Notes under the pieces: generated by a model
Told to the model about the DNA's origin: nothing
Databases searched by the model: none
What the model saw: the letters and a program-made list of their open reading frames with translations, nothing else
Assembly (NCBI GenBank): GCA_964373815.1
Contig: CAYJWI010000001.1
Coordinates: forward strand, 7,885-71,884
DNA length: 64,000 bases
Reading direction: 5' to 3'
Source: an uncultured archaeon
GTDB taxonomy: Archaea > Iainarchaeota > Iainarchaeia > Iainarchaeales > Iainarchaeaceae
Program-made: the position numbers and the translations under genes
Shown: one piece after another, positions 1 through 64,000 of the stretch
How positions within the stretch are numbered: the stretch's first letter is position 1
Layout of the letters: the number at the start of each line of letters is the position of its first letter

Positions 1-30
1 TCAAGCAAGGTTGCAGGAATTTCCCAAAGC

Positions 31-1716
31 TTACTTCAAATAGTCGATGTTAAGGCCAAGAGTTTCCTTCAGTTCACGCAGCTGCTTTGCGGCTCTCTGT
101 ATGTTCGCGTTCCTGCTGTTTTTCACTATGAATTCGGTGTAACCTGTCGAGGCGTCGCTGTTTATCTTGCATATCGCGGTTTCGAGGTTGAAGCCGTTCC
201 TGTGCATTATCCTGCACTGCTCATAGAGCAGCCCTGACCTGTCCATACTGTCAATCCTGAATTTCACAAGGCCTAGGTTCCCGTTGTGCTTCCCGTACTC
301 CTTGAGGCTTTTTTCCACGTTCCTCCTCGCCTTTTCCGAGTACGCGAGCGAGAGCCAGCTCGTGTTCACCTGCTTGTGGTCCGAGTAAATTATTTTCACC
401 CTGTCGCCGGAATTGATCTTCGTCCAGAGGGGGAGGATTTTCCCGTTTATTTCCGCCTTGAACGCCCTTTCCGCCTTCTTCCCGTCCTTGAAAAACGCGA
501 AGTCGATTGCGGTTGACTCCGGTGGGAGCTCTATTACCTCTCCCTTGTCCGTGAACACTATCATCGTCCTGTTGTGGAAATCGAGGTTGAGCGTGCCTGC
601 AAGCTCCTCGCTGTCCGTAACTTCTGGCCTGCTTAGCTTCGAAAACATTTTTTCGAACCTTTTGAGCTGCGGGTTCTTGGCTTTTTTCCGGAGGAGCGCA
701 ACAACGCCTTCCCTGCCTATCTCATCCATTTCGCGGGAGAAAATGTATACCTTGAGCGGCTTCTTCGACGGCCCTATTACCTGGGTGTGCAGGGACTGGT
801 ATATGGCGTATTCCGGAATCGCGATGAGGTCCTTCATTTTTTTCGGCAGCGGCTTGAAAGCGGAGTGTATTTTCCCGAGGGCAGAGTAGCAGTCCTGTTC
901 CTGCGGGACTATTACCTTGAGTATCAGGGTGTCGTTGAGCTCGCTGAGCTCTTTGCTATTGACAAGCATCTTGCTGTGCACGGAATAAAACGATTTTCTC
1001 TTGCTGGAAAATTCCCAGTCCATTTCCGGGTGCTTCTTCTTCAGGATCTGGATTGCCTTCTTGAGGTCCGCCTCCTTCCTTTTCCTGTTTTTCTCTATTT
1101 CCTTCTTGAGCTTCTTGAATTTTTTCGGCTCGAGGGAGCTGAAGCAGAGGTCCTCCATTTCATACTTGAGGCCGTGCATGCCGAGCTTGTGCGTGAGCGG
1201 CACGTAAACCACGAGGGCATCGGCTGCGATTCTCATCTGCTTTTCCCTCGGGAGGTGCCTTAGGGTCCTCAGGTTGTGGAGCTTGTCGAAAAGCTTTATT
1301 ATCAGCACGCGCAAATCCTTCGAGGACGCCATTATTGTCTTGATTATGTTAGCGGTCGACTGCTCCTTCCTTGACCTGAAAGCCTCCCTGTCAAGGTTCG
1401 TCAGGCCTTCCACAAGGCCGTAAATTTCGGGGCCGAATTTCTCCCGAAGCTCCGCCCTGCTGATTTTGGTGTCCTCGATTATGTCATGGAGCAGCGCAGC
1501 CGAGACAATGACTTCGTCAAGGCCCCTATCGGCAAGCATTTTTGCAACCGCAAGAGGATGTATGAAGTAAGGCTCCCCGGATTCCCTGAACTGGCCTTCG
1601 TGCCACTTCCTCGAAAGCGCCGCCGCCTCATCGATGAGCCTTATGTCGGCCTTCGGGTGGCTTGCCTTCAAGGCAGATTTGAGTGCCGTAAGTTCCCTGC
1701 CGAAGCCGTTCTTCAT
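31..1716 (-). CDS. long RelA/SpoT homologue (HD hydrolase, synthetase-like region, TGS, ACT)
   Basis: 561-aa ORF. HD motifs HPLAVAKML..LLHDIIEDT and RVLIIKLFDKLHNLRTL. Synthetase-region motifs KRKSFYSVHSKM and YQSLHT. TGS-like VFTDKGEVIELPPESTAIDFAF. ACT-like C-terminus FRIDSMDRSGLL. Confidence 0.8.
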   Translation of the reverse strand: MKNGFGRELTALKSALKASHPKADIRLIDEAAALSRKWHEGQFRESGEPYFIHPLAVAKMLADRGLDEVIVSAALLHDIIEDTKISRAELREKFGPEIYGLVEGLTNLDREAFRSRKEQSTANIIKTIMASSKDLRVLIIKLFDKLHNLRTLRHLPREKQMRIAADALVVYVPLTHKLGMHGLKYEMEDLCFSSLEPKKFKKLKKEIEKNRKRKEADLKKAIQILKKKHPEMDWEFSSKRKSFYSVHSKMLVNSKELSELNDTLILKVIVPQEQDCYSALGKIHSAFKPLPKKMKDLIAIPEYAIYQSLHTQVIGPSKKPLKVYIFSREMDEIGREGVVALLRKKAKNPQLKRFEKMFSKLSRPEVTDSEELAGTLNLDFHNRTMIVFTDKGEVIELPPESTAIDFAFFKDGKKAERAFKAEINGKILPLWTKINSGDRVKIIYSDHKQVNTSWLSLAYSEKARRNVEKSLKEYGKHNGNLGLVKFRIDSMDRSGLLYEQCRIMHRNGFNLETAICKINSDASTGYTEFIVKNSRNANIQRAAKQLRELKETLGLNIDYLK

Positions 1717-1996
1717 GTCAAATTATTTCCACGAAACTGGTTTTAAATGGTAATTCTGGGCGCATCTTATTAGGTGCCGAATCTGCGTCTAATATCGCCA
1801 AGAGGATGTGGCAGCTCCCACACTTCGGAACACTTTTTGTGTATGCGTGAGCCTTCCGCCAGGTTTCTTTAGCATGGCCCGCTCAAATTGCTTTTTCACT
1901 TTTTTCTTGAGCCTTGGCCCGGTACGCCTCATAATCCCACTTCCTGCAACAAGTAAGTTTTTGGTGTTAATAAATGTTTTGTGCGAAAAGTGCAGG

Positions 1997-3697
1997 CTAC
2001 ATTTCCATTACAAGCTCGATGTTTAGCAGTTGCGCGCCTTTGGCTATGGTTTGCACAACGGCCTTCACGAGCGCAAGCCTCGCTTCGGCGAGGCCCTTTT
2101 CCGCCTGCAGCACCGGCACTTCATGGTAAAACGAGTTGAATGCCGAAGAGAGCCCGAGGAGGTAGTGCGCTATTTTGTGCGGGCTGTTAGAATCACGCGC
2201 CTCGCGGGCCTTTGCATCAAAGCCTGAAATTAGCGAGACAAGCTCCCTCTCCTTTTGGTGCGAGAGCGGGTATTGCTTTGGTTTGCCGATTCTTCCAGCC
2301 TTGCGAAGGATGCTCTGGCCCCTTGCATAGCTGTAGAGCACGAACGGCCCGGTTTCGCCCTCGAGGCTCGTGGCTTTCTCCCAGTTGAACACAATTACTT
2401 TGTTCCTGTCCTGGGCAAGCATCCCGAACTTTATCGCCGCGAGCGATATTTTTTTCGCGGTCTTGGTGAGTTTCTTTTCATTCCATTCCGCGTGCCTCTG
2501 CCTTGTCTCTGCAAGCGTTTTTGCAAAAACGGTGTCGAAAACCTCAGTGTAAGTTACGACATTCCCCTCGCGCGAGCTCATTTTCCCGTCCTCGAGCCTT
2601 ACGAGCTCGTAAATTATGTGCTCTGTTTCGCAGTACTCCGGCTTTCGCGCGTTTAGCAGCTCGATGGTCTTTATGAGCTGCCTGAAATAAAAATTCTGCT
2701 CCGAACCCACAACGTTGTAGGACTTCTCCGCCTTGAAATGCTTTTTCTTCATTTTCGCAAGGGCGAGGTCCTTTGAGGAATAAAGCGCGGCGCCGTCGCT
2801 TTTGAGTATCAGGAATTTCTCGAGGTTGAATTGCGTGAGGTCTACCAGTACGGCCCCCTGGTCTTTTACCGCAAAGCCTTCCTTGAGGAGTTCGTTTGCA
2901 ATCCGGATCCCTTCCTTTTCCACTTCGCTCTCGAGAATGATGTGGTCGAATTTCACGTTGAGTTCGCCAAAAATCCTCTTGAAGCACTGGACGCTGATTT
3001 TTCGCAGGTGCTTCCAGTCCTCCTTGAGCTGCCTGTCAGAGCCATTCTCGAGCGCCACCACCATTCCCCGCATTTTTTCCTCGAGGGATTTGTCTTCCTG
3101 CACTTTTTTTGCCCCCATCGCGTAAAGCTCCCCGAGCCACTTCCCCTTCTCCTTTATGTCTTTAGGCTCCTGTGCGTGCCCGAGGTTCCTGTAAGCATAA
3201 ATGGTTTTGCTGACGTGCGGCCCTACATCGCCCCCATAATCCACCCTTATGACATTTGTGCCGGATTCTTCGAGGATGCGGGCTATGCTCTCGCCGAGGC
3301 AGATGTTGCGCAAATGCCCGATGTGGAAAGCTTTCATCGGGTTTGCCTGGCAATATTCCACTATGGCTTTGCCTTGCTTGCCCTTCCCTTTCGCCTTTTT
3401 TTTCGGGGTGAGGGCGCCTTCAATAGCCTCTTTTGCGAATGAATCCTGCGCCGCGAAAAAGTTCACGTAAGGGCCTTTAGCTTCGGCCTTCGAGAATGAT
3501 TTCGGGAGAACAATTTTTCCCGCGAGCTCTTGCGCTATCTGCACGGGGCTCTTTTTCATCTGCGCCGCGAGCTTGAAGCAGGGGAGCGCGAAGTCGCCCA
3601 TTTCACGATTGGCCGGCACCTCGAGCAGCTGCTCTGCGAGCCCTTCATTTACACCCGCTTTTGCGATCGCTTTCACGAGCTCTTTTCTGAAGTCCAT
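1997..3697 (-). CDS. argS: arginine--tRNA ligase
   Basis: 566-aa ORF with class I signatures HIGHLRN and KMSSREGN. Confidence 0.9.
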   Translation of the reverse strand: MDFRKELVKAIAKAGVNEGLAEQLLEVPANREMGDFALPCFKLAAQMKKSPVQIAQELAGKIVLPKSFSKAEAKGPYVNFFAAQDSFAKEAIEGALTPKKKAKGKGKQGKAIVEYCQANPMKAFHIGHLRNICLGESIARILEESGTNVIRVDYGGDVGPHVSKTIYAYRNLGHAQEPKDIKEKGKWLGELYAMGAKKVQEDKSLEEKMRGMVVALENGSDRQLKEDWKHLRKISVQCFKRIFGELNVKFDHIILESEVEKEGIRIANELLKEGFAVKDQGAVLVDLTQFNLEKFLILKSDGAALYSSKDLALAKMKKKHFKAEKSYNVVGSEQNFYFRQLIKTIELLNARKPEYCETEHIIYELVRLEDGKMSSREGNVVTYTEVFDTVFAKTLAETRQRHAEWNEKKLTKTAKKISLAAIKFGMLAQDRNKVIVFNWEKATSLEGETGPFVLYSYARGQSILRKAGRIGKPKQYPLSHQKERELVSLISGFDAKAREARDSNSPHKIAHYLLGLSSAFNSFYHEVPVLQAEKGLAEARLALVKAVVQTIAKGAQLLNIELVMEM

Positions 3698-3734
3698 GCA
3701 ATATCATTCCGTGCTAAGCCTTTTTTTGCCTTTG

Positions 3735-3986
3735 TCAATCGTAGACGTGTCCTCTGTCGTCAATCCATGCAAACTTGATTTTCTGGGTGTTGAATGTATA
3801 GATTATCCTTCGATTTTCAACTCTTTCGCTCCTGAATGATTGAAGCGGCTTGTGCAATGGTTTTCCGAGTTCAGGATTTTTCACTATCTTTAATATCTTT
3901 TTTTTGATTAACTCCCTAGTCCTCTGGTCAAGTTTTTTGTACTGTTTTTCGAATTTCGCGGAATAAAAATAAGGGAGTATCATCAC
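3735..3986 (-). CDS. RelE/ParE-family type II toxin
   Basis: 83-aa ORF. FEKQYKKL..IKKKILKIVKNPELGKPL..RSERVENRRIIYTF matches the RelE/ParE pattern. It overlaps the upstream small ORF by 4 nt. Confidence 0.65.
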   Translation of the reverse strand: MMILPYFYSAKFEKQYKKLDQRTRELIKKKILKIVKNPELGKPLHKPLQSFRSERVENRRIIYTFNTQKIKFAWIDDRGHVYD

Positions 3987-4192
3987 TTATCGAGCTCTGC
4001 AAGCATTTTTTTGACGGAGGAAAACTTTTTTGTTTTTCCTGCCTTCAATTCTTCTATCGCTTCCCAGAACTCTGGATTGCTGAACATTTCAAGGTCCTCA
4101 AGGTATTCCCTGAAATCCTTTTTGAGCCTGGAAGCCTCTGCCCGCAGTTGCTTTATTGCCGTTTTTTGAATCACTTGTACTCCATTAGCCAT
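3983..4192 (-). CDS. putative cognate antitoxin
   Basis: 69-aa acidic, helical ORF directly upstream of and overlapping the RelE-like gene. The call rests on position only. Confidence 0.45.
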   Translation of the reverse strand: MANGVQVIQKTAIKQLRAEASRLKKDFREYLEDLEMFSNPEFWEAIEELKAGKTKKFSSVKKMLAELDK

Positions 4193-4297
4193 TTGGCCAC
4201 CAATCTAATATTGCTGCCCTTCATGTATAAAATGTTTTAGTTGAGCCCTTGTAAAGGGCGCGATAAATGCCCTTTCCGAAAAGAGCATAATAATTAG

Positions 4298-4407
4298 CGG
4301 ACCCGGGGGGATTTGAACCCCCGACCACCTGCTAGCTTCCCTTTTCCGCTAACCTTTTTGAAAAAGGCTAGAAGGCAGGTGCTCTATCCAAGCTGAGCTA
4401 CGGATCC
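4298..4407 (-). tRNA. tRNA-Arg(UCU) with a 35-nt intron after position 37
   Basis: The minus strand reads GGATCCG-TA-GCTC..GAGC-A-CCTGC-CTTCTA[intron]A-GCAGG-TGGTC-GGGGG-TTCAAAT-CCCCC-CGGGTCC-G. All four stems pair. Length is 110 nt, 75 nt mature. Confidence 0.8.
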
Positions 4408-4458
4408 ATTTTGGCTAAGAATCTAAGAGTTAAAGGGCTTTAAAAGGGTAATTGGGGG

Positions 4459-4995
4459 TCATTTGGCTTCTTTGAGCAATTCTTCAATGTCAAGGGGCAG
4501 GGTTTGCATGGCGGGTTTTCCGTCGCCCTTTTTCGGCCATTTCTCCTTGCCCCTGTCGGCGTAGAGCTCTATCCCATTGCCGTCCGGGTCGTGCAGGTAA
4601 ATGGATTCCGAGACTGCGTGGTCGGCTGCCCCGTCAATTGGGTATCCCGCATCCACAAGCCTTTTCAGAGCGCGGACAAGCTCCTTCCTGTTTGGATAGA
4701 GTATCGCGAAATGGTAGAGCCCTATTTGGCCTTCCTGCGGCTTCCTTGCCCCGGGAGAGCTCCAGGTATTGAGCCCTATGTGGTGATGATAGCCACCCGC
4801 GGAAAGGAAAACCGCGCCGTTCCACTCCTCCGTGACTTCAAAGCCGAGCAGGTCGCGGTAAAACTTGAGCGATTTTTCCAAGTCCGAAACCGTGAGGTGT
4901 ATGTGCCCAATCCTTGTTTTGGGGTGTATTTTGTGTGGTTTCATTTTCAAAACCTTTTGCACAGCTCCTGAAAACTTTTTTCGTATCTCTTGCAC
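4459..4995 (-). CDS. VOC (glyoxalase/bleomycin-resistance/dioxygenase) family protein
   Basis: 178-aa ORF with IGHIHLTVSDLEKSLKFYRDLLGFEV and a second beta-alpha-beta module GLYHFAILYPN..YLHDPDGNGIELY. Confidence 0.75.
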   Translation of the reverse strand: MQEIRKKFSGAVQKVLKMKPHKIHPKTRIGHIHLTVSDLEKSLKFYRDLLGFEVTEEWNGAVFLSAGGYHHHIGLNTWSSPGARKPQEGQIGLYHFAILYPNRKELVRALKRLVDAGYPIDGAADHAVSESIYLHDPDGNGIELYADRGKEKWPKKGDGKPAMQTLPLDIEELLKEAK

Positions 4996-5001
4996 TGGAA
5001 T

Positions 5002-5982
5002 TCACTGGTAGAGCATGCCGTAGTACATCTGCTCTATCAGCGCATTGTATTTCTGCGGCTGTTCCGGGGAAACAAATGATTCTATCGGCGCGGCGTAGTA
5101 GGCGACCCGCTCGCCCACCTGGCTTGAAATTATGAAGGGGAGGTCCTTTCCAAAATTATATGTTTTGCCGGCTTCGAGCCAGGGCTGGCCTGTCCCTTTC
5201 CCGAGCAGCTTTGCCCCGTAATCGAGCACAGCCACAAGCCTCGAGCCTTCTTTCAACTGCTCTACCACTGCGAAGTTCCCGCGGAAAGGTATTGAAGGGC
5301 TAAGGCCGTACGAAAGTTTGTGGTCAGAGTTCGTTATTTCTATCCTGCCAGCATCCTCGCCTTTCCTGCATTCCGTGAAGTCGCAGTAATTGCCCTTGTA
5401 CTGCGCCCCGAGGAATTCGTCAAATGAAACCTGGTTGTTGGAATCCTTGCGCGCCCAGGGCCCGAGCACAATCGCCTTGCCTCCCGGAACCCTCTCGCTC
5501 TCAAGCAAATAAGTGTCGTTCTGCCCATACCTACCCCCGCCGCCCTCGCCCGAGCAGAGCTCGGTCCCGGCATCGCCTGTCCACACAAGCCTTCCGCCGG
5601 AGTTCACGTAGAACTCGAAGAGCTTGAGCTTGTCCGAGCAGATTTTTTTCGCCCTTTCCACGATCATCAAGTCGAATTCGCGCACGTTGACATAATTGAG
5701 CTTCTCGATGCCCATCGAGCGCGCCTGCGCCCTAACCAAATCCCTGCCGTTCAGGACCTCGACAAGCCTGTCAGGGTCCCCGAGCCCGGAATCGCCATAA
5801 ACCACGAGGATGTTCGGCTGCCCGCCTTTCACGAAGCGGTAATAGATTTCGCAGCCGCCCGGAACCGCATTGCACCCGAGCAGCCCGGTAAAAATAAGGA
5901 CACCCAGAAGGCCTGCGAGCAGCACCGCGAGTATTACAAGGTGGACAACGTTCGCCCTGAGCTTTTCGTCCATAAATATCAA
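5002..5982 (-). CDS. hypothetical membrane-anchored protein
   Basis: 326-aa ORF with an N-terminal hydrophobic helix VVHLVILAVLLAGLLGVLIFTGLLG. No motif recognised. Confidence 0.5.
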   Translation of the reverse strand: MIFMDEKLRANVVHLVILAVLLAGLLGVLIFTGLLGCNAVPGGCEIYYRFVKGGQPNILVVYGDSGLGDPDRLVEVLNGRDLVRAQARSMGIEKLNYVNVREFDLMIVERAKKICSDKLKLFEFYVNSGGRLVWTGDAGTELCSGEGGGGRYGQNDTYLLESERVPGGKAIVLGPWARKDSNNQVSFDEFLGAQYKGNYCDFTECRKGEDAGRIEITNSDHKLSYGLSPSIPFRGNFAVVEQLKEGSRLVAVLDYGAKLLGKGTGQPWLEAGKTYNFGKDLPFIISSQVGERVAYYAAPIESFVSPEQPQKYNALIEQMYYGMLYQ

Positions 5983-6001
5983 AACGAGGGCTTTGTATAA
6001 A

Positions 6002-6682
6002 TTACTTTTGCTTGAGGGAAAGCTCTCCGATTAGAAGCGCGAAGAAAATGTTAGAAATTATGTGCGTGAAGGAAAATGGCCAGACCAGCAAGAGCCCATC
6101 GCCGAAGTTCAGGATAACCTCGAAAATCAGCGTGCCGATAACCGTGTAGAGCACGAGCGTTCCTGTATCTGCCTTTCTTGCATATCCCGCCAAGCTTCCC
6201 GCAATAGCGCCCCCTATACCCTGCAAAAGGCTGTAGAGCCCGAAAGGCCCGCCTTCGAGGAAAATGTTTGAAAGAGGGTATGCGAGCAGGCCTATCAGAA
6301 CCCCGGCATTCACTCCATAAGAGAGCCCGGCAAAAACCGCGACAGGGATTATTGGCTCAATTGAAGTCAATGTCGGGAACTGCTTTATGAGCACCCTTCC
6401 AATGACTGCGGCAAGAAGAAGTATTACAATTTCCGCTTCGCCTATGGTTTTCTTTTTCGGCTTTCCGTATTTTTTTCCAGAACTTTGCGCATTGTGCTCC
6501 GCATGGCTTTCGCTGCCTCCATGCCCTGCGCCATGCCCACCATTGTCATGCCCTGCGTGCCCGCCGCCTTCGTGGCCATCATCCCCATGCCCCTCGTCCC
6601 CTTGGCCTTCATGCTCGTCCTCGAGGTACTCGCTCTCCTCGTTGGCCTCTTCCTTTTCTCCCTTTTGTCCATGGCCTGACAT
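6002..6682 (-). CDS. polytopic membrane protein with His/Gly/Asp-rich N-terminal tail
   Basis: Start taken at the internal MSGHGQ, which avoids overlap with the divergent gene. About 65 aa of HEGQGDEGHGDDGHEGGGHAGHDNGGHGAGHGG is followed by about 5 predicted TM helices, loosely like an ECF S-component. Confidence 0.55.
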   Translation of the reverse strand: MSGHGQKGEKEEANEESEYLEDEHEGQGDEGHGDDGHEGGGHAGHDNGGHGAGHGGSESHAEHNAQSSGKKYGKPKKKTIGEAEIVILLLAAVIGRVLIKQFPTLTSIEPIIPVAVFAGLSYGVNAGVLIGLLAYPLSNIFLEGGPFGLYSLLQGIGGAIAGSLAGYARKADTGTLVLYTVIGTLIFEVILNFGDGLLLVWPFSFTHIISNIFFALLIGELSLKQK

Positions 6683-6781
6683 GACTGATTCTTGGGTTGA
6701 GAAAGAATATAATCCTTGCCAATTCCGCACCGGCAATGAGGCATGCAAAGCGGCTTATCAACACTGGCTCGAAATAAATCC

Positions 6782-7573
6782 ATGGAATTCACTGAAAAGC
6801 ACGCGGAGCTGGTTGGCTTGCACTTTGGAGACGGCAGCTTCACTGTCCGCACCGGGACAAACCGATTGAGATTCCAGTTGAGGGGGGATGCGCACGAAGA
6901 CAGGGCGCATTATGAAGATTTCATAATCCCTTTATGCAATGAGCTAATCGGGATTCCACTATTTGGCAGAAGTCTTTGTACTGTATTTGACAGGAAACTC
7001 AACAGTTTTGGCGTCTGCGTCGAGAGTTGTCGAATTTTGGGATTCTTTCAAGCGCTTGGAATTCCAATAGGGGAAAAACATGAATTGCCTATTCCAGAAT
7101 GGATTAAAAGCAATAATGAATTCTCAAAGGCTTTTGTAAGGGGGCTGTTTGACACCGATGGAGGAATATATTATAAAAAAAACAACACGGCAAAAAGCCA
7201 GCTTAATACAGTAGGCATGCTTCACATATGTTCAACTTCAAAAGTGCTGATTTACGAGACTTCCGGAATTCTTTCACGTGTTGGCATCAAGCACTACATA
7301 AAGCATGGCATAAAGACCAACGGCGAGAGGGATTATTACAAAATCGAGGTTTACCGCCCACACCACAGGTCATTCCTCGAGGCTATAGGTTCCCACAATC
7401 CGAAACATTTGACAAAATTTTGGGTTGCCGAAAAATTCGGTTTTTGCCCTCCTAGAACGACCCTTGAACAGAGAAGGCAAATTTTAAAAGGTGATTTGAG
7501 CCCACTTTCATTTCACAGCGAGGGTACCGTAGCGGTCAACCGGGCTAGCTTGAGGTTCTTTGGTAGTAATTGA
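6782..7573 (+). CDS. free-standing double-motif LAGLIDADG homing endonuclease
   Basis: Two LAGLIDADG motifs, LVGLHFGDGSF and FVRGLFDTDGGIY, about 100 aa apart. Start taken at MEFTEK. The frame continues 56 nt into tRNA-Leu and stops at a TGA inside its intron. Confidence 0.75.
   Translation: MEFTEKHAELVGLHFGDGSFTVRTGTNRLRFQLRGDAHEDRAHYEDFIIPLCNELIGIPLFGRSLCTVFDRKLNSFGVCVESCRILGFFQALGIPIGEKHELPIPEWIKSNNEFSKAFVRGLFDTDGGIYYKKNNTAKSQLNTVGMLHICSTSKVLIYETSGILSRVGIKHYIKHGIKTNGERDYYKIEVYRPHHRSFLEAIGSHNPKHLTKFWVAEKFGFCPPRTTLEQRRQILKGDLSPLSFHSEGTVAVNRASLRFFGSN
7482..7489 (+). promoter_or_regulatory. candidate TATA box for tRNA-Leu
   Basis: TTTTAAAA lies 29-36 nt upstream of the mature tRNA 5' end, inside the endonuclease coding region. 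Confidence 0.3.
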
Positions 7574-7632
7574 CCATCGGGCAATTGGCTAGTGGCTTAG
7601 TGCCTTCAGCAGTTCGAATCTGCTCCCTCGCA
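7518..7632 (+). tRNA. tRNA-Leu(GAG), class II, with a ~31-nt intron after position 37
   Basis: GCGAGGG-TA-CCG..CGG-G-CTAGC-TTGAGG[intron]-GCTAG, long variable arm TGGCTTAGTGCCTTC, T arm AGCAG-TTCGAAT-CTGCT, acceptor CCCTCGC-A. Confidence 0.8.
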
Positions 7633-7745
7633 ATCTTTTTCTTTCTCTTGGAAAGAGAAAGGAAAAAGATTGATCAAAAAGAAAGAGAACCAAGGTGTTT
7701 ACGTAAAAGAAAAGGAACTGGAACGTTAACGAAAAGAAAAAGAGT
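7633..7745. repeat. tRNA-flanking polypyrimidine/polypurine element, copy 1
   Basis: Near-perfect hairpin ATCTTTTTCTTTCTCTT-GGAA-AGAGAAAGGAAAAAGAT (7633-7670) plus downstream block AACGTTAACGAAAAGAAAAAGAG (7722-7745). Related copies lie at 28301-28410 and 33933-33990. Confidence 0.6.
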
Positions 7746-7775
7746 AAAAGAAATCCAGGAAAAGCAAGTTGAAAT

Positions 7776-8246
7776 TCACAAATGCTGCTTTATCTGCTTT
7801 TGCCATGCGAGCAGTTCCGCCTCTTCGCCTTTCCTCGAGCCGGGCGCAATCTTGAGGCCATCCCCCTTGAACCGCGGGATGATGTGGAAATGTATGTGGT
7901 GTATTACCTGCCCCGCGGCTTCGCGGTTGTTTTGCAGCACGTTAAACCCGTCCGCCTTCGTCGCCTTCATCGCCGCCGCGCCGATTTTCTGCACAACGCG
8001 GATGAGTTCCTTGAGCTCGATTTCAGGGATGTCGAGCATTGTCGCATAATGGTTTTTCGATATGACAAGGCAGTGGCCTTTCGAGGCCGGGTAAATATCC
8101 AGAAAGCTCAAGGCGCTCTCATCCTCATAGAGCCTTGTTGAAGGTATCTTCCCTTCGGCTATTTTGCAGAAAATGCAATCGTCCAAATCAACACCTAAAT
8201 TACGCTTACGCCGATGATTATTTAACTCAACGCTGAGAGCCAGCAA
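7776..8246 (-). CDS. HIT (histidine triad) family hydrolase
   Basis: CIFCKI near the N-terminus and the HIT motif HHIHFHIIPR. The true start may lie downstream of the ORF-track start. Confidence 0.8.
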   Translation of the reverse strand: MLALSVELNNHRRKRNLGVDLDDCIFCKIAEGKIPSTRLYEDESALSFLDIYPASKGHCLVISKNHYATMLDIPEIELKELIRVVQKIGAAAMKATKADGFNVLQNNREAAGQVIHHIHFHIIPRFKGDGLKIAPGSRKGEEAELLAWQKQIKQHL

Positions 8247-8341
8247 TCATTTTTACCTACGCCTACGTTTATATTTTCAGAGTCTTGTAGTCAGTTACAT
8301 TTAATTGCACTCAAGTTCTTGTTCGCAAATTTTGTTATATG

Positions 8342-8728
8342 CTAATTTGTTACAACAAGTTTTCCGCGGAACATTTTCATGCCGCAGTGGTATTCATAGG
8401 TTCCTGGTTTTTGGGGTGTGAATGTTGCCGTGTGCGGTTCGCCGTCCTTTGATACCATGTTTACATTGAAGGCCGGGATGAGCAGTTGCCTGCCGCAGCC
8501 GGAGCCCTTGTCTGCAGAGAAGATAAATTCCACCGGCTGGCCAGCCTTTACCGTGATTTGTGCATTGTCATAAAGCCCTGTATCTAGGGCTCGTACACTC
8601 ACTTTCTGCGCATCAGGGCTATTATCCGGAGTATAGCTTGCTTGTGGTTGTTGGCTTGAACCGGTTTGGCTTTGGGCGCACCCAATGAGCAGCAAGAGGA
8701 GCACTAATGGCACAATGACTCTTTTCAT
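8342..8728 (-). CDS. cupredoxin-domain lipoprotein
   Basis: Lipobox-like LLLLIGCAQS. C-terminal GTYEYHCGMKMFRGKLVV resembles cupredoxin copper-ligand spacing. Overlaps the multicopper oxidase gene by 4 nt. Confidence 0.7.
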   Translation of the reverse strand: MKRVIVPLVLLLLLIGCAQSQTGSSQQPQASYTPDNSPDAQKVSVRALDTGLYDNAQITVKAGQPVEFIFSADKGSGCGRQLLIPAFNVNMVSKDGEPHTATFTPQKPGTYEYHCGMKMFRGKLVVTN

Positions 8729-10299
8729 GTTTTATCATCTCCGTTGTCTATAACTTTTATCATACTCATCATTCCCGAACTGAGGTGTTCGGCGTTGTGG
8801 CAGTGTATCATCCAGTCTCCGGGGTTGGAGAAGTCAACCAAAAGGTCTACCGTGCTACCTTTTGGAATGAGGGCAGTGTCTTTCCACACGAGATTTTTAT
8901 TTGCCTGACCGTTCTCGTTTATCACAAGGAACCTGTTGCCATGAATATGTATTGGATGCTGCATCGGGTGGCTTGAAGCGCCAAGATTTTTGATGCGGAT
9001 CTTTTTCACGTCCCCTTTCTGTGCTGTCCTAAAGAAATCCATATTCTCTTCCTTTGTTTTTGCATCCCTAATAATCCACGTAATTTCCGAATTGGTGGTT
9101 ATTTCGTTTATTGGCCGCATTTCATCCTCCCACTCAATAGTATCCTCGGCATGGCCTGTCATACTGCCACTATGTCCCATGCGATCTAGCATCTTATCCA
9201 TTACTGGCCAGCGTATCAATAGCTCGTATTCAAAATCAGGTTCCTTGTCAAAATATGGGCTGAATTTTCCGATTTCTTCTTTTGCGGGCGTGTTTTCCTC
9301 AAGCAGTGCGTAATCTTCTTTTGTCTGTAAAGAAATTACAGATGGATTGGCATGAATCATGCCGATTTTTTCTTCCTCCGGTTTTCCACTGAGCATGAAA
9401 TAATCCCCAGCTTCTTCAAAAAAAACATCCACAATTGCCCTTTCAGACGGACCTATTGTGATGGAATTCGCAAAGAACGGCTCTGTGTAAAAACCCGCAT
9501 CAGAGCCAACCACCTTCAACTTTGTGTTGGTAATTCCAAACTTGAATGGCCTTGCGTTTGCTGCATTCAGCAAGTACAGCCTCAAAGTTTCTCCCGCGTT
9601 TGTATCCAACCTATACTCGGTTTTGCCGTTAACAAGAATTGTGTTTCCGAACCTGCCCATCACTGCAAAATTTGTCTCTTTTTCAGGAAACTCTGGCAAG
9701 CCATTCCCTTCAATAAGAATGTCATCCAAAACAATTACTTCTCCCCTAACCATATTATTAGTGCTATTTTTTGGCTCTACGAGTATGGTTCCGTAAAGCC
9801 CCAACTCTTGCTGCTTGTCTTCCCTCACATGAGGGTGGTACCAAAACAGACCAACATCAGGAAAGTCAAGCGTATACTCAAAAAAGTCTCCGGGCTTGAC
9901 TTCTGGTTGCGTGATGTCTGGGACACCGTCAAACCTGTTTTCCAGGCGCAAGCCATGCCAGTGAACTGTAGTTGGCTCCGGCAACTCGTTCTTGAAAATA
10001 ACTTTTATCTTAGAACTCTGTTCTACTTTGAGTATCGGGCCTGGCAATTGCCCATTATACGCATAACCTTCAAACTTTTTTCCGCCCACATTTTGCACCA
10101 CTTTAATAGCCGACAAGTGGAATGTATCGCCATTTTTAAGTGTGACCATCTTCTGCTCTTTGGCCATTGACAAAGAATCAAGTTCACTATTTGGCGGACC
10201 TTTGTTTGTCGGCAGTTGCAGGAAGAAAAAACCCGAAACAATCAAAACAACTGCAATTACAATAATTATCCAGTTACGCATTTCGCCACGATCCAACAT
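8725..10299 (-). CDS. multicopper oxidase
   Basis: Copper-binding motifs HWHGLR, HPMQHPIHIHG and HCHNAEHLSSGMM. N-terminal anchor helix. The start may be MRNWIII at 10281. Confidence 0.85.
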   Translation of the reverse strand: MLDRGEMRNWIIIVIAVVLIVSGFFFLQLPTNKGPPNSELDSLSMAKEQKMVTLKNGDTFHLSAIKVVQNVGGKKFEGYAYNGQLPGPILKVEQSSKIKVIFKNELPEPTTVHWHGLRLENRFDGVPDITQPEVKPGDFFEYTLDFPDVGLFWYHPHVREDKQQELGLYGTILVEPKNSTNNMVRGEVIVLDDILIEGNGLPEFPEKETNFAVMGRFGNTILVNGKTEYRLDTNAGETLRLYLLNAANARPFKFGITNTKLKVVGSDAGFYTEPFFANSITIGPSERAIVDVFFEEAGDYFMLSGKPEEEKIGMIHANPSVISLQTKEDYALLEENTPAKEEIGKFSPYFDKEPDFEYELLIRWPVMDKMLDRMGHSGSMTGHAEDTIEWEDEMRPINEITTNSEITWIIRDAKTKEENMDFFRTAQKGDVKKIRIKNLGASSHPMQHPIHIHGNRFLVINENGQANKNLVWKDTALIPKGSTVDLLVDFSNPGDWMIHCHNAEHLSSGMMSMIKVIDNGDDKT

Positions 10300-10489
10300 T
10301 TTTCTGTTCAGTCATATTTTTTTCCAATTGTAAAATCCTGTCTTCAAAACTCTTTTCATGTTTTTTCTTTACTTTCTTTTTGAATAATAAAACCAATGCA
10401 AGGATAAATATTAAAGCGGATAGTGGGATGATTGCAATCCCAAAATTGACACCCAAAAGGTGCTCTAAGTTAATTAACTTGCTGGGCAA
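10274..10489 (-). CDS. small single-TM protein (hypothetical)
   Basis: 71-aa ORF with one hydrophobic helix and a basic stretch KKKVKKKHEK. No homology recognised. Confidence 0.3.
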   Translation of the reverse strand: MPSKLINLEHLLGVNFGIAIIPLSALIFILALVLLFKKKVKKKHEKSFEDRILQLEKNMTEQKNVGSWRNA

Positions 10490-10527
10490 TTATTGTTTCC
10501 GCACCCATACTCTTCCACTCCAAAACT

Positions 10528-11118
10528 TTAGCCAAATGCCATTTTTATTTTGTCCCCGTCCCTTATGATATAGTTCTCGTATTGCATATTTTCAACGCCA
10601 TTAATGAGGAGACTCACTTTTCTAGGTTTTCCATCAGGGCACATGTCTCCGTTTTTCTTGTCCAGTATCACTTCTTGCGAGAAATTTCTTCCGATGCTTG
10701 ACATCATAGCTCCAAGAGTTATTTGTGATGGACTTGAAACACTGCCTTCGATATGGAAAAGGCTGTCGTCATGGAGGTGGAGCAAATTACTTCCAAAGTG
10801 CTGGCCCGAAGCAGGCTTTGGAAGGGCGACATTTTCCCCGCAAATGACCAATGTGGGAGTCGCATGCCAATGGACATTGCCAAGGGGAAATGATAAGCTT
10901 CCAGTGTCATAATTTGCTTGCTTGGACTTTGGAATGGACATGAAAAACCACGCAATCCCAAAGGCTACAAGGGCTATTACTGAATAAGTCAATATTTTGT
11001 TGAAAAGTTTTTTCTTTTCCCCGGCGTTGATCGCAATTTGCTTTGCTTCTCTTCTTGTCTCAAGCTTTATCTGCCTTCTCTCATGCTTTGAGAGTTGCTC
11101 TTCAACCAATTGATTCAC
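10528..11118 (-). CDS. membrane-anchored extracytoplasmic protein with His clusters
   Basis: 196-aa ORF with an N-terminal TM helix, then HWHATPTLVICGENV and LLHLHDDSLFHIEG. I recall this kind of domain next to DsbA or copper genes but cannot name the family. Confidence 0.5.
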   Translation of the reverse strand: MNQLVEEQLSKHERRQIKLETRREAKQIAINAGEKKKLFNKILTYSVIALVAFGIAWFFMSIPKSKQANYDTGSLSFPLGNVHWHATPTLVICGENVALPKPASGQHFGSNLLHLHDDSLFHIEGSVSSPSQITLGAMMSSIGRNFSQEVILDKKNGDMCPDGKPRKVSLLINGVENMQYENYIIRDGDKIKMAFG

Positions 11119-11578
11119 CTTCTTTCCTGAATGCGCCCAAATAATTGAGTGTGAACACTAGCAACCCTATGCTAATAAGCGTTATGAGCAAACTATACTG
11201 CGTGAGGAACACACTCACGCTAAGCGGCAGGAAAATCGCCCCGAGTGAAGCGCAGGCAGGGCATTGCGAAACAAAGAACAATGCAAGCGTGCCAGCTCCG
11301 CTGCTTCCGGCTCCCTTTACCTTCTCGTCCAATGCGCACGTTTTTGGCTGCCTCCAATTGTAAACCTGGAATGAAAGCGTGATTCCGAAGATAATGGAAA
11401 AAATAATGAACAAAAAACCGTTTTCCGGAGGTATTGTCGCAAGCCACACGCCAAAATTCTCTATTATTCCAAGCAACTGGGCGTAAACATAAATAATGGC
11501 AAAAATTATTGAAGAGGAAACCGCCAGGGCAAGGTACGAATGTTTCTTCAGTACTTCCAATAATTTCATTCCTGTCAT
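11102..11578 (-). CDS. 4-TM membrane protein with intramembrane CPxC motif (paralogue 1)
   Basis: 158-aa ORF. A Gly-rich segment GAGSSGAGTLALFF is followed by SQCPACASLGAIFLPL inside a predicted TM helix. Same architecture as 13501..13968 and 15394..15900. Confidence 0.6.
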   Translation of the reverse strand: MTGMKLLEVLKKHSYLALAVSSSIIFAIIYVYAQLLGIIENFGVWLATIPPENGFLFIIFSIIFGITLSFQVYNWRQPKTCALDEKVKGAGSSGAGTLALFFVSQCPACASLGAIFLPLSVSVFLTQYSLLITLISIGLLVFTLNYLGAFRKEGESIG

Positions 11579-11601
11579 GTTGCTTTCATTCCCGGTTTTG
11601 T

Positions 11602-12228
11602 CTAATGTAAATGGTCACTGTCCCCGCCGCAACCGTCCGAAAGGTTCCAAATCTCGGTCACTTGCTGGCCTGTAAAATTGCGGTTCTTTATAAAGTATTT
11701 TCCCAAGCCACCATATACATTCCATCGCCAGCACTTGCAGCAGCATGGGCCTTTTTCTTTTGAGTTTTGCATCGCATAGTCATATTCCTTTTGCTCTTCT
11801 GCAGATAATTGGATTGTATCATAATAGGAAGACAGCTTTTTTGCCAAGCCAGCCTCAATATCATACGGGTCCGAAGGAATCTCCGGGAATTGTTTGTACT
11901 TTTCAAGCCCTTTTACTTGTTCAGTATATCTATGCATACTCATTGCACTGCAGCAAGACCCCTGCAGCCTGGCATTGTCTGGCATGCTTGCAATGGAGTC
12001 TCGGTAAGAATTGGAACAGAAAGAGTTACCATTCCTGGAAAGATAATCAAACCTTGCAACAAGTGCATTTTCCCCATTTCCGTCCTGTGGCCCTTTATAT
12101 TGCGCTGCGGCCGTGGAATTCTTCGTTTCCTGCGGTAACGAAAAGTAGAAAAAAACTCCAATAGCAAGGGCAGAAATCATGACTACCGCTGCCAAAAAAG
12201 TTTTGTCGGTTGGATTCATGCACAACAT
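11602..12228 (-). CDS. secreted or anchored Cys-rich protein, PCYCGC-motif-like
   Basis: 208-aa ORF with an N-terminal helix and motifs GSCCSAMSMHRY, GPCCCKCWRW (compare the PCYCGC motif family) and DGCGGDSDH. Confidence 0.55.
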   Translation of the reverse strand: MLCMNPTDKTFLAAVVMISALAIGVFFYFSLPQETKNSTAAAQYKGPQDGNGENALVARFDYLSRNGNSFCSNSYRDSIASMPDNARLQGSCCSAMSMHRYTEQVKGLEKYKQFPEIPSDPYDIEAGLAKKLSSYYDTIQLSAEEQKEYDYAMQNSKEKGPCCCKCWRWNVYGGLGKYFIKNRNFTGQQVTEIWNLSDGCGGDSDHLH

Positions 12229-12294
12229 CTTTTTGCATTAGAGGGGGGTGAAAAGAGGGCACACCAAAGCAGTGCACCCTCTTAACTCATATTT

Positions 12295-13101
12295 TTACTT
12301 TAGGAGGCCATCGATTGCCGATTTGAGTACGGAGTATGGTTGCGCCCCCACAATCAACTGGCCCGTTCCGTCAGCCTTGCCTATTACAAAGCTCGGGGTG
12401 CCGGTAACTCCAATGCTTGACCCTTCATTGAAGTTCGCTTGGACAGCACTTGTATACTTGCCGGTGTCAAGGCAGGTATTGAATTGCGATGAGTTCAGGC
12501 CCAAGTCTTGCCCCCATTTTTTCACATCCTCTTTGGTAAGGTTTGAGATTGTCCCTTGGCCAAATTTTGCCTGTTCAGTGAAGATTTTGTCGTGCATTTC
12601 CCAATACTTCTGCTGGTCTCCCGCGCACCTTGCGGCTTCAGAATACACCGGCGCCATCGGGTGGAAATTTAGTGGAAAGTCCTTGTACACGAAAAGCACT
12701 TTTCCGGTTTCTATATACTCCTTGTCTAACTGAGCCTTCGAGTCATTGAACCATTTCCTGCAGAAAGGGCACTGATAATCAGAGTACTCGATTATTACAA
12801 TCGGCGCGTCCTGCTTACCCTGAACAGCTGCTGCCCCCTGCAATAGGCCCTTTATTTCCGTGGTTTGTTGTGCCGGTTGCGGGTTTGGTTGGGGAGTTGC
12901 GGCAACATTGCCTGCATTGCCAGAGTCTTGTGACGGTGCACCGCCCCCCCGGATTTCTGAAATTGTTTTTGTGAGACCTGAAAGGCTATTGCCTACCCCC
13001 GAACCTGCGGCAAATATGCTAACTGATAGTATTATTGCAGCAAACAGTATACTCACAGGCAAATACAGCGCCTCCGCCTCAGATTTTACGTGTTCGCTCA
13101 C
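12295..13101 (-). CDS. DsbA-like thiol:disulfide oxidoreductase (thioredoxin fold)
   Basis: N-terminal TM anchor, low-complexity linker, then YSDYQCPFCRKW and a DsbA-like helical insertion. Confidence 0.8.
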   Translation of the reverse strand: MSEHVKSEAEALYLPVSILFAAIILSVSIFAAGSGVGNSLSGLTKTISEIRGGGAPSQDSGNAGNVAATPQPNPQPAQQTTEIKGLLQGAAAVQGKQDAPIVIIEYSDYQCPFCRKWFNDSKAQLDKEYIETGKVLFVYKDFPLNFHPMAPVYSEAARCAGDQQKYWEMHDKIFTEQAKFGQGTISNLTKEDVKKWGQDLGLNSSQFNTCLDTGKYTSAVQANFNEGSSIGVTGTPSFVIGKADGTGQLIVGAQPYSVLKSAIDGLLK

Positions 13102-13163
13102 TCAAAATCACCACCAAATTTTTCTTTATTCATTTTTTAGACCTCCATGTTCTTTGTTTTTAT

Positions 13164-13466
13164 TTATTTCATGCAATTAATTGTACATTGAAGCGGCTGG
13201 CTGTCTTGGCTATTTTCAATAGGCGAAAAAAGAACAGTTGTTTGCTTTGAAAACAGTTTTTCTTCCGAGACTTCCGCCTGATAAGTATTTTGATTTGTTT
13301 TCAGAGCCAAAGTGACTGACCCACCAGTCTTGGAGAAAGTTTGCTTTTCTGATAAGAGAGCCAAGCCCATGAAAATGAAGAACCCGACAAAAAAAATCCC
13401 GAGGTACACGTAATTGCGTTCATCAGAGGCAGGATTCAAACTCATAATGTAACCATAATGTAACAT
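13164..13466 (-). CDS. hypothetical single-TM protein
   Basis: 100-aa ORF with one hydrophobic helix. No motif recognised. Confidence 0.3.
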   Translation of the reverse strand: MLHYGYIMSLNPASDERNYVYLGIFFVGFFIFMGLALLSEKQTFSKTGGSVTLALKTNQNTYQAEVSEEKLFSKQTTVLFSPIENSQDSQPLQCTINCMK

Positions 13467-13500
13467 AAGTATTTAAACGTATCTAAACTCCATTACCCGC

Positions 13501-13968
13501 ATGGTCGCGGAAAATAAACTGGCATATTTTTTGCATAAGCACAAGTTTATGGGCGGATTGCCGCTTTTGGCTTTTTTTATTGTGTTATTAGGCACTCCGA
13601 CGGCACTTATCCCTAACCCGTTTATCCATTACATCAGGATGACGCCGGTTACCTGGCTTGATTATTTTTTCCTTCTCACGACAGGCATTCTCCTTTCAGC
13701 CAATGTGATTGTTTTCCTTGAGAAAAAAACGAAAAAAGAGGGCGCAATATTCGGGGGCGGCTTTTTGGGTTTTTTGGCGTTTGCCTGCCCAATATGTAAC
13801 ATCCTATTGGTCAGCCTGCTTGGCGCAACTTTTATTTTGGAATTCATCGAGCCCCTAAGGCCGTTATTTGGCATCGCGTCAATTGTGATTCTCTTGGCTA
13901 CACTTTATTTACAACTGAGGCAGCCGACCTGCAACGAATGCATGATTGGCGGTCAAAGCACACAATGA
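13501..13968 (+). CDS. 4-TM membrane protein with intramembrane CPxC motif (paralogue 2)
   Basis: 155-aa ORF. GAIFGGGFLGFLAFACPICNILLVSLLGA plus a C-terminal CNEC. Confidence 0.6.
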   Translation: MVAENKLAYFLHKHKFMGGLPLLAFFIVLLGTPTALIPNPFIHYIRMTPVTWLDYFFLLTTGILLSANVIVFLEKKTKKEGAIFGGGFLGFLAFACPICNILLVSLLGATFILEFIEPLRPLFGIASIVILLATLYLQLRQPTCNECMIGGQSTQ

Positions 13969-13987
13969 AAAAGGCAGGCACATTTTT

Positions 13988-14697
13988 TCAAAATAAAATT
14001 GACATTAAATAAACAACTGGAAACAATATTGCCTGGTGCAAAAAATAAACCAAAAGGGAATTCTTCCCCAGTGCCTGCAAAAATCCGGCCGCCGAGTTTT
14101 TCGGCTCTTCAAGTTGGAATTTTCTTTCCGCACCTTTGTATAATGTATCGCCGATAAACAAACCAATGAGAACTACCCCAAACCACGGGAACACCGGGAA
14201 AAAATCCAATGTTGGTTGCGGAGCCGCAAATCCAAGCCAAACCAGCAATGGCTGGTTGGTGCTGCGCAAATCATAAAACAGCGGCAAGGCGATTAACACA
14301 AGGGCAAGTAGTGCACCCAACCGCTTTTTTCCGGCAAACGGGATTGAAAGTATTATCGAGGCGCCTATCAGGTGGAGGATGCCAAAGTAAATGAAATTCT
14401 CCCTGAAAAAATGAAGGTGAAAGCCGTTATCAGAAGGCCAAACCCGAAAACAACCGCCCCGCGCTTTAGGAATCGCTGGGCGTAGTCATTTCTGTGCTTG
14501 TGGCAGGTTATGCTCAGAGCAACGCCGACAAGCAACAGAAACAGGGTGGCAGTGGCCTTCTGGAGCAAGCCCCAGAACCCAGAATAAATGTCCCCTTGGA
14601 TAAATCCAAAATACCTCAAATCCCAGACAAAGTGGAAAACAACCATCATCATTACTGCCAGGCCGCGTCCAAAATCAATTTCCCAAAAGTGGTGCAT
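13988..14697 (-). pseudogene. DUF1624-like (heparan-alpha-glucosaminide N-acetyltransferase-like) membrane protein, split by a frameshift
   Basis: The N-terminal half (14368..14697, FGRGLAVMMMVVFHFVWDLRYFG) and the C-terminal half (13988..14320) are in different frames with a 47-nt gap. Together they make one protein of typical length. Confidence 0.5.
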
Positions 14698-14798
14698 TAA
14701 CCTGCCTTTTCTTTATTAAAAAGGATTTTCAGAGGTTACCCCGAAATCTCACCGGAAACCAAAAAGCAAAAATGAGCTAGGTGAACAATTATTTGGTT

Positions 14799-15167
14799 TT
14801 ATAGTTTGTTGAAGGCGTTAGATTCTGCCAGTTTTATGAGTGGAAGTATTGCTTTCCTGACTTTTTCGCCGTTGCGCGTGAGCGAGTATTCTACCCTCGG
14901 CGGCTTCTCAGAAAACGCTGTTCTGACGACCAAGTTGTGTTCTTCTAGCTCGCACAGCCTTTCAGCCAGAGATTTCTGCGTGATTCCGCCAATCCTTTTT
15001 AATAGGCCATTGAACCTGAGCGCGCCAAAGTTCCCGATTATTACTAGAATGCTCAGCGCCCACTTCTTGCTAAGAAAAGCAGTCTTTTCAAGTGGCTTTG
15101 GACAGTAGCCATTGCCCCTCATTCCACACTCGCTGTTCGTTACCAAACGTATACTGGTTTCCGGCAT
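14799..15167 (-). CDS. HxlR-family winged-helix transcriptional regulator
   Basis: CPKPLEKTAFLSKKWALSILVII..LRFNGLLKRIGGITQKSLAERLCELEEHNLV..EKPPRVEYSLT. Confidence 0.75.
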   Translation of the reverse strand: MPETSIRLVTNSECGMRGNGYCPKPLEKTAFLSKKWALSILVIIGNFGALRFNGLLKRIGGITQKSLAERLCELEEHNLVVRTAFSEKPPRVEYSLTRNGEKVRKAILPLIKLAESNAFNKL

Positions 15168-15245
15168 GAAACTGCCCCCCTTAAATTAATCAAGAACCAC
15201 TTAATAGTATACAAAATAAACCAATTAAAAATGGAGGTGTTTCAA

Positions 15246-15380
15246 ATGGACAAAACAAAATCCTGTTGCAGTGGAGGAGTATGCCAAGCCTGTGATTGCT
15301 GCATATGCATATGCACAAAAGAACTCAAAAAAGCACTTTCACCGCAAGCAAGAAAACTCTTACTTAAAGCACTCCAATGA
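15246..15380 (+). CDS. 44-aa cysteine-rich peptide (8 Cys in residues 7-23), not in the ORF track
   Basis: ATG is preceded by GGAGGTG at an 8-nt spacing. Translation is MDKTKSCCSGGVCQACDCCICICTKELKKALSPQARKLLLKALQ. The stop lies 13 nt before the CPxC paralogue 3 start, and the gene is divergent from the HxlR regulator. Confidence 0.5.
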   Translation: MDKTKSCCSGGVCQACDCCICICTKELKKALSPQARKLLLKALQ

Positions 15381-15393
15381 AGAGTGACGCCAA

Positions 15394-15900
15394 ATGATTG
15401 GAACCGAATCAAAATCAACTATTAATGCCATTGGCCTGGCACTCAAGTCCAGAAAACGCTTGGCTATAGGCATTATTTCAGCAATTGCAATGGCTTTTCT
15501 CTCCATTTACATTCCAGCGGCTATTAAGCTTGGAACCACAATTGAATCCCAAATTTCTCTTTTAACTTGGGAGAACATTTTACTCATAACCATTTTCTCG
15601 ATTTTGTTCGGGGTGTCAATCGCCCTTCACAGTTATGCAATGAGCTTAAAGAAAAACCATGGCAATATGAGCGTGACCCCGGTTGGAGGATTTGCCGGCA
15701 TCATAGGCGGGGTGTTTTCAGGGCCGATGTGCCCTACCTGCATAAGCACCATCATCAGCATATTAGGCCTCGGCAGCTCCACAGCCATTTTCATGCTCTC
15801 CCACAGGACGGAAATACTCGCACTAAGCGCACTTCTCATTATCACCTCGATTTATTTTGTAGGGAAAAAAGTAACACGTTTTTGCGACAAATGCAAATGA
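15394..15900 (+). CDS. 4-TM membrane protein with intramembrane CPxC motif (paralogue 3)
   Basis: 168-aa ORF. VGGFAGIIGGVFSGPMCPTCISTIISILGLG plus a C-terminal CDKC. Confidence 0.6.
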   Translation: MIGTESKSTINAIGLALKSRKRLAIGIISAIAMAFLSIYIPAAIKLGTTIESQISLLTWENILLITIFSILFGVSIALHSYAMSLKKNHGNMSVTPVGGFAGIIGGVFSGPMCPTCISTIISILGLGSSTAIFMLSHRTEILALSALLIITSIYFVGKKVTRFCDKCK

Positions 15901-16000
15901 AAAGACAGGCTTATCTATTTCTGAAGCTCTAGTCTGGAATCAGGCATTAAAGGCTCGTAAAGCGTTTTAAGGAGAATGGCACCCGTTTTAAACGGGTGAT

Positions 16001-16309
16001 TTGGCAATGGCGCTTGAAATAATTCTCACAATAATCTCCACATTGTTTTCGCTGGGGGCAATCTACTACTCGTTCATGCTTTCAAAGGAAACCAGCGGCG
16101 CAAAATACTGGATTTTTTTCCTAATAGCATCCGTAATGTTCGGAATAGCGCACCTGGCCTCAAAGGATTTCATGGGCTTTTCATCCGAAACCCAGTTTGT
16201 CGTCAAGGAGGTAGCTGAAATCGCAGGCGCATTCTCGCTGGCGTACGCTACTTATGGCTTGTATTCCTCTATGAAAAAAATCCGCGAAAAAATCGGCAAA
16301 GAACTTTAG
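16001..16309 (+). CDS. small 3-TM membrane protein (hypothetical)
   Basis: 102-aa hydrophobic ORF with a TTG start (or ATG at 16007). No motif recognised. Confidence 0.4.
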   Translation: MAMALEIILTIISTLFSLGAIYYSFMLSKETSGAKYWIFFLIASVMFGIAHLASKDFMGFSSETQFVVKEVAEIAGAFSLAYATYGLYSSMKKIREKIGKEL

Positions 16310-16322
16310 AGGAATGAACTAA

Positions 16323-16592
16323 ATGGACAAGACAATCCTCTTCTACTGGAGCAAAGGAGCCGAAACACGGGTCAAAATCCTAAATGCCGCCCACCAATGC
16401 AACAAAAACAAAGAGCCCTGCTTCATACAGCAAATCGCAGACAAACTAAAAATCAGCCATGTGGGCATAAAAAAACACGTCGACCTGCTGATAGAAAACG
16501 GATACCTCAAAGAAGTGAATCCAAAAGGGAAACCAGTATATCTTGAACTAACTCACAGTGGAAATGCAATACTTAAGGAATTCAAAAAATAG
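16323..16592 (+). CDS. small winged-helix DNA-binding protein (ArsR/MarR-like)
   Basis: 89-aa ORF. IQQIADKLKISHVGIKKHVDLLIENGYLKEVNPKGKPVYLELT. Confidence 0.6.
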   Translation: MDKTILFYWSKGAETRVKILNAAHQCNKNKEPCFIQQIADKLKISHVGIKKHVDLLIENGYLKEVNPKGKPVYLELTHSGNAILKEFKK

Positions 16593-16625
16593 CCATTAGG
16601 TTTGTTATTGTCGTTTTTGTAAAAA

Positions 16626-16931
16626 TTAATTCATAAGAAGGAATTGCCATAATTTCTTTATAAAGAGAATTTTGTCAATGCAAAGAGGCGATTGCCGTGG
16701 GGCGTCTAGGCGTCCTTCGCTCTTGTCAAAAATGTTCCCGTCAGGAAAGCTCCCGACATATTCAACCTTCACCGTATCCCCTTCCTTTACCTTCACCAAT
16801 TCACCAACTCCTCCATTCGCATTCGCCCCCACATTCACTTCAGTTCCAGCTCCCTTGCCCTGCTCACTTGCCTGCTGCGAGCACCCGGCGAGAAGCAACG
16901 AAACAATGAGAAAGGACAGGATTTTGCGCAT
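16626..16931 (-). pseudogene. truncated FKBP-type peptidyl-prolyl isomerase lipoprotein
   Basis: Lipobox LLLAGCSQ and the FKBP N-terminal strand GDTVKVEYVGSFPDGNIFDKSEGR are present. Unrelated sequence follows, and the rest of the FKBP fold is absent in all frames. Confidence 0.4.
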
Positions 16932-16954
16932 GCACAAATCCAAACCCATTAAAT

Positions 16955-18544
16955 TCATGCTTGTTTTTTCGAAAAAACGGCGAAATCCCCGTATTCAAAG
17001 GCTTTCCCGAGGTTTAGGCCTTCGAGCGGGTAATTTTTCCTTGCCACCACGTAATCGACTTCGGGCAGGATTTGTGAAATGCATGCGGGGCAATTTCCTG
17101 CAACCGCCCTCTGCGCAAGCTCGTGCCTCGCGAGCAGTTGCGGGTAATACGGGTCATTTCCTGCTATGCGCAAATCATACGAAACATACCACTGCGATGC
17201 AGCATCGTAGGGGATTTTTTCCGCTATTTCAGCTACCTTTCCGCCATCCTCGAGAAGGAAAAGCGCAGTCTTCATTTCGGGGTCGAACTTCTTGAACCCG
17301 TATGCGAACGCGGTCTCTCCAGGTGTTATCTTCGAGCCTTCGCGCAGGTGGGTGAGCTCTGAAGAAGAGAAAAAGAGAATAAGTGAAACCAGCGCAATCG
17401 ATGCAACCGCGTGGCCAAAAAACTTCGGCCTCGATTCAGCCATGCGCGCAATTACTCCGGCGGAGATGAATAGTGCGCAGAACATGGAGAGCTCAATGAC
17501 CCTTCCCCCAAGCGCCCTGCCTGTCGCGCTCAGCAGCACTGCCAAAAGCGCGGAAATTATGAAAGATGAGAAAAGCAGCAGTTCCATTTTGCCGATTTTT
17601 TTTGAGAGCACGATGCCGCCAAAGGAGAAAATCCCCGTGGCAAAAACCAAGAGCCCTATCCATGGCGGGAAAACCGCGATGCTTTGCGCAAGGGATTGCA
17701 CCGTGAGCGGGTGCGCGGCTTCAGCCCCGAAGTTGGAGATGTATGGGAGGTAAGAGACAATGATTGCGGGAAGCGCAAGCAAACCCGAGAGGAAAAGGAT
17801 TGCGGTTGCCCTAAATTCGGAAAAAATCACCCCGCGCAAAACGAAAAAAATCCCCGCATAAAAGGCCACTCCCGGGTGCGCTGCCACTAGGCTTGGGAAA
17901 AAGATATACGCGAGAGCGCTCCTGTTTTCAACCGCGAGAAAAGTAGCGAGGAAGAAAACCGACGCCATCATGAAGGTGTACTGCCCCCAGTACATGTTCT
18001 GGAAAACTATTTTCGAGCCAATGAAAAGCGCGAGGGAAACGATTCCTGCTTTCTCGCCCCAAAGATGTTTTGTGATGCAGTACACAAGGGTTGCCGAGAG
18101 CAAAGCGAACAAGGCCCCGAGGCCCCACACAATGGCATTGCTGGGGATTGCGGGCAGGAGGTCGATTAGCATTTTCGCGAAAACAGGGAAGCCTATCTGG
18201 TACCTGTACCCGAGCTTCGAGAACGGCTCATAGGTTTGCGGCATTTTGTCGCCTATCGCAAGGCTGCTTATGTGCGCTGCGGGGTCGGCGCTCGCGTCCA
18301 CAAAAGGGTGAATTAAAACATAGGGGTATGCAGAGAGCGCTGCGATTAAAATGCACAGCAATGCCGCCGGCATGCTTATTTGCGGCAATTTGATTTCGTA
18401 TTTGCGGATTGCAAAAAACGAGGCCGCGAGCGAAATTATCGCGATTGCCCATGAAACCCTAGAAAAGTAGAGGCTCCAGAGGGAGAGCAATGTGGCGATT
18501 GAAATGAACGCGAGCACGAAGGCCAGCGCTTTGCCGTTATTCAC
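16955..18544 (-). CDS. polytopic GT-C-type glycosyltransferase (PMT/ArnT-like)
   Basis: 529-aa ORF with about 12 hydrophobic helices and a soluble C-terminal domain. Overlaps the upstream GT2 gene by 8 nt. The family call is by architecture and context. Confidence 0.55.
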   Translation of the reverse strand: MNNGKALAFVLAFISIATLLSLWSLYFSRVSWAIAIISLAASFFAIRKYEIKLPQISMPAALLCILIAALSAYPYVLIHPFVDASADPAAHISSLAIGDKMPQTYEPFSKLGYRYQIGFPVFAKMLIDLLPAIPSNAIVWGLGALFALLSATLVYCITKHLWGEKAGIVSLALFIGSKIVFQNMYWGQYTFMMASVFFLATFLAVENRSALAYIFFPSLVAAHPGVAFYAGIFFVLRGVIFSEFRATAILFLSGLLALPAIIVSYLPYISNFGAEAAHPLTVQSLAQSIAVFPPWIGLLVFATGIFSFGGIVLSKKIGKMELLLFSSFIISALLAVLLSATGRALGGRVIELSMFCALFISAGVIARMAESRPKFFGHAVASIALVSLILFFSSSELTHLREGSKITPGETAFAYGFKKFDPEMKTALFLLEDGGKVAEIAEKIPYDAASQWYVSYDLRIAGNDPYYPQLLARHELAQRAVAGNCPACISQILPEVDYVVARKNYPLEGLNLGKAFEYGDFAVFSKKQA

Positions 18545-19271
18545 TTTTTTTCATCCTCCCTATCTCCCCTCTCATCCAGAGCAGCTTTGAAATGAAGTGC
18601 AGGGTATCGGACAGCACCTTCACCGTGCTTTTCTTTGCCTTGTTCTGCATGTAGAGCACATCGATTTCCTTTATCCGCAGGCCAGCTAGCGATGCGCGCT
18701 TCATGACTTCGGTATCCCAGAACCAGTGCCCATCGATTGTGCTTTTTAGGACTGGGAGTATTTTCCCGCGCCGAAAGAACTTGCACCCCGCGTTCGGGTC
18801 ATGCACCGGCATTGAAAGCAGGAGTGAAGTGAGCTTTGAATATGCATAGTGCAGCAAGTTCCTCGGCATATTGAGGAGCGTGAAGTCATAGTGCCTGTTA
18901 GCGCAGGCGACATCATACCCATCCTCTATAGCCCCTGCCATCTCGGGGATGCACGATGGGGCTATCTCGAGGTCGATGTCGATATACCCAACAATATCCC
19001 CGCGGGCCGCCCTTATCCCGTCCGTCACTGATTTGCCGCGCCCGGAGTTTTTTCCATGGAAAATCGCCCGTGAATTCCTGCTGCGCCGGATTTCCTCCTT
19101 CACGAGCCTTGCGGTGGAATCCGTGCTCTTGTCCTCGACGAAAATAATTTCATAATCGAGCCTTGCCTGGCCAAGGGCCTGGTGCAGCTTTTTGACCGAG
19201 TCCCTGAAAATTCCTTCCTCGTTATAGCACGGAAGAACAAGGGATAGCCCCTTTTTTTGAACAAAAACCAC
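18537..19271 (-). CDS. family 2 glycosyltransferase (dolichyl-phosphate sugar synthase-like)
   Basis: LSLVLPCYNEEG, VEDKSTDST, GRGKSVTDGI and YIDIDLE motifs typical of GT2/Dpm1-like enzymes. Confidence 0.8.
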   Translation of the reverse strand: MVFVQKKGLSLVLPCYNEEGIFRDSVKKLHQALGQARLDYEIIFVEDKSTDSTARLVKEEIRRSRNSRAIFHGKNSGRGKSVTDGIRAARGDIVGYIDIDLEIAPSCIPEMAGAIEDGYDVACANRHYDFTLLNMPRNLLHYAYSKLTSLLLSMPVHDPNAGCKFFRRGKILPVLKSTIDGHWFWDTEVMKRASLAGLRIKEIDVLYMQNKAKKSTVKVLSDTLHFISKLLWMRGEIGRMKKSE

Positions 19272-19325
19272 CTAGAATCCTTGCACCTAAGATATTAAAA
19301 TCCGCATCTGCGGCCAGGCAACGGC

Positions 19326-19730
19326 ATGGCCTTAAGCTATTGGATGCCGCGAAAGTTTTTTGGTATTTATGGCGGCCTGCTGTACTGCATATTTACCATC
19401 CATGCAATCGGGGTCTTGCGCGTTTTCAAACACTTTTTATTTTCAACGGGCACCATTTCACTTGTTTTGGTGATTGGAAAAATGGCACCCGGAAAAACTT
19501 TTGCGCAGGGAAAAAACGGAGAAAAGAAAGCCCATGACCCCAACACGCGCTTCGACCCCGAAATAGGCTGGGTGCCAGTAGAGGGCAGGTCAATAACTTC
19601 TTTTGGCGCCAAAAAAATTTCTTCAAATTCGCTCTACCTCGACCGCGTGCATTACTCCCCGCAGGGGCACAAGTTCATCTCCAGCATCCTTTATGATTAC
19701 CTCAAGCAAACGTATCCCAAGCAAAGCTAA
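19326..19730 (+). CDS. hypothetical protein, possibly an SGNH-hydrolase remnant
   Basis: 134-aa ORF. Only the C-terminal DRVHYSPQGHKFISSILYDYL resembles the SGNH block V (DxxH). Coding status is uncertain. Confidence 0.25.
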   Translation: MALSYWMPRKFFGIYGGLLYCIFTIHAIGVLRVFKHFLFSTGTISLVLVIGKMAPGKTFAQGKNGEKKAHDPNTRFDPEIGWVPVEGRSITSFGAKKISSNSLYLDRVHYSPQGHKFISSILYDYLKQTYPKQS

Positions 19731-19995
19731 AACGGTTTTCCGGAGTTAGGGTGTTTCCAAAGTAGGATTGGGGCGGAAAAGCTTCCCCCTAATGCCATTT
19801 TCCACAATAAAAATTCCGGGCAAAAAACGTCAAACGCCGATTCCGCATATTGGTATATAAATGTTAATCAAGGCTAATATTTTAGATTAATAGAGCAAAG
19901 CGGGCAGCATCTGGCTTTTTCAAGGAAACCGGTTCTGAACTGCGTTATTTGGGGTATAATCGGCATTATTTGGGTTGTTTTAGGAAGGGTTTTTT

Positions 19996-22032
19996 TTGCT
20001 TGAGATAGTTTTTGGGATAGGCGTTCTTGCACTGCTTGTAGCCATAGCCTGCGCGCAGTATGTGCTAAGGCAGGACACGGGCACAAAGCAGATGCAGGAA
20101 ATTGCGGGCTATATACGCGAAGGCGCCGAGGCCTTCATGAAAAGGCAGTACACGGCAATCGCTGTCCTTGCAATAGTTACCGCCCTGATAATTCTTGCAG
20201 TCTACACTTTTGTAGGCCGGGTTGATTTCGCGATACAGACATCAATCGCTTTTGTGCTCGGAGCATTCTGCTCTGCAATCGCGGGGATAATCGGCATGTA
20301 CATTTCAGTGCGCGCAAATGTAAGGACAGCCGCCGCCGCGACAAAATCCATGGCAAAGGCCCTGCGCATTGCGCTGCTTGGGGGCGCGGTTTCAGGGATT
20401 TTCGTTGTCGCGCTTTCCCTGATAGGAGTTACCACAATATTTTACGTTTTCGGCGCGGACCCGACAAAGACGCCATTCCTCATTGTCGGCTATGCTTTCG
20501 GCGCTTCGTTTGTGGCGCTCTTCGCACAGCTTGGAGGTGGAATTTACACCAAGGCAGCTGACATCGGCGCTGACCTTGTTGGAAAAGTAGAAGCGGGGAT
20601 TCCGGAGGACGACCCGCGCAACCCGGCAGTTGTTGCGGACCTTGTGGGCGACAATGTCGGCGACTGTGCAGGGAGGGGCGCGGACATTTTCGAGAGCACC
20701 GCAGCAGAAAACATCGGGGCAATGATCCTCGGTGTTGCCCTATACCCGGTTTTTGGAATAAACGGCGTTCTTTTCCCGCTTGTTGCAACAGCATTCGGCC
20801 TTCTAGCATCGATGGCCGGGATACTTTTGGTAAAAGCCGGGGAGAACGAGGAGCCAATGGCCGCCCTTAACCGGGGATATTACATCGCGAGCTTTCTTGC
20901 CGCCATTTTGCTCTACTACGCGACAACCACCCTGCTGCACAGCATTTGGTTCTTTTACGCAAGCCTTGTGGGGCTTGTGATGAGCATCCTTTTCGTCTAC
21001 ATCACCCAGTACTACACCGAGTACAGGTTCAGGCCAGTGCGCAGCATTGCAAAGGCATCAGTTACCGGCCATGCGACAAACATAATCACGGGGCTTGCCG
21101 TGGCGCTTGAAAACACGGCGCTTCCCGTAATAGTGATTTCACTCTCGCTTTTCATCTCCTACAGCTTCGGCCTGCAGTCGGGCGTCCCTAACGGAGGGCT
21201 CTTCGGCACAGCGGTTGCGACAATGGGAATGCTCGCAACCGCCGCGTACATACTTGCGATGGACACTTTTGGCCCGATAACAGACAACGCGGGCGGGATT
21301 GTGGAAATGTCAAAGGCCCCGGCAAACGTTAGGAGAAACACCGACAAGCTCGATGCCGCGGGGAACACCACAAAGGCGCTCACGAAAGGCTATGCAATCG
21401 GCTCCGCCGCGCTCGCAGCATTCCTGCTCTTCTCAGCCTACATGAACGAAGTCTCAACCCTTACAGGAAAGCCTTTTGTGGTGGTCAACCTCGCGAAGGT
21501 CGATGTCTTCATAGGTGCGATGCTCGGCGCGATGCTGGTCTTTCTCTTCAGCGCCTTTGCAATCAACGCGGTGGGGAATACAGCCGGCTTCATAATCGAG
21601 GAAGTGAGGAGGCAGTTTAGGGACAAGCAGGTGATGTCTGGGAAGAAGAAGCCTGATTATGCTCGGTGCGTCGACATCACGACACAGGGCGCGCTCAAGA
21701 GCATGGTGCTTCCCGGGCTTCTTGCGATTTGCTTCCCAATTACGGTCGGCATATTGCTCAAGACCGAAGCGATGGCGGCATTTTTGATGGTCGGAACGAT
21801 TGCGGGGATACTCATGGCGATTCTCATGAACCAGGGCGGGGGCGCATGGGACAATGCGAAGAAATACATCGAAACAGGCGTGCACGGGGGCAAGGGCTCC
21901 GATGCGCACAAGGCCGCGATTGTGGGCGATACAGTCGGCGACCCGCTCAAGGACACAGCGGGCCCGAGCCTGCATGTTCTCATAAAGCTGCTTGCGACAT
22001 TGACGCTCGTGCTCGCGCCGCTGTACATCTGA
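19996..22032 (+). CDS. hppA: membrane-bound ion-translocating pyrophosphatase
   Basis: 678-aa polytopic ORF (TTG start) with GDNVGDCAGRGADIFES and DTVGDPLKDTAGPSLHVLIKL. Confidence 0.9.
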   Translation: MLEIVFGIGVLALLVAIACAQYVLRQDTGTKQMQEIAGYIREGAEAFMKRQYTAIAVLAIVTALIILAVYTFVGRVDFAIQTSIAFVLGAFCSAIAGIIGMYISVRANVRTAAAATKSMAKALRIALLGGAVSGIFVVALSLIGVTTIFYVFGADPTKTPFLIVGYAFGASFVALFAQLGGGIYTKAADIGADLVGKVEAGIPEDDPRNPAVVADLVGDNVGDCAGRGADIFESTAAENIGAMILGVALYPVFGINGVLFPLVATAFGLLASMAGILLVKAGENEEPMAALNRGYYIASFLAAILLYYATTTLLHSIWFFYASLVGLVMSILFVYITQYYTEYRFRPVRSIAKASVTGHATNIITGLAVALENTALPVIVISLSLFISYSFGLQSGVPNGGLFGTAVATMGMLATAAYILAMDTFGPITDNAGGIVEMSKAPANVRRNTDKLDAAGNTTKALTKGYAIGSAALAAFLLFSAYMNEVSTLTGKPFVVVNLAKVDVFIGAMLGAMLVFLFSAFAINAVGNTAGFIIEEVRRQFRDKQVMSGKKKPDYARCVDITTQGALKSMVLPGLLAICFPITVGILLKTEAMAAFLMVGTIAGILMAILMNQGGGAWDNAKKYIETGVHGGKGSDAHKAAIVGDTVGDPLKDTAGPSLHVLIKLLATLTLVLAPLYI

Positions 22033-22185
22033 TTGCAGAGCTTGTGGCAAGCGCCCTTTCAATCACTTTTCAAATACATCCACCTTGCTTTTTTCGCATA
22101 GGAAAGCCATTAAAATAGTTGCTGCTTTCTATTGTAAAAGCGTAATTACTTAGTATTTGATGATTGGAAAGGAGGTTGGATTCAA

Positions 22186-22338
22186 ATGGCAAAACCTGCA
22201 TTCGGCGGATACAGCATCTGCTTCAAGGGCTGCACCGATACAGTCGAAAGCGTTTTCGGCAGCGGCAACATAGCGCCTTCGGAAATGACGAAGAAGCTCT
22301 GGGTATATGTCAAGGCGAAGAAACTTTCAAGCAAGTGA
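22186..22338 (+). CDS. 50-aa protein with a SWIB-like C-terminal motif (not in the ORF track)
   Basis: GGAGGT lies 10 nt upstream of the ATG. Translation is MAKPAFGGYSICFKGCTDTVESVFGSGNIAPSEMTKKLWVYVKAKKLSSK. The tail resembles small SWIB-domain proteins. It competes with the track ORF 22164..22394 in another frame. Confidence 0.35.
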   Translation: MAKPAFGGYSICFKGCTDTVESVFGSGNIAPSEMTKKLWVYVKAKKLSSK

Positions 22339-22512
22339 ATTTTCCACTGCCCCGCAAGGGGCAAAAGCTTTTATTTGGATTAACCCAAGATTAGGGCATA
22401 TGTCCGGAAGGGCAACTATTCCCATTGGGCTGGTTTTTCTGGCAGGCGGGAAATGCATCTAAACAGGGGCATGTTCTGATGTCATTCCACGCTTCTGAAG
22501 CTTTTTCAACAA

Positions 22513-23209
22513 TTGCGCTTTTCATCCCCCCTGCTCGTCTCGTTTTTTGTCTGGCGAAAAATAAATTCAAGCACGGAAAAACTAGGCTTTGCGGAAAGCA
22601 GGAGAAAATCAATTTCCATTGTTTCCGGGGTTTTGCTTTTCGGCTGGTTTTTTGCCGCTTTTGCCATCGCATTGCTCGGCCTGTTCCATGTCAGTTCAAG
22701 CTTTTTTTCCCCGCTGGTCCCCCTAGCGGTGGTTCTCTGCGGCATCGCAGTGGTGGCGTTGGTTCTTTTTTCCAGCACCATGAAACAAATCATCGGCTTG
22801 CTCCCACAGCGCTGGCTCATCTCATTGCAGCTATACAGGGTCTTGGGGGTTGTTTTTTTTGTGGCAGCTCGAGGCCGGCGCATTGCCAGCAATGTTTGCA
22901 ATCCCGGCAGCCTATGGTGACATCATCACCGGCCTCGCCGCGCCCATTGTCGGGTACGTTTACCTGAAAAAAATCCCATTTTCAAAAATTCTCGCCGTGG
23001 TTTGGAATGTCTTCGGCATAATTGACATCACTATGTCCATATGCCTCGGAATCCTGCTGGTTTTCCCAGCACCGTTCCAGCTTGTGGCTGTGTCCCCCAC
23101 CACTGAAATAATGACCATGTTCCCGATGGCCCTTGTTCCCGTCTACGCGGTGCCGCTCGCGTTCATGCTCCACGCGTTTTCGCTAAAAGGCCTGCTTGCG
23201 GAAAAGTGA
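22513..23209 (+). pseudogene. polytopic membrane protein interrupted at a T8 homopolymer
   Basis: ORFs 22513..22920 and 22850..23209 are both hydrophobic and change frame at the T8 run 22853-22860. A single T gain or loss would join ...YRVLGVVFF to WQLEAGALPAMFAIPAAYGD. Confidence 0.4.
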
Positions 23210-23259
23210 GTTTTTAGCCGCCGGGGAGAGCGACAGAAGCGTATGCGGGCAGTTCAAAT

Positions 23260-23622
23260 CTACAATTGTTTTTTCTCTTCGTTCTTTTTCATCCGGGCTT
23301 TGACAAGCTTCTTTATGAGAGCGACGGGGAGCTTTTTGTCCAGCGGAAATCGGACTGTTGCTTGGAAAGTTTCATAATCAGCCAGTTCCTTTTTGTGCTC
23401 CTCTATACTTGGGGTTGGTAAATAGAGCCCGATATGCGCTTTCGCGAGGGCGAAATAAGCCAGCCGCCCCTTGTAGGCATAGTACGGCATCCCATAACTG
23501 ATGCGCTCCGCGGCTGCCGGTGCGGCTTTTTTGATAGCCACCCGGAGCTCCCTAAGTTTGCCCTGCACCTCTTTCGGCGCCCTCGCAATGTATGCGTCCA
23601 CGTCTTTTGATGTTTTTTCCAT
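23260..23622 (-). CDS. DUF1801 (YdhG-like) domain protein
   Basis: 120-aa ORF. VDAYIARAPKEVQGKLRELRVAIKKAAP..ERISYGMPYYAYKGRLAYFA..VRFPLDKKLP. Confidence 0.7.
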   Translation of the reverse strand: MEKTSKDVDAYIARAPKEVQGKLRELRVAIKKAAPAAAERISYGMPYYAYKGRLAYFALAKAHIGLYLPTPSIEEHKKELADYETFQATVRFPLDKKLPVALIKKLVKARMKKNEEKKQL

Positions 23623-23714
23623 TAGATCACATTTTCAAATATACTCGCGGAGAATTGCTTTATGCCCCATCGGAGACGGGACGACAACTACGCCCTTCCG
23701 AGGCGTTTCTCGGA

Positions 23715-23725
23715 CGCGGAGGACG
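23715..23725. repeat. distal att core (displaced copy of the tRNA-Ser(UGA) 3' end)
   Basis: cgcggaggacg is identical to 25635-25645 and to the genuine tRNA 3' end at 28217-28227. Confidence 0.7.
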
Positions 23726-23803
23726 GAAGATACTACAATCAGTTCAAATCTAGCCTCTGTGGGAATTGTAGAGCAAAGCTCATTTAAACGTGGAAGTTTG
23801 GCA

Positions 23804-25228
23804 TTAAAAGTCTTCCAAATCGTATGCTAGGTATCCTTCGTTTTTTATTTTTTGCTTGTTTTCAATGTGCTTTGCCACTATTCCGCATTTTACAGTGGTT
23901 AGTTTTTTGTTCAAATGGCCGGTTTTGCTTTCAAGGGTTTTCAAAATGCCGAGCGTTTCCTTGTATGACAACTCTTTCCATTTAAATTCGAAAGCGTAAA
24001 AGTTTTTTCCGTCTTTAGCTATACAATCTATTTCGTAGGCGTTTTCGCCTTTTTTTGCCCCGTGTATTGTGCCCCATTGCCTTTTTGCCTCTTTTAAGCC
24101 GAGCTTGTTTTTGAGGAATTCTTTTGCGGGGTTTTCAAAGGCCTTTCCGTAGGTGCTGTTCAGGTTGTTTTTGAGGTTTTCAATGAATTCCGGTTTTCTT
24201 GCGGCATAATCCGAATAATTCTTGTATATTTGCGAGAACCAGAATTGAATCAGGGGGTGTTTTATTTTGTAGATTCCCCTTTTTCCCTCGAATGGCATTT
24301 CGAATTCAATCAGTTCGAAGTAGTCCCTGAGTTCTTTTATTTGCCTTGTGATTGAGGTGGGGTTTATGTTCATTGTGCCTGCGATTGTGGATATGGTGTT
24401 GTTTCCGTTCGCTATTGCCTCTAAAATGGAGTAGTATACTCCGCTTCTTCCGCCGAATTCTTGGGATAGTATGCTGTTTACTTCATCTTCCAGTGCGGCG
24501 CCTTTTGAGAGCAGTAATGAATCCAGTATTTCCGCTGTTTTTTTCCCTTCCAACCTGAAGTCCTCAATTGAAACGAAGTATTTTGGGTATCCGCCGAAAA
24601 TGCAGTAAAATTTTACCAGTTCCTCCTTGTCAAGCTTCAATTCTTTTGCAAGTTCCAGGCATGAATTCACACTTAGGGCTTCGAGCTTAATCCCTTTCTT
24701 TATCCTTCCGTATAGGGCTTCTTTGGAGTTTTTGAACAGGTTCTTCATCAGTCCTATCAATGAGCCTGAGAGAATCACGAGCCCGGGGTTGTTTTCGTTC
24801 AAATCAATGTTTTTTTGCATTATCCCGAAAACTGCGGGTTCTACAAAACCAAAATTCTGGAATTCATCAAAAACCATTGGGGGGGAGTTCCTTTTTCCAA
24901 GAACTTCAAAGAACTTGTCCCAGGAATCCACACTTTCGAGTTCTCCCAAAATATTGCTTTTTCTCAAAATTTCCTGAAATTCTGCCAAGAGATCATTTGA
25001 TGTCTTGCTCTTGTTCACAAAAAAATACAAGCCGTCTTTTCCATAACCATGCCCCGTTCCATCAACAGAACCGTGGCCAGAACCTATTACGCGAAGAAAT
25101 TCAAATAAAAGCCTAGTTTTTCCAACCCTTCGTAGGCCATACAAAGCCACGACAAAAAGCTTTTTGCGGGAAAGCGCTTCAATTTCATGGAGTTCTTTTA
25201 GTTCCGCAACCCTGTCCACAAACTTCAT
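23804..25228 (-). CDS. archaeal-type AAA ATPase with C-terminal DUF234 (PD-(D/E)xK-like) domain
   Basis: 474-aa ORF. Walker A-like LYGLRRVGKTRLL, Walker B-like PPMVFDEFQ, wHTH region, and C-terminal YEIDCIAKDGKNFYAFEFKW. Confidence 0.8.
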   Translation of the reverse strand: MKFVDRVAELKELHEIEALSRKKLFVVALYGLRRVGKTRLLFEFLRVIGSGHGSVDGTGHGYGKDGLYFFVNKSKTSNDLLAEFQEILRKSNILGELESVDSWDKFFEVLGKRNSPPMVFDEFQNFGFVEPAVFGIMQKNIDLNENNPGLVILSGSLIGLMKNLFKNSKEALYGRIKKGIKLEALSVNSCLELAKELKLDKEELVKFYCIFGGYPKYFVSIEDFRLEGKKTAEILDSLLLSKGAALEDEVNSILSQEFGGRSGVYYSILEAIANGNNTISTIAGTMNINPTSITRQIKELRDYFELIEFEMPFEGKRGIYKIKHPLIQFWFSQIYKNYSDYAARKPEFIENLKNNLNSTYGKAFENPAKEFLKNKLGLKEAKRQWGTIHGAKKGENAYEIDCIAKDGKNFYAFEFKWKELSYKETLGILKTLESKTGHLNKKLTTVKCGIVAKHIENKQKIKNEGYLAYDLEDF

Positions 25229-25401
25229 ATATATTCACCAACTGAATTATTCAGTGACTGAATACATATTTAAACTTATCTTGGGCTAAAAATCGTTACA
25301 TTTTTGTAACGAAAATGGCTTATTTTGTTACACTTTTGTAACGCTTGTATCTGTTAAACAGATAATATATAAAGCCGGCGAATATATGCCAAATTCTGGT
25401 A

Positions 25402-25554
25402 TCAGAAATCTGCTAAGCTCCGTTGTTTCTCGTTTGTGCCACTTTGGATTTTGGCCTTGACTGTATTTATGCATTGCCGGCCCCTTTTGTGCATGTCATA
25501 CTCCTGATCGAATACCGAGAAGTCGAATTGCTCTTGCTTTGTAATTTCTTGCAT
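25402..25554 (-). CDS. 50-aa ORF sharing its promoter and first 34 codons with 27945..28136
   Basis: The N-terminus MQEITKQEQFDFSVFDQEYDMHKRGRQCINTVKA is encoded inside the 194-bp repeat, and the sequence diverges afterwards. Below the track size cut-off. Confidence 0.35.
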   Translation of the reverse strand: MQEITKQEQFDFSVFDQEYDMHKRGRQCINTVKAKIQSGTNEKQRSLADF

Positions 25555-25645
25555 TTTTTGGTTCCCCGAAAGATTATAGTCCTCCGCTAACGTGGACGCT
25601 TATTATACTTTCGGATTCGAACTGAATGCATACTCGCGGAGGACG
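25452..25645. repeat. 194-bp exact direct repeat, copy 1 (element right arm plus att core)
   Basis: Identical to 28034-28227, offset 2,582 bp at both ends. Confidence 0.9.
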
Positions 25646-25881
25646 TAAGATACTACAATCAGTTCAAATCTATCTCTTTGTCATATACCTATAGCGATGT
25701 TTTTTTAAGAGCTTTTGAGAAAGTTCGGCTTTCGATGGTAAAAACTGCCCGAATTTTGCGTGTGGGTTTTTGCCCTAAATTGAACATTTTTAATCTTATC
25801 CACAGGGATATGATATAGTGGGGTTCTGCTTTGGGGGCAGTTATATTAACCTGAAAATGCCTTTTAAGGGTTGATTTGACT

Positions 25882-26817
25882 ATGCAGGGTGAAGAGACGG
25901 CGCAAACTGTCAGGGGCTTGTTAATTGCTATTGCGGAGATTGATGAGCTCAAGAGGGGCGGCAAGGCCTTTTTATCCGAGACGTGGTTTCATAAGCTGCT
26001 CTATGATTTGAAGCGGCGAGTTGATGATAGGGAAATTAAGGGTGCGCTCCAGTTCTATTGGTATATCCACGGCCCTTTTTCTGAGGACGTACGCTACGAG
26101 CTGCAAACCTTGGTCGAGGAGAAAGTTTTTGAATCTAATTCGACTTTCAGCGGCAACGCTTACCGATTGAAGGTAAAGCCCAAGAGGGCTGAGTCAAAGG
26201 GTCTGGTTGTTGCAGGAAAGGTTTTGAAACAGATTTATGCGGAAATCAATCCTTACAATTTGAAGTCTTTGATGAAGACGATTTATTTGGAGGCCCCTTA
26301 CAAGTTCATGCCACAGTATAAATTCAGTTATTTGGATGGCCTCAAGGATTTGAAGATGTTTATCGAACAAGATGAGAGCAAAAAATTCATAGAGGAGTAC
26401 AAGGCTAAAGTAATTGACAATCTTTATGAAGCTGAAATCCTCCTGCCATCACACAAATTATACGCCACTTACAACCAAGTTTTTGGGAATATGGTTGGAG
26501 AAATAACTGCCCTATTGGCTCTATCCGACCAGCATGGCATTTATGCTATTGAAAGTGCCATCAAACTTAGTGAAGAAGCTTGGGAGTGTTTTGCAAAGGG
26601 CGTGAGGATAGAAAATCATGACCCTGCATACGCCCACAGAAAAGAGGCGTGGGGTAAAAATTTTGAAGACTCTCTAAGCGGGTTTGCTAATATGCTAGCA
26701 CTATTCAGCCAACAGCAACTAAAAAACATGAGTGGTTACACAACAAAAACAACCCAAGAGCCGCCCCATTCAATAGGAGTCATGCGTGCAATTGTCTTGG
26801 GTTATCTCAATGAATGA
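25882..26817 (+). CDS. hypothetical protein with a weak Panacea/DUF4065-like N-terminus
   Basis: About 311 aa. WFHKLLYDL...YWYIHGPFSEDV resembles the DUF4065 core. The rest is helical with no motif. Overlaps the downstream PIN-like gene by 8 nt. Confidence 0.45.
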   Translation: MQGEETAQTVRGLLIAIAEIDELKRGGKAFLSETWFHKLLYDLKRRVDDREIKGALQFYWYIHGPFSEDVRYELQTLVEEKVFESNSTFSGNAYRLKVKPKRAESKGLVVAGKVLKQIYAEINPYNLKSLMKTIYLEAPYKFMPQYKFSYLDGLKDLKMFIEQDESKKFIEEYKAKVIDNLYEAEILLPSHKLYATYNQVFGNMVGEITALLALSDQHGIYAIESAIKLSEEAWECFAKGVRIENHDPAYAHRKEAWGKNFEDSLSGFANMLALFSQQQLKNMSGYTTKTTQEPPHSIGVMRAIVLGYLNE

Positions 26818-27523
26818 AAACAAGGAGCACTTTCTGGACACAAGCGTAATGCTTGCTAGGGTTACTTACTGGAAGCCCGAGGACGCGCATAGGAACGCGA
26901 AGAAGTATTTTCTGGATTCGCGCTACAACAAGTGCACCAGCATTCGCGTTGTCGGGGAAGCCAAAGGGGTAATGAACTCATCGAGGCAGGTTATTGGAAA
27001 GGCTTTGCTCTGGCTCTTTGAGAACCAGTCCGGCATGTCTGCTATGAATTTTGAGGGCTGGGCTGTACGCGCAACTAGTGGCTTGTTCGACAGGCCTTTT
27101 GAGCAGAGGATTTGCAAATCGTTCATCCAGAACTGTGGCCCGGATATACTTTCGGCTATTTCGGGAAGCAGGGAAAACCTTGACCAGTTCCTTGGGAAAA
27201 TCCGTTCCGAGATTGGGCACAGCTACAATGACTTGCAGACCTTGTGCGCGAACAACCCTGGGTCGGCAATTGCAAGGCATGATGACTGTCCTGTAACCTA
27301 CACCTCCATGTACTCGGGCGAATTCCAGGCTATATCTACTGCCCTGAACCACGACAAGGATTCTCTCATAGTGATGGATTCATACTTCGTTTCAAAGAAA
27401 ATCCGGCAGCGGGTTTCCCTGGTTACGCTTGACAGGGAGCACATGCTCTCAAACAAAGCCAAAATAGAGGCTGCCCTTTCAACCGTAAAGGTCTGCGATT
27501 TCGGCGCTTACCAGTCTCAGTAA
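26810..27523 (+). CDS. PIN-like domain protein
   Basis: Start taken at MNENKEH. FLDTSVM (first acidic residue), VVGEAKG, VMDSYF and LVTLDREH give PIN-like spacing of acidic residues around a large helical insert. Confidence 0.45.
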   Translation: MNENKEHFLDTSVMLARVTYWKPEDAHRNAKKYFLDSRYNKCTSIRVVGEAKGVMNSSRQVIGKALLWLFENQSGMSAMNFEGWAVRATSGLFDRPFEQRICKSFIQNCGPDILSAISGSRENLDQFLGKIRSEIGHSYNDLQTLCANNPGSAIARHDDCPVTYTSMYSGEFQAISTALNHDKDSLIVMDSYFVSKKIRQRVSLVTLDREHMLSNKAKIEAALSTVKVCDFGAYQSQ

Positions 27524-27948
27524 TCGTTTTCTCCTGTCTGGTTCGCGTTCCATTCAATCCGCTTTATTACCGGATATTTTGGCCGACCATACGGCTTGCG
27601 TTTGCGCTTTTCCCGGCGCTCCGGAATGCTTACAGCTTCACCATCTTCGAGAATAAATTTTCCGATGCAGGTTCTTTTTCCTGCCTTGCTTCTCCATGGT
27701 TTGAGGTAGTATCTTTCCTTTCGTTGGTTGCTGTAAGCGTACTGTGGCCGGCCCACTTTATTTTTCCGATTCTTTCTTTTTTGCGTATAGCTCGCATAGC
27801 AATAGCTCCAGAGGTAGTAAACCCCGTCTGGAAATTCTCCGAAGGTTTGCTCGAGCCAGTTCCTGAAGTCGATTTTATCCGTCCATCGGTTCACTGGGAA
27901 ATCTTCGGGCGGAATTTCTGCGAGCGGGTTGCTCAAGTCAACCATCAT
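27517..27948 (-). CDS. highly basic hypothetical protein
   Basis: 143-aa ORF rich in K, R and Y (KRKNRKNKVGRPQYAY, ERREKRKRKPYGRPKYP). Start overlaps the upstream 63-aa ORF by 4 nt. Confidence 0.5.
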   Translation of the reverse strand: MMVDLSNPLAEIPPEDFPVNRWTDKIDFRNWLEQTFGEFPDGVYYLWSYCYASYTQKRKNRKNKVGRPQYAYSNQRKERYYLKPWRSKAGKRTCIGKFILEDGEAVSIPERREKRKRKPYGRPKYPVIKRIEWNANQTGENDY

Positions 27949-28136
27949 GGGCCAGCCGGATAGGTTCTTTGTTTTTTGAGTTGATGGGGGCGCCGGCCAT
28001 ACAAAGAGTCGATGTCAAGCCTGTTTTGTTCTATGGCCTTGACTGTATTTATGCATTGCCGGCCCCTTTTGTGCATGTCATACTCCTGATCGAATACCGA
28101 GAAGTCGAATTGCTCTTGCTTTGTAATTTCTTGCAT
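27945..28136 (-). CDS. 63-aa hypothetical protein
   Basis: Its N-terminal 34 codons and upstream region lie inside the 194-bp repeat. Translationally coupled to the basic protein gene. Confidence 0.45.
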   Translation of the reverse strand: MQEITKQEQFDFSVFDQEYDMHKRGRQCINTVKAIEQNRLDIDSLYGRRPHQLKKQRTYPAGP

Positions 28137-28227
28137 TTTTTGGTTCCCCGAAAGATTATAGTCCTCCGCTAACGTGGACGCTTATTATACTTTCGGATTC
28201 GAACTGAATGCATACTCGCGGAGGACG
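28034..28227. repeat. 194-bp exact direct repeat, copy 2
   Basis: Identical to 25452-25645. The last 11 nt are tRNA-Ser(UGA) positions 63-73. Confidence 0.9.
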
Positions 28228-28300
28228 AGATTCGAACTCGCGCCCCCTTTCGGGGACCTGGTCTCAAGCCAGGCGCGTTGGACCGCTCCGCCACCTCCGC
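28217..28300 (-). tRNA. tRNA-Ser(UGA), class II
   Basis: GCGGAGG-TG-GCG..CGC-G-CCTGG-CTTGAGA-CCAGG, variable arm TCCCCGAAAGGGGGC, GCGAG-TTCGAAT-CTCGT, CCTCCGC-G. 84 nt. Confidence 0.85.
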
Positions 28301-28410
28301 AATTTTTTTCTTTCTCTTGGGAAGAAAAGAAACCCTCACAAACATATGTTTGTGGGGCACAGCAGAATAAAAATTCTGCTGTGAAACGTTGATTAAAAAA
28401 GAAAAGAAAC
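28301..28410. repeat. tRNA-flanking polypyrimidine/polypurine element, copy 2
   Basis: TTTTTTTCTTTCTCTTGGGAAGAAAAGAAA (28303-28331) and AAACGTTGATTAAAAAAGAAAAGAAAC (28384-28410). Two strong hairpins lie between them, CCTCACAAACATATGTTTGTGGGG and CACAGCAGAATAAAAATTCTGCTGTG. Confidence 0.6.
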
Positions 28411-28463
28411 CCCTGCGAAAAGAATGCTGAAATAAGAGGCTTTGAAAACCATTAAAAGGCTTG

Positions 28464-29159
28464 TCAATCAATTTCCCGCAGCTCCTCAACCGCCCTTGCA
28501 ATCCCTTTTGGATGGCTGAATATGAATGTCCCGGCTGCAAGCACATCCGCCCCCGCGGCAATGCATTTTTTCCCTGTTTGGGCGTTTATCCCGCCGTCGA
28601 CCTCTATGCTGCACCCAAACCCTTCCTCGTCGATTTTTCCCCCCAGCGCGCGGATTTTTTCAATGGCTTTCGGGTTGAATCCCTGGCCCCCGAAACCCGC
28701 ATCGACGCTCATCACAAGGCATAGGTCAACATTGGGGAGAAACGGGAAAACTTTTTCTGCAGGGGTTTTGTTGTTGATTGCAATCCCAGCCTTCATCCCG
28801 CTGCTTTCGATTAGTTCTATTATTTCCAGCGGCTTTTCAGTCGCCTCAATGTGGAAAATTGCAAGCCCACTCCCCGCTTCCGATATTTCCTCAAGGTAGT
28901 TTTCCGGCTTGAATGCCATTATGTGGGTTTCAAAAAATATTTTTGTTTTGCCCCTCAGTTCCTGCATCTGCTCGATTTTCACGCCGGCATTCGGCACGTA
29001 CTTGTTGTCCATTATGTCCCAGTGCAGCCTGTCCACCCCGGCTTTCCCGAGTTCCGCGAGCCACTTTTCCCATTTGGAGAAGTCGGCATTGAGCACCGAA
29101 GCAGAGATTTCCGGCATGAAACTAATAGGCTTCCCCGCCTTTAAAATCATTGCCTTCAC
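28464..29159 (-). CDS. rpe: ribulose-phosphate 3-epimerase
   Basis: 231-aa ORF with HWDIMDNKYVPN, HIEATE and MSVDAGFGGQGF. Confidence 0.85.
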   Translation of the reverse strand: MKAMILKAGKPISFMPEISASVLNADFSKWEKWLAELGKAGVDRLHWDIMDNKYVPNAGVKIEQMQELRGKTKIFFETHIMAFKPENYLEEISEAGSGLAIFHIEATEKPLEIIELIESSGMKAGIAINNKTPAEKVFPFLPNVDLCLVMSVDAGFGGQGFNPKAIEKIRALGGKIDEEGFGCSIEVDGGINAQTGKKCIAAGADVLAAGTFIFSHPKGIARAVEELREID

Positions 29160-29986
29160 TCCAGCATTTCCGCGTTATCAATCCCGAGGCCGTCATTCGG
29201 GACAGAGCAGTATGCAATCCATTTCCCCAGTTTTTTTGAAAAGCACTTCGAGCGCACTTCGCCTACAGGCTCGCTGTTGCGCAGAATGCTTTGCGGCTCT
29301 TTTTCAAATGCAAGGCGCACGAGCCTTTTGGGCGGCTTTCCGCGGTGCATTATTTTCACGGTTATCTCCTGGCCGAGGAAACACCCTTTGGTGAATGAGA
29401 CCGCGCCCTTCCAGTCCGTGTTCATTATCATTTCCGAGTCGAACTCCTTTCCCTGCATGGAAACCCCGTTCTCGAGGCAGTAGCAGTAGAATCCCTCTTC
29501 GCCCATTTTCCGCAAGCCCTGCGGCGGGTTTTCGGAGAGGAGTATGGAGCCGCCTTTTTCCGGGATTTTTATTTCCGCTGCCTCCCGCTTGGTTTCAAGA
29601 TTTCCAGCATGGGGTTTTCCAAGCTGGGTTGCAGGAGCATCGCCGTTTTTTTCCTCTTTTTCGGCGCTCCTCTTATTTTCTGATTCCTGCGCAATGAAAA
29701 AAGCCTTGAGATTTGTCTCCTTCGCCTCCACTTTCCCGAGCCGCAGGTGCAGCCCCGCGTGCTCCCTGAACCTTTGCAAAAATTGTTTGTTGAATGTGAT
29801 GTGCGCCCCTCCGCTCGCAGAGAATTTCTGGTAAAAGACGATGACTATTTTTCCGTAAACATCGATGAGCGCGTTCCTGCTTGCGGACTCGGTGTTAGTG
29901 GCTATCCCTGCAAAGAGTTTTTGCACGTTTCCTGTAAGCTTGAGCACGCAAAAGGGAAGTTCAAAATAGGCATTCATAAAAAGCAC
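29156..29986 (-). CDS. YgfZ/GcvT-like folate-binding protein
   Basis: 276-aa ORF. FTKGCFLGQEITVKIMHRGKPPKRLV matches the YgfZ KGC(Y/F)xGQE signature. Contains a charged low-complexity insert. Confidence 0.6.
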   Translation of the reverse strand: MLFMNAYFELPFCVLKLTGNVQKLFAGIATNTESASRNALIDVYGKIVIVFYQKFSASGGAHITFNKQFLQRFREHAGLHLRLGKVEAKETNLKAFFIAQESENKRSAEKEEKNGDAPATQLGKPHAGNLETKREAAEIKIPEKGGSILLSENPPQGLRKMGEEGFYCYCLENGVSMQGKEFDSEMIMNTDWKGAVSFTKGCFLGQEITVKIMHRGKPPKRLVRLAFEKEPQSILRNSEPVGEVRSKCFSKKLGKWIAYCSVPNDGLGIDNAEMLE

Positions 29987-30101
29987 TTGTGGGCAACTTT
30001 TAAATAAGGCTTGCGGGAAAACAAAGGGCTATACATAACAAAAACTATGTTTAAATATTCAATCCCACAAGTTCAATAGAATAGCGTTTTTGGTGTTTTG
30101 A

Positions 30102-30275
30102 ATGGTTTTCGTGAACTTGGACAAGAAGGCCCCGAAAGTCTCGCCGAGCCCTTACCAGAAGCAGTACAAGTGCGTCAACTGCGGCACAGTAATAGACAAC
30201 CCTTTCGGCAGCATTGACGCAAGAAGGTTTTGCAGCACAAGGTGCAGGAACGAGTACTTCGGCCCGCAGCTTTGA
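30102..30275 (+). CDS. 57-aa zinc-ribbon protein (DUF2116-like), not in the ORF track
   Basis: Translation is MVFVNLDKKAPKVSPSPYQKQYKCVNCGTVIDNPFGSIDARRFCSTRCRNEYFGPQL, with CxxC...FCSxxC spacing. Confidence 0.45.
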   Translation: MVFVNLDKKAPKVSPSPYQKQYKCVNCGTVIDNPFGSIDARRFCSTRCRNEYFGPQL

Positions 30276-30347
30276 AGCCTGATTTTGTAATTCCGCGCCA
30301 ACCCTGAATAATAATGCTTATATAGGACTTTAGGGTTATTTTGGTCA

Positions 30348-32735
30348 ATGAAAAAGCAATCCCTCCCAATACTTGCGTTAGCCCTTTTTTTCTCAATAGG
30401 TTTTGCCTACTCCGCGCAGCCTCAAAGCGGGCGAGTTTTGCCAGCAGATGGGCAGGGCGAGCCGGCAGGTGAACAAGGCGGGCCGGCAGATGGGCAAGGC
30501 TTGCCAGAAGGTTTCCCGAATTATGGCCAGGGCCAACCCGGCTCCCCGCCGCTTCCTTACAATGGCGGAAGTGAAGGCGGGTTCGACGGAGGGCCTGGCT
30601 TCAACGGCGGATTTGAAGGCGGCGGCAATGGCGGAATGGGGCCAGGCGGTTTTGATGGAGGGCTCAGGGGGAACTTCGATTTTGGTTTCGGGATTGGGGA
30701 GTCAAGCTTTGCCGACACAAAGCATGCGGGGGAGCAAAAAGTCGTTGAAAACATGACCGCGGTTTATGACTGGATTTCGCTAAACAGCACAAAGTTTGTC
30801 GAGGGGTGCAAGACCGACAGGGTTGCCCTTTCAGCGGAATTGGTCGGCATCATCACGCAGTCGCAGCAAGCCTCCTCCGTTTGCAAAAAGCTCGAACAGG
30901 AAGCCGGCGAGTGCAATGCAGATTCATTCTGCTCAAGGTTCAGCGCAGGCGAGATCCCTTTCCCGCCGGGGGTAAAGTCAGCCCTCAAAAAAGCGGGCAT
31001 TGACACTTCCACCATCACCGTTGATTCTTTCAATGAAGATTTTGCGCTGAAAATGTGCCTCTCCTTCAGCAAGCCTGAAATCGAAAAGCAAAAGCAGAAA
31101 ACCGAGAAGGCGAAGGTGAAGATAAAAGAGCAGCTCCCGTCGTTTAGGGAAAAATGCGCCAAGCTAAAAGAGTTCAGGGAGAAAGGTGAAGAGTATGAAT
31201 TCAGGCTCCCGGATTTCGGGGTACCGCAATCCCAAGGATACGGGCCGCAAGGCCAGGGGCCACCGTGCCAATCTTCACCGCCGAACTGCCCGGGAGGGGC
31301 TAGGTCCTCATGCACCCCCAATGGCTGGGTGTGCGGCCAGCCGGATTATCCACAGCAGCAAAACGATTACAGGCCGGAGCAGCAGTACCAGCGTGAAGGG
31401 ATGCCGCCGAATGATTACAGGCCGCCAGAGCAGCATTATACACAGCCGGCAGAAAACCGTTCAGATTCATCCCAGCCAGCACCAGAGCAAGCTCCAGCCC
31501 CCTCCCCAGAGCCTGCTCCCAGTGCGCCTGCCCCTTCAGGCGATTCAGGGACAGCCCAGACAGCCCACGGCGTAAACGCTAGGGTAAAACCAACAGGATT
31601 TGCAAGTGTTGAAGGGGGGAGCCAGCCACAAGGTTCGCCCGAACCTTCTCCGCAGCAAGGTTACAGAGCAGAGCCATATTCGGGTGGGGCGCCGCCGCAG
31701 GGTTATGGCGGCCAGCCATACCAGGGAGCACCACCACAGGGAGATTATGGCAGGCAGCAGTATCCGGGAGGCTCTGGGTCTCAGGGCTTCGGAAGGGATA
31801 ATGGTTATCCACAACAGCAGGGGTTTGGAGGAAATTTCCCGCAAAATTATGGAAGGCCACCTGAAAACTTCGGGTTCGGAGGTCCGCAAGGCTACGGCCC
31901 GCAAGGCCCACAAGGCCAGCAAGGTTATGGGCCACAAGGCCCGCAGGGTCAGCAGGGCTACGGTCCGCAGGGAGGCCCGGGCTTTGGCTTTGGTGGCCCA
32001 CAAGGGTATGGGGGGCCACAGGGTTATGGCCCACAAGGCCCGCAGGGAGGCCCTGGTGGGGGGCCACATGGAGGTTATGGCGGCGGCCCGGGCTCGCCCG
32101 AACAGCTATGCGAACTTTCAGATGATGAGCTTGTAGAGGAATTCACTTCGCAGTACAGCAATTTCGGCCCCAAAGAGGAAGACCTGGAGAAGATATGCAG
32201 GAAGGAATCCGGAAAAATCGTTGCCGACATGCAGAGGTTCAGGCTCGGGATTGCGGAGTGCAAGGCAAGTGTTGCCGTCCAGTGCGCCTCGAAGCAGGAA
32301 GCCGCAAAGAACTGCGCAAGCATTCAGGACAACCCGGAGGAGATAAGCAGGGTCATGGTGGAAAAGATGTGCAGGCGCTTCGGCGTTCCCGCTGCGGCAA
32401 AGGCTGACAATGAACTCTACAAGGTGGCAAGCAGGTGGTATGATTCAGACCCGGCACTCGCGGACCAGCTCGGCGACACCGCTGACAAGAGCACTGTAGA
32501 CAAGAAGAAGCTTGGCATAATGAGTTACCTGTTCGGTGACGGGGATTACGGCGCAAAGCTCAAGACAAGGGCCGCAGAGCTAAGGACAGTAATAGAGAAA
32601 CTCAAGGCCGCAGGAGTGAATGACGCGGAAACAGTTTCAGTGCTCGAATCGCAGGCGCAGTCATTCGATGCTGAAGGGGCAAAGTTCAGCAACTTCTTCG
32701 ACATCTCAAGGCTGGGCGGCCTGTTCGGCGGATAG
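30348..32735 (+). CDS. secreted protein with G/P/Q/Y-rich low-complexity regions and two Cys-containing helical domains
   Basis: 795-aa ORF with signal peptide MKKQSLPILALALFFSIGFAYSA. Tandem QGYGPQGPQGQ repeats lie at about 31880-32070. Structured Cys-bearing segments flank the repeats. Confidence 0.7.
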   Translation: MKKQSLPILALALFFSIGFAYSAQPQSGRVLPADGQGEPAGEQGGPADGQGLPEGFPNYGQGQPGSPPLPYNGGSEGGFDGGPGFNGGFEGGGNGGMGPGGFDGGLRGNFDFGFGIGESSFADTKHAGEQKVVENMTAVYDWISLNSTKFVEGCKTDRVALSAELVGIITQSQQASSVCKKLEQEAGECNADSFCSRFSAGEIPFPPGVKSALKKAGIDTSTITVDSFNEDFALKMCLSFSKPEIEKQKQKTEKAKVKIKEQLPSFREKCAKLKEFREKGEEYEFRLPDFGVPQSQGYGPQGQGPPCQSSPPNCPGGARSSCTPNGWVCGQPDYPQQQNDYRPEQQYQREGMPPNDYRPPEQHYTQPAENRSDSSQPAPEQAPAPSPEPAPSAPAPSGDSGTAQTAHGVNARVKPTGFASVEGGSQPQGSPEPSPQQGYRAEPYSGGAPPQGYGGQPYQGAPPQGDYGRQQYPGGSGSQGFGRDNGYPQQQGFGGNFPQNYGRPPENFGFGGPQGYGPQGPQGQQGYGPQGPQGQQGYGPQGGPGFGFGGPQGYGGPQGYGPQGPQGGPGGGPHGGYGGGPGSPEQLCELSDDELVEEFTSQYSNFGPKEEDLEKICRKESGKIVADMQRFRLGIAECKASVAVQCASKQEAAKNCASIQDNPEEISRVMVEKMCRRFGVPAAAKADNELYKVASRWYDSDPALADQLGDTADKSTVDKKKLGIMSYLFGDGDYGAKLKTRAAELRTVIEKLKAAGVNDAETVSVLESQAQSFDAEGAKFSNFFDISRLGGLFGG

Positions 32736-32767
32736 TGCCTAAGAATTAAGCTTCCAGAATGCCCGGC

Positions 32768-33055
32768 TTACCAATGTTTTGGCCCAAGGCCTGCGGCCCA
32801 TGAATTCCGGAAAATAAATGGCGCGGGGAATGAGCCACCAACCGTCTTTTTTATGCGCCCTATCGTGCTGTTTTTGGTTCGAAATACCCATAGGTTGTCC
32901 GGGTCGTTGTTGCCTTTGTCCCTGTCCATGTGGTGGACGACTTCGCCTCTTCTTAGTGGCCTGCTGAGCTTGTCTTCTGCGACCCATCTGTGTATTGGTG
33001 TTCCGCTGTCTGAGAATCTCCTGTACCCTTTCTTGTCATAATAGTAATCTGCCAT
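32768..33055 (-). CDS. HNH endonuclease
   Basis: 95-aa ORF with GEVVHHMDRDKGNNDPDNLWVF. The last ~18 codons lie beyond the putative element boundary. Confidence 0.7.
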   Translation of the reverse strand: MADYYYDKKGYRRFSDSGTPIHRWVAEDKLSRPLRRGEVVHHMDRDKGNNDPDNLWVFRTKNSTIGRIKKTVGGSFPAPFIFRNSWAAGLGPKHW

Positions 33056-33071
33056 TTTAAAACCTCCAAAT

Positions 33072-33539
33072 GTGATGGGTTTTCTAGGATTTTTATTTGA
33101 ATTGAGGGTTCGGTGCCGGTGCGGGATATGTATAAATATTGGGTTTGCTGATTGTTTTTTTATGGATGAATATTCAAAGATGAGGACGGCAGTGTTGCAA
33201 AGTGAACTAGAAAAACAACAGTTGCATCTTGGTATGATTTCGCTTAATTTTAATACAAATCAAGTTGGCACTCCTGCCGAGGCGGAGAGGTATGATAAGG
33301 GGATAATTCGCAGGATAAAAACGGTTTCCGGAAGGCTTGTTAGTATTCTTGAAGAATTGAGGGAAAGGAACCAGACAGTTAAAATTGCTAACCTTACACA
33401 TTGGCACCCGGTTGTACAGGTAACATTTGCAGCCAAATTAAGAGCCAGCAAGTACCCCCTAATTTCACAACTTGGACAAGGGGTCAAACCGATATTTACA
33501 AAGCACCCGAAGCTACCGCCGCATAACCGGAGATTTTAA
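33072..33539 (+). CDS. hypothetical protein
   Basis: 155-aa ORF, likely starting at the internal MDEYSKM. No motif recognised. Confidence 0.3.
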   Translation: MMGFLGFLFELRVRCRCGICINIGFADCFFMDEYSKMRTAVLQSELEKQQLHLGMISLNFNTNQVGTPAEAERYDKGIIRRIKTVSGRLVSILEELRERNQTVKIANLTHWHPVVQVTFAAKLRASKYPLISQLGQGVKPIFTKHPKLPPHNRRF

Positions 33540-33540
33540 A

Positions 33541-33786
33541 CTAATTTTTTTCTTGAAGCTTCTTCTCCAGTTCAATCATCATGCTAACCAGAATCACGTG
33601 CATGCTCGTAAGTTTGAGCGTGTCGAAGTGTTTGATTAACCGCGGGACAGAGAGACCGTTGAGCTTGTTGTATGTGTAGAACTTTTGAATGAGTTCTTTG
33701 TTCTCTTTGGACATTTCCAAAGTGGATTCGAGCCAGGCCAATCGCCTGGCCAAATCCCTTTCGTAGGAATGTATGTATTGTTTCAT
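33541..33786 (-). pseudogene. N-terminal fragment of a tyrosine-recombinase-type integrase
   Basis: 81-aa ORF. YERDLARRL..MSKENKELIQKFYTYNKLNGLSVPRLIKHFDTLK resembles the N-terminal SAM-like domain of archaeal integrases. No catalytic domain follows. It starts 63 nt from the tRNA 3' end. Confidence 0.45.
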
Positions 33787-33848
33787 GTTGAGTGCCCCCT
33801 ACTCAACCGTACTTTTTAAAAGGGCACCGACTTGAACTGTCGGTAGGA

Positions 33849-33932
33849 CGCGGGGAATGGGATTTGAACCCATGCTCCCGTGAAGGAACACGCTTTCCAG
33901 GCGTGCGCATTAGACCGCTCTGCCATCCCCGC
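33849..33932 (-). tRNA. tRNA-Ser(GGA), class II
   Basis: GCGGGGA-TG-GCA..TGC-G-CACGC-CTGGAAA-GCGTG, variable arm TTCCTTCACGGGAGC, ATGGG-TTCAAAT-CCCAT, TCCCCGC-G. 84 nt. Confidence 0.85.
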
Positions 33933-33990
33933 AACCTTTTTCTTTTCTTTTGGAAAGAAAAGAAAAACGTTGACGAAAAAGAAAAGAAAC
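33933..33990. repeat. tRNA-flanking polypyrimidine/polypurine element, copy 3
   Basis: Perfect 14-bp hairpin TTTTTCTTTTCTTT-TGG-AAAGAAAAGAAAAA (33937-33967), immediately followed by AAACGTTGACGAAAAAGAAAAGAAAC (33965-33990). Confidence 0.6.
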
Positions 33991-34270
33991 TTCTGCCAAC
34001 AAAACTCTTGCCAAAAAGGTATTGCATTTGGCTTGGTTTGAATGAAAAAGTGCCCGGTTAAGGTTAAAAATGTTGATTTGGAACGAAAAAGGCGGGAATT
34101 GCGGCAAATATGAAGAAGGTAAGCCAGGGATCTGCCCTCCTATGAGGAGTCAGTGAACCACTGTATGCAGTATGGCTTACCCCCTTAACTCCCAATACGC
34201 AATACCAATTACGACTTTAGTGTTTAAATATCTTCTCGTGGGGAAAATTTTTTTCGGCGGGCAGCGGAAA

Positions 34271-35476
34271 TTATTTTTTAAGGAAGTTTTCCTTCACGAA
34301 TTCCCCTATTTTGTCGAAAGCGCTGTCCAGTATTTCCTCAGGAGGCAGGAAAACTATCCTGAAATGGTGCGTCCCCTTCTTCTGCCCAAAACCTTCACCA
34401 TAAACCACAAGCACTCCCTTCTCCTTGAGCAGTTTTATGACGAATTCCCTGTCGGATTTTATCGGGAGCTCGATTTTCGGGTAGGCGTAGAATGCACCGC
34501 GAGGCTTTGCGCAGCTAAGGCCCCCTATTTCATTGAGCCTCTTGTATGCAAGGTCGCGCCTCCTCTGCAATTTAGGGATGAGTTCCTTGAAATGCTCCTG
34601 CGGCCCGTTTAGTGCTGCCTCGATAGCGAACTGCACCGGCGCCACGGTCGAAAGCCGCAGCCTCGAGAGCTTTTTTATCCCCTCGAAATAATCCTCCATA
34701 ACCCCGAGCGGGTCGTGCCTGTAAATCCAGCCTCCGCGGAATCCGGGGCACAAATAATTTTTCGAGATGCTTCCGAATGAAATCACAGGCACGTCCTTTG
34801 CGAGCGAGGCCATTGGCGTGAATTTTTCCCCATCGAAGAGGAGCTTGTCATAGGTTTCGTCCGCAAGCACCACGAGGTTGTTTGCACCGGCCACGTCGAT
34901 GACTTTCTTGAGGTTGTTTTTTGAGTAAACGGCCCCTGTTGGGTTGTTTGGGTTTATCACCACGACCGCTTTAGTTTTCTTGTCCACCTGCTCCTCGAGG
35001 TGCTCTATGTCCGGCTGCCATTCATTCTCTTCGTCTAAATAATATTTATTCGCCCCTGTTTCGAGGAACGCGAGCTCTCCTGTGAACATTGAGTAGCCGG
35101 GTGTTGGCACAAGGCAGTTCTCCCCACGGTTGAAGAGCGCCTGCATGGAATGTATTATCGCCTCGCTTCCGCCGACAAAAGTCATTACGTCATCCACGCC
35201 AACATTGGGCGCGCCCATCCTTTTCGCATAATCAGCGACCGCCTTCCTTGCCCCAAGCGTTCCGAGGGAATCGGTATAGCCTTCACTTTTGGCCTTGTTG
35301 TCCTCAATCGCCTTCCATATGTGCGGAGGCGTGCGGTAGTCGAAGACCATGGGGTCGCCGATGTTCAGGTAGAGCACTTTCTTTCCGCTCTTCTCCACTT
35401 CCTGTGCTATTGGGACAACGTCCCTTGTCGCGTGCCTTATTCCCATTGCGCGCTTTGCGGGGACTATTCTTTTCAT
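34271..35476 (-). CDS. class I/II pyridoxal-phosphate aminotransferase (alanine/aspartate aminotransferase-like)
   Basis: Start taken at MKRIVPAK. SFGSISKNYLCPGFRGGW contains the PLP lysine. NPNNPTG motif present. Confidence 0.85.
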   Translation of the reverse strand: MKRIVPAKRAMGIRHATRDVVPIAQEVEKSGKKVLYLNIGDPMVFDYRTPPHIWKAIEDNKAKSEGYTDSLGTLGARKAVADYAKRMGAPNVGVDDVMTFVGGSEAIIHSMQALFNRGENCLVPTPGYSMFTGELAFLETGANKYYLDEENEWQPDIEHLEEQVDKKTKAVVVINPNNPTGAVYSKNNLKKVIDVAGANNLVVLADETYDKLLFDGEKFTPMASLAKDVPVISFGSISKNYLCPGFRGGWIYRHDPLGVMEDYFEGIKKLSRLRLSTVAPVQFAIEAALNGPQEHFKELIPKLQRRRDLAYKRLNEIGGLSCAKPRGAFYAYPKIELPIKSDREFVIKLLKEKGVLVVYGEGFGQKKGTHHFRIVFLPPEEILDSAFDKIGEFVKENFLKK

Positions 35477-35544
35477 GGAATCAATCCAAAGAATAGGGAA
35501 TGGATAAGTTTTTATATTACGGCGCAATAATCTAGCGGATAAGC

Positions 35545-35850
35545 ATGTTCTCGAATTTGTTCCAGGCAAGGGGCGTTTCAGCGCAGCCTGAGATAAGCGG
35601 GCCGAAATGGATTGAGGCCGCGCATAGGAAGGAATCCGGGGGCCTTGGGCTGTTCAGATTCGGCAACAATGTGCTGGGCAAAACCCTCAAGTTCCGCGCT
35701 GTAACGCTTGTAACAACCCTTGGAATCACCTGGCTTCTCACGGGGAACCCGGTTACGAGCGTCGGGCTTACGGTCCTGCAGCAGAGCACAAACACCGCGG
35801 TGTATTACTTCTTTGAAAAAAACGAGCATAAAAAGTTTAATCCGAATTGA
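35545..35850 (+). CDS. DUF2061-like small membrane protein
   Basis: 101-aa ORF. RAVTLVTTLGITWLLTGNPVTSVGLTVLQQSTNTAVYYFFEK resembles the DUF2061 two-helix pattern. Confidence 0.45.
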   Translation: MFSNLFQARGVSAQPEISGPKWIEAAHRKESGGLGLFRFGNNVLGKTLKFRAVTLVTTLGITWLLTGNPVTSVGLTVLQQSTNTAVYYFFEKNEHKKFNPN

Positions 35851-35993
35851 GCGTTCATAGAAACGTGGCACCTACTGCCAGGTTTCGGCTTCTTTCTTTC
35901 GGGCAATCTTGTGGCTTTATGCCAAGTCGGGGCCCGTGGCTAGGGCCGGTTTGCTGGAAACTTTTTTATATAACTACTCCCTAGTAGTGCCTT

Positions 35994-36671
35994 ATGATTG
36001 AGAGGATAAAAAAGCTCGGCCTCAACGAGTACGAGGCAAGGGCCTACAAGGCGCTGCTCCGGCAAGGCAGGGCTTCCGCCGTTTCGGTGAGCAGGCATGC
36101 CTCGATTCCGCGCGCGAGGGTCTATGACATCCTTTTCTCGCTTGAGAAGAAGGGCTTTGTTGTCAAATCCGCCTCCAAGCCGATTGAGTTTAGCGCGGTT
36201 AAGCCAGTGCACGCTTTCGAGGCGATTTCAAAGGGCAAGAGGGATGAAATGGAGGCCTCCCTCTCTGAACTAAAGGCCACGGCCGAAGCCCTCCAGAAGG
36301 GCATTGGAGAGGGGCAGGGGCCTGCAGATGACGGCGCAGTGCTTCTCTTGGAGGGAAGGCTAGGCATTTACTCATTCCTCGGCCGCCAGCTGGAAAACTG
36401 CACTGAAAGCGTCGTAATTTCCTCCTCGGAGGATGGCATTAGGAGGAAAAAGGAGGCTTTTGAAAAGAAATTCTCCTCGCTTTCAAGGGACGGGGTGAAG
36501 GTTTTTTCGAAGCAGAGCCACGCCTCGCGCTTTGTGGTCCTCGACAAGGAAGCGGTGATGCTGTTTTTGAACAGTGAAAGGGAGCCCGAGGAAACAGCCA
36601 ATGAAAAGGCTATTTTTATCAAAAGCCCGTTTGTCGCCAACTATTTCTACAATTCCGCGATGAAAAAGTAG
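35994..36671 (+). CDS. TrmB-family transcriptional regulator
   Basis: LGLNEYEARAYKALLRQGRASAVSVSRHASIPRARVYDILFSLEKKGFV. Confidence 0.8.
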   Translation: MIERIKKLGLNEYEARAYKALLRQGRASAVSVSRHASIPRARVYDILFSLEKKGFVVKSASKPIEFSAVKPVHAFEAISKGKRDEMEASLSELKATAEALQKGIGEGQGPADDGAVLLLEGRLGIYSFLGRQLENCTESVVISSSEDGIRRKKEAFEKKFSSLSRDGVKVFSKQSHASRFVVLDKEAVMLFLNSEREPEETANEKAIFIKSPFVANYFYNSAMKK

Positions 36672-36689
36672 CCCGGGTGGCGATAATGC

Positions 36690-36800
36690 ATGGCCCAAAC
36701 AAAGAGCCAAAAGAAGGGCGGGTGGAAAACCTGCAGCCGCGGACATGAGTACCGCGGCAGCGCATGCCCAATTTGCTGGAAAGGGAATAAAAAGGATTAA
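36690..36800 (+). CDS. 36-aa zinc-finger-like peptide (not in the ORF track)
   Basis: Translation is [36 protein letters not shown], with C..H...CPIC spacing. Confidence 0.3.
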
Positions 36801-36841
36801 TGGCCTAAAAATAAGCAAGGGGCAAAAAATAATTAGGGGGT

Positions 36842-39800
36842 TTACTGCGTTTTCTTCTTCGCTTTTTTCTTTTCGCTTTTTTCAGCAGTGGCCTCTGTTT
36901 TGCCCTCTTCCTTTCCAACCGCCCTATAAGTCGAGAATGCGATGAGCCCTATCACTAAGAGTATTAGCACTCCGAGAATTGCTGTAGAGAATGAAGCAAG
37001 GCCGAAGAGCCCTGTCCCAACATTGAGGTTTTCAGCGGCTTGCTGCTTGTTCTCGCCCGCGATGTTTTTGAAAGTTACGTTTCTAGTGAATGTCCCTTCA
37101 TTGGTTTCAAGTGATATCGGCACTGTCGCGCTCTCGCCTGCGCCCTGCGGGAGCTTTACTAGCAGCCTTGCCTTTGTGGATTCCTTCGATGCCACGACCC
37201 TCTTCTCTGCCTGCACTATGCCGTTGAAGTCAAGGGCTTTTGCGCTGAGTATTTCAAGTGTCCTGTTGCTGTCATTGAAAATGTTGAAATCAACCTGGAA
37301 TTCGTATGGCATCCCTTCAATTTCCTTTATGCTTATGTCCTGCACCCTTACATCGACTTCCCCCGGCCCGTATGATTCCTGGTTGCCTTTGACGAGCAGC
37401 CTTATTTTTGCGGAAGTCGAGAACCCGTTGTCTGTCTGTGCATTGATTGTTATGAAAGTCGTTGCCGGCAAATCGAACGGAGGTGAGACGAAGAAGTCCA
37501 CTTCCTCCTTTTCCCCGGCTTCAATGTTTATTTTTTTGTCCACTATGTAAACGAAAGGCTTGTCCGCAGTGATGGTGACATCCTGGCTTGCAACTCCCCT
37601 GTTCTCCACGAGCAATGACTGTTTTATTCCCTCGCAGGTGGCTGCATCGAGCTCTGGGTTTGGAAGGAGTATGTCTATTGCAAAGCAGCTCGAGGATGAG
37701 AGGTAGTTGATGTTCTTTTCCTGGGTGAAATCGAGCCTTGCGGATTTCGCCTTCACGCTGAACTTGTTTTCAGCGCTGCCCTTGGGCGCGGTTGCGCTGA
37801 AAGGCACGGCCTTCTCCTCTCCCGCCTCAACAGAGATTGCCCCTGGGCCGCTTACCCATGGAGGGGCATAACTGATTTTGAATTCCTGCCTCTCGGAGCC
37901 TAGGTTGAATACCGTGAAGAGCTCTTTCTTCTCAACTCCCGGGCAGATGTTGAGCTCCGGTACAACGAATGCCGCGCTGTGGCAGTCCGAGACCGTTAGG
38001 GTGAAATCCTTTTCAAACGAAAAGTGCTCTGAAGTAAGTTTGAGCGTGAAAGTCTTGGCCCCTTTTGTTGCCGGCACGATGTCGAGCTCTTGCGAAATCT
38101 GCTTGAGCACATCGATTAGCTGCTGAGAGTTCTGCGCATCGAAGTATTTGCCCTTTGTCCTGTCCGCTATAACCTGGAGCTGTGCCTTGCCTTCCTTGTC
38201 TATGTCAAAGCCTACTGCATAGACCCTTATGCCCTTGGAGGAGAGGTCTTTTGCCGCCTGTGCAGTGTTTCCTGCGCATGTTTCCTTTCCGTCGCTTACA
38301 AGTATTACTGCCTTCTGTTTTGTGCCGGTGAAATCATTTGCCGCTGCCTGCAGCGCCTGTGCGAGCGGTGTCTTTCCCTTCGGCTTGAATGCGGAAACCT
38401 TGTCGGTTATTCCCGCAATGTCAAGCTCTTTTATGGGCACGAGCAGCGAGGAGTCTTCACAGAGCTCTCCCTGCCCGAAAATCCTCAATCCAAGGTCAAC
38501 CTGGCTGATGTTATTTACAAGGTTTATTACAGCGGATTTTGCAGCGTCCATCTTGCCCTGCTTTCCTGATGTTTCAACCATCGAGCCTGAAGCATCTATA
38601 AGAATTTCGATTGCCGTGTCGGTTTTGCTCACTTTCGCTTCCTTTGCGAGCTTGCTCACGTCAATCAAGGCGTTGAGCTGCTCTTCGCTGCCGGGGTTAA
38701 TCGTGAATTTTTTCTTGTCAAGCGCTGCATCGATTCCTGTGATGATTGCCTCGAGCTCCACAGGCTTTTCCCTGTTGTTTTTGAGCGTGAATTTGTAAAC
38801 GGGTTTGTCCTCTACGCACACGCTCGCATCCCCTCCCGTCTTCTCGACTTCGAGGTTGTAGCAGTCCTTTAGCTGGCCTGAAAATGTTTTTGTGATGTCG
38901 TACTTGAATCCCGTGCTTTCGGCCTTTACCTTGAAATCATAATTTCCCCCAGGCTCTCCCGTCTGCGAGAATTTCACCGTAAAGGTGTCCTCGCTTCCGG
39001 CCTTTACCGACAGCTCTGTCCTGTCAAGTTTTGCAAAGTTTGCGCCTTCGAGCGAAATTTTGTATTTCTCGTCAAGCTTTCCGTTGTTTGCAATCCTGAT
39101 TTTCCCCTCGCTCCCTGTTTCGAGGCAGGCTGAATACTTCCCTCCCTCAAACCCGCTTCCGAGGATTATCTGCGTGCCCTGGCCCTGTGAAATGGTGTAC
39201 TGTGCTCCATCTTCCGAAAAAAAGTCCGGGTTTGGAAGCGATGCCTTGACCTTGAAATCATATGTCCCCAAATCCGCATCGCATGGGGCTTTCACTTTGA
39301 GTTTTACGGTTTCAGGTTCGCCCTTTGCGACGATTACCCTAGCGCTTTCGAGTGTGTACCATGCCTTGGGAATGCCTTCGATGCCCAAATCCGCCCTTTC
39401 GGTATTCTGGTTCGGCACTTTTGTGCGGTTCGTGACAACGATGTCGTATGTTTTTTCCTCGCACTGCGTTGCCTCCTGCTTTGATGGCTGCACATCCACG
39501 TCCACGAAGTGCCCCTGGCCAAGCTCTACTGAGCAGGTGGCTGAAACTGTTTTTCCGTTCTGCACCAAGAGCTGCGCTGTATATTTGCCGGGGCTTGCAT
39601 AGCAGTTCGCCACCGCGAAAACCCGCAGGTTTTCACACTCGCCAGCTTCGAGGCTGAACTTGTTCGGTATTACATTGAACCAGGAAGCAGCTGCGCCGTT
39701 GAAATAAGCGTTATAATTTTCGGTTTTCGAGGAATCGTTGCACAGTTCGAGTTCGCTCATTGAAAGCTCGCACTGGATATTGGTCGAATCGCACGAGCCG

Positions 39801-39874
39801 CTAAGCTCCGAGCCGTGTGCGTATGCTCCTAGTATCACGAACGCGATCCCGATTATGATTGCACGTATGTCCAT
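36842..39874 (-). CDS. large surface protein: Ig-like (CARDB/COG1361-like) repeats, central vWA domain, C-terminal anchor
   Basis: 1010-aa ORF with a signal peptide. vWA with MIDAS LIDASGSM...KGKTP...VSDGKE at about 38084-38614. C-terminus GTGLFGLASF, a TM helix and a KKKAKKK tail. Confidence 0.8.
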   Translation of the reverse strand: MDIRAIIIGIAFVILGAYAHGSELSGSCDSTNIQCELSMSELELCNDSSKTENYNAYFNGAAASWFNVIPNKFSLEAGECENLRVFAVANCYASPGKYTAQLLVQNGKTVSATCSVELGQGHFVDVDVQPSKQEATQCEEKTYDIVVTNRTKVPNQNTERADLGIEGIPKAWYTLESARVIVAKGEPETVKLKVKAPCDADLGTYDFKVKASLPNPDFFSEDGAQYTISQGQGTQIILGSGFEGGKYSACLETGSEGKIRIANNGKLDEKYKISLEGANFAKLDRTELSVKAGSEDTFTVKFSQTGEPGGNYDFKVKAESTGFKYDITKTFSGQLKDCYNLEVEKTGGDASVCVEDKPVYKFTLKNNREKPVELEAIITGIDAALDKKKFTINPGSEEQLNALIDVSKLAKEAKVSKTDTAIEILIDASGSMVETSGKQGKMDAAKSAVINLVNNISQVDLGLRIFGQGELCEDSSLLVPIKELDIAGITDKVSAFKPKGKTPLAQALQAAANDFTGTKQKAVILVSDGKETCAGNTAQAAKDLSSKGIRVYAVGFDIDKEGKAQLQVIADRTKGKYFDAQNSQQLIDVLKQISQELDIVPATKGAKTFTLKLTSEHFSFEKDFTLTVSDCHSAAFVVPELNICPGVEKKELFTVFNLGSERQEFKISYAPPWVSGPGAISVEAGEEKAVPFSATAPKGSAENKFSVKAKSARLDFTQEKNINYLSSSSCFAIDILLPNPELDAATCEGIKQSLLVENRGVASQDVTITADKPFVYIVDKKINIEAGEKEEVDFFVSPPFDLPATTFITINAQTDNGFSTSAKIRLLVKGNQESYGPGEVDVRVQDISIKEIEGMPYEFQVDFNIFNDSNRTLEILSAKALDFNGIVQAEKRVVASKESTKARLLVKLPQGAGESATVPISLETNEGTFTRNVTFKNIAGENKQQAAENLNVGTGLFGLASFSTAILGVLILLVIGLIAFSTYRAVGKEEGKTEATAEKSEKKKAKKKTQ

Positions 39875-39893
39875 GTTTTCGCCTATATAGTTC

Positions 39894-42020
39894 CTACTTG
39901 TTACTGTTAAGTAGTGACAATACTATAAATGCTATTACAAGAACAATTAAAATGATAACCCCTGCGGCAAATGCCCCATTGCTTCCGAGCACTGCAAGCC
40001 CTGAAAGCGCGCTTCCGCCCCCCTGCTGGCCTGCTGCCTTGCCCGCAACGGTTATCTTAATTGGCTTGGTTGAGGCATAGCCCTTTGCCCGCACTTCAAG
40101 GGTCGCGTTGAAAACCCTGTCAGAATCGGTTTCAGAGGCGCTCACAAGTCTTGTGAAAGTCCTTGTCTGGTTCGGCCCGATGTTTCCAAGTGAAATAGGC
40201 AGTATTACTGCGCCTTCTTCAGAGCCATAAACCCTCACCCTTACGTCTTCTAGTGCTCCTGCAAGGACGTTCTTTATGGTGAATGAAAGTTCCTTCTCTT
40301 CAGCGGAAGCAAGCCTTACTTCCGAAGGATAGCTAAGTATTTCCACTCCTCCAGCCTGCGCGTTTGTTTCGGCGGCAACTACCCTAAACCTTAGCTCTTC
40401 GCTCTGCTCATCAGAGCCGCTCTTTGCGCTAAGCGTTATTGTATAGTTGCCTAGCTGCGCATCGAATGCCGGGGAGATGAAAACGTAAACCTTCTCTTCC
40501 TTTCCTTTCTTGACGGTTATTTCCTTGTCAGTTAGGGTTGCATTTATCGAAGCGTCGACACCTTTTAGCGAGAGCCTGGCTTTTTCATCGAAAGCCCCGT
40601 TGTTTCTAAGCACTACCTCGAAGACCTGTCCCGCCGTTGCGGAGCATGCCCTTGCCTCGAAATCATTGTTGGCTATGAGCATCTCGAGCTTGTGCTCATC
40701 CCTTATGTCAATTTCCGCTTTCTTGGTTTCGGTTTCCTCCGCGCTGCGGCCGGTTACTTTCACTTCGTGCTTCCCGAACTTTTCAGTATCCTTCGCCTTC
40801 ACGGTGAGTGTTACTTCCTTTGTCCCTTTCCCTGCAAGAAAAACCCTCGAGGAATCTAGCCTTGCCTCAATGTCGCCGTCAACCCCGAGTGTCACGAACT
40901 GGCCCTGCTCTATTTTGCTTTTGAGTATTACGCTAAGTTCCTTCCCCTCCCCCCTCTTCATGGATTTTCTTGCAGGCGTTATCGTGAGGTCGAACTCGTC
41001 CTTTCCGCATTCAATTACCCTTATGCGTATTTCCCTTTCGACGAAGTAATCCTCGCTTCTCGCGAACACGGGTATTGTGTAATCAGTGAAAGCGGTAGTG
41101 TAATTAGTGTTTATCGAGAGGCCCACTTCCTCTTCATCCCCGCTTGCAAGCCTTGTGGCTGGGAATTCGAATACAGGGAGCAATAGCTCGTGGCTAGCCC
41201 CGAGTGAAATCGTCTGGCCCCTTCCTGAATTGTTTTCAAGCCTTATTTTTATTTCCTGCGTATAAGGCTGCCTGCAGATGAAATAACCGTCCAATCTTTC
41301 TATGTTTATCGGCGAGTCGTCATCTATGACTTCGGCCCTGATGTTTTGCCTTATTGCACTGCCCTCGCCGTACAAAAATTTTGCCTGCACATCATAAACG
41401 TCTGTTCTCGCGTCCGGGAAGGCGGTGATTGTCATTGTTACCGAAGTCCTCTCGCCGTTGCCGAGGCAGAAAGAATTCCCCGGCACTTGCGCTTCTATTT
41501 CGTGCCTTTCGCTGTTTCCAATCTGTGCATCCGCGGTAAAGCACTCCCTCTTGCCGCTGTTGTTGCTAACCGAGAGTTGCACGTTTATCGACTGGCCGGT
41601 TTCGAGGAAAACCGAGTTCCTGTCAGAAGAAACTGTTATCGCTTTTGAGGGCTGCGATTCTGAAACATTGATGTTGAACTCGTCGCTGTCGCCAAGCCCT
41701 GCGGGGTTTTGCGCCCTTACTGTAACCGTGCTCATGCCTGCGCTTGCAGGCTCCGGCGCGTTGCAGCTTATGAAATAATTTTCCTGCAGGAAGCAATCCA
41801 CAAGCTGGGTGTCACTTTGCTTTTCAATGCTGAAAAACATTTTATCGGATGAGTATGCGGGGTCGCTTACATAATTCCTCAAATCAGCGAATTTTACAAT
41901 TGGCCCTGAATCCATCCCCACTGAAATGTCCTTAATGCCATCAAAATCCGGTGCCGCGGCCGCAAGTGCAAAGCCCGCGCAGAGCAAAACCACCATGGCG
42001 GACATGATTCCCTTCATCAT
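39894..42020 (-). CDS. surface protein with repeated Ig-like domains and C-terminal anchor
   Basis: 708-aa ORF with a signal peptide. The N-terminal module is shared with 42935..45484. C-terminus GGGSALSGLAVLG plus a TM helix. Confidence 0.75.
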   Translation of the reverse strand: MMKGIMSAMVVLLCAGFALAAAAPDFDGIKDISVGMDSGPIVKFADLRNYVSDPAYSSDKMFFSIEKQSDTQLVDCFLQENYFISCNAPEPASAGMSTVTVRAQNPAGLGDSDEFNINVSESQPSKAITVSSDRNSVFLETGQSINVQLSVSNNSGKRECFTADAQIGNSERHEIEAQVPGNSFCLGNGERTSVTMTITAFPDARTDVYDVQAKFLYGEGSAIRQNIRAEVIDDDSPINIERLDGYFICRQPYTQEIKIRLENNSGRGQTISLGASHELLLPVFEFPATRLASGDEEEVGLSINTNYTTAFTDYTIPVFARSEDYFVEREIRIRVIECGKDEFDLTITPARKSMKRGEGKELSVILKSKIEQGQFVTLGVDGDIEARLDSSRVFLAGKGTKEVTLTVKAKDTEKFGKHEVKVTGRSAEETETKKAEIDIRDEHKLEMLIANNDFEARACSATAGQVFEVVLRNNGAFDEKARLSLKGVDASINATLTDKEITVKKGKEEKVYVFISPAFDAQLGNYTITLSAKSGSDEQSEELRFRVVAAETNAQAGGVEILSYPSEVRLASAEEKELSFTIKNVLAGALEDVRVRVYGSEEGAVILPISLGNIGPNQTRTFTRLVSASETDSDRVFNATLEVRAKGYASTKPIKITVAGKAAGQQGGGSALSGLAVLGSNGAFAAGVIILIVLVIAFIVLSLLNSNK
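39900..39930 (-). promoter_or_regulatory. conserved TATA-plus-initiator-like motif, copy A
   Basis: The minus strand reads ATTTATAGTATTGTCACTACTTAACAGTAAC, 25 nt upstream of the 36842..39874 start codon. It also encodes the last residues IVLSLLNSN of the upstream gene. Confidence 0.4.
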
Positions 42021-42854
42021 TTACTTCGCCCTCCCTTGTTTCTTCCCGGCCGTGAGGATTTTCACCATTCTCGCTATGAATGCTATGAGCAGCACAGCCG
42101 CCACAAGCACGAGCACTGCATCCACCAAAAGTTCGCCACCTGCAATTCCGCCAAGGCCGAATACCGCAAAACCGGTTGAAGCGTCCGCACTGCCATTGCC
42201 TTGCCCGTACTTTATTTTCGCAGGTTCAGAAACCGTCGCCGGATTTGCAACGCCTTTGCATGTGAATTCGAATTCGGCGTCCGCCTCGAAGCCGCTGCCA
42301 GATTTAACTGTAAGTTCATAATCCCTTTTCTCGAAAGCCCCGAGGGAAAATTCCTTCACGCCCTCTATTGCAGCGCCGCTTGGCAGGCCTTTGACTGCAG
42401 AGAGCTGCACGGTTTTGCTTTTGTATGACTTGTTTTCAAGCGAAAGTTTTATGCTGCCGTTTTCCTGCGCCGTTATTCGCGCTTCGAGCGGGCATGAATC
42501 CTCTTCAAAAAAGGTGATGGCGATGTTCTTCTCCGCCCTGTTCCCCCCGAGGTCTATGATTATTGTTCCGGTGTAGGTGTTTCCCTCGAGCCCCTTCTTC
42601 GGGAAAACCTTGACAACCACTTCTCCCTTGTTGCTTTTTGCGGCAACGAATGCCGGCCCCTTCACTACGGAATACTCCGAAGGGAAGTGGAATTCAACTG
42701 AAAGGGGGAGCTTTACGCCCGAAGCGTTATCCACGAAAAATGAGAGTTTGTAGGCCGATTCGCCTACCATTATGCTGTTCTCAAGGCCTGTTACGCCAGC
42801 GCTTGCGCTAGCGCAAAAGAGAAGAATTGCAGCCAAAAACCCCAAAAGCCTCAT
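42021..42854 (-). CDS. surface protein with Ig-like domains and C-terminal anchor
   Basis: Start taken at MRLLGFLAAILLFCASASA. C-terminus ASTGFAVFGLGG, a TM helix and a KKQGRAK tail. Abuts the downstream gene. Confidence 0.7.
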   Translation of the reverse strand: MRLLGFLAAILLFCASASAGVTGLENSIMVGESAYKLSFFVDNASGVKLPLSVEFHFPSEYSVVKGPAFVAAKSNKGEVVVKVFPKKGLEGNTYTGTIIIDLGGNRAEKNIAITFFEEDSCPLEARITAQENGSIKLSLENKSYKSKTVQLSAVKGLPSGAAIEGVKEFSLGAFEKRDYELTVKSGSGFEADAEFEFTCKGVANPATVSEPAKIKYGQGNGSADASTGFAVFGLGGIAGGELLVDAVLVLVAAVLLIAFIARMVKILTAGKKQGRAK

Positions 42855-42934
42855 GTTGTTCACGTGTTCACTAGAAGTTATTATACTACATATGTCCAAA
42901 CCTTTATTTAAATGTTGATATTAACGTTAATTAG

Positions 42935-45484
42935 TTAATTTGCTTTAAGTAGTGAAAGAACGCCTATTACTGCCAATACAACGAGCACAATGCCGCCAAC
43001 AGCCATCCCTACAGTCGATGCAAGGGAGGCAAACCCTGTTGCTCCCGAGCCCTGTGCCTGCGCTTTCTTGGCATCAAATGAAACCGGGATGCTTTTGCTT
43101 CCCGAATCAGCATTAACCCTAAATGTCGCCTCTACCTTCCCTTCGTAATCTTTTGCATCCACCGCAACCTCTACCTTCTCCCCTGTCCGCCAGAGCTGCT
43201 TTTGGAGTGCGCCCACTTTCACGCCCGCGGGCACGCCTATTGCTGTAATCGTTACGTTGGTGAGGTCATCACCGGTGTTCTCAAGCTCTATCTTGCCAGC
43301 CCCGCTAACAGTATCGGGCTTGGCTGAAACCCTCACTTCAGGCGCCCTCTTTTCAGGCTCTGCAGGTGCTGGCTGTGGTTGGGGAGCCGGCTGCGGCGAA
43401 GGCGGCTGTCTTGAGCTATCTTCCACAGTCACGTAGAAATTATCCGAAATGGCCGAAGCCGAGCAGTATCTTCCGTCGCTGAACCTTCCTGCAACTGAAA
43501 CATCAACGCTTCCCCTTGTGCCGGATGAAACACTGCCTGCGCTTATTTCAACGCCGATTGTTTCACCGCTGTTCCTGCCAACGCTTGAGGGCTTGCTTTT
43601 CACCCTTGCAGAGAACTTCGGACTTGCATCCTCCACTTTCACAGAATCAATCGAAAAAGTCCTGTTGGAGCTGTTTTCAATCCTGACATTCTTCGTGGTT
43701 TTGGAATCCTCATTTACGCTCACGTCCGGCGCGCTAAGGGTTATGTCATTGCACGCGGCGCTTCCGGAGCCTGAGCTTGAGCCGTTGTTGTTTATTTCTA
43801 CCCTGAAGCTCTTTGTCACGCTGCCGAGGCTGCATTTCCTGCCATCCGAGAACTCCCCCTTGAGCTTGAGCGTAACAGTCGCTTCGCGGTCCTGCACGGT
43901 GTTGGTGCTCACAAGGTCCATGCTAAGGTCAGATGAGTCGTTCGCGCTTATGCTTGCCGGGGCATCGAAGTTCTCGGCCTTCAAATATGAGCTGTTGTCC
44001 GAAATGCCGGCATCGGTCACCTCAAAGTCCTGGTCAGAGTCATTCCTAACACTAAAGCTCACGTTTTTCGTCTCATCCTCGTCCATGAAAACTGTTGAAG
44101 TGGAAACACTTATGTCCGAGCATGTGCCGTTGCCCTGCCCGCCCACATTCACAGTGAAAGTGTCGGAATCTACCCTGTTGCGCGTGTTTTCAACTTCTAT
44201 TGTAATGGTGCTCTCGCCGGTGCTGTTCCCCCTTGGGCCTTCGCATTCGAAGTACCTGTCGCCCACTATGCGGCAGAATACCAGTGAGGTGTCGCTCTGC
44301 CTTGAAATCCTGAAGTCAAGCTGGTCATCGCTGTCAAAGTCATCCCTCGCGTATGAAAAGAGGTCGATTAGCCTGCTGTTGTAGCCGTCGTTTTCCCTGA
44401 TGTCAATGTCAGGCAAGCCGCTTATTGAAGGGCTGCTGTTTCCAGTGCCCTCGGAGAAAACCCTTACATCGAAAGTGTCAGTCGCGCTGAGCCCGCTTGT
44501 ATCGGTAACCCTTACTGAAATTGAATTCGTCCCTGTCCTGTTGGTGGAAGGCGCGTCGCAGTCAATGAACCTCTGCGAGTCCACAAAGCAGTTCACGAGA
44601 GAGGAATTGCTCTGCGAAGTGACTGCAAAAGAGAGCCTGTTGTCCGCATCTTCGGCATCGCTTGCATAGGCCCAGAGGTCTATCGCATCGTTTCTCGAGC
44701 CCGAATTCTCCCTTGTGTCAAGATCCGGGATTCCGCTCAATACTGGCGCGTTGTTCCCGGGATTTCCGCTCACAGTGGCAACAAAGACATCGGAGGCCGA
44801 TGCCCCATTAGTGTCCATTGCTTGGACAGTGATCGTGTTAGAGCCTGTCTGGTTTTGTGTAGGCGCATTGCAGCTCACGTACCTGTTGTTGTTTATCGTG
44901 CAGCTTATGAGCCCCGGGTTGCTCTGCGAGTTAATCGTGAAAGTGAGCCTGTCATCGGAATCCTCTGCATCTGTTGCGTAAGCCCAGAGGTCGGTTATGT
45001 TTGCCCTAGCATTTGAGTTGATGGCGAACTGCACGTCAGGGACATTGGTTATTGCAGGAGAGGTGTTTGCAGGCGGATTTGGTCTTACGACAGTAATTGA
45101 TGCCCTTCCGCAGCTCTGGCCGAAAAGGGTTGCGTTGCGGTCCATCTGCCAGAGTGCTTCGTAATTGCCGGCGCCTGAAGGCGCCTTTATGGAAAAGCTG
45201 AATGCCTTTGAATCCAGCGGAACAACGGAGCCTGAACCGATTGCCATGCCGCTCGAAGCTGAGCCAAAGGTTGTGCCCTGCAATGAGCGCAGGGTGTACT
45301 TGTTTGTGTCATTCCATGCCTCAGTGCCCGTGTTTTTGAGGGTGACAGAAACATTGTAGTTTTCATCTGCAACGATGAATTGCGGGATGCTTGAGGATAT
45401 GCACTGCGCATCATTGGCGGCGCTTACAAAAACACTGGCCATTACCAAGGCCATTACTGTCAAAAATGCTTTGCCGAAACCCAT
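42935..45484 (-). CDS. large surface protein with three tandem ~105-aa modules and C-terminal anchor
   Basis: 849-aa ORF with a signal peptide. It carries repeated DLWAYA(T/S)DAED(S/A)D(D/N)RL(T/S)F..SQSN modules and a PQPAPQPQPAP linker. C-terminus GSGATGFASLAS plus a TM helix. Confidence 0.75.
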   Translation of the reverse strand: MGFGKAFLTVMALVMASVFVSAANDAQCISSSIPQFIVADENYNVSVTLKNTGTEAWNDTNKYTLRSLQGTTFGSASSGMAIGSGSVVPLDSKAFSFSIKAPSGAGNYEALWQMDRNATLFGQSCGRASITVVRPNPPANTSPAITNVPDVQFAINSNARANITDLWAYATDAEDSDDRLTFTINSQSNPGLISCTINNNRYVSCNAPTQNQTGSNTITVQAMDTNGASASDVFVATVSGNPGNNAPVLSGIPDLDTRENSGSRNDAIDLWAYASDAEDADNRLSFAVTSQSNSSLVNCFVDSQRFIDCDAPSTNRTGTNSISVRVTDTSGLSATDTFDVRVFSEGTGNSSPSISGLPDIDIRENDGYNSRLIDLFSYARDDFDSDDQLDFRISRQSDTSLVFCRIVGDRYFECEGPRGNSTGESTITIEVENTRNRVDSDTFTVNVGGQGNGTCSDISVSTSTVFMDEDETKNVSFSVRNDSDQDFEVTDAGISDNSSYLKAENFDAPASISANDSSDLSMDLVSTNTVQDREATVTLKLKGEFSDGRKCSLGSVTKSFRVEINNNGSSSGSGSAACNDITLSAPDVSVNEDSKTTKNVRIENSSNRTFSIDSVKVEDASPKFSARVKSKPSSVGRNSGETIGVEISAGSVSSGTRGSVDVSVAGRFSDGRYCSASAISDNFYVTVEDSSRQPPSPQPAPQPQPAPAEPEKRAPEVRVSAKPDTVSGAGKIELENTGDDLTNVTITAIGVPAGVKVGALQKQLWRTGEKVEVAVDAKDYEGKVEATFRVNADSGSKSIPVSFDAKKAQAQGSGATGFASLASTVGMAVGGIVLVVLAVIGVLSLLKAN

Positions 45485-45503
45485 AAACCTACACCATTAA
45501 TTC

Positions 45504-45539
45504 GTTACTATTAAGTAGTGACAATGAAACTATTTAAAG
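45504..45539 (-). promoter_or_regulatory. conserved TATA-plus-initiator-like motif, copy B (candidate operon promoter)
   Basis: The minus strand reads CTTTAAATAGTTTCATTGTCACTACTTAATAGTAAC, 19 nt upstream of the 42935..45484 start codon. 21 of 22 nt are identical to copy A over GTTACTnTTAAGTAGTGACAAT. Confidence 0.4.
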
Positions 45540-45657
45540 CTATGGTTTTGGGCAGGTTTTACGCCTGTGCTGCAGAAAGCCAACCGCTTAAGCTGTTGGA
45601 TGAATGCAACCAATGGCACAGGCGTGTCTTCCAAACATTCAGGCAATAATTTGAAAG

Positions 45658-45677
45658 CCCACGCCTTTAGGCGTGGG
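45658..45677 (-). terminator. hairpin downstream of the HTH-CBS gene
   Basis: CCCACGCC-TTTA-GGCGTGGG lies 20 nt past the stop codon and is followed on the minus strand by CTTTCAAATTATT. Confidence 0.35.
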
Positions 45678-45696
45678 TCTTTTTACTCATAATACT

Positions 45697-46266
45697 TTAT
45701 TTCTTTTCTATAAGCGCATTCAGCAAGTCCGATTTGGTTATTATCCCAACAACCTTCCCCTTCCTTGCAACCAATACCCCGGGGTTGTTTTCTAGCAATC
45801 CGGAAATCGGCCTGAATGGTGTGTCTTCACGCACGGTCGGCATGGCTTCGGCCATGAACTCGCCTACCTTTAGAACGCTCACTTCCTCCATATCCTTTGC
45901 GCTGTTCATCCTGTCAAGTATCGCCTTTTCGGAAATCGTGCCGAGGTTCCTTCCGTCCTCGATTACCGGCAGCTGGGAGACCGCGTGCTTTTTCATCATC
46001 CTCGCAGCCTCCTTGAGGTTTGCATCCCTGCTTACGCCTATCACTTTTTCTGACATGAAATCCGCGGCCTTTGCCTGCGCCTCATTGTGCAGCGATTCGA
46101 AGAAATCAAAGAGCCTTTTCGCGTTCGAATAGGACGGCACTATCGCCCCCGCCTCAATTTTCGCAATCAATGACTGGCTAACGCCCGTGCGCACAGCCAG
46201 CTCGTTTTGCGTAATGCCGAGCTTTTTCCTCTTGGCCTTTAGTTCGGAGAGTTCTGGGAGCACCAT
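45697..46266 (-). CDS. HTH (XRE-type) plus CBS-pair domain regulator
   Basis: KLGITQNELAVRTGVSQSLIAKIEAG is followed by two CBS motifs. Confidence 0.8.
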   Translation of the reverse strand: MVLPELSELKAKRKKLGITQNELAVRTGVSQSLIAKIEAGAIVPSYSNAKRLFDFFESLHNEAQAKAADFMSEKVIGVSRDANLKEAARMMKKHAVSQLPVIEDGRNLGTISEKAILDRMNSAKDMEEVSVLKVGEFMAEAMPTVREDTPFRPISGLLENNPGVLVARKGKVVGIITKSDLLNALIEKK

Positions 46267-46360
46267 AAGGCCACTTATTCCTATGTGAATATTTTATGCA
46301 GAAATTATTATTAATGTGCCTTTGCACATAATATAGGGGCGTTTTTGGAGGTTTTTTTGG

Positions 46361-47542
46361 ATGGCGAGGAAATATCTTTTCAGTTCGGAATCGGTTACGG
46401 AGGGGCACCCGGACAAGATGATGGACCAGATCGCCGACACGATATTGGACGAGATGATAAAGGGCGACCCAAATTCGAGGGTGGCTGTTGAATGTGCAAC
46501 CAAAACCGGGCTGATACTGGTGTTTGGCGAAGTGACCACCAAAACATACGTCGATATCCAGGCAACCGTGAGGAAAGTCATCAGGGAAATAGGCTACAAC
46601 AACCCATCATACGGCTTTGACTGCGACGCTTGCTCTGTTTTGATTTCACTTTCAGAGCAGAGCCCCGACATAGCCCAAGGTGTGAATGAGGGCTCCGGCC
46701 TTGACAAGGAGCAGGGCGCGGGGGACCAGGGGATGATGTTCGGCTATGCCACAGACGAAACCCCTGAACTGATGCCTCTGCCTATAATGCTCGCGCACAA
46801 GATTACGCAGCGCCTCGCGCAGGCGAGAAAGAGCAAGGAAATAACCTTCCTGCGCCCAGACGGCAAGAGCCAGGTGACGATTGAATATGTTGACGGAAAG
46901 CCCGTGAGGGCCGATACAATCGTCGTGAGCGCGCAGCACGATGACGTGCCGTACGAACAGGTACGCGAAGCGATAATAGAGAAAGTGGTAAAGCCTGTGT
47001 GCGGCAAATGGGTGGATGATAATACAAAATTCTTAATCAATCCCACTGGAAGGTTTGTAATCGGCGGGCCAGTGGGCGATTCAGGGCTTACCGGGAGAAA
47101 AATAATAGTAGACACTTACGGCGGAGTAGGCCATCACGGCGGGGGAGCGTTCTCCGGCAAAGACCCTTCAAAGGTCGACCGCTCTGCCGCATACTTCGCC
47201 CGCTATGTCGCAAAGAACATTGTTGCCGCGGGGCTTGCGCAGAGGTGCGAGATACAGGTCGCATACGCTATTGGGGTTTCGGAGCCTGTTTCAATTTTCG
47301 TGAACACCTATGGCACAGGAGAGCTGCCGGATGAAGCGCTCGAAGCCCTCGTGAAAAAAGTTTTCAACTTCAAGCCAGCGGCGATAATAAAGCACCTCAA
47401 CCTCAAGAGGCCGATTTACCGCAAGACCGCGGCCTACGGCCACTTCGGAAGGGATGATGCGGATTTCACTTGGGAGAAAACCGACATGGCAGAGGAGCTG
47501 AAGAAGGAAGCTTCGGGCTTGCTTGCAAAGGCGAGGAACTAG
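46361..47542 (+). CDS. metK: S-adenosylmethionine synthetase, bacterial/eukaryotic MetK type
   Basis: [30 protein letters not shown] and [19 protein letters not shown]. Confidence 0.9.
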
Positions 47543-47648
47543 AAGTCGAAATCGGCAAAAATTCTTTGGTTCCAAGAAAGGGCTGCGGCCAAGGCGGGGC
47601 ATAAAGAATTAAAAACAGGCTCTCCTATCCTAATACTGTGGTCAACTG

Positions 47649-48113
47649 ATGCGCAGGCACGTTAGGGATGCTGTCTCTCGAGTAAAGAGCCAGCTTGTGC
47701 AATCACACAGAATCCCCAGGCACAAAACAGCGGGCATGATTAGAAAGGCGGCTGATGTGCGGGGAAAGTTTGTTTCTTTTTTTGAAAGGGTCAGGCTGCT
47801 GTATAGGCTGCAGTCGTCCTCAAAACGAATTGAAGGCATGATGAACTTTGTCCAGTTGGCAGAAAGGCAAATAAAACACATTGACCGGCAAGCTGAAAAT
47901 TACCCGGCAATGCAGCCAGAAGAATTGGTGAGGCTGATGGCTGACAGGGAGAGCGCGGAAATGGGAAAAAGGTTTTTCAGTCTCGCGATAACGAACAAAG
48001 GCAATATACACTCCACAATGGCCCTGCTTGCCAGAAACCATTTTGACTTTGATGAAGTCGCACGGCTGCTAGGGCAAGTAAAAAAAGAGCCGGCTCAACC
48101 AAGGCATGATTAA
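47649..48113 (+). CDS. hypothetical protein
   Basis: 154-aa ORF. The real start is possibly MMNFVQL at about 47838. No motif recognised. Confidence 0.3.
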   Translation: MRRHVRDAVSRVKSQLVQSHRIPRHKTAGMIRKAADVRGKFVSFFERVRLLYRLQSSSKRIEGMMNFVQLAERQIKHIDRQAENYPAMQPEELVRLMADRESAEMGKRFFSLAITNKGNIHSTMALLARNHFDFDEVARLLGQVKKEPAQPRHD

Positions 48114-48122
48114 GGCGATTGA

Positions 48123-48470
48123 ATGTACCACTTGGGAAAAATCATTGAGGTCCTCCCCGCGGAGGAAAAAGGCTCCAGGTCCGCGGATGGCGCAACCCAC
48201 GCGCTAATTGAGATGTGGGATGAGAACCTCATTATTTTCAGGGTCAACCCTGCGATAGTTAAGGATGTCAAGGAAGGGGTTTTCGTTCTTGTAGATTACT
48301 CCCCGATTGCCGTGGGCGGGGCGCCCGTGCCAAAGCATGAAATAGTTTCTATTGTCAGCGAAGCAAAGGGGAAGAAAATCCTCGCAAAGCTCCGCGAATC
48401 GCTAGACGAGAAAAAGAGGCAAAGGCAGCCGACCTTTGAAGCGCCAGTGCACGGCAAAATGATAGGTTAA
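48123..48470 (+). CDS. hypothetical protein
   Basis: 115-aa ORF in tight tandem with its neighbours. No motif recognised. Confidence 0.45.
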   Translation: MYHLGKIIEVLPAEEKGSRSADGATHALIEMWDENLIIFRVNPAIVKDVKEGVFVLVDYSPIAVGGAPVPKHEIVSIVSEAKGKKILAKLRESLDEKKRQRQPTFEAPVHGKMIG

Positions 48471-48479
48471 GGTTCTTCA

Positions 48480-48866
48480 ATGCCGAAATATTTCCTTGTT
48501 ACCCATCCCTGGGAACAGTACAGGAAAACGCTCGAATACCTCTGCTTCGAATCCGAAGGCGAAAGAAAGCCGCTCTCGCAGGGCGATTTGGTTGTTTACT
48601 GCAGCAGCGGCCTCGTTGCCGGGATTTTCGAGGTGGAAAAATTTGTTGAAAAAGAGTTCACTGGTTCAGCTGATTGTGGAGAATTCCAGGTGAAAATAAA
48701 GCCGGTTGCCCTGCCTGAAAAGGACCTCGTTGCAAGGCCTTTCCGCTACAAGGAAAGCCTAGAGAAGCCAATTGAAGGCTCGCCGCGCATCTTTCCCGTC
48801 AATACGCAGGATTTCGGGAAAACCCTGATTGCGATAAGGGAGAAGAAGAAGGAGTTGGTGCTTTAA
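48480..48866 (+). CDS. hypothetical protein, possibly with a PUA/EVE-like fold
   Basis: 128-aa ORF. MPKYFLVTHPWEQY..GDLVVYCSSGLVAGIFEV is loosely EVE/ASCH-like. Weak call. Confidence 0.4.
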   Translation: MPKYFLVTHPWEQYRKTLEYLCFESEGERKPLSQGDLVVYCSSGLVAGIFEVEKFVEKEFTGSADCGEFQVKIKPVALPEKDLVARPFRYKESLEKPIEGSPRIFPVNTQDFGKTLIAIREKKKELVL

Positions 48867-48932
48867 GGGCTATCAAGAATTTTATGCACAAGGATGGCAG
48901 TTTTTTAATACTTTTTCAGCAACTACCATTTA

Positions 48933-49385
48933 ATGCTCGAGGATTTCATAGAGGCAAACAAGCTTAGCGCGAAAGTCTTTGAAACCACGAGCGAAGTGCA
49001 CACCGCAGCGAAGGCCGCCACTTTGATGGGCGATGATGCGCAGGCCGTCGCGAAATCCATCCTTCTCATTGATTCAAACACAAACCCAATCCTTGTAGTG
49101 CTGCTCGGAAAAGACAGGGTTGATTTTGGGAAAGTTAAGGAAATACTAAAAGTGCGCGACGTGCGGCTCGCGGAGCCGGAGGAAGTTTCAGACATCACGG
49201 GGTATGAAATAGGCGGCGTGCCCCCGGTTTCGATTTACGGCGTAAGGACAATCCTCGACAAGGCCGTTAGACGCAAAGATGAAGTGGTGTGCGGCGGAGG
49301 CGACCCGCAGCACTTGATGAGGATAAAGGTTGGCGAGATACTCGAGTTCGCGGAAGAGATAACGGTAGAGGATGTCCGAAAGTAG
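48933..49385 (+). CDS. YbaK/EbsC-type aminoacyl-tRNA editing domain protein
   Basis: 150-aa ORF. AKSILLIDSNTNPILVVLLGKDRVDFGKV...GYEIGGVPPVS. Confidence 0.7.
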   Translation: MLEDFIEANKLSAKVFETTSEVHTAAKAATLMGDDAQAVAKSILLIDSNTNPILVVLLGKDRVDFGKVKEILKVRDVRLAEPEEVSDITGYEIGGVPPVSIYGVRTILDKAVRRKDEVVCGGGDPQHLMRIKVGEILEFAEEITVEDVRK

Positions 49386-49387
49386 GT

Positions 49388-49765
49388 TCAAATCGGGATT
49401 GTAATATTTAGCCTTTCATATTTTGCTTTCGGCTCCACTGTGCCCTTTGCCCCGCCGAGTTCAATCAGCCCCATCTCCGCGAGTTTTTTCACGTCGCGAA
49501 AGACGTTTGCATAAGGCCTTTTCAGGGTTTTTGCGAGGGCATAAATCGTCTTGGGCTTCTTTTCCCTAACCGTTTTGAGGATGCGCAGCCTTTCCTTGGT
49601 AAGCATCCCCCTCATCAGTTCAACTGTTTGAAAGGAAAGGATTTCCTGCTTCTCTACCTTCTCGCCTTTCCTGATTTTTTCATAGGTATCGGCAAACCTG
49701 TCCATAGTATGTTCAAAACTGTCAACCATGATGGTTACGTTTCTTGCTTTCATGCAAATCCACAC
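49388..49765 (-). CDS. HVO_A0114-like wHTH protein (putative antitoxin)
   Basis: About 120 aa. ILSFQTVELMRGMLTKERLRILKTVREKKPKTIYALAKTLKRPYANVFRDVKKLAEMGLIEL. Overlaps the upstream gene. Confidence 0.55.
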   Translation of the reverse strand: MWICMKARNVTIMVDSFEHTMDRFADTYEKIRKGEKVEKQEILSFQTVELMRGMLTKERLRILKTVREKKPKTIYALAKTLKRPYANVFRDVKKLAEMGLIELGGAKGTVEPKAKYERLNITIPI

Positions 49766-50036
49766 TCCTGATTGCTGAAACTTCTTCCATAAAAGCCCTC
49801 TTGAGATTGTTTACGTCCTTGAATTCCAGCTTCACCTCTTTTCCTTTTAGGTGTTTGTGGTGCCCCTTGCCTCTTTCGTTGTCATACCTCAAGATGCAAA
49901 GGCCGTTCTTTATAAAATTCATTGAATATTTTATGCCTTCTGGGAAAAACTTCCCTCTTTCCACTTCGTAAACCCTTATTTCCACGAACTCACCCTTTTC
50001 AAAATATGTCCTTTCGCTTTCCATCAGGCGGGCCAT
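49722..50036 (-). CDS. TumE/DUF6516-like putative toxin
   Basis: 104-aa ORF. IKYSMNFIKNGLCILRYDNERGKGHHKHLKGKE matches my recollection of the DUF6516 RYDN..HHKH core. Confidence 0.5.
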   Translation of the reverse strand: MARLMESERTYFEKGEFVEIRVYEVERGKFFPEGIKYSMNFIKNGLCILRYDNERGKGHHKHLKGKEVKLEFKDVNNLKRAFMEEVSAIRSVDLHESKKRNHHG

Positions 50037-50208
50037 AAAACCACATCAATGGCCTGCCACGCTATATATGGTGCGGCAGGCTATATAATACTATCCCATT
50101 ATACGTTGATTGACGAAGTAGTTTTATTTGTTTCTAGAGGCAGTTTATTATTTCCCTTTTCAGCTCTTGCAAATTGTATTTAATTATGGCTTCAATCATC
50201 CTTATTCT

Positions 50209-50835
50209 ATGCCGCGCATACCTTCCCCTGAAAGGGTTTCAAAACTCGCCGCATTCAGGCGCACGAGATTATTGAAAAGGCGGCAGAGAGAAGTCCAGTC
50301 AACGACGAGGGTAAAATTGATGAAAGCCCTTGCCTCGAAAATATCAGCCCTTTCAAAAAAGCTAGTGAATGCCGAATTAAAACCCTTAAGCGAAGTCGAG
50401 CCGGCAACCCATTATACACTTTTTTACAAGGGTAGGCCGGTGGCGGAGATAGGCGTTTTTGCCGCCATTAAAAACGGGACGGCAACCCTCGTAATTGATG
50501 AGATACAGGGGTGGCCAAAGGTTAAAGCAGAAATTGACCAGTTCAAAAAAGACAATGGCCTTCCTTGGAATGTGGCAATGGTTGATTTTCTTGTCTCTTC
50601 CGCTTATGAAGCCAGGTTTGACAGGGTTCTTCTTGCTGACATAACTGATTCCTCGTATTATGAAAACACATCAGTAGATGTCGGGGTAGCTGCCTCCCAG
50701 AAGGAAAAATTAGACAAGATAAAGTATGCAAGGGAAAAGATGAAACAATTATACACCTGGACTGCAAAGGCCTGCGGCTTCACGAAAATGGAAACCAATG
50801 AGCACGGCAGGTTTTATGTGAGGGAATTCCCTTAA
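50209..50835 (+). CDS. hypothetical protein
   Basis: Start taken at MPRIPSPERV. No motif recognised. Converges on atpD. Confidence 0.4.
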   Translation: MPRIPSPERVSKLAAFRRTRLLKRRQREVQSTTRVKLMKALASKISALSKKLVNAELKPLSEVEPATHYTLFYKGRPVAEIGVFAAIKNGTATLVIDEIQGWPKVKAEIDQFKKDNGLPWNVAMVDFLVSSAYEARFDRVLLADITDSSYYENTSVDVGVAASQKEKLDKIKYAREKMKQLYTWTAKACGFTKMETNEHGRFYVREFP

Positions 50836-51515
50836 GCGCTTTCCCGTGCTTCAAGCTTCGCTTTTATGGTTTTCAGCGAAATGAACTGCTCGCGCTCCAT
50901 TTCCTCAAGGCGCATTATGATGTACTTTGCATTGCCCTTCAGGTTCGGGATCATTATGTAATCGAGCGCGTTCACGCGCCTCTTGGTCTTCTCGATTTCC
51001 TTTATGAGCCTCTTCAGCGCGTTCTCGGTTTCGGCGAGCTTTATTATTATTTCAAGGCTTTTCTCGAATGCACTGGCGGCCTCGTCGATTTTCGCCGAGC
51101 TGCCCTGTATGCTATAGCCCCTCTCGGAAATTGTTTTTGAGACATATTCGCCCTTTATGTGAGGGATGTGCACACCCATTACGTTCTTCGATTCAACTTG
51201 GATGTTGGGCGCCTTCTTTACCGCGAGCGCGATGTTTTCGACCTCGAGTATGCCGTGGTATGCCTGGCAGACCGCAAGAGAGGAGAACGCCTCGCCCATC
51301 CTGGAATTCAGGTCCGTGCGCAAATCCTGCGCCTGCTTCATTATCTTGAAGAACTCGAGAACGAGCACGTCACGCTTCTGCTTGAGCAGCTTGTGGCCGT
51401 TCTCCGCGAGCCTTATCCTGTTCCTTGTCTCTATGAGCTCTAGGCGCGTTGTCTTCACATCATCTGCCACTTTTTCACCAATTTTTGGGTTTTTTTTAGG
51501 CGGAAAGATTTCCAA
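50832..51515 (-). CDS. atpD: A-type ATP synthase subunit D
   Basis: TRLELIETRNRIRLAENGHKLLKQKRDVL. TTG start. Last gene of the operon. Confidence 0.85.
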   Translation of the reverse strand: MEIFPPKKNPKIGEKVADDVKTTRLELIETRNRIRLAENGHKLLKQKRDVLVLEFFKIMKQAQDLRTDLNSRMGEAFSSLAVCQAYHGILEVENIALAVKKAPNIQVESKNVMGVHIPHIKGEYVSKTISERGYSIQGSSAKIDEAASAFEKSLEIIIKLAETENALKRLIKEIEKTKRRVNALDYIMIPNLKGNAKYIIMRLEEMEREQFISLKTIKAKLEARESA

Positions 51516-51599
51516 AAGCCAAAACTCCCAAGCCTTCTTTTCCGGTTTTTCCAGTTTTGAAGGAATTGCCTGTTTTGGCCCACTGTTTTTCCCAGCTTT

Positions 51600-52997
51600 T
51601 CACTCATCGCCTTTCCTGAATTTCTTGCCGTACTTTTCGAGGTGCTCGAGCTTTACCCTCTTCAATTCCTTTTTTGGAAGCATTGCGAAGAGCTCCCAGC
51701 CCAAATCGAGCGTCTGCTCTATCGAGCGGTTCTCGTTGCGGCCTTGCCTTATGAACCTCTTTTCGAACTCATCTGCAAACTTGAGGTACTTCCTATCATT
51801 TTCGGATAGCGCTTCCTCACCTACGACCGCGCTTAGCGCGCGCAAATCCATTCCTTGCGCGTATCCGGCGTACAATTGGTCCGCGACCCCGCGGTGGTCT
51901 TCCCTTGTCTTGCCGTTGCCGATTCCAAGGTTCATCAGCCTCGAGAGGCATGGGAGAACATCGATTGGCGGGAATATGCCTTTTCTGTGAAGCTCCCTTC
52001 CAACAACGATTTGCCCTTCCGTGATGTATCCCGTAAGGTCGGGGATTGGGTGAGTGATGTCATCTGATGGCATTGAAAGTATCGCAATCTGGGTGACAGA
52101 GCCTTTCTTCCCTTTTATGACCCCCGCCCTTTCGTAAAGTGATGCGAGGTCGGTGTAAGTGTAGCCCGGATATCCCCTTCTGCCCGGCACTTCCTTTCTC
52201 GCCCCCGCGATTTCACGCAGGGCTTCGCAGTAGTTGGTCATGTCCGTGATTATTACAAGCACGTGCATGCCCTTTTCGAACGCCAAATATTCCGCGGTGG
52301 TGAGCGCCATCCTTGGGGTTATGAGCCTCTCAACGCTCGGGTCATCCGCGAGGTTGAGGAAAAGCACGCTCCTCTCGAGCGCCCCCGTCCTTTCAAAATC
52401 CTTCATGAAAAAGCTAGATTCCTCGTGGGTAATCCCTATAGCGGCGAACACGACCGCGAAGTTCTCGCTCTTGTTTCTAACCTTTGCCTGCCTTGCTATC
52501 TGCACGGCAAGCTCGTTGTGCGGAAGGCCCGAGCCTGAAAAAATCGGGAGCTTTTGCCCCCTTACAAGCGTATTGAGGCCGTCGATTGTGCTTATCCCTG
52601 TCTGGATGAAATCCTTTGGCTTTTCCCTCGCCATCGGGTTTATCGCAGCGCCTATGATGTCGATTTTCTTTTCTGCAATAATCGGAGCGCCTTTGTCGCG
52701 TGGCTCCCCGAGGCCGTTGAACACCCTTCCGAGCATTTCTTCGGAGACGCTAAGCTTCATTGTGTCGCCGAGGAATTTCACCTTTGTCCTCTCTATGTCA
52801 AGCCCTGTTGTGGGACCGAAAATCTGTATTACTGCCTTCCCTTTCGAAGTTTCGAGCACCTGCCCCTTCCTCTTCTCGCCGTTCGGGAGCTTTACTTCGA
52901 CTATCTCGTTGTAGCCGACGTTCTCAACCCTGTCCACGAATACGAGCGGGCCCTCGATGCTTGTCACCGTCTGGTATTCCTTCATCATTGCTGCCAT
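51600..52997 (-). CDS. atpB: A-type ATP synthase subunit B
   Basis: 465-aa [26 protein letters not shown] and overall A/V-type B-subunit pattern. Confidence 0.9.
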
Positions 52998-53005
52998 GCA
53001 TTCAC

Positions 53006-56000
53006 CTATCTTGCCTCTTTCACTGCTTTTTCAAATTCAGAATCCATTTCCACAATTATTCCTTCAATGCCCTTTTCGGCATCCTTTTCCGCGAGCTCCT
53101 TCATCCTCGCTATCTTCTCGCGCACCTTGAGCGCGGTAACAGCCTTTAGCTGCACCCCGAGTTCGAGCGCATCAACCGCCTTGTCATAGAAGCGCAGTAT
53201 TGCCTTGAGCATCCTGTACTGCTTCTTTAGGGATGAGAAAGCGTCGATGTCGCTGAACGCTGACTGCTGCAGGAAATCCTCCCTTAACATCCTTGTGGCA
53301 TCGAGCACCATCTGCTCCTTTTCAGGGAGCGCATCAGGGCCTACTAGCTGCACGATTTCCTGCAGCTCCGCTTCCTTTTGCAAAAGCGCCATGGCCTTTC
53401 CCCGGTTATCCGCCCAATCGGGTGCAACGAGGTTCGCGTAAGTCGCATCCAGCGAATTCGTGTACAATGAGTATGACTTGAGCCAGTTGATTGCGGGGAA
53501 GTGCCTTCTCTGCGCGAGCTTGGCATCAAGCGCCCAGAACACCTTTGTTACGCGCAAGGTGTTCTGCGACACAGGCTCCGAAACATCCCCTCCGGGAGGC
53601 GAGACCGCCCCGATGACTGAAATCGAGCCGTTCCTTTCCGGTGAGCCCACACAAACAATTCTTCCCGCCCTTTCGTAGAACTCTGCGAGCCTTCTTGCAA
53701 GGTACGGCGGATACCCCTCTTCACCCGGCATCTCCTCAATCCTTCCCGAAATTTCCCTCATCGCTTCCGCCCACCTTGAAGTGGAATCCGCCATGAGCGC
53801 GACATCATAACCCATGTCCCTGTAGTATTCCGCAATCGTTATTCCTGTGTAAATGGACGCTTCCCTTGCAGCGACCGGCATGTTGGAGGTGTTCGCTATA
53901 AGCACGGTCCTCTGCATGAGCGGCTTTTTGGTCTTCGGGTCCACGAGTTCCGGGAATTCCGTCAGCACTTCGGTCATCTCGTTGCCCCGTTCGCCGCATC
54001 CGATGTAGACGATTATCTGCGAATCGCTGAATTTTGCGAGTGACTGCTGTGTCACAGTGTTGTGCAAAAGCATAGGCTGGTTGCCTGAAATAAAATTGTG
54101 TGTTTCTGGCACAGTGAGGTCGTAGACGTACTGTTCGGAATTTATTTCCCTGATTTGTGTTATTTTATCGCAGAATACGTCCTCTAATGACTGTGCAAAC
54201 TCATAGAGCCTTCCTTCAATTCCCAGCTTTTCCACTATTGACTGGAATGTCGTGGAGGTTTGGTTGAGTTGCTTGTAGTATGCGATTGTGGATACTCCCT
54301 TTTTCTGCAGTTCCCACGGTTTGATTCCTTCAAGTATTTCCCTAAATAATTCTGGTGTCATGGGGACAATGTCTTTGGACGTATAATAATGCTTTTTCTC
54401 ATAATATGAATCGATTTTATTTGCCTCTTTTGGAGCAATAAAGATTCTGTAATATGTTCCTTTTGCGGTGTTTTTGACCGCGCAGGTGTGGAGTATTCCC
54501 ATTTTTGTGAGAACATATGAGAGGCCAGTCTGCATTTTATGTGATGCAGAAGTGATTTCCGCATCATTCTCACCGATATGGCCATCGCCCTTGATGTATG
54601 CTTTCAGGAAAGCTTTGCACACTGCGTTCGGTGATGTGAGGAGTTGTTTTGGCACTCTCACGTTTCTGGACTTCTTTATGAATGGGAAGCCCATTGAATT
54701 GAGGAATTTTGCCAAAGAAGCGTGGTTAACGCTCACGGCCCAAACGGTGTTTGCGTAGATTTCTTTTGAATCGAGGTTGAATATTTTTTTCAGGAGGAAA
54801 GAAACCCTTTTCCGAAGCTCCTTGTCATTGTTGTAGAATTCTACCACTTTTTTATCTTTTATGCTTCCTTCAGCCATTAGGAAGCCAAGGAATTCCGCAA
54901 GCTCCTCATCTAGGTATTTTGGGAGGCTGATTGGCTTTGATTGCCTTTGGGCCTTGATTTCGCTGAATTCAATTTCCACCCCACTTAGTGTCATTAGGCT
55001 TTTCAGAAAACTTAGGGTTGGTTTGTTGGTTTCGGAGTAAAATGCTGACATTGTATGCTTTGGAACCCCTAAAAGTATTCCAAGTTCTTTTCTATCCATG
55101 CCCCTTTTACTGCATTCTTGGTCTATTACCGATTTCATCTTTTTTAGGGCTTTGGCATCAGTTATCCTGCAGTCAAAGTCCACGGCCAATTTTTGGGTTT
55201 CCCCACTGAACGGGATTTTTCTTGGAGATATTATATAGTCGCCTTCCCTTAATTCCTGTGAAGGCGTTTCTTCTATCCCAAGCTTCTCGTTTATCCTAAA
55301 TAACTTGTGCACTGGTGTTACTTGCACTTTTCTCCCGCTGCGGGTCTTCACTTCAATCATTTTGTCTGTCTTTCCCCTGTAAAGTGTTGTGGCAAGCGTA
55401 TCGGTTATTTCTTTGCCATTAAATGTATACACTTTTAGAGGCTCTTTTAGATTAATTATTGTTTCATAATTATTTTCTTCAATTGAATTGGCCTTATTAT
55501 CCTCCTCTGCTTGGAATATCTCCTGAATTGGCCTCAGTTCGTCATTTGCCAGCACAATTGTATTGCCGTCTATGCATTTCCCAGAACCAAATGGCCCTGG
55601 TATCGCCGCTGTCCCGCCTTTTGAAATCGGGAAGAACGTGTCAAGTATTCTCTGTCCCGTGATTAGCGGGGTATTTGGCGGGAATTTTTCGGCATAGGGC
55701 CTCGGTTTTCTAACTTCCCATCTCTGGAGCATCTGCACTTCGCGCTTTTCCCTGCCGTCCTTTATCACCGCAATTGTTTCCTCTATTGTGAAACTGCCCT
55801 TGCTTATTTCCATGACTTCCCCGGAAATTCCGTGCGGCACCATTATCTTGTGAAGTATAATGCCAGTTTCCTGGACTTCGCCGAGGATGTCGCCTCCAGC
55901 GACCTTCTCGCCCCTCTTCGCTTTCGGCGTGAATGCCCACTTCTTTTCCCTGCTAAGCGAATTCGCGACAACCCCGCGGGCGATGAAGCTTCCGCTCTTT

Positions 56001-56281
56001 GCCATTATTGCATCAAGCGGCCTTTGTATCCCATCATAAACCGATTCAAGCAATCCGGGCCCCAGTTCAACCGTGAGGGGAAGCCCCGTGTTCTCGACAG
56101 GCTGGCCTGGCTTTAGCCCTGATGTGTCCTCATAGACCTGGATGGTTGCTCTATCGCCATTTAGCTTGATTATTTCGCCGATAAGCTTCTCCTTTCCAAC
56201 CTTTACGACGTCATACATTTTCGCCCCCGCCATTTTCTCCCCAACAACTACGGGTCCGACTATTTTTTGCAATTCTCCCAT
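53006..56281 (-). CDS. atpA: A-type ATP synthase subunit A, intein-containing precursor
   Basis: 1091-aa ORF. The exteins (235 + 350 aa) reconstitute GPFGSGK|[37 protein letters not shown]. Confidence 0.9.
54059..55576 (-). mobile_element. 506-aa intein with LAGLIDADG homing endonuclease domain in the AtpA Walker A loop
   Basis: Begins CIDGNTIVL directly after GPFGSGK. Block B TPVH. LAGLIDADG motifs [14 protein letters not shown] and [13 protein letters not shown]. Ends [23 protein letters not shown], followed by the Thr +1 residue. Confidence 0.85.
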
Positions 56282-56445
56282 TTTGTCCCACCTCTGAATT
56301 TTTCCAATCCTTTAAGTTCCAAAACCTCTTCCAAATTTTCCGATATTCTCCTTCATTTCCAATCCTTCAACCTTTCAAACCATTCTTTGCTTCCATAATT
56401 TTCCAAACTTCTTATTCGCCCTAACCCTTCTCATCCTTTTCGCTT

Positions 56446-56775
56446 TCACTTCATCAATTCAAACCCAAGGGCCTTCTTTATCATCGCCCTCAATGAATCC
56501 CCCTGCTCCGCGGGGCCGCCCTTGTCCGGCACTGCTATGACCACGGGCTTTGCGAGCCTCTCGATTTTCTTCTTGAGCCTCCAATCAGCCCCGTTCATTA
56601 TCTTCTCATTCACAATTACAATCCCGGTTCCCGGGTCCGCGAGCAGTTCCTCGATTTTTGCCTCTGCCTCCTTTCCTTCGGCGAGATGAACATCCCGTAT
56701 CCCCGCAAGCCTAAAGCCGGTGCATGTAGGCCCGTCAGCCACAACCGCAATCCTATGTGAGTATTTTTCTTCCAT
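56446..56775 (-). CDS. atpF: A-type ATP synthase subunit F
   Basis: Start at MEEKYSHRIAVVADGPTCTGFRLAGI. The ATG lies 2 nt after the atpC stop. Confidence 0.75.
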   Translation of the reverse strand: MEEKYSHRIAVVADGPTCTGFRLAGIRDVHLAEGKEAEAKIEELLADPGTGIVIVNEKIMNGADWRLKKKIERLAKPVVIAVPDKGGPAEQGDSLRAMIKKALGFELMK

Positions 56776-56777
56776 GT

Positions 56778-57851
56778 TCACACCAGCACAACCATTTCCA
56801 TAATCTTTTCTGCAGGGAGGCTGAATTCCTTCGCGCGGCAAATCTTGCGGATGTTTGCGACTTCCTGCTCCTTTAGCAGGAGGAATCCCGCAATCGCGCC
56901 AAGTGAGAGCACGCTCGTCCGGAGGCCAGTGAGGGCTTTTTTCGCGATCCCTTTCTCTATTTCCACTTCCACCGGAATAAGGCTCCCTGTTTTCCTGAAC
57001 TCCTCTAGCGCTTTCCCGATTTTGTAATTTTTCTCGAAAGCCTTCGCGGCTTCCTCGACGTTTTTCGCCGAAGCTGCCTGCATGAGGGAATCCCTTGTTA
57101 TGCTTCCGCCGCTTATGAGTAGTTCCGCAATCCTGTCCTCCTTCATGCCGGCCTTTTTCGCGCGCAGGACATTTGAAACATTCTTCAAATCGCCCTGCGC
57201 CTTTAGCATGTTGAGTATTATCCTCTCGTCCCCATAAGGGTTCCTGACAATCTGCGGGAGCTTCCTGTAGTAATACTCATCGAGGCTGGAAATAAGCGTG
57301 TTGATTTCCCGCTCCTTCCCGTACTTGCCCATTGCCTTCTCGAGCAGCGAGCCGTAAGGCGTTCCGCCGAGCTCCGCAACAGCTTCCTTTAGCCCTTTTG
57401 CATCAAGCATGCGGTTCAGAAGTCCCTTTGAGAGCACCCCTGTTTCAGTGATGAGGCTTGCCGCAGTTTCCTTGCCCTCGCCGAGGTGCTTTGTGATGAG
57501 GATTGTCTTGAGGTTTTCAATGTCGTATTTCTCGAACAGCTCATCCATTTTTTTTTGCGCATCCTTTGGCGTGAGAGCCCTGATTTTTTTCAGCAGCCTT
57601 GAAAAGTTCTTTGTGCACGCGAGCTCTATCTGGTCGGAAATGCTGCGCCCCTTCATCGCCGAGCCCACGAGATCCTGCCTGTAAGGTGTTTTCTCGAGCA
57701 GCGAATAAACTTCATCCGGGTTTTTCGCGTCCATCATAGCAACCGTCTCCTTTTCGGAGAGCAGCAGGCCCTTCATCGCCTTTACGCGCGCGTTCGCATA
57801 CCCAAAATTGATTGCCCTTTCGACAATCCCCGCCTCGTAAAGTATGCCCAT
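56778..57851 (-). CDS. atpC: A-type ATP synthase subunit C
   Basis: Start at MGILYEAG, 4 nt after the atpE stop. Length (~357 aa) and helical repeat character fit subunit C (d). The call rests largely on position. Confidence 0.7.
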   Translation of the reverse strand: MGILYEAGIVERAINFGYANARVKAMKGLLLSEKETVAMMDAKNPDEVYSLLEKTPYRQDLVGSAMKGRSISDQIELACTKNFSRLLKKIRALTPKDAQKKMDELFEKYDIENLKTILITKHLGEGKETAASLITETGVLSKGLLNRMLDAKGLKEAVAELGGTPYGSLLEKAMGKYGKEREINTLISSLDEYYYRKLPQIVRNPYGDERIILNMLKAQGDLKNVSNVLRAKKAGMKEDRIAELLISGGSITRDSLMQAASAKNVEEAAKAFEKNYKIGKALEEFRKTGSLIPVEVEIEKGIAKKALTGLRTSVLSLGAIAGFLLLKEQEVANIRKICRAKEFSLPAEKIMEMVVLV

Positions 57852-57855
57852 CAAA

Positions 57856-58428
57856 TCACTTCCCTTCCTTTGTGAGCGTGGAAAATATCGCGCTCTTTGC
57901 CTCTTCCTTCCCATTCTCGAAAATCGATTCAAGCGAGTTGTCTATTGTTATGCTGCCATCTTTGGTGCAAACTATAGCCCCGCCTGCGATGTCAGCGGGT
58001 TTCTGGGAGACGTTTTCCGAAAACTTTTTCGCGAGCTTCAAATCGGATGAATTCACGTTCACCATCGCCTTTTCCCCGAGCTCCTTTTCAGCGCCGGTTA
58101 TGAGCCTCTTCATCATTGCTTCATACTCATTTGTTTGCGTGACTTTGCGAAACTCATCCCACATTGCCGAAAGGGACTCTTCGAGGAGCCGGTTCCGTGC
58201 CTCGGTGACTGTTTTCTTCGCCTTTAGCTGGGCCGAGCTTATCCTCTCATTGCTCTCCGCCTCCGCTGCCAGCCTTGCCCTCTCCTTTGCCTCCGCCCTT
58301 ATTTTTGCGGAGGCTTCGGCTGCCTGTGCGAGGATTTCTTCCGCCTGCTTTTCGGCCTGCGAAACGATTTTGCGCGCCTCTGCGCTGCCTTCCGCGACAA
58401 GGCTTTTCTTCAGGTTTTCGAGTTCCAT
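57856..58428 (-). CDS. atpE: A-type ATP synthase subunit E
   Basis: 190-aa ORF with a long N-terminal Ala/Glu/Lys-rich helix and a globular C-terminus. Position in the operon fits. Confidence 0.7.
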   Translation of the reverse strand: MELENLKKSLVAEGSAEARKIVSQAEKQAEEILAQAAEASAKIRAEAKERARLAAEAESNERISSAQLKAKKTVTEARNRLLEESLSAMWDEFRKVTQTNEYEAMMKRLITGAEKELGEKAMVNVNSSDLKLAKKFSENVSQKPADIAGGAIVCTKDGSITIDNSLESIFENGKEEAKSAIFSTLTKEGK

Positions 58429-58560
58429 TTTTCCAATCCGCCTAATTCAATTCTCTTTCTTGATACTTTTCCCTCTTGCGATTTTCTTCCCTAATATATC
58501 TCTTTTATTGTAATCCATTCTCCCTCAAAAAAAACGGGAGGACCTTAATTTTCCAACCCC

Positions 58561-58785
58561 TCACTTGAAGAGCAGGAGCAATGCCACGACAAAGCTGAAT
58601 ATGATTATCGTCTCCGGTATTACGAGCCAGATTATCAGCTTTGATGCCATGTCCGGCTTTTCGGCTATGACGCCCACTGCGCTTGCACCGATTCCGGCCT
58701 GGGCCACCCCTGTCCCCAACGCGCCCCCGAGAATCGCAAGGCCAGCGCCTATAGCGGCCATTCCGGCAGTTTCAATAGCGACCAT
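58561..58785 (-). CDS. atpK: A-type ATP synthase proteolipid subunit K (c)
   Basis: Start at MVAIETAG with GGAGGTG 8 nt upstream. Two-helix hairpin with Gly-rich helix 1 and the carboxylate in LVIPETIIIF. Confidence 0.8.
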   Translation of the reverse strand: MVAIETAGMAAIGAGLAILGGALGTGVAQAGIGASAVGVIAEKPDMASKLIIWLVIPETIIIFSFVVALLLLFK

Positions 58786-58802
58786 TTTTCCACACCTCCT
58801 TT

Positions 58803-60707
58803 TCATTCCCTCAAATATTTTTTTTCAAGCTTGAAAGGCGCGAACTCCTTTCCCCCGCCCTCGTAAAACTTGGAATAGAACTCCACAAAATTGAGCCTTG
58901 CGCCCTGTATGAATGACTCGAACATCGCCAAAAAGGCGTTGAACAAATGGCCGCAAATGTAGAGTGGAAGCAAAAGTATTATTAAGAATCCCTTGTCGAG
59001 GGAGGGGAAAGCGAGCTCGTTTAGTATGAACGCAATCACCGTGCCCACAAGGCCCACCGCAAGTATCCTCGCGAATGAAAGCACGTTGCCCATGACGCTT
59101 GGTATCTCGATAAGGCCCATCGGCCCCTCCGCCTTGAGCATCGCGAGCAGTGAAATTCCCATGGCAACCCCGGCGGGAAGCGCGAAAGCCTGGGGGAACG
59201 CGTTGAACATCACAGTGCTCACAAGCACGCTCCCGGACGCAACTATCCCGAACCACCCTATCTTTGCGAGCGCGTGCTTTTTGTCGCCGTGCTTTGTCGC
59301 ATTCAGGAAACCGAGCAGGAATCCGGTGCAGACCGTAAGCAGGCCGAAAAGTATTGTCGCGGTGAGCAGGAACTGCACGTTGTGCAGCCTCTCAAGCCCG
59401 TGGTAGAGCGAGAAATTGTGCAGGCCGAAAAAGACTTCCGCGATTCTTTCGTGCGAAAACCCGGCGAACTCGTCAAAAATGAGCCCGAAGATTATTGTGG
59501 GGATAGCGCCCCACATCCAGATTATCGAAACCGGCTTTAGTATGCTCTGCTCGGGAACCCTCTTCATTATCGCCCTCGCTATGAGGAATGAAACTATCCC
59601 GTAAATGAAATCGCCAACCATCATGCCGTAAAAAATCGGGAAGAAAAAGAGGAAAACGAGCGTGGGGTCGAGTTCATTGCTCCTCGGCACTGAAACGTAC
59701 TTTGTCATGAACTCGAAAGGGGCAAGCGCCTTCGAGTGCTCGAGCAATGTCGGCGCCTGCTCATGCCCCGCCTCCAGCTCCTTTGAGGAAAACTTCCTTA
59801 CCTCGATTTTTTTCCCGAAATTTTCCCCAACTATTTTTTCAAATTCATGGAAATTCCTTTCAGGCAGGTATGCCTCGAGCACGAACGTGTGCTCTGTGCT
59901 CCCAAGCATTGCCGCTGCGTTGGATTTTGCGACCTCCCCGCCAAGGCTTTCGCGCGCCGCGCCGATTTTTCCGTATTCCCTTGATGAAACCCCGCAAAGC
60001 CCTTTTGAAATGGCTTTTTTGCGCTCCGTAAGCTCCAAAATCCTCTTCTCTGCCTTAACCATTTCAGCTGAAGGCGTGGAACCCATTTCTGGGATAGTGA
60101 CCCTCTCAAAGCCCGCCTTCGAGAGTTCCTCGAGGGCGCCCTCCATGCTCTTCGGGTAGGCTACAAGCACCATTGAGGATGTCTTGGAGGCGCTTTTCTC
60201 GACGAATTTCAATCCGGGCGCCTTTTCGAGGGCTTCAATTACCGCCTGCCTGTTCCTTCCGCTGACAAGGCCCGCGGCAACGCCTGCGGTCTGCGCCTTC
60301 ATTTTGGAAAAATCAGCGTCAAACCCTGAAAAGAGCCGTAGCCTTGACTTCAAATCCTTGAGCGACTCGATTTCGTTTCCAATCCCCTCAAGCTCCGCGT
60401 TTGCTTCCCCTATCCTCTTCTCCGCCTGCCTGAAATCCTTCGAGCCCAGGTATGCCGCCGCTTCCTTTTCCGTGATTTTTTTAGAAGACTGCCCGCCTTC
60501 AAGCGAGCCAGCAAGGGCCTCGAGCCTTAGGAGCTTTTCAACGGCCTCGTTGTGGCTTTCGAAGTTTTTTGCGTTCTGCATTTCGTGGCTGCTGAACCTC
60601 TTTATCTCCGCGCCGCCGAATTTTTCGAGGCAGTCGATTGCCTTCCGGATGCCGCTGCGAAGGCCTATCACCCTCACTTTGCACATCTTTGCGGGCCAGA
60701 ACATCAT
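58803..60707 (-). CDS. atpI: A-type ATP synthase subunit I (a)
   Basis: 634-aa ORF with a soluble coiled N-terminal half, a polytopic C-terminal half, and SFARILAVGL containing the conserved Arg. Confidence 0.85.
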   Translation of the reverse strand: MMFWPAKMCKVRVIGLRSGIRKAIDCLEKFGGAEIKRFSSHEMQNAKNFESHNEAVEKLLRLEALAGSLEGGQSSKKITEKEAAAYLGSKDFRQAEKRIGEANAELEGIGNEIESLKDLKSRLRLFSGFDADFSKMKAQTAGVAAGLVSGRNRQAVIEALEKAPGLKFVEKSASKTSSMVLVAYPKSMEGALEELSKAGFERVTIPEMGSTPSAEMVKAEKRILELTERKKAISKGLCGVSSREYGKIGAARESLGGEVAKSNAAAMLGSTEHTFVLEAYLPERNFHEFEKIVGENFGKKIEVRKFSSKELEAGHEQAPTLLEHSKALAPFEFMTKYVSVPRSNELDPTLVFLFFFPIFYGMMVGDFIYGIVSFLIARAIMKRVPEQSILKPVSIIWMWGAIPTIIFGLIFDEFAGFSHERIAEVFFGLHNFSLYHGLERLHNVQFLLTATILFGLLTVCTGFLLGFLNATKHGDKKHALAKIGWFGIVASGSVLVSTVMFNAFPQAFALPAGVAMGISLLAMLKAEGPMGLIEIPSVMGNVLSFARILAVGLVGTVIAFILNELAFPSLDKGFLIILLLPLYICGHLFNAFLAMFESFIQGARLNFVEFYSKFYEGGGKEFAPFKLEKKYLRE

Positions 60708-60713
60708 ATTATT

Positions 60714-61031
60714 TCACTTCACAAGGTTTTCAACGCACTTCCTTATCGCCGCGGCCGGGACCTGCATGGCTGAAATCTTTTCCGCTTCCTTCATCGCCCT
60801 CGAAACAATCGCCTTCTCTTCCTTTTCGCTCTCTTCGCGTGCCTTCGAGAGTATTTCCCCCTCTATTTTTCCGCAATCGTCCTTCGCCTTTGCCACCCAT
60901 CCCTTCGCCTTCGCCTCGGCGTCTGCTACTGTTTTCTCCGCGTTCTTTTTCGCGGACTCAAGTATTTTTTCCTTCTCCCTCTCCGCTTTCCTTATCCCCT
61001 CAAACTCTTCCACAAAGCCCTGTTCCTGCAT
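60714..61031 (-). CDS. atpH: A-type ATP synthase subunit H
   Basis: 105-aa Glu/Lys/Ala-rich helical protein directly upstream of atpI. The call rests on position and composition. Confidence 0.6.
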   Translation of the reverse strand: MQEQGFVEEFEGIRKAEREKEKILESAKKNAEKTVADAEAKAKGWVAKAKDDCGKIEGEILSKAREESEKEEKAIVSRAMKEAEKISAMQVPAAAIRKCVENLVK

Positions 61032-61343
61032 TCACTTCACCTTCCTTCTCTTCGCTTTCCTGGAAACGGCAATGCTCTCCATTGCAGCGGATGCGAATTT
61101 TGGTATAATGAAATACGAAGCCCCGAAAGCGATCGCGAGCAGGGCAAACGCCTGCTCTATGCTGAGAACGGAAAACTTCACCATTGCCACAAGGGCCAAA
61201 AAAAGCAGCAGGAAAAACGGGATTAGGTTGAGGAATGCGAATGCGAGCGAGAACCTCTTGATGTGGGCGAACTCGGTTTTTTTGAACGCCCTGGAGGGCT
61301 TTTTGCCAAGCTCCTTCCAGCCATAAAAAGTGTTTATTGCCAT
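61032..61343 (-). CDS. small 2-TM membrane protein at the head of the ATP synthase operon
   Basis: 103-aa ORF whose stop abuts the atpH start. Two hydrophobic helices and a basic tail RKAKRRKVK. Confidence 0.45.
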   Translation of the reverse strand: MAINTFYGWKELGKKPSRAFKKTEFAHIKRFSLAFAFLNLIPFFLLLFLALVAMVKFSVLSIEQAFALLAIAFGASYFIIPKFASAAMESIAVSRKAKRRKVK

Positions 61344-61583
61344 GAACTATCCAACCCTGAAATCCCCTTTGCCGCCCTTAAAGCACGCTTTAAGGTTCAC
61401 CAAGCTTTTTTTGCCTTGTACAATTAGATTGGGTGGGGGGTAGCTTAAAAAGCTATTCCTGGGTTGCTCTGCCAACTCCCCGATTCCGCTTTAATCCGTG
61501 CTTTACGGTAATTTTAAATGAATTAACACTGCAAGATGGATTAAATAAGGCAAAAAACCATGTAAACTGCAAGTGTCCTCTCC

Positions 61584-62228
61584 ATGCTTTCAAAACTCAG
61601 GGCCCAACTGCACTCATTTGTGAACATCGTCGCCTACCCTTTTGCGGGCATGCGCATAAACCCGAATATTTTCAGCATCTGTGCGGTTCCCCTTGCCATC
61701 CTTTCAGCATACCTTATTGTGCGCCAAGACTTCTACAACGCCTTCATCCTGGCTTTGCTCGCGGTTTCGGTCGACCTCTTCGACGGCGCCGTCGCCAGGC
61801 TGCAGAACAGGGAAACCCTTTTCGGGAATTACTTCGAGACCATGGTCGACAAAATGGTCGAAATAATACTTTTCATCGGCTGCGCATTCCTGTATCCAAT
61901 CGCATCCGTGTGCGCACTGGGCTTCTCGATGCTCGCAAGCTATGCAAAGCCCCGCGCAGCATTGGTGATAATCACGGACAACCGCGACTGGCCAGCAGTG
62001 GGGGAGCACTCGGAGAGAATGCTCCTGCTGCTCGCAGGGCTCTTGCTCTCGTTTTTCGGTTTTTCCTTTGCGGGCTACCGCGCGCTCGAGCTTTGCCTCT
62101 GGGCAATCGCACTCCTCGCCCTGATAGGTTCTTGGCAGAGGATATTCTACGCGAAGAAACTCATTGCGGAAGCGGAGAGGAAGGGCGAAGCGCTGCCGTA
62201 TTTGAAAAAAAAGCCCCTCAAAAACTAA
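61584..62228 (+). CDS. CDP-alcohol phosphatidyltransferase family protein
   Basis: DLFDGAVARLQNRETLFGNYFETMVDK fits DGxxARx8Gx3(D/E)x3D. Polytopic. Confidence 0.8.
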   Translation: MLSKLRAQLHSFVNIVAYPFAGMRINPNIFSICAVPLAILSAYLIVRQDFYNAFILALLAVSVDLFDGAVARLQNRETLFGNYFETMVDKMVEIILFIGCAFLYPIASVCALGFSMLASYAKPRAALVIITDNRDWPAVGEHSERMLLLLAGLLLSFFGFSFAGYRALELCLWAIALLALIGSWQRIFYAKKLIAEAERKGEALPYLKKKPLKN

Positions 62229-63472
62229 ATCCGCAACCTTGCTTGGGCCGCTTTTTTGTGCGCTTCCAACCCCTCGATTTCCGCGAGCCTTGAGGCTATC
62301 CAGACCATCCCCTTCGAACCTTTCCTCGTCACTTTCTGCCAAGTGAGCACTTTTACGAAGTCTTTCACGGAAAGCCCGCCAGTGTAACGCGCAGCCCCAT
62401 TAGTCGGCAGGACGTGGTTCGTTCCGCTGCAGTAATCGCCGAAGACTTCCCCGGAGTACTTGCCGATGAAAAGCGAGCCGTAATTATTCAGCCTGCCTGC
62501 CAGCTTCTCCGGCTCTCTCGTTTGCAGTTCTACGTGCTCGGGCGCCTTGCTGTTTGATATTTTTGCCGCCTCATCAAGGCTCCCTGCAAGTATTATCTCG
62601 CCGTTTTTGAGGGCCAGAGCAGCCGTTTCTCTCGTGCCGAGTTCTTTTAGCTGCACCTCAAGCTCGTAGTTTACTTTCTCTGCAAGCTCGCCCGATGTAG
62701 TAATCAAATACGGTTTGGCGTTTGTATCGTGCTCCGCCTGCGCCAGCAAATCAGCGGCAATAGTTTTCGCATTCCCAGTCCCATCTGCGATAATAAGCAC
62801 TTCACTAGGGCCTGCAAGGAAATCTATCCCGGCCGCCCCGTAAACCTCTTTTTTTGCCGCCGTTACAAACTTGTTTCCCGGCCCTACTATCTTGTCAACT
62901 CTTGGAATTGTTTCGGTCCCGTAAGCCATGGCGGCAATTGCCTGCGCCCCGCCGACGTTAAAAATCCTGTCAACGCCGGCAATGTCCGCTGCAACGATTG
63001 TCACGGGCTTGATTTTAGGCGAACAGACGATAATTTCCTTCACCCCTGCGATTTTTGCAGGGATGGCGCACATCAGCGCCGTTGAAGGCAGCGGGTATCT
63101 GCCTCCCGGAACATAGCATCCTGCCTTTTCCACTGGCACTATTTTCTGCCCGAGTGTTACTCCGCTTCTTTTTACTGTAAAGTTTTTCATTCCCTTTGCC
63201 TGTTCTTTGGCAAAGCAGCGGATATTTTTTGCAGCTTTTCTGAGCGCATTAATGGTTTGCCTGTCCACTTGCCCGTATGAGCGCTTGATTTGTTTGCGGG
63301 TTATTTCAAATGACTTTAACTCTGCCCCGTCAAACCTCTTCGTATATTTGCCCACAGCAGCATCGCCATTTTTCCTGACATCGCGGATTATCCCGCGCAC
63401 TAAATTTATTTCCTTTATTTCTTCATACCATGTATTTTCCACAGGCCGCCTGGCTGCTTTTACAATTTTCAT
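62225..63472 (-). CDS. hisD: histidinol dehydrogenase
   Basis: 415-aa ORF. GGRYPLPSTALM, LLAQAEHD and SGEVFGDYCSGTNHVLPT. Confidence 0.9.
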   Translation of the reverse strand: MKIVKAARRPVENTWYEEIKEINLVRGIIRDVRKNGDAAVGKYTKRFDGAELKSFEITRKQIKRSYGQVDRQTINALRKAAKNIRCFAKEQAKGMKNFTVKRSGVTLGQKIVPVEKAGCYVPGGRYPLPSTALMCAIPAKIAGVKEIIVCSPKIKPVTIVAADIAGVDRIFNVGGAQAIAAMAYGTETIPRVDKIVGPGNKFVTAAKKEVYGAAGIDFLAGPSEVLIIADGTGNAKTIAADLLAQAEHDTNAKPYLITTSGELAEKVNYELEVQLKELGTRETAALALKNGEIILAGSLDEAAKISNSKAPEHVELQTREPEKLAGRLNNYGSLFIGKYSGEVFGDYCSGTNHVLPTNGAARYTGGLSVKDFVKVLTWQKVTRKGSKGMVWIASRLAEIEGLEAHKKAAQARLRI

Positions 63473-64000
63473 TTTCTTCTCCCCCGCAGTTCATTTTTGA
63501 CTTCGTTTATCGTTACCCCGTTCTTGGCCATGAGGACCATCACGAAATATGCGAGATCCGCAATTTCCCATACGAGGTTCGCCCTGTCCTTGTAATACAC
63601 AACTTCCATTGCCTCTTCCCAGATTTTGGATTTCAACAGCTTTTCATCCGAAGAAAGCTTGGAGGTGTAAGAGCCTACCTGCGGATTCCTTATCCTATCG
63701 GCAATAACCCCGTATAGGTCGCCAAAGCCGAACCCCTTTTCCCCAAAACAGGAGTAGCCGCCAATATGGCATGCGTTGCCTTCCTGTTTTACTGTAAAGA
63801 GCAGCGTATCCCTGTCGCAGTCGTATCTCACTTTTATTATTTGCTGAAAATTCCCAGAGGTTGCACCTTTCTCCCACAGTTTTCCCCTCGACCTGCTGTA
63901 GTAATTCGCCTTTCCGGATTCAAAGGTATTCGAGAGGGATTGCTTGCTGGAAAACGCCATCATCAGGATTTGCCCGCAATCGTCCTGCACTATTGTGGGC
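63469..64000 (-). CDS. hisI: bifunctional phosphoribosyl-AMP cyclohydrolase / phosphoribosyl-ATP pyrophosphatase (5' end outside the window)
   Basis: HisI-like QDDCGQILMMAFSSKQSL..YYSRSRGKLWEKGATSGNFQ..DCDRDTLLFTV..GNACH, then the HisE-like tail. The frame is open to the window edge. Confidence 0.8.
   Translation of the reverse strand, partial: PTIVQDDCGQILMMAFSSKQSLSNTFESGKANYYSRSRGKLWEKGATSGNFQQIIKVRYDCDRDTLLFTVKQEGNACHIGGYSCFGEKGFGFGDLYGVIADRIRNPQVGSYTSKLSSDEKLLKSKIWEEAMEVVYYKDRANLVWEIADLAYFVMVLMAKNGVTINEVKNELRGRRK

Follow-up and report, generated by a model that had tools for sequence, protein, structure and literature searches.

A pair of integrase-less, probably CIME-like modules in tandem at the 3' end of tRNA-Ser(UGA) in a DPANN archaeon

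The present study describes two short segments, E1 and E2, which lie one behind the other at the 3' end of tRNA-Ser(UGA) in a stretch of DNA of 64,000 nucleotides (64 kb), referred to here as the window. It is probable that E1 and E2 are integrase-deficient modules which, like CIMEs, have retained their att sites and were stacked at this gene by site-specific recombination, the integrase being probably of a zinc-ribbon family. A probability of about 0.6 is given to this reading. Most likely they derive from ordinary integrase elements and are non-autonomous, a better description than a new class; they are an archaeal example of a known phenomenon and not a new kind of system. The host is a DPANN archaeon (Iainarchaeota/Diapherotrites-like), in which two unrelated cargo modules would form a composite island at the tRNA end.

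The island is built around an 11-mer from the tRNA end, CGCGGAGGACG, referred to as the core. Exactly three copies are present on the + strand of the window, at 23715, 25635 and 28217, against a chance expectation of 0.01. The features that define the two modules are as follows.

23715..23725, + strand: core copy 1, exact match; attL (host flank, core, E1 left end)
25635..25645, + strand: core copy 2, exact match; hybrid site (right arm, core, E2 left end)
28217-28227: core copy 3; attR, the last 11 nt of tRNA-Ser(UGA)
28217..28300, - strand: tRNA-Ser(UGA), intact (Rfam, 59 bits)
23726..25645: E1, 1,920 bp with one core, G+C 0.40
25646..28227: E2, 2,582 bp with one core, G+C 0.46
23726..23752: E1 left end, 27 nt, first base G
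25646..25672: E2 left end, 27 nt, first base T
25452..25634: E1 right arm, 183 bp, identical to the E2 right arm
28034..28216: E2 right arm, 183 bp
25614..25628, + strand: 15-nt box GATTCGAACTGAATG in the E1 right arm, 6 nt from the core
28196..28210, + strand: 15-nt box GATTCGAACTGAATG in the E2 right arm
23736..23750, - strand: inverted box GATTTGAACTGATTG in the E1 left end, 10 nt from the core
25656..25670, - strand: inverted box in the E2 left end

A preliminary description of this DNA, made from its letters, had claimed three direct copies of the core with the last one as the true tRNA end, and exact search together with ARAGORN and Rfam bore this out. In the Rfam register the core corresponds to the discriminator, the 3' acceptor strand and 3 nt of the T stem, again as had been proposed. 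ARAGORN places the tRNA at 28216-28301, and both programs find it intact, in agreement with the earlier view that it is regenerated on insertion. Repeat search returned the same boundaries as before: positions 25452-25645 and 28034-28227 are identical over 194 bp (the 183-bp arm plus the 11-nt core), the identity ends sharply at the left edge, and the repeat periods are 1,920 bp and 2,582 bp. It was also correct that the left ends begin with g or t followed by a shared sequence, since 23726-23752 and 25646-25672 agree in 26 of 27 nt and differ solely in the first base, G vs T. With its arm, core and left end, the attachment module of each element comes to ~221 bp. The proposed layout of attL, hybrid site and attR is real, and so is the attP that it implies. 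The junction at core copy 2 is the same in sequence as the attP of a circular E2.

Both elements are more A+T-rich than their surroundings, an impression gained earlier by eye and now measured (G+C 0.401 in E1 and 0.456 in E2, 0.527 and 0.534 in the flanks). Their interiors are both A+T-rich and unrelated in sequence, and because of this a plain segmental duplication, which the preliminary description had kept as the alternative, is ruled out. A more elaborate form of duplication is distinctly improbable. It would have a single integrated element duplicated by unequal crossing-over or slippage between the 11-nt cores, one cargo replaced later, and the arms kept alike by gene conversion. Unequal exchange between flanking cores would yield exactly the arm/core/left-end junction that is present, and the three read sets considered below displayed no occupancy polymorphism. 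However, the later replacement would have to cover the whole stretch from codon 8 of the arm gene to the 27-nt left end and leave both parts of the att site untouched, homologous exchange is poorly served by a repeat of 11 nt, and the left ends differ at the base adjacent to the core, as expected of two distinct elements. As an observation against the preferred reading of stacked modules, the 100% identity of the arms could reflect gene conversion between neighbours and not recent insertion.

The boxes add a second layer of order to the site. The first 10 nt of GATTCGAACTGAATG are the same as the T-loop region of tRNA-Ser(UGA) at 28229-28238. Four copies of the 15-nt box are present in 64 kb, against an expected 0.05, all within the arms, and in the attP configuration each core is flanked by the box on both sides in opposite orientations. 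The shared right arm holds a P box, a TATA-like box, codons 1-34 of a small ORF and codons 1-7 of an orphan gene of E2. Searches of viral, genome and metagenome contig collections with the arm plus core pattern gave zero matches and no relative of the arm. The Rfam scan returned tRNAs only, and in a sigma-70 promoter/terminator scan, a bacterial model inapplicable to an archaeon, sites were no commoner than in shuffled sequence. A third exact copy of the left-end motif, CAGTTCAAATCTA, lies at 23250..23262 on the + strand, 490 bp to the left of the E1 copy; it could be what is left of an earlier insertion, E0, which carried the DUF1801 gene at 23260-23622.

All junctions, including attL and the hybrid site, were recovered at 100% identity in Logan unitigs of three independent runs from two projects, and look-ups of exact proteins found DUF1801 adjoining E1 in all three. 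The unitigs end exactly 30 nt inside the repeat, as a k=31 graph should where a repeat is real. It is thus hardly credible that the arrangement arose through misassembly or chimera formation and that no biological repeat exists, a suspicion that arises because the sequence comes from a metagenome bin and exact repeats are a classic source of misjoins; the independent unitigs largely refute it. With k=31 the unitigs confirm the junctions singly and not the order E1-arm-E2-arm-tRNA. Another arrangement, in which E1 alone is integrated and E2 is a free circle of 2.58 kb threaded in by the assembler through a loop of the graph, with the hybrid junction as the attP of the episome, is therefore to be considered, and we regard it as unlikely. 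The unitigs end at both borders of the arm, the graph (flank-E1-ARM, an E2-ARM loop, then tRNA) suits both solutions equally, and the arm/core/left-end sequence is by definition identical in either case. Against a free circle, the deposited 80-kb contig spans both copies of the 194-bp repeat, which usually needs read-pair support; a replication gene is not recognisable in E2 by profile searches; and the gene adjacent to its arm looks degraded.

The circular-junction, empty-site and single-occupancy variants envisaged in the preliminary description were seen in none of the three read sets. An empty site, also foreseen there, was found in a related genome. In the relative L008, synteny holds on either side, the tRNA ends in the same 3' sequence, and neither tRNA-Ser site is occupied; L008 is a different species, so these empty sites are not strain-level polymorphism.

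It had been claimed that neither element encodes a recognisable recombinase, and this held in searches with Pfam, PHROGs, PADLOC and NCBIfam and in tblastn with 99 integrases, within the sensitivity of the profiles. A transposase signature was likewise absent from all the libraries searched, and profile searches revealed neither integration nor transfer genes in E1 and E2. No integrase was found in the neighbouring 20 kb either, and the window as a whole holds no intact cognate integrase. A split integrase of the SSV type was rejected, as circular permutations of E1, E2, E1+E2 and E3, a third element described below, gave no long ORF across the junction. P0006 and P0015, taken up as integrases of the same samples, were discarded because both derive from other samples.

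The modules carry the following genes.

23804..25228, - strand: E1 cargo, 474-aa ATPase (ATPase_2 + DUF234)
25876..26817, + strand: E2 cargo gene 1, 313 aa, weak PADLOC matches (PDC-M19A, DarG)
26810..27523, + strand: E2 cargo gene 2, 237 aa (245 aa from the GTG at 26786), weak PIN-like match
27517..28056, - strand: E2 orphan-fold gene, 143 aa from the first ATG (27948)
27945..28136, - strand: small ORF of E2, 63 aa, codons 1-34 in the shared arm
25402-25554: small ORF, E1 copy, 50 aa

The ATPase of E1 is a candidate defence protein of the PDC-S27 type, as judged from a full-length match to this PADLOC profile (E=4.9e-29 over residues 2-374 of 474, 6.7e-28 over residues 2-447). Cargo genes 1 and 2 of E2 form a two-gene operon in which the start of gene 2 overlaps the stop of gene 1. 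Their products gave no match in NCBIfam, or among PDB sequences by phmmer, and a single-sequence AlphaFold model of the 237-aa protein was unusable (pLDDT 36). A Panacea/PIN toxin-antitoxin reading of the operon, made by eye, was abandoned, as Pfam gave PIN at E=0.22 only and no Panacea. The small arm ORF returned no homologues.

The orphan-fold gene of E2 belongs to a rare family (17 representatives in 1.84 billion proteins) with invariant Y, R and K residues and a fold that is confidently predicted and has no match in PDB or BFVD. Homology reaches 10 codons upstream of the ATG at 27948, the frame is broken by a TGA at 28015-28017, and a further ATG (28054-28056) lies inside the arm. The gene looks degraded, being either interrupted or cut at its N terminus, and this points to a fossil and not an active element. 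A reading by eye in which the in-frame TGA replaces a conserved Trp was dropped, as the family HMM leaves the first 26 residues unaligned. A homologue is present on L004, an 8.7-kb element with a gene for a related zinc-ribbon integrase. It should be noted, against the preferred reading of integrase-deficient modules, that this arm-adjacent gene of E2 is not an integrase.

One could suppose instead that the modules are autonomous and that a recombinase of their own, not recognised as such, acts on the 221-bp site, be it the orphan-fold family, the 34-codon arm ORF or the 313/237-aa pair. The orphan gene does lie where the integrase lies in full elements, and in the same orientation, and the rarity, invariant residues and unmatched predicted fold of its family would suit such a role. 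This is nevertheless very improbable: E1 lacks all these genes and yet has an identical att site, the orphan gene of E2 is interrupted or cut at its N terminus, L004 has a homologue of it alongside a normal integrase, and a recombinase or transposase signature is missing in every library.

A likelier source of the activity is indicated by a third element, E3, which lies at the second tRNA-Ser gene of the window.

32822..33859: E3, 1,027 bp, at tRNA-Ser(GGA), between two copies of CGCGGGGAATG (32822-32832 and 33849-33859)
33541..33786, - strand: E3 tyrosine integrase, truncated; its first ~60 codons are 89% identical to P0003

The 11-mer that bounds E3 represents the same sublocation of the tRNA as the core of E1 and E2, and E3 is a decay product of an autonomous integrative element. 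Its integrase belongs to a family of ~400 aa with a C-terminal zinc ribbon that is common in DPANN genomes. On DPANN and other archaeal contigs, P0003 and its relatives of ~400 aa are found immediately 3' of genes for tRNA-Ser, Leu, Asn, Thr, Arg and Val. The arms of this family contain a GTTCGA-like box 9-10 nt past the tRNA end, a TATA-like box and a TTTCGGTTGAGGA leader. In the arm of E1 and E2 the GTTCGA-like box is found at the same offset (9-10 nt), and AGTAT after the core is common to this arm and those of L021 and L030. A profile of the family arms gave 2e-10 with the E3 arm and E=0.025 with the E2/tRNA junction, where part of the score comes from the T arm of the tRNA and the leader is unmatched. 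Within the contigs examined, no distal att sites of full-length family members were found. The earlier proposal of site-specific recombination thus gains from E3 with its truncated integrase at the same 11-nt sublocation, from the empty sites of L008 and from the inverted boxes.

Conservative site-specific recombination would have placed the modules, with the crossover within the last 11 nt of the tRNA. The most probable enzyme is a tyrosine integrase from the zinc-ribbon family, of which a truncated copy was left in E3. By analogy, the same integrase family would have acted on both E1 and E2. A second recombination into the existing att site would give the hybrid arm/core/left-end junction. 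For any further movement, a co-resident virus or plasmid would have to supply a related integrase in trans. The successive insertion envisaged in the preliminary description, its order and any present-day mobility of the modules are inferences. The link of E2 to an autonomous element would be the gene family that it has in common with the integrase-bearing L004, that of E1 only the shared att module.

CIMEs and tandem accretion at tRNA genes were defined for the ICESt1/ICESt3-related streptococcal islands (PMC5704250). Like CIMEs, E1 and E2 are without integration genes, have kept attL and attR, and are stacked head to tail at a tRNA 3' end through an existing att site. Unlike them, they belong to an archaeal (DPANN) host and are very small at 1.9 and 2.6 kb, the window shows no functional integrase element accreted to them, and both modules lack an integrase while their att module is perfectly conserved around unrelated cargo. 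In archaeal arrays, according to the part of PMC6563490 drawn on here, tyrosine recombinases re-use one site; E1 and E2 resemble the arrays of that account in the tandem occupation of one tRNA/intergenic target with direct att repeats. The one small cryptic integrated element (2.6 kb) with its genes listed there has its own integrase, whereas E1 and E2 have none.

The nearest annotated relatives of the E3 integrase family are archaeal virus and plasmid integrases (33% identity over 92%), those of Geoglobus acetivorans pleomorphic virus 1, ThalV2 and Halorubrum virus BJ1 being the closest (pleomorphic/tailed viruses, haloarchaeal plasmids). These relatives are integrases of the non-SSV type, whose gene is left whole when the element integrates. 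The DPANN family differs from them in its own conserved arm layout and C-terminal zinc ribbon, and no trace of it is present in E1 and E2. In SSV-type integration in Sulfolobales, attP lies within the integrase gene and the target is the 3' part of a tRNA gene. E1 and E2 share the archaeal tRNA 3' part as target; unlike the SSV type, the joined ends of E1, E2, E1+E2 and E3 restore no long ORF.

E1 and E2 resemble integron cassette arrays in layout and in nothing more, with short cargo units, either promoter-poor or self-contained, that have one site each at a fixed chromosomal location. Unlike integrons, no intI or attI adjoins E1 and E2, and their sites are conventional, double-stranded, attP-like and anchored at a tRNA. 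A bolder reading would make them a live class of 'att-cassettes' of DPANN archaea, each an attP module of ~220 bp with 1-3 defence-type cargo genes that zinc-ribbon integrases of co-resident viruses or plasmids excise, circularise and re-insert in trans, so that tRNA-Ser genes gather swappable cassettes as integrons do; the orphan-fold protein would then perhaps be a directionality or accessory factor. We put this forward tentatively and consider it rather unlikely.

For the preferred reading of stacked, integrase-deficient modules, both tRNA-Ser genes would be landing pads in small DPANN genomes. Genes of defence type would be housed in very small att-bounded modules, which island finders seeded on integrases would miss. 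The site also offers a defined and testable attP (221 bp) and attB, with a candidate integrase family indicated. Should mobilisation of the modules in trans prove true, archaea would have in them a counterpart of bacterial CIMEs and satellites, and ultra-small archaea a simple way to exchange defence genes.

The boundaries of E1 and E2, the two integrase-less modules that lie in tandem at the 3' end of tRNA-Ser(UGA), are drawn by repeats of the last 11 nt of the tRNA (the core, CGCGGAGGACG in plus-strand reading).

Features of the tandem at tRNA-Ser(UGA)
28217-28300 (Rfam, 59 bits) or 28216-28301 (ARAGORN), minus strand: tRNA-Ser(UGA) gene
23715, 25635 and 28217: starts of the three exact core copies
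23726-25645: E1, period 1,920 bp
25646-28227: E2, period 2,582 bp

The three core copies are all in direct orientation, and only 0.01 matches would be expected by chance in the 64-kb window. It was found that 25452-25645 and 28034-28227 are identical over 194 bp, that is over the 183-bp right arm and the core, and that identity is sharply lost at the left edge. The 27-nt left ends after the first two cores carry a single mismatch at the first base, G in one and T in the other. The implied attP of E1 and E2 spans 221 bp, with tRNA-Ser(UGA) as attB. Both modules are A+T-rich, with a G+C of 0.401 in E1 and 0.456 in E2 as compared to 0.527 and 0.534 in the flanks. The preliminary description had reported the triple core, the 194-bp repeat, the left ends, the periods and the A+T-richness, and the repeat search, tRNA calls and G+C values bear out the whole of it. 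Beyond their ends the interiors of E1 and E2 share only short matches at chance level, and plain segmental duplication is excluded because the interiors are unrelated.

Logan unitigs from ERR4904390, ERR4904391 and ERR3478686 are 100% identical to the window. One of them (L001) runs from the host flank through attL and E1 and ends 30 nt into the arm; another (L002) begins 30 nt before the arm end, crosses the hybrid junction, passes through E2 and ends 30 nt into the next arm. Since these junctions are present at 100% identity, a chimera is ruled out. The unitig graph consists of the flank, E1, the arm, a loop of E2 plus arm, and the tRNA, and it fits equally a tandem and an integrated E1 accompanied by E2 as a free circle. 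However, the deposited 80-kb contig runs through both repeat copies, and E2 has no recognisable replication function and carries a degraded gene; a true tandem is therefore more likely than a free circular E2. A circular E1 or its excision product would give the junction ...CATACT-CGCGGAGGACG-GAAGATAC, which is unique because of the G, while E2 alone would read GTTTCTCGGA-CGCGGAGGACG-TAAGATAC and an empty site GTTTCTCGGA-CGCGGAGGACG-AGATTCGAAC. No variant junction was seen in the three runs.

Such a layout was probably produced by two successive recombination events. An element with attP (arm, core, left end) would recombine with attB (flank, core, tRNA) at a point within the 11 nt that the two have in common, which would regenerate the tRNA and leave a copy of the core at each end. 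A second element with the same attP would then recombine into one of the resulting att sites, and the product would read flank, core, left end 1, arm, core, left end 2, arm, core and tRNA. The difference between G and T next to the core fits two distinct donors. Unequal crossing-over between cores followed by replacement of the cargo is another possible route, but a contrived one.

The preliminary description had recognised no recombinase in either module, and this was upheld, as neither E1 nor E2 gave a match to a recombinase or transposase in Pfam, PHROGs, PADLOC or NCBIfam, or to any of 99 integrases in tblastn. The neighbouring genes, from 16.9 to 36.7 kb of the window, likewise gave no recombinase. 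An SSV-type split integrase is excluded for these elements, and so is an integron, since the array has no integrase beside it. It is possible that the elements encode a hidden recombinase, which would have to be sought in the proteins of unknown fold, but E1 has none of these proteins.

The single gene of E1 codes for a 474-aa ATPase (ATPase_2 and DUF234) for which the PADLOC defence candidate PDC-S27 gave a match along nearly the full length (E=5e-29). Upstream of this gene the palindrome GTTACAYTTTTGTAAC occurs in two copies 32 nt apart (25295-25343), which look like a putative operator pair. E2 has three genes. The first two code for proteins of 313 and 237 aa, overlap start on stop, and show only weak PDC-M19A/DarG and PIN-like matches. 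The third (27517-28056, minus strand) adjoins the arm and codes for 143 aa counted from the first ATG. Its family is rare, having 17 representatives in 1.84 billion proteins, with lengths of 130-220 aa, a very basic C-terminal half and no Pfam match. An AlphaFold model of a relative (P0002, at 6857-7435 of contig L004), built from 13 sequences, was confident, with a pLDDT of 80 and a pTM of 0.72, and found no match in PDB or BFVD. Members of this family were seen adjoining the att arm in E2 and on the integrase-bearing element of L004. Homology reaches 10 codons upstream of the first ATG; beyond that a TGA (28015-28017) closes the frame, and the shared arm holds another ATG (28054-28056). From the upstream homology and the TGA, the gene looks N-terminally degraded. 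The same state is present in two other read sets. E1 shares just the first 7 codons of this reading frame. The arm also contains the first 34 codons of a small ORF (63 aa in E2, 50 aa in E1), which gave no detectable homologue.

What E1 and E2 have in common is limited to the sequences required in cis, which are perfectly conserved while the cargo between them is unrelated. This is the pattern of non-autonomous derivatives that need an enzyme in trans, and it matches the definition of cis-mobilizable elements (CIMEs) and tandem accretion drawn from streptococcal islands (PMC5704250). In archaea, too, tyrosine recombinases that re-use one site are known to build arrays (PMC6563490).

The window contains four copies of a 15-nt box, GATTYGAACTGAWTG, against 0.05 expected, and all of them lie in the att sequences of E1 and E2.

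Copies of the 15-nt box
25614 and 28196, plus strand: right arms, 6 nt left of the core
23736 and 25656, minus strand: left ends, 10 nt right of the core

With the plus strand on the left and the minus strand on the right, inverted boxes flank the core in the configuration arm, core, left end. The arm box opens with 10 nt, GATTCGAACT, that equal the T-loop region of the tRNA from 28229, 1 nt past the core. We infer that the boxes are putative recombinase binding sites mimicking the T-arm. The left-end motif CAGTTCAAATCTA recurs without mismatch a third time (0.00 expected) at 23250-23262, 490 bp left of the E1 copy, where it overlaps the stop codon of a DUF1801 gene (23260-23622, minus strand). 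The 25 nt preceding it (region 23225-23262) are only about 50% like core plus left end; this copy may be a relic of an older insertion, though a perfect motif beside a decayed core fits poorly.

The second tRNA-Ser of the window carries an element of its own, E3.

Features of E3 at tRNA-Ser(GGA)
33849-33932: tRNA-Ser(GGA), from Rfam
32822-33859: E3, 1,027 bp, A+T-rich (G+C 0.439), bounded by the 11-nt tRNA-end repeat
33541-33786, minus strand: truncated tyrosine integrase, an 81-aa ORF adjoining the tRNA
33072-33539, plus strand: 155-aa ORF
32768-33055, minus strand: HNH_3 endonuclease ORF, reading across the left junction of E3

The last 11 nt of this tRNA, CGCGGGGAATG, recur once, 1,027 bp off, and represent the same sublocation as the UGA core (discriminator, acceptor strand and 3 nt of the T stem). 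The truncated integrase together with the tRNA-end repeat identifies E3 as a decayed integrated element of ordinary kind. Over its first 60 or so residues the 81-aa ORF shares 89% identity with the N-terminal part of the Phage_integrase-domain protein P0003. The gene for P0003 lies directly 3' of a tRNA-Ser(CGA), and its arm differs little from the E3 arm. Among its relatives the E3 integrase is closest to P0003 (L017, 1842-3816, and L018), and the P0003 gene is in turn truncated by the insertion of a DDE_Tnp_1 transposase gene; decay appears to be common among integrases of this kind. Relatives of P0003 form a large family of tyrosine integrases of about 400 aa with a C-terminal zinc ribbon, and the annotated sources are Diapherotrites, Micrarchaeota, Iainarchaeum and some methanogens. 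Wherever a tRNA is present (Ser-CGA, Ser-GCT, Leu, Asn, Thr, Arg, Val) the integrase gene directly follows it, and elsewhere it follows a partial tRNA 3' fragment. The order in the arm is tRNA end, 9-10 nt, a GTTCGA-like box, a TATA-like TTTAAA, TTTCGGTTGAGGA and ATG. Among annotated proteins, the family comes closest to integrases of archaeal pleomorphic viruses (33% identity) and to those of haloarchaeal tailed viruses and plasmids.

A link between E1 and E2 and this zinc-ribbon family can be inferred with good motive from the sequence comparisons. The E1/E2 site is the equivalent 11 nt of a paralogous tRNA-Ser, and the arm has a GTTCGA box at the family offset and begins with AGTAT, as do the arms in L021 and L030. 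Furthermore, a homologue of the third E2 gene, at 45% identity, is found on L004, an 8.7-kb element with a related zinc-ribbon integrase. A profile from 11 family arms, built without E3 and its near-twin L017, matched the E2/tRNA junction, but with an E-value of only 0.025 and a score that comes partly from the T-arm, as compared to 2e-10 for the E3 arm. The leader part of the family arm is also unmatched in the E1/E2 arm, E1 and E2 have no trace of an integrase, and the 22-nt arm/core junction has no relative in the three DNA collections searched. A helper integrase of the family would have an upstream arm reading AGTATGCATTCAGTTCGAATCC.

For the ribulose-phosphate epimerase beside the island, the closest relatives come from uncultured archaea that carry the label Diapherotrites or Iainarchaeum. 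One of these, L008, shows synteny with the window on either side, in the order TrmB, aminotransferase, tRNA-Ser(GGA), 795-aa gene, 276-aa gene, epimerase, tRNA-Ser(UGA) and, farther on, H+-pyrophosphatase (83% identity). In L008 the 3' end of tRNA-Ser(UGA) is unchanged, with neither core repeat nor element after it; E3 is absent, and 30 nt after tRNA-Ser(GGA) comes the end of the 795-aa gene. The interval from the tRNA to the pyrophosphatase gene differs in gene content between the window and L008, as expected of an insertion hot spot. In the window, overlapping membrane-protein ORFs of 180 and 119 aa in different frames (22425-23209, plus strand), between the DUF1801 and pyrophosphatase genes, may be one frameshifted gene in this variable interval. 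In the related contig L010, from a Diapherotrites MAG, a second copy of the final 21 nt of tRNA-Ser(UGA) follows 94 nt downstream, and the stretch in between holds no gene (3093-3207); this could be a tiny relic or minimal footprint of integration at the same tRNA.

Several other features of the window were recorded. A 110-nt tRNA at 4298-4407 (minus strand; Rfam, 56 bits), missed by ARAGORN, presumably contains an intron, and the window has no second copy of its 3' end. The gene for an A/V-type ATPase catalytic subunit (53006-56281, minus strand) contains an intein of about 500 residues, at protein residues 242-741 or so, with a LAGLIDADG homing endonuclease domain. A RelA/SpoT-type protein (HD_4, RelA_SpoT and TGS) is encoded at 31-1716 (minus strand), and the contig also encodes a bacterial-type S-adenosylmethionine synthetase; both are unusual in archaea.

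The intact cores and boxes argue for present-day mobility of E1 and E2, as far as sequence conservation can indicate it, whereas the degraded arm gene, the lack of variant junctions in the three runs and the lack of a helper in the window argue against it. Their layout corresponds to site-specific accretion at a tRNA gene, a kind already known, and a decayed integrase-bearing sibling, E3, occupies the other tRNA-Ser gene. What is new is that the host is a DPANN archaeon, that the modules are very small, and that one tRNA-Ser gene so cleanly shows the same att module with different cargo.

Follow-up and report, generated by a model that had tools for sequence, protein, structure and literature searches.

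E2 occupies positions 25646-28227 of the window, the whole 64,000-nt stretch of archaeal DNA that was analysed, and forms a tandem array with a second unit, E1, which has identical arms and unrelated cargo. An 11-nt core (CGCGGAGGACG) was found in exactly three copies, at 23715-23725, 25635-25645 and 28217-28227 (chance expectation 0.01). The last two copies bound E2, which is therefore delimited by direct repeats of a tRNA 3' end, as is a tyrosine-integrase element inserted at a tRNA gene. Next to the core, a 26-nt distal arm is present twice, at 23727 and 25647 (chance expectation 0), and the proximal arm of E1 (25443-25645) is repeated in E2 (28025-28227) with 100% identity over 194 nt. The proximal arm of E2 contains a TATA-like promoter, the first 34 codons of an integrase stump described below and an inverted core copy. 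The four ORFs that a preliminary description had listed for E2 are all present. The features are as follows:

25402-25554, minus strand: 50-aa E1 paralogue (copy of the integrase stump), with 34 shared codons and 16 unrelated ones
25635-25645, no strand: att core copy at the E1/E2 junction, from the count of the core pattern
25646-25881, plus strand: distal end of E2, with the 26-nt distal arm (25647-25672) followed by the upstream/promoter region of the 311-aa gene
25882-26817, plus strand: 311-aa putative antitoxin or sensor, assigned from a family alignment, a model, a fold search and profile links to PF13274
26810-27523, plus strand: 237-aa PIN-like putative toxin/nuclease, overlapping the 311-aa gene by 8 nt (ATGAATGA)
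27517-27975, minus strand: 5'-truncated basic-protein gene, annotated as a 143-aa ORF (27517-27948)
27945-28136, minus strand: 63-aa ORF, overlapping the start of the 143-aa ORF by ATGA
28025-28216, minus strand: tRNA-proximal arm of E2, the same in full as E1 25443-25634
28216-28301, minus strand: tRNA-Ser(UGA), called by ARAGORN, whose last 11 nt are the att core (plus-strand 28217-28227)

A TATA-like sequence, GTTATATTAA, lies about 30 nt before the ATG of the 311-aa gene and marks a putative promoter, recognised from the sequence alone.

The plus-strand gene pair

The 311-aa protein begins with a Panacea-like (winged-helix-like) domain, continues in a helical body and ends in a C-terminal tail (M.AIVLGY.NE) that is invariant and predicted to be disordered. 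Two N-terminal segments, 'ETWFHKLL' and 'YWY.HGP[FY]SE', are also invariant in the family alignment. Within them, the helix 'WFHKLL' matches the conserved alpha2 of Panacea and the strand 'HGP[FY]S' its GPV element, as both are described in PMC8832971. Searches of the eight family members with PF13274 (Pfam; gathering score 25.7 bits) and NCBIfam gave no Panacea match at E<=1, and a PF13274 scan of 215 genomes of the phylum found matches in 11, none of them among the four that carry the 311-aa gene. The link was provided by the Panacea proteins of the phylum itself: the HMM of the 311-aa family matched three of the PF13274 proteins at 18-21 bits (E 5e-7 to 4e-6 against 66 ORFs, positions 24-91), and hhalign of the family against nine partner sequences, all PF13274, gave an E of 1.5e-4 over 163 columns with a probability of only 51%. 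The N-terminal region thus appears to be a divergent Panacea-like domain that comes to light solely when profiles of Panacea proteins from the same phylum are used; the weak likeness to DUF4065/Panacea noted in the preliminary description holds by this route, to which Pfam is blind. Searches of PDB sequences with the E2 proteins returned nothing. A fold search with the model of the 311-aa protein yielded nothing beyond weak matches to winged-helix structures (E 0.2-0.6). PADLOC showed weak matches to PDC-M19A in five of the eight family members and to DarG in four.

Concerning the second gene, residues D10, E50, D190 and D208 of its product are invariant in eight sequences sharing 42-76% identity. 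They form the acidic quartet of PIN domains in canonical order and spacing, with 18 residues from D190 to D208, and D10 and E50 fall on the catalytic D and E in the alignment to local VapC proteins. Between the second and third acidic residues (E50 and D190), about 80-90 residues are inserted. Seven of the eight family members matched PF01850 at E<=1 (best E 1.6e-5), two homologues carry a precomputed PF01850 match and an HMM of local VapC proteins recognised the PIN-like protein at E 8.6e-6. The window's own copy reached 12.7 bits against PF01850 (E 0.2), below the 23.6-bit gathering cut-off, and a PDB sequence search with it found nothing. Since the hhalign comparison of the family with local VapC was weak (E 0.0066, probability 6%, N-terminal half only), the PIN call rests on the HMM matches and the acidic quartet. 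By these features the 237-aa protein is PIN-like and a putative nuclease, in agreement with the preliminary description. The host genome contains at least 12 canonical vapC genes.

The two genes are adjacent in all ten other DPANN loci where they were found, and in all seven metagenome or genome loci L007-L013 they overlap by 4-29 nt. Only four of the 215 phylum genomes have either gene, and the same four hold both, side by side. The pair is usually surrounded by integrases or tRNA genes; Fic proteins and a fusexin-bearing island are among its neighbours, and E1 has a PDC-S27-like ATPase. It is the sole sequence shared between the window and its closest homologous locus, L007, and no third conserved gene accompanies it. 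Relative to L007, pN was 0.09 and 0.13 and pS 0.77 and 0.80 for the two genes (pN/pS about 0.12-0.16). Because pN is far below pS, these are more than chance ORFs, and the pair is under purifying selection. Two apparent leads proved to be artefacts: contigs of about 3 kb with the pair, considered as mini-circles, are fragments that also carry other genes (integrase, KaiC-like ATPase), and an apparent tRNA-Ser match in L007 is low-complexity promoter DNA beside an intron-bearing tRNA, whose anticodon loop reads by eye as Cys(GCA).

As in type II toxin-antitoxin systems, the genes are co-directional, overlapping, always found together and moving as a unit, so the pair is most likely toxin-antitoxin or defence cargo, the defence being of the abortive kind. 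The strict adjacency, patchy distribution and mobile-element neighbourhoods fit the addiction or defence role initially ascribed to it. The PIN-like nuclease, with its D/E/D/D site, would be the toxin. The upstream 311-aa protein would neutralise it, probably through its C-terminal tail or helical body, and the winged-helix-like domain may serve in sensing or autoregulation. The labour could also be divided differently, the 311-aa protein acting in sensing or as a transcription factor and the PIN-like enzyme serving as an effector without toxicity of its own. The pair would then be a defence system directed specifically against viruses or plasmids, or a regulator with its nuclease, instead of an addiction module. 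The 311-aa protein does exceed classical VapB antitoxins greatly in size, Panacea has been proposed to have a sensory role (PMC10440598), and the PDC-M19A and DarG matches, together with the Fic, fusexin-island and ATPase neighbours, point in the same direction. Nevertheless, gene order, short overlaps and one-to-one co-occurrence follow the classical type II pattern, and a third conserved gene is missing, so that we regard this alternative as possible but doubtful.

The pair recalls PanAT (Kurata et al. 2022, PMC8832971; Ernits et al. 2023, PMC10440598), in which a Panacea-like core protein is likewise encoded upstream of an overlapping toxin gene. Both share a helix with K-L-L-[YF] followed by a beta-hairpin with GP[FY], both are located on mobile elements and both have an extra C-terminal region possibly acting as a linear neutralising element; C-terminal 'linear' neutralising extensions are documented for PanA antitoxins (PMC10440598). 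Unlike PanAT, the E2 pair is encoded by a DPANN archaeon, and it joins a PIN-like protein bearing a large insertion to a 311-aa protein whose domain diverges too far for recognition by PF13274 and is followed by about 200 extra helical residues. The texts of the two papers make no mention of PanA paired with a PIN protein. VapBC systems resemble the E2 pair in the order antitoxin-toxin, in the gene overlap and in the four acidic PIN residues. The PIN-like C-terminal motif 'LVTLD..H' is similar to 'lvT.D..F' of VapC, and a conserved flexible C-terminal tail in the antitoxin is a further likeness. In contrast to VapB, the putative antitoxin has a Panacea-like domain and not an AbrB, RHH or PHD one; the toxin candidate differs from VapC in its 237-aa length, its E50-D190 insertion and its Pfam score under the cut-off.

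An integrase stump and a truncated basic-protein gene

On the minus strand, the first 39 residues of the 63-aa ORF match open frames of about 380-406 aa, at their N-terminal ends, in seven further genomes of the order (E 6e-8 to 4e-3 per genome). These longer frames are tyrosine recombinases: BLASTP linked them to the PF00589-bearing integrase of locus L008 (5.6e-10) and to that of L003 (2.4e-8), and a PDB search retrieved XerH at 9e-4. In the alignment the homology reaches the residues IEQNR in E2 and stops at codon 34 in E1, beyond which the tails of the two ORFs differ. Residues 40-63 of the E2 ORF come from what is left of the 5' region of the basic-protein gene, read out of frame. In a related archaeon (locus L110) the integrase starts about 55 nt after a tRNA-Ser(CGA) gene, and the DNA directly after that tRNA resembles the E arm. 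By this homology, the small ORF represents the start of a tyrosine integrase associated with tRNA-Ser, of which a stump of 34 codons is left in E1 and one of about 39 in E2. Nothing of the catalytic domain of the roughly 400-aa enzymes is retained, and E2 contains no intact integrase gene.

Two other origins of the small ORF were discarded. It is not the missing N-terminus of the basic family, whose HMM finds nothing in the small-ORF frame, nor the N-terminus of the L018-type integrase clade, for which the N-terminal HMM scored -1.5 bits, 346 of 500 shuffles did equally well and blastp-short gave no match. In the host genome (89% complete), no L018-type integrase was found, and a PF00589 scan revealed a single gene, on another contig, and no element integrase. 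This gene is a 298-aa open frame that we take to be Xer-like by its length and strong score.

The 143-aa ORF has a pI of 9.7 and 30 Lys and Arg residues. Homology with its family extends past the ATG by 9 codons on the 5' side, the frame is closed further upstream by a stop at 28015-28017, and a search for the N-terminal motif of the family upstream in E2, in every frame, found none. The family comprises 19 representatives (P0002 and 18 others), typically of 170-190 aa, the closest of which share 43-55% identity with the E2 copy; the start of one apparently short member had been mis-called. The E2 copy resembles these proteins of DPANN integrative elements only over positions 29-183 of the 186-position family profile and lacks the N-terminal 28 or so. 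The family model predicts a beta-sheet protein with pLDDT >90 in strands 2-5 and 11-18, and without positions 1-28 the E2 product would lack two core N-terminal strands of this model. Full-length genes lie downstream of replication NTPases in integrase-carrying DPANN elements at tRNA genes, where they do not adjoin the integrase start. No relative of the family was detected in Pfam, PHROG, NCBIfam, PDB or BFVD, the fold search with its model was without match in both PDB and BFVD, and tblastn against phage and plasmid collections found no match. The 143-aa ORF is therefore what remains, after loss of the 5' end, of a gene from an orphan family of about 180-aa proteins that belongs to the backbone of mobile elements; E1 has no such gene.

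The preliminary description had seen in the small ORF and the basic protein a coupled, functional maintenance module, conserved across the E1/E2 family as its only shared protein-coding sequence, that would bind the att arms or act as an excisionase-like factor or unrecognised recombinase. Both ORFs are indeed open and joined by an ATGA overlap, and a TATA-like box precedes the small one. The confident model without match in PDB or BFVD and the long K/R-rich loop of the basic family make DNA binding plausible for the latter. The suspicion of a recombination function was also right as to origin, since the small ORF derives from an integrase gene, and wrong as to capacity, as no part of the catalytic domain is left. 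The conservation invoked dissolves on inspection: the E1 and E2 arms are identical DNA, which shows no sign of selection on a protein and is uninformative about it. Moreover, the ORF tails diverge after codon 34, E1 has no basic gene, the E2 basic gene is without positions 1-28 and the two core strands they include, and in full-length elements this gene stands apart from the integrase start. A maintenance module is accordingly very improbable. Being still open and ATGA-coupled to a promoter-bearing ORF, the 143-aa ORF may have a residual or new function. That it was co-opted in its headless form, for instance for dominant-negative exclusion of elements of the same family, with E1 and E2 as archaeal cis-mobilisable cassettes that swap defence cargo on an attP arm common to both, is a speculation to which we give little credence; if true, the full-length family would be a new-fold nucleic-acid-binding protein of the DPANN plasmid/virus replication module.

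Origin, mobility and significance of E2

We consider E2 to be probably an integrase-less deletion derivative at tRNA-Ser(UGA) that carries a toxin-antitoxin-like pair. The integrase stump ends where homology with the basic gene starts (about 28015-28034), and because the stump abuts a headless basic gene while the integrase body and the replication module are missing, a deletion is indicated. The parent would have been a tyrosine-integrase element inserted in the 3' end of tRNA-Ser(UGA) in a small-genome, Iainarchaeota-like DPANN archaeon, probably with the order tRNA, integrase, replication module, basic-protein gene, cargo and attR. A single deletion would have removed both the body of the recombinase and the replication genes, fusing integrase codon ~40 to the basic-protein gene at about its position 20-28. 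It would have created the 63-aa ORF at the junction, still under the old integrase promoter, and left the 143-aa ORF as a headless and presumably non-functional relic without its two core beta-strands. A toxin-antitoxin module would account for the persistence of such a stranded remnant. Since the parent element was not found, we infer this single-deletion history: viral contigs yielded nothing, the arm DNA was absent from 22 other genomes of the family, short scraps aside, and the attP and peptide patterns had no match in metagenome contigs.

Both units could instead be cis-mobilisable mini-elements, similar to CIMEs or satellites: having kept complete att sites, they would be mobilised in trans when a full-length relative arrived with its integrase, and the toxin-antitoxin or defence pair would be their payload. 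Perfect cores and identical 26- and 194-nt arms do bound the two units, the attP-like junction between them is complete, they form a tandem array with differing cargo and related integrases occur in the order. Against mobility, the genome (89% complete) has no such integrase, the arm was not recovered from the other family genomes or from metagenome contigs, and read depth is equal over E1, E2 and flanks (28.7, 26.1 and 27.1 in X1) with no excision or circle joint in the contigs of four runs, although contigs hide rare forms. The same depth and joint data, with that proviso, led us to reject E2 as a free or amplified circle. We therefore judge mobilisation in trans to be unlikely and retain the deletion derivative as the preferred reading.

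Close parallels are the archaeal elements with pNOB8-type (non-partitioning) tyrosine integrases at tRNA genes and their decayed or cis-mobilisable derivatives, comparable to the CIMEs of streptococcal ICEs. Shared traits are insertion at a tRNA 3' end with a short core repeat, an integrase start tens of nt past the tRNA, as in L018, L110 and the E2 stump, and the tandem accretion of att-bounded units without a recombinase. E1 and E2 differ in keeping only 34-39 integrase codons and in combining identical arms with unrelated cargo, and for them mobilisation in trans is hypothetical.

The E2 locus is thus of a familiar type, with some protein families that are new. It overturns no current view, and its value lies in better annotation of a group about which little is known. 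The apparent family of elements with no integrase and an enigmatic conserved ORF is resolved as an integrase stump in a deletion derivative, which the gene pair may stabilise or on which it may merely ride. The stump also points to a clade of tyrosine integrases tied to tRNA-Ser genes, with tRNA-Ser(CGA) in one case and tRNA-Ser(UGA) plus the stump here, whose N-terminal signature could be used for finding related elements. The orphan basic family, with a confidently predicted fold that has no structural neighbours, is a marker of the replication module of small DPANN elements. Finally, the DPANN-restricted family of Panacea-like proteins with insertion-bearing PIN-like partners would extend the PanA network to divergent archaeal members that Pfam misses.

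Organisation of the tRNA-Ser locus

The source genome of the window is that of a DPANN (Iainarchaeota-like) archaeon (1.1 Mb, 89% complete). The 11 nucleotides at the end of its tRNA-Ser(UGA) gene, CGCGGAGGACG (plus strand), occur exactly three times in the 64 kb, at 23715, 25635 and 28217, against an expectation of 0.01, and their copies bound two tandem units:

28216-28301, minus strand, tRNA-Ser(UGA)
23726-25645, unit E1, bounded by core copies
25646-28227, unit E2, bounded by core copies

A proximal arm is repeated on the tRNA side of both units (25443-25645 and 28025-28227; 194 nucleotides at 100% identity), and a 26-nucleotide distal arm is common to their far ends. The ORF read-out of E2 returned the four ORFs of the preliminary description exactly: 311 and 237 amino acids on the plus strand, 63 and 143 on the minus strand. 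The only large gene of E1 (23804-25228, minus strand) is unrelated to the E2 cargo and encodes an ATPase_2/DUF234 protein with a winged helix that matches the PADLOC defence candidate PDC-S27 (E 5e-29). Taken together, E1 and E2 make the tRNA-Ser locus look like a small defence islet.

A degenerate core-like copy, ACTCGCGGAG, lies at 23626-23657, about 70 nucleotides outside the outer E1 core, and in genome G093 the homologous flank of an intron-bearing tRNA-Ser (L019, 1500-1610) holds 26 nucleotides that almost match the beginning of the E arm; both were probably left behind by earlier integrations at this tRNA. In metagenome runs X1 and X3 the arm forms a 194-210-nucleotide contig that differs from the window by three substitutions (28090, 28091 and 28101), at a depth of 40.6 in X1 (flanks about 27) and 11.1 in X3; this points to a slight divergence of the two arm copies in the population or to their collapse during assembly. 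One X1 contig replaces 73 nucleotides of the E1 ATPase gene (25024-25098) with 22 others, a strain variant or indel allele. Related genomes contain tRNA genes with introns of about 100-170 nucleotides that ARAGORN did not call:

L018, 3030-3238 and 4139-4327, two intron-bearing tRNA-Ser-like genes
L019, 1595-1760, intron-bearing tRNA-Ser
L007, 3957-4175, intron-bearing tRNA, tRNA-Cys(GCA) by eye

The plus-strand gene pair

Seven relatives of the 311-aa protein and eight of the 237-aa protein were found (42-81% identity), all in DPANN metagenomes or MAGs. The two genes are adjacent and co-directional, overlapping by 4-29 nucleotides, in every fetched locus (L007 to L013), and whole-genome scans of the phylum located both in the same 4 of 215 genomes, adjacent each time; neither was present in the six other genomes of the genus. 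Homology with the closest relative, L007, covers only 25903-27512 and leaves the rest of E2 unmatched. In this comparison non-synonymous divergence was 0.09 (311-aa protein) and 0.13 (PIN-like protein) versus saturated synonymous values of 0.77 and 0.80, and therefore both genes are under purifying selection. The surroundings of the pair have the character of mobile DNA: in L008 and L010 a tyrosine integrase lies directly upstream of it, the intron-bearing tRNA of L007 (tRNA-Cys(GCA) as read by eye) is 1.7 kb from it, a KaiC-like ATPase accompanies it in L012, and on the L013 contig (201-1619, 4728-6942) it has an Fsx1/HAP2-GCS1 fusexin homologue on one side and two Fic-domain genes on the other. 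The pair is a real, mobile two-gene module, and the addiction or defence character first suspected for it fits its strict adjacency, patchy distribution and mobile neighbourhoods, the toxin and antitoxin roles being putative.

The window PIN-like protein scored 12.7 bits with Pfam PF01850, under the threshold; this model matched seven of the eight family members (best E 1.6e-5). An HMM of canonical VapC from the same taxonomic family aligned with the N-terminal 70 residues (E 8.6e-6 to 0.014), placing the catalytic D and E in register. D10, E50, D190 and D208 never vary in the family alignment, some 80-90 residues are inserted between E50 and D190, and the C-terminal 'SL[VI]TLD.EHMLSNK' resembles the VapC C-terminal motif; a profile-profile comparison gave a weak match. 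Judged from these sequence features the 237-aa protein is probably PIN-like, as initially proposed. Canonical PIN (PF01850) genes number at least 12 (E<=1e-8) on other contigs of the same genome and 10-18 in several relatives, a high load for a 1.1-Mb genome.

Concerning the 311-aa protein, searches of Pfam, NCBIfam and PDB sequences gave no match. Its AlphaFold2 model (pLDDT 72.8) begins with a domain of helices plus a hairpin, continues as a long helical body and closes with a low-confidence C-terminal tail (285-311), in which the motif M.AIVLGY.NE is invariant across the family despite the low model confidence. The fold search suggested in the preliminary description, done with Foldseek, yielded winged-helix matches to the first 100 or so residues, all of them weak, and nothing else. 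As a direct test, bona fide Panacea (PF13274) proteins were collected from the same phylum; they occur in 11 of 215 genomes, none a carrier of the pair. The 311-aa family HMM matched three of them at 18-21 bits (positions 24-91), in line with the weak Panacea/DUF4065 resemblance on which Pfam itself is silent. By hhalign the family aligned with PF13274 (E 1.5e-4, probability 51%, 163 columns; nine of nine partner sequences are PF13274 members) through a helix 'K.L[YF]' and a strand 'YGP[YF]S', counterparts of the conserved alpha2 and GPV-bearing beta2 of the Panacea domain (PMC8832971). PADLOC models matched weakly (PDC-M19A in 5/8 members, DarG in 4/8). The N-terminal domain is probably a divergent Panacea-like domain. 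In PanA antitoxins neutralisation is brought about either by the Panacea core, which has also been suggested to act as a sensor, or by linear elements appended to it (PMC10440598); the architecture here, in which a helical body and a conserved flexible tail come after a Panacea-like domain, would fit these modes. The pair is a new, divergent putative member of the toxin-antitoxin or defence systems of PanA/VapC type.

The minus-strand ORFs

The small and basic ORFs had been read as an element-maintenance module; they are instead debris of an integrase and a backbone gene, the former matching integrase N-termini and the latter headless. Peptide patterns of the small ORF retrieved no relatives from metagenome contigs, and an origin from an L018-type integrase was ruled out by the lack of likeness to N-termini of that type. 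A six-frame search of the phylum placed residues 1-39 at the start of open frames 380-406 aa long, which occur in seven genomes of the order (per-genome E 6e-8 to 4e-3; consensus [LF]D[LF][ST]VF..E[FY]D.H.RG[RK]QC...[IV][KQ][AG][IL].[EQ]NR). By BLASTP these frames matched the PF00589-bearing integrase of L008 (5.6e-10) and that of L003 (2.4e-8); they contain an 'NDTGARISE' box, matched XerH in the PDB search (9e-4) and are tyrosine recombinases. The small ORF is an integrase stump, with homology that extends to residue 39 in E2 and to residue 34 in E1.

In L110, a locus with a stump-type integrase, the gene starts about 55 nucleotides past tRNA-Ser(CGA), and the intervening DNA resembles the E arm start. 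The best PDB sequence match of this integrase, 9i5v chain 14 (E 3.8e-7, 401 aa), bears the label 'ribosome-associated translation inhibitor RaiA', a name that seems hard to reconcile with an alignment covering the recombinase region. Some 5 kb separate this tRNA-Ser(CGA) integrase from a bona fide Panacea-domain protein of 278 aa (G063 contig C3, 75775-81153; L110 and L074), and therefore relatives of the E2 parent may also carry PanA-type cargo.

For the basic protein a word-indexed search found one relative and an exhaustive profile search 19 representatives, typically of 170-190 aa. The alignment of the family profile with the window starts only at profile position 29 of 186, which falls 9 codons upstream of the annotated ATG; an in-frame stop lies upstream (28015-28017), and the N-terminal motif of the family, sought in every frame, was not found. 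One apparently short member had a mis-called start and was not naturally short. In the predicted structure of a full-length member (pLDDT 82.9, pTM 0.76) residues 2-5 and 11-18 form confident core strands (pLDDT >90), so the E2 copy would lack part of the fold core. Assignment to a known unrelated family, which would have counted against the preliminary description, did not emerge: no library searched names the family, and its fold has no neighbour in PDB or BFVD. The family is present in 3 of 215 phylum genomes, and full-length copies lie inside small elements, downstream of large replication-type NTPases:

L017/L061, AAA_25 primase/helicase-like protein
L060, 588-aa P-loop protein
L003, 559-aa MTBMA_p00010-like protein

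In L018 a tRNA-Leu 3' repeat delimits the element, which opens with an integrase 62 nucleotides past the tRNA. The E2 basic protein is a headless copy of this orphan mobile-element family.

Proposed deletion history and present state of E2

In E2 the integrase homology reaches as far as about 28020, and that of the basic gene, together with its upstream stop, sets in at 28015-27975; the two remnants thus lie end to end. A single deletion would be the simplest history: it would have fused integrase codon ~40 to the basic gene at roughly position 20-28, and the recombinase body would have been lost along with the replication module. Over the basic-gene remnant the final 24 codons of the 63-aa ORF are read out of frame. 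The E1 truncation at codon 34 is independent.

PF00589 is represented in the genome by a single gene, an open frame of 298 aa that lies on another contig and is taken as Xer-like from its length and strong score alone, and an L018-type integrase was not found in this 89% complete assembly. Contigs of four metagenome runs have equal depth across E1, E2 and their flanks and reveal no excision or circle joints. E2 is thus most readily understood as a stranded remnant; with intact att sites, it may nevertheless be cis-mobilisable. The preliminary description is thus confirmed in its observations and partly supported in its interpretation. The locus has some value for the three protein families that it defines.

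Follow-up and report, generated by a model that had tools for sequence, protein, structure and literature searches.

The window, by which the whole analyzed stretch of 64,000 nucleotides (64 kb) is meant, contains an intact gene for tRNA-Ser(GGA), for which ARAGORN gave the bounds 33846-33933 on the minus strand and the anticodon GGA. In an earlier note, the interval behind this gene had been described as a decayed integrated element with an 11-nt duplication at the 3′-end of the tRNA. An exact-match search for CGCGGGGAATG confirmed this duplication, both plus-strand copies being exact (Table 1), and the search for further copies yielded no third exact one within the 64 kb window. The proximal copy represents the final 11 nt of the tRNA and comprises the T-stem positions 63-65, the acceptor positions 66-72 and the discriminator G73. 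The junction between the tRNA and the element DNA is located directly after G73, the same base as in the related contig L056 discussed below. The identity block consists of positions 63-73 alone, with the preceding base being different (c vs. t) both in the window and in contig L002, which originates from a different Iainarchaeum species. As this block ends at the discriminator and includes neither the anticodon loop nor the T-loop, it corresponds to the 3′-end (“asymmetric”) sublocation class.

Table 1. Features of the interval behind tRNA-Ser(GGA), in coordinates of the window.
Feature	Position	Strand	Description
Presumed original tRNA 3′ trailer	32736..32821	-	CCATTTATTTTCC... in tRNA sense; between core and stop of the 795-aa gene
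Distal core copy (presumed attR)	32822..32832	-	Exact 11-mer; on the border of relative-absent DNA and the next gene
HNH_3 endonuclease cassette, pseudogene	32837..33123	-	287 nt; Pfam HNH_3
A/T-rich segment	33124..33594	.	470 nt; without homologue; contains the orphan ORF
Orphan ORF	33162-33539	+	Inside the 470-nt segment
Integrase stub	33595..33786	-	Codons 1-64 of a ~397-aa archaeal tyrosine integrase; C-terminal zinc ribbon in the family
Integrase-proximal arm	33787..33848	-	62 nt; near-identical to L056 1779-1841
ACGGTTGAG	33802-33810		In arm
A/T box CTTTTAAAAAG	33812-33822		In arm
T-arm-like hairpin ACCGAC-AGTTCAA-GTCGGT	33826-33844		In arm; contains CAGTTCAA
Proximal core (attL)	33849..33859	-	CATTCCCCGCG in tRNA sense; tRNA positions 63-73
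tRNA-Ser(GGA)	33849..33932	-	Intact, intronless, CCA not encoded; Rfam RF00005, 60.7 bits, model positions 1-71

The arm behind the tRNA, which also contains a G-rich Shine-Dalgarno-like run, leads into an 81-aa ORF (33541-33786, minus strand). This ORF had been called an 81-aa N-terminal integrase fragment that starts 63 nt from the tRNA. Its integrase homology and its position next to the tRNA hold; however, the ATG is located 62 nt from G73, the base with which the core ends, and only residues 1-64 are integrase, since the sequence past codon 64 is unrelated and runs to a stop at 33541. Searches of the ORF against Pfam, PHROGs and NCBIfam yielded nothing significant, with XerD appearing at E=0.027 only. 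Apart from the ORF itself, a phmmer search against 1.84 billion representatives returned ten relatives, each of which aligns with residues 1 to ~64, and two of these ten (P0003 and P0010) run on into Phage_int_SAM and Phage_integrase domains. The amino acid identity of the stub amounts to 89% with P0020, 67% with P0045 and 56% with the full-length P0047, all of these BLASTP matches (E 4e-37 to 4e-20) ending at residue 64, and all tblastn matches of family members on the window break off at 33595. Residues 1-64 correspond to an N-terminal extension and the start of the SAM-like domain. No other integrase piece, full-length copy or catalytic domain was found in the 64 kb window. Judged by homology, the stub is thus a fragment of a tyrosine integrase and not a functional member of the family, because only residues 1-64 are kept and a catalytic domain is absent from the window.

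A search seeded with one of the phmmer relatives revealed a large family of archaeal integrases of about 395-400 aa, many of which are annotated as Diapherotrites or Micrarchaeota. The family consensus contains R, K, HxxR and Y residues as well as a C-terminal CxxC...CxxC zinc ribbon, and the full-length relatives possess all catalytic residues of tyrosine recombinases and match Pfam PF00589 and PF13495. In IMG/VR, a scan with the single protein found no relatives of the integrase, and a profile scan found two distant ones only (34-35% identity). There is consequently no sign that the family is viral, and neither of the two scans lends support to a viral origin.

The loci of the relatives are informative with regard to the target site. 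On contigs L056 and L057, the integrase P0020 is located behind tRNA-Ser(CGA), and the DNA there is ~93% identical to that of the window at the nucleotide level, from the base after G73 through the 62-nt arm and 64 codons, at which point the similarity ends abruptly. The cores differ at two of the 11 positions (CATTCCCCGCG for GGA vs. CACTCTCCGCG for CGA). That DNA of ~93% identity is found behind different tRNAs shows that closely related elements use the same sublocation of different tRNA-Ser isoacceptors. No attR was seen on these two contigs, which are too short and on which the integrase is cut by an IS. Both P0047 (L058) and P0045 (L060) are encoded behind tRNA-Ser(GCU), the close relatives of the stub beginning ~62 nt behind tRNA-Ser(CGA) and tRNA-Ser(GCU). 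Intact members that are more distantly related were found at other tRNAs. Contig L061 carries the 14-nt repeat CCGTTAGGGGCATT at 10206 and 14575 (4.4 kb apart), which covers positions 62-73 plus 2 nt of an intron-bearing tRNA-Glu(UUC), a gene assigned by reading the sequence. In L062, the 14-nt repeat TCCCTCCCGGGGCT, present at 9918 and 17582 (7.7 kb apart), represents the final 14 nt of a tRNA(-like) sequence. On both contigs the tRNA(-like) sequence terminates with the repeat, and the start of the integrase follows 60-70 nt farther on. The full-length integrases in L058 and L062 are intact directly behind the tRNA, i.e., in the integrated state.

The layout of the arm is kept in L058, L060, L061, L062 and L063 and consists of the core, a short hairpin region, an A/T box (TTTAAATA or CTTTTAAAAAG), (A/T)CGGTTGAG, a GGAGG/GGTGA run and the ATG. 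The A/T box may represent the promoter of the integrase gene and the G-rich run its ribosome-binding site. Independently of the stub in the window, an N-terminal integrase stub is also present beside another tRNA in L074. On the basis of the sequence comparisons, the tRNA-side junction of the window is certainly a real element junction, and the relatives support the view that the clade occupies the same sublocation, with the junction after G73, of tRNA-Ser(CGA), tRNA-Ser(GCU) and tRNA-Ser(GGA). This is what had been proposed earlier with respect to the targeting of one structural position of Ser isoacceptors.

The interval between the two cores is a mosaic composed of the core, the arm with the integrase stub, unmatched DNA, an HNH pseudogene and the second core. 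The GC content is 0.43 in 33001-34000 vs. 0.55 in the adjacent kilobase (32001-33000). The orphan ORF gave no Pfam, PHROG or NCBIfam match, a search of 5.8 billion protein clusters returned its own sequence only, and blastn matched the 470-nt segment around it to none of the metagenome and relative loci compared; the ORF is a probable non-gene. The HNH endonuclease named in the earlier note was verified at the family level by a match to Pfam HNH_3 (PF13392; 31.6 bits vs. a cutoff of 24.8), but the tail of its ORF, said to cross the left repeat, is an artefact, because the annotated 95-aa ORF (32768-33055) is a frameshift read-through of a gene from a 74-aa family (homologues of 70-78 aa). The window copy carries a 1-nt deletion near 32882, where an extra G is present in a relative's contig. 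This frameshift precedes the last conserved His, the conserved QxHDRAHKKDGW is out of frame and the natural C-terminus NQKQHDRAHKKDGWW is located in another frame. In addition, the gene lacks its final codon and stop and is 3′-truncated at the distal core. Owing to the frameshift and the clipped 3′-end this copy is presumably inactive, and it belongs to the family by descent but probably not by function. In L064-L067, a cassette of 83.5% nucleotide identity over 291 nt lies beside a ribosomal-protein operon with no tRNA nearby; the cassette is separately mobile. It resembles free-standing HNH_3 homing-endonuclease-like genes in that a small gene (74 aa) is carried by a cassette of ~290 nt which occurs in unrelated contexts (L064-L067), and differs from these in the frameshift and the clipped 3′-end of the window copy. 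TTCCCCGCG, which was considered as an att-like site near the HNH gene of L068, is attributed to chance, as its reverse complement is also found inside the HNH coding sequence there.

The neighboring aminotransferase (34271-35569) is 68-75% identical to proteins of Candidatus Iainarchaeum and uncultured-archaeon MAGs (DPANN), which allowed a comparison with syntenic regions. In L001, the order is aminotransferase, tRNA-Ser(GGA), a few genes, Rpe, tRNA-Ser(UGA), variable DNA and H+-PPase. What directly follows tRNA-Ser(GGA) varies from relative to relative: L001 has a wHTH gene there, L054 has Dus, and L002 has an MNT/HEPN pair among other things. None of the syntenic regions of L001, L002 and L054 contains an equivalent of the HNH gene, the orphan ORF, the integrase stub or the 795-aa gene. 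Since the neighboring 795-aa gene is also absent from these relatives, the original island could exceed the span bounded by the repeat. An empty site alignable at the base level was not found in the relatives, the closest of which share just 68-75% identity in the aminotransferase and are each arranged differently behind the tRNA. Neither the attB-type joint 32821/33849 nor an excised form was detected in six metagenome runs, whose assembler contigs hide rare variants; in the contigs of four of these runs the element is unchanged, and the two further ones, from the same study as X1, contain at most fragments of the stretch.

The distal core copy is located exactly at the end of the alien DNA. 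Beyond it, CCATTTATTTTCC resembles the trailers composed of a C and a T-run which are found behind the same tRNA in the unoccupied loci of L054 (CCTTATTTTC) and L027 (CCATTCTTTTG). This resemblance hints that 32736-32821 might be the tRNA trailer displaced by the insertion. In L002, the identical 11-mer is present at 13690 and 17569, with tRNA-Ser(GGA) ending at 13700; the cargo of 3.9 kb in between is unrelated and devoid of an integrase, and the copy at 17569 immediately precedes the argH stop. This repeat independently supports the 11 nt as recombination core.

The same 11-nt window was said to be used at tRNA-Ser(UGA), in agreement with which the equivalent 11-mer CGCGGAGGACG (CGTCCTCCGCG in tRNA sense) was found there in three copies (23715, 25635 and 28217). 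These bound E1 and E2, two tandem modules with both ends in common and without an integrase. The ends of the focal element had been regarded as dissimilar to those of E1 and E2. This applies at the level of BLAST, by which the focal element and E1/E2 gave no match to each other; however, CAGTTCRA is present 9-10 nt beyond the core in the focal arm (33832-33839, in the hairpin), in the proximal arms of E1/E2 (28199 and 25617) and in the arm of L063. At the distal cores of E1 and E2 the motif is also present, in inverted orientation and at a distance of 14 nt; at the focal distal core it is absent. In the whole window it was counted 14 times vs. 4.3 ± 2.3 expected. The sharing of this motif fits a common recombinase type for the focal element and E1/E2. 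An inverted copy of the core in the arm, as in E1/E2, was also considered and rejected as it showed no covariation with the core in the arms of the focal element, L056, L058 and L060; in these four arms it coincides with the Shine-Dalgarno-like GGAGG run. The final 11 nt of tRNA-Ser(GCU) in L058 equal the E1/E2 core. A shared recombinase type, as the earlier note had suspected, is thus backed by the relatives, namely by the position of the clade behind three tRNA-Ser isoacceptors, by L058, by the 14-nt repeats of L061 and L062 and by the repetition of the GGA 11-mer in L002. The use of the equivalent 11 nt by E1/E2 would be explained by one clade targeting the same sublocation of other tRNA-Ser isoacceptors.

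In type II (pNOB8-type, lambda-like, non-partitioning) archaeal elements, the att core lies outside the integrase ORF and the integrase gene is whole and located beside the tRNA. With good confidence, we regard 32822-33859 as a decayed type II tyrosine-integrase element at the asymmetric 3′-end sublocation of tRNA-Ser(GGA). That this is a decayed integrated element, as claimed before, agrees with the ~93% identity of its junction, arm and integrase 5′-end to L056/L057 and with the absence of its interior from L001, L002 and L054. The element would have entered the 3′-end of tRNA-Ser(GGA) via site-specific recombination by a tyrosine integrase, using an attP whose 11-nt core was identical to tRNA positions 63-73. 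Strand exchange presumably took place within these 11 nt, by which an intact tRNA (attL) would have been regenerated and a second copy (attR) placed at the far end beside the displaced trailer. The integrase gene would then have been located 62 nt behind the tRNA in the same direction, the arm supplying it with an A/T box and a Shine-Dalgarno-like run. Later, everything past integrase codon 64 was presumably lost or replaced, and the interior now consists of the unmatched 470-nt segment and the separately mobile HNH cassette, frameshifted and clipped at the distal core. The order of these events is inferred, as is the role of the distal copy as attR. The element is no longer able to move by itself.

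A different explanation is that the stub and attL are real and the 11-mer at 32822 matches by chance, in which case the true far end would be deleted or located elsewhere, e.g., beyond the 795-aa gene. This would be in line with the fact that the distal core is adjoined on its inner side by the HNH pseudogene, clipped at its 3′-end, and not by a recognizable element arm or arm-like motif, and with the absence of the 795-aa gene from L001, L002 and L054. Moreover, arbitrary 11-mer matches are common across 64 kb, so that the significance of the core repeat depends on its pre-specified position, and the repeat is short enough for a coincidence. For a direct-orientation copy of the pre-specified CGCGGGGAATG within 1.5 kb, however, Markov models of orders 0-3 gave an expected chance of only 3-7e-4; empirically, 2e-3 of the 11-mers of the window are repeated in this way. 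The 11-mer is found again in L002 but in none of 29 metagenome control loci with the same tRNA 3′-end, whose downstream flanks contain no second copy and most of which have the CTTTTTTT trailer directly behind the tRNA. For the intron-containing third tRNA of the window (4298-4407), used as a further control, a 3′-end copy is likewise absent. In addition, a chance match would not be expected to fall exactly on the boundary of the alien DNA and to be followed by a trailer-like C and T-run. Taken together, a chance origin of the match appears unlikely.

Elements known as CIMEs, which together with tandem accretion at tRNA genes are known from the ICESt1/ICESt3 system, are att-bounded modules without their own recombinase at the site of an integrase-bearing relative. 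E1/E2 and the L002 module resemble them in being att-bounded, devoid of a recombinase and located at such a site. The focal module might likewise be a functional non-autonomous element which, as proposed for E1/E2, is excised and re-integrated in trans by a full-length integrase of the clade with its gene at another place in the genome or on a co-resident element. Both of its cores are exact, the proximal arm still closely matches that of L056 and carries CAGTTCRA at the same offset as E1/E2, and modules that are bounded by cores but have no integrase are present at tRNA-Ser(UGA) and in L002. Against this, the distal arm is replaced by the clipped HNH pseudogene, there is no second copy of the module, no excised or empty form was present in the contigs of six runs, and a full-length integrase is absent from the 64 kb. 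The focal module differs from a CIME in that it keeps an integrase stub and has lost the distal arm, and it therefore looks like a dead remnant and not like a mobilizable satellite. We consider its mobilization in trans to be quite improbable.

In SSV-type (type I, partitioning) elements, attP is located in the integrase ORF, so that after integration int(N) lies at one end and int(C) at the other. Such a “suicidal” integration, with the 81-aa ORF as the int(N) half, is effectively refuted: many stub relatives in databases are short N-terminal pieces of 71-173 aa and thus superficially resemble int(N), but the core is located 62 nt upstream of the ATG and not at codon 64, no core copy is present at the breakpoint 33595, int(C) is missing at the other end and in the whole window, the stub reads away from the core, and full-length family members are intact beside the tRNA when integrated.

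The decayed type II element shares several properties with other representatives of this type, namely the R-K-HxxR-Y tyrosine recombinase of the full-length relatives in its family, an integrase which stays whole upon integration and adjoins the tRNA at its 3′-end, boundaries formed by direct repeats of the tRNA terminus (11 nt in the window and L002, 14 nt in L061 and L062), and decay in place. It differs from them in its DPANN host, in the C-terminal zinc ribbon of its integrase family, in the survival of 64 integrase codons alone and in the very short identity block (11 nt in the window and 14 nt in L061 and L062), which extends no further than from the last T-stem bases through the acceptor 3′-strand to the discriminator. 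According to a rule summarized in 10.1101/2020.11.02.365908 (Williams, 2002), an integrase subfamily keeps its sublocation, i.e., the anticodon loop, the T-loop or the asymmetric 3′-end, and switches the tRNA. The occupation of the G73 end of tRNA-Ser GGA, CGA and GCU by one clade, with distant members at tRNA-Glu and other tRNAs, corresponds to this pattern; the differences are that the rule was mostly derived from bacteria, whereas DPANN archaea are concerned here, and that the isoacceptor switch took place between elements of ~93% identity. Since the same sublocation in different tRNAs is an established rule, the window element belongs to a known kind and is a fossil of it.

A wider reading is that this DPANN genome and its relatives host a small trans-mobilization network, in which a clade of zinc-ribbon tyrosine integrases acts and the stubs are kept for a function; we put this forward as a speculation that is more likely wrong than right by some distance. 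In such a network, the clade may recognize a minimal site of 11-14 nt, consisting of the acceptor 3′-strand and the discriminator, and the adjacent T-arm-like hairpin (CAGTTCRA) in the arm may assist recognition. The clade would hop between tRNA-Ser isoacceptors with cores two to three bases apart and would serve integrase-less cargo such as E1, E2, the MNT/HEPN module of L002 and perhaps the focal module. The N-terminal stubs of ~64 aa, which recur beside tRNAs and retain a putative promoter-like box as well as a Shine-Dalgarno-like run, could be kept for an action of their own, e.g., as competitors or regulators at att sites. Alternatively, they may persist only because deletions into the tRNA are lethal.

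Taken alone, the focal element is an ordinary tRNA-integrating fossil, the value of which is modest and lies in its being a well-anchored example. For annotation, the integrase pseudogene, the HNH pseudogene, which can be misread as a 95-aa protein, and the orphan ORF as a probable non-gene should be flagged. Together with its relatives, the element provides a DPANN example of one integrase clade whose very short site (11-14 nt) coincides with the 3′-terminus of the tRNA and which changes from one tRNA-Ser isoacceptor to another. The modules E1 and E2 gain a concrete candidate for their recombinase type, and both tRNA-Ser genes of this reduced genome emerge as hot spots of gene gain.

The closest relatives in the databases of the integrase stub behind tRNA-Ser(GGA) are mostly short N-terminal stubs themselves (71-173 aa; P0002-P0011), some of which run into unrelated sequence after about 60 residues, and an independent stub of 79 aa lies behind a different tRNA in another locus (L074). 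N-terminal stubs of this type are probably so common because deletions extending into the tRNA are lethal, but the stub may have a function of its own. An IS that encodes a DDE_Tnp_1 transposase interrupts P0020, the closest integrase relative, after residue ~235.

The window holds 14 copies of the motif CAGTTCRA against 4.3 expected, a three-fold enrichment. In addition to those in att arms, copies lie on the + strand at 22692 and 23250, immediately left of E2 (an integrase-less module at tRNA-Ser(UGA)), at 24311 within E2, and at 33568, 20 nt past the integrase breakpoint and in the opposite orientation to the proximal arm. Such additional copies may have been left behind by other element ends that have since decayed, or by the truncation of the integrase.

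An intact HNH_3 gene (74 aa), 81% identical at the amino acid level to the pseudogene of the window, was found at locus L064 and also at L066 and L067, all three from the samples that also yielded the window's contigs. It is carried in a cassette of ~290 nt, flanked on one side by two AAA_14/DUF4143 ATPase genes and on the other by the L12/L10/L1/L11 ribosomal-protein operon. This gene may be a same-genome paralogue or may derive from a co-occurring relative.

In three relatives (L001-L003), tRNA-Ser(GGA) carries an intron of ~120-130 nt after GGAA; the gene is intronless in the window and in a further relative, L054. The intron contains two copies of a polypyrimidine/polypurine hairpin module (CTTTTCTTTTC-loop-GAAAAGAAAAG, with CGTCAACGTTTTT ahead), which is also found immediately upstream of tRNA genes and in the tRNA-Ser(GCU) intron of locus L060. 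For the region upstream of the window's tRNA-Ser(GGA), the best alignment is to the 3′ portion of the intron in these relatives. Neither ARAGORN nor Rfam detected these long-intron tRNAs. A third tRNA of the window, with the anticodon loop CTTCTAG, is probably Arg-UCU and has an intron of ~37 nt that includes a CCTTTTTCAAAAAGG hairpin.

Features in the window and in related loci
Feature	Coordinates	Strand	Remarks
795-aa G/P/Q/Y-rich secreted protein	30348-32735		adjoins distal core
Region upstream of tRNA-Ser(GGA)	33934-33990		
Third window tRNA	4298-4407	-	Rfam match; missed by ARAGORN
tRNA-Ser(GGA) introns	L002:13519-13648; L001:10252-10370		also L003
tRNA-Ser(GCU) intron	L060:350-430		
Core-bounded module	L002:13701-17568		3.9 kb; no integrase
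Interruption of P0020 by the IS	L056:2698-3816; L057:1400-2461		
Intact HNH_3 gene with its cassette	L064:4525-4817		
Independent integrase stub	L074:658-897		

The core-bounded module of L002, an Iainarchaeum MAG, directly adjoins argH-argF-argG. Its cargo includes an MNT/HEPN-like pair, two unknown proteins that look secreted and an N-terminal fragment, 84 aa long, of the carbamoyl-phosphate synthase small subunit. Counterparts of the 795-aa protein are absent from the syntenic regions of L001, L002 and L054, and its gene, too, may have been acquired specifically in this lineage, at a tRNA-Ser(GGA) hot spot.
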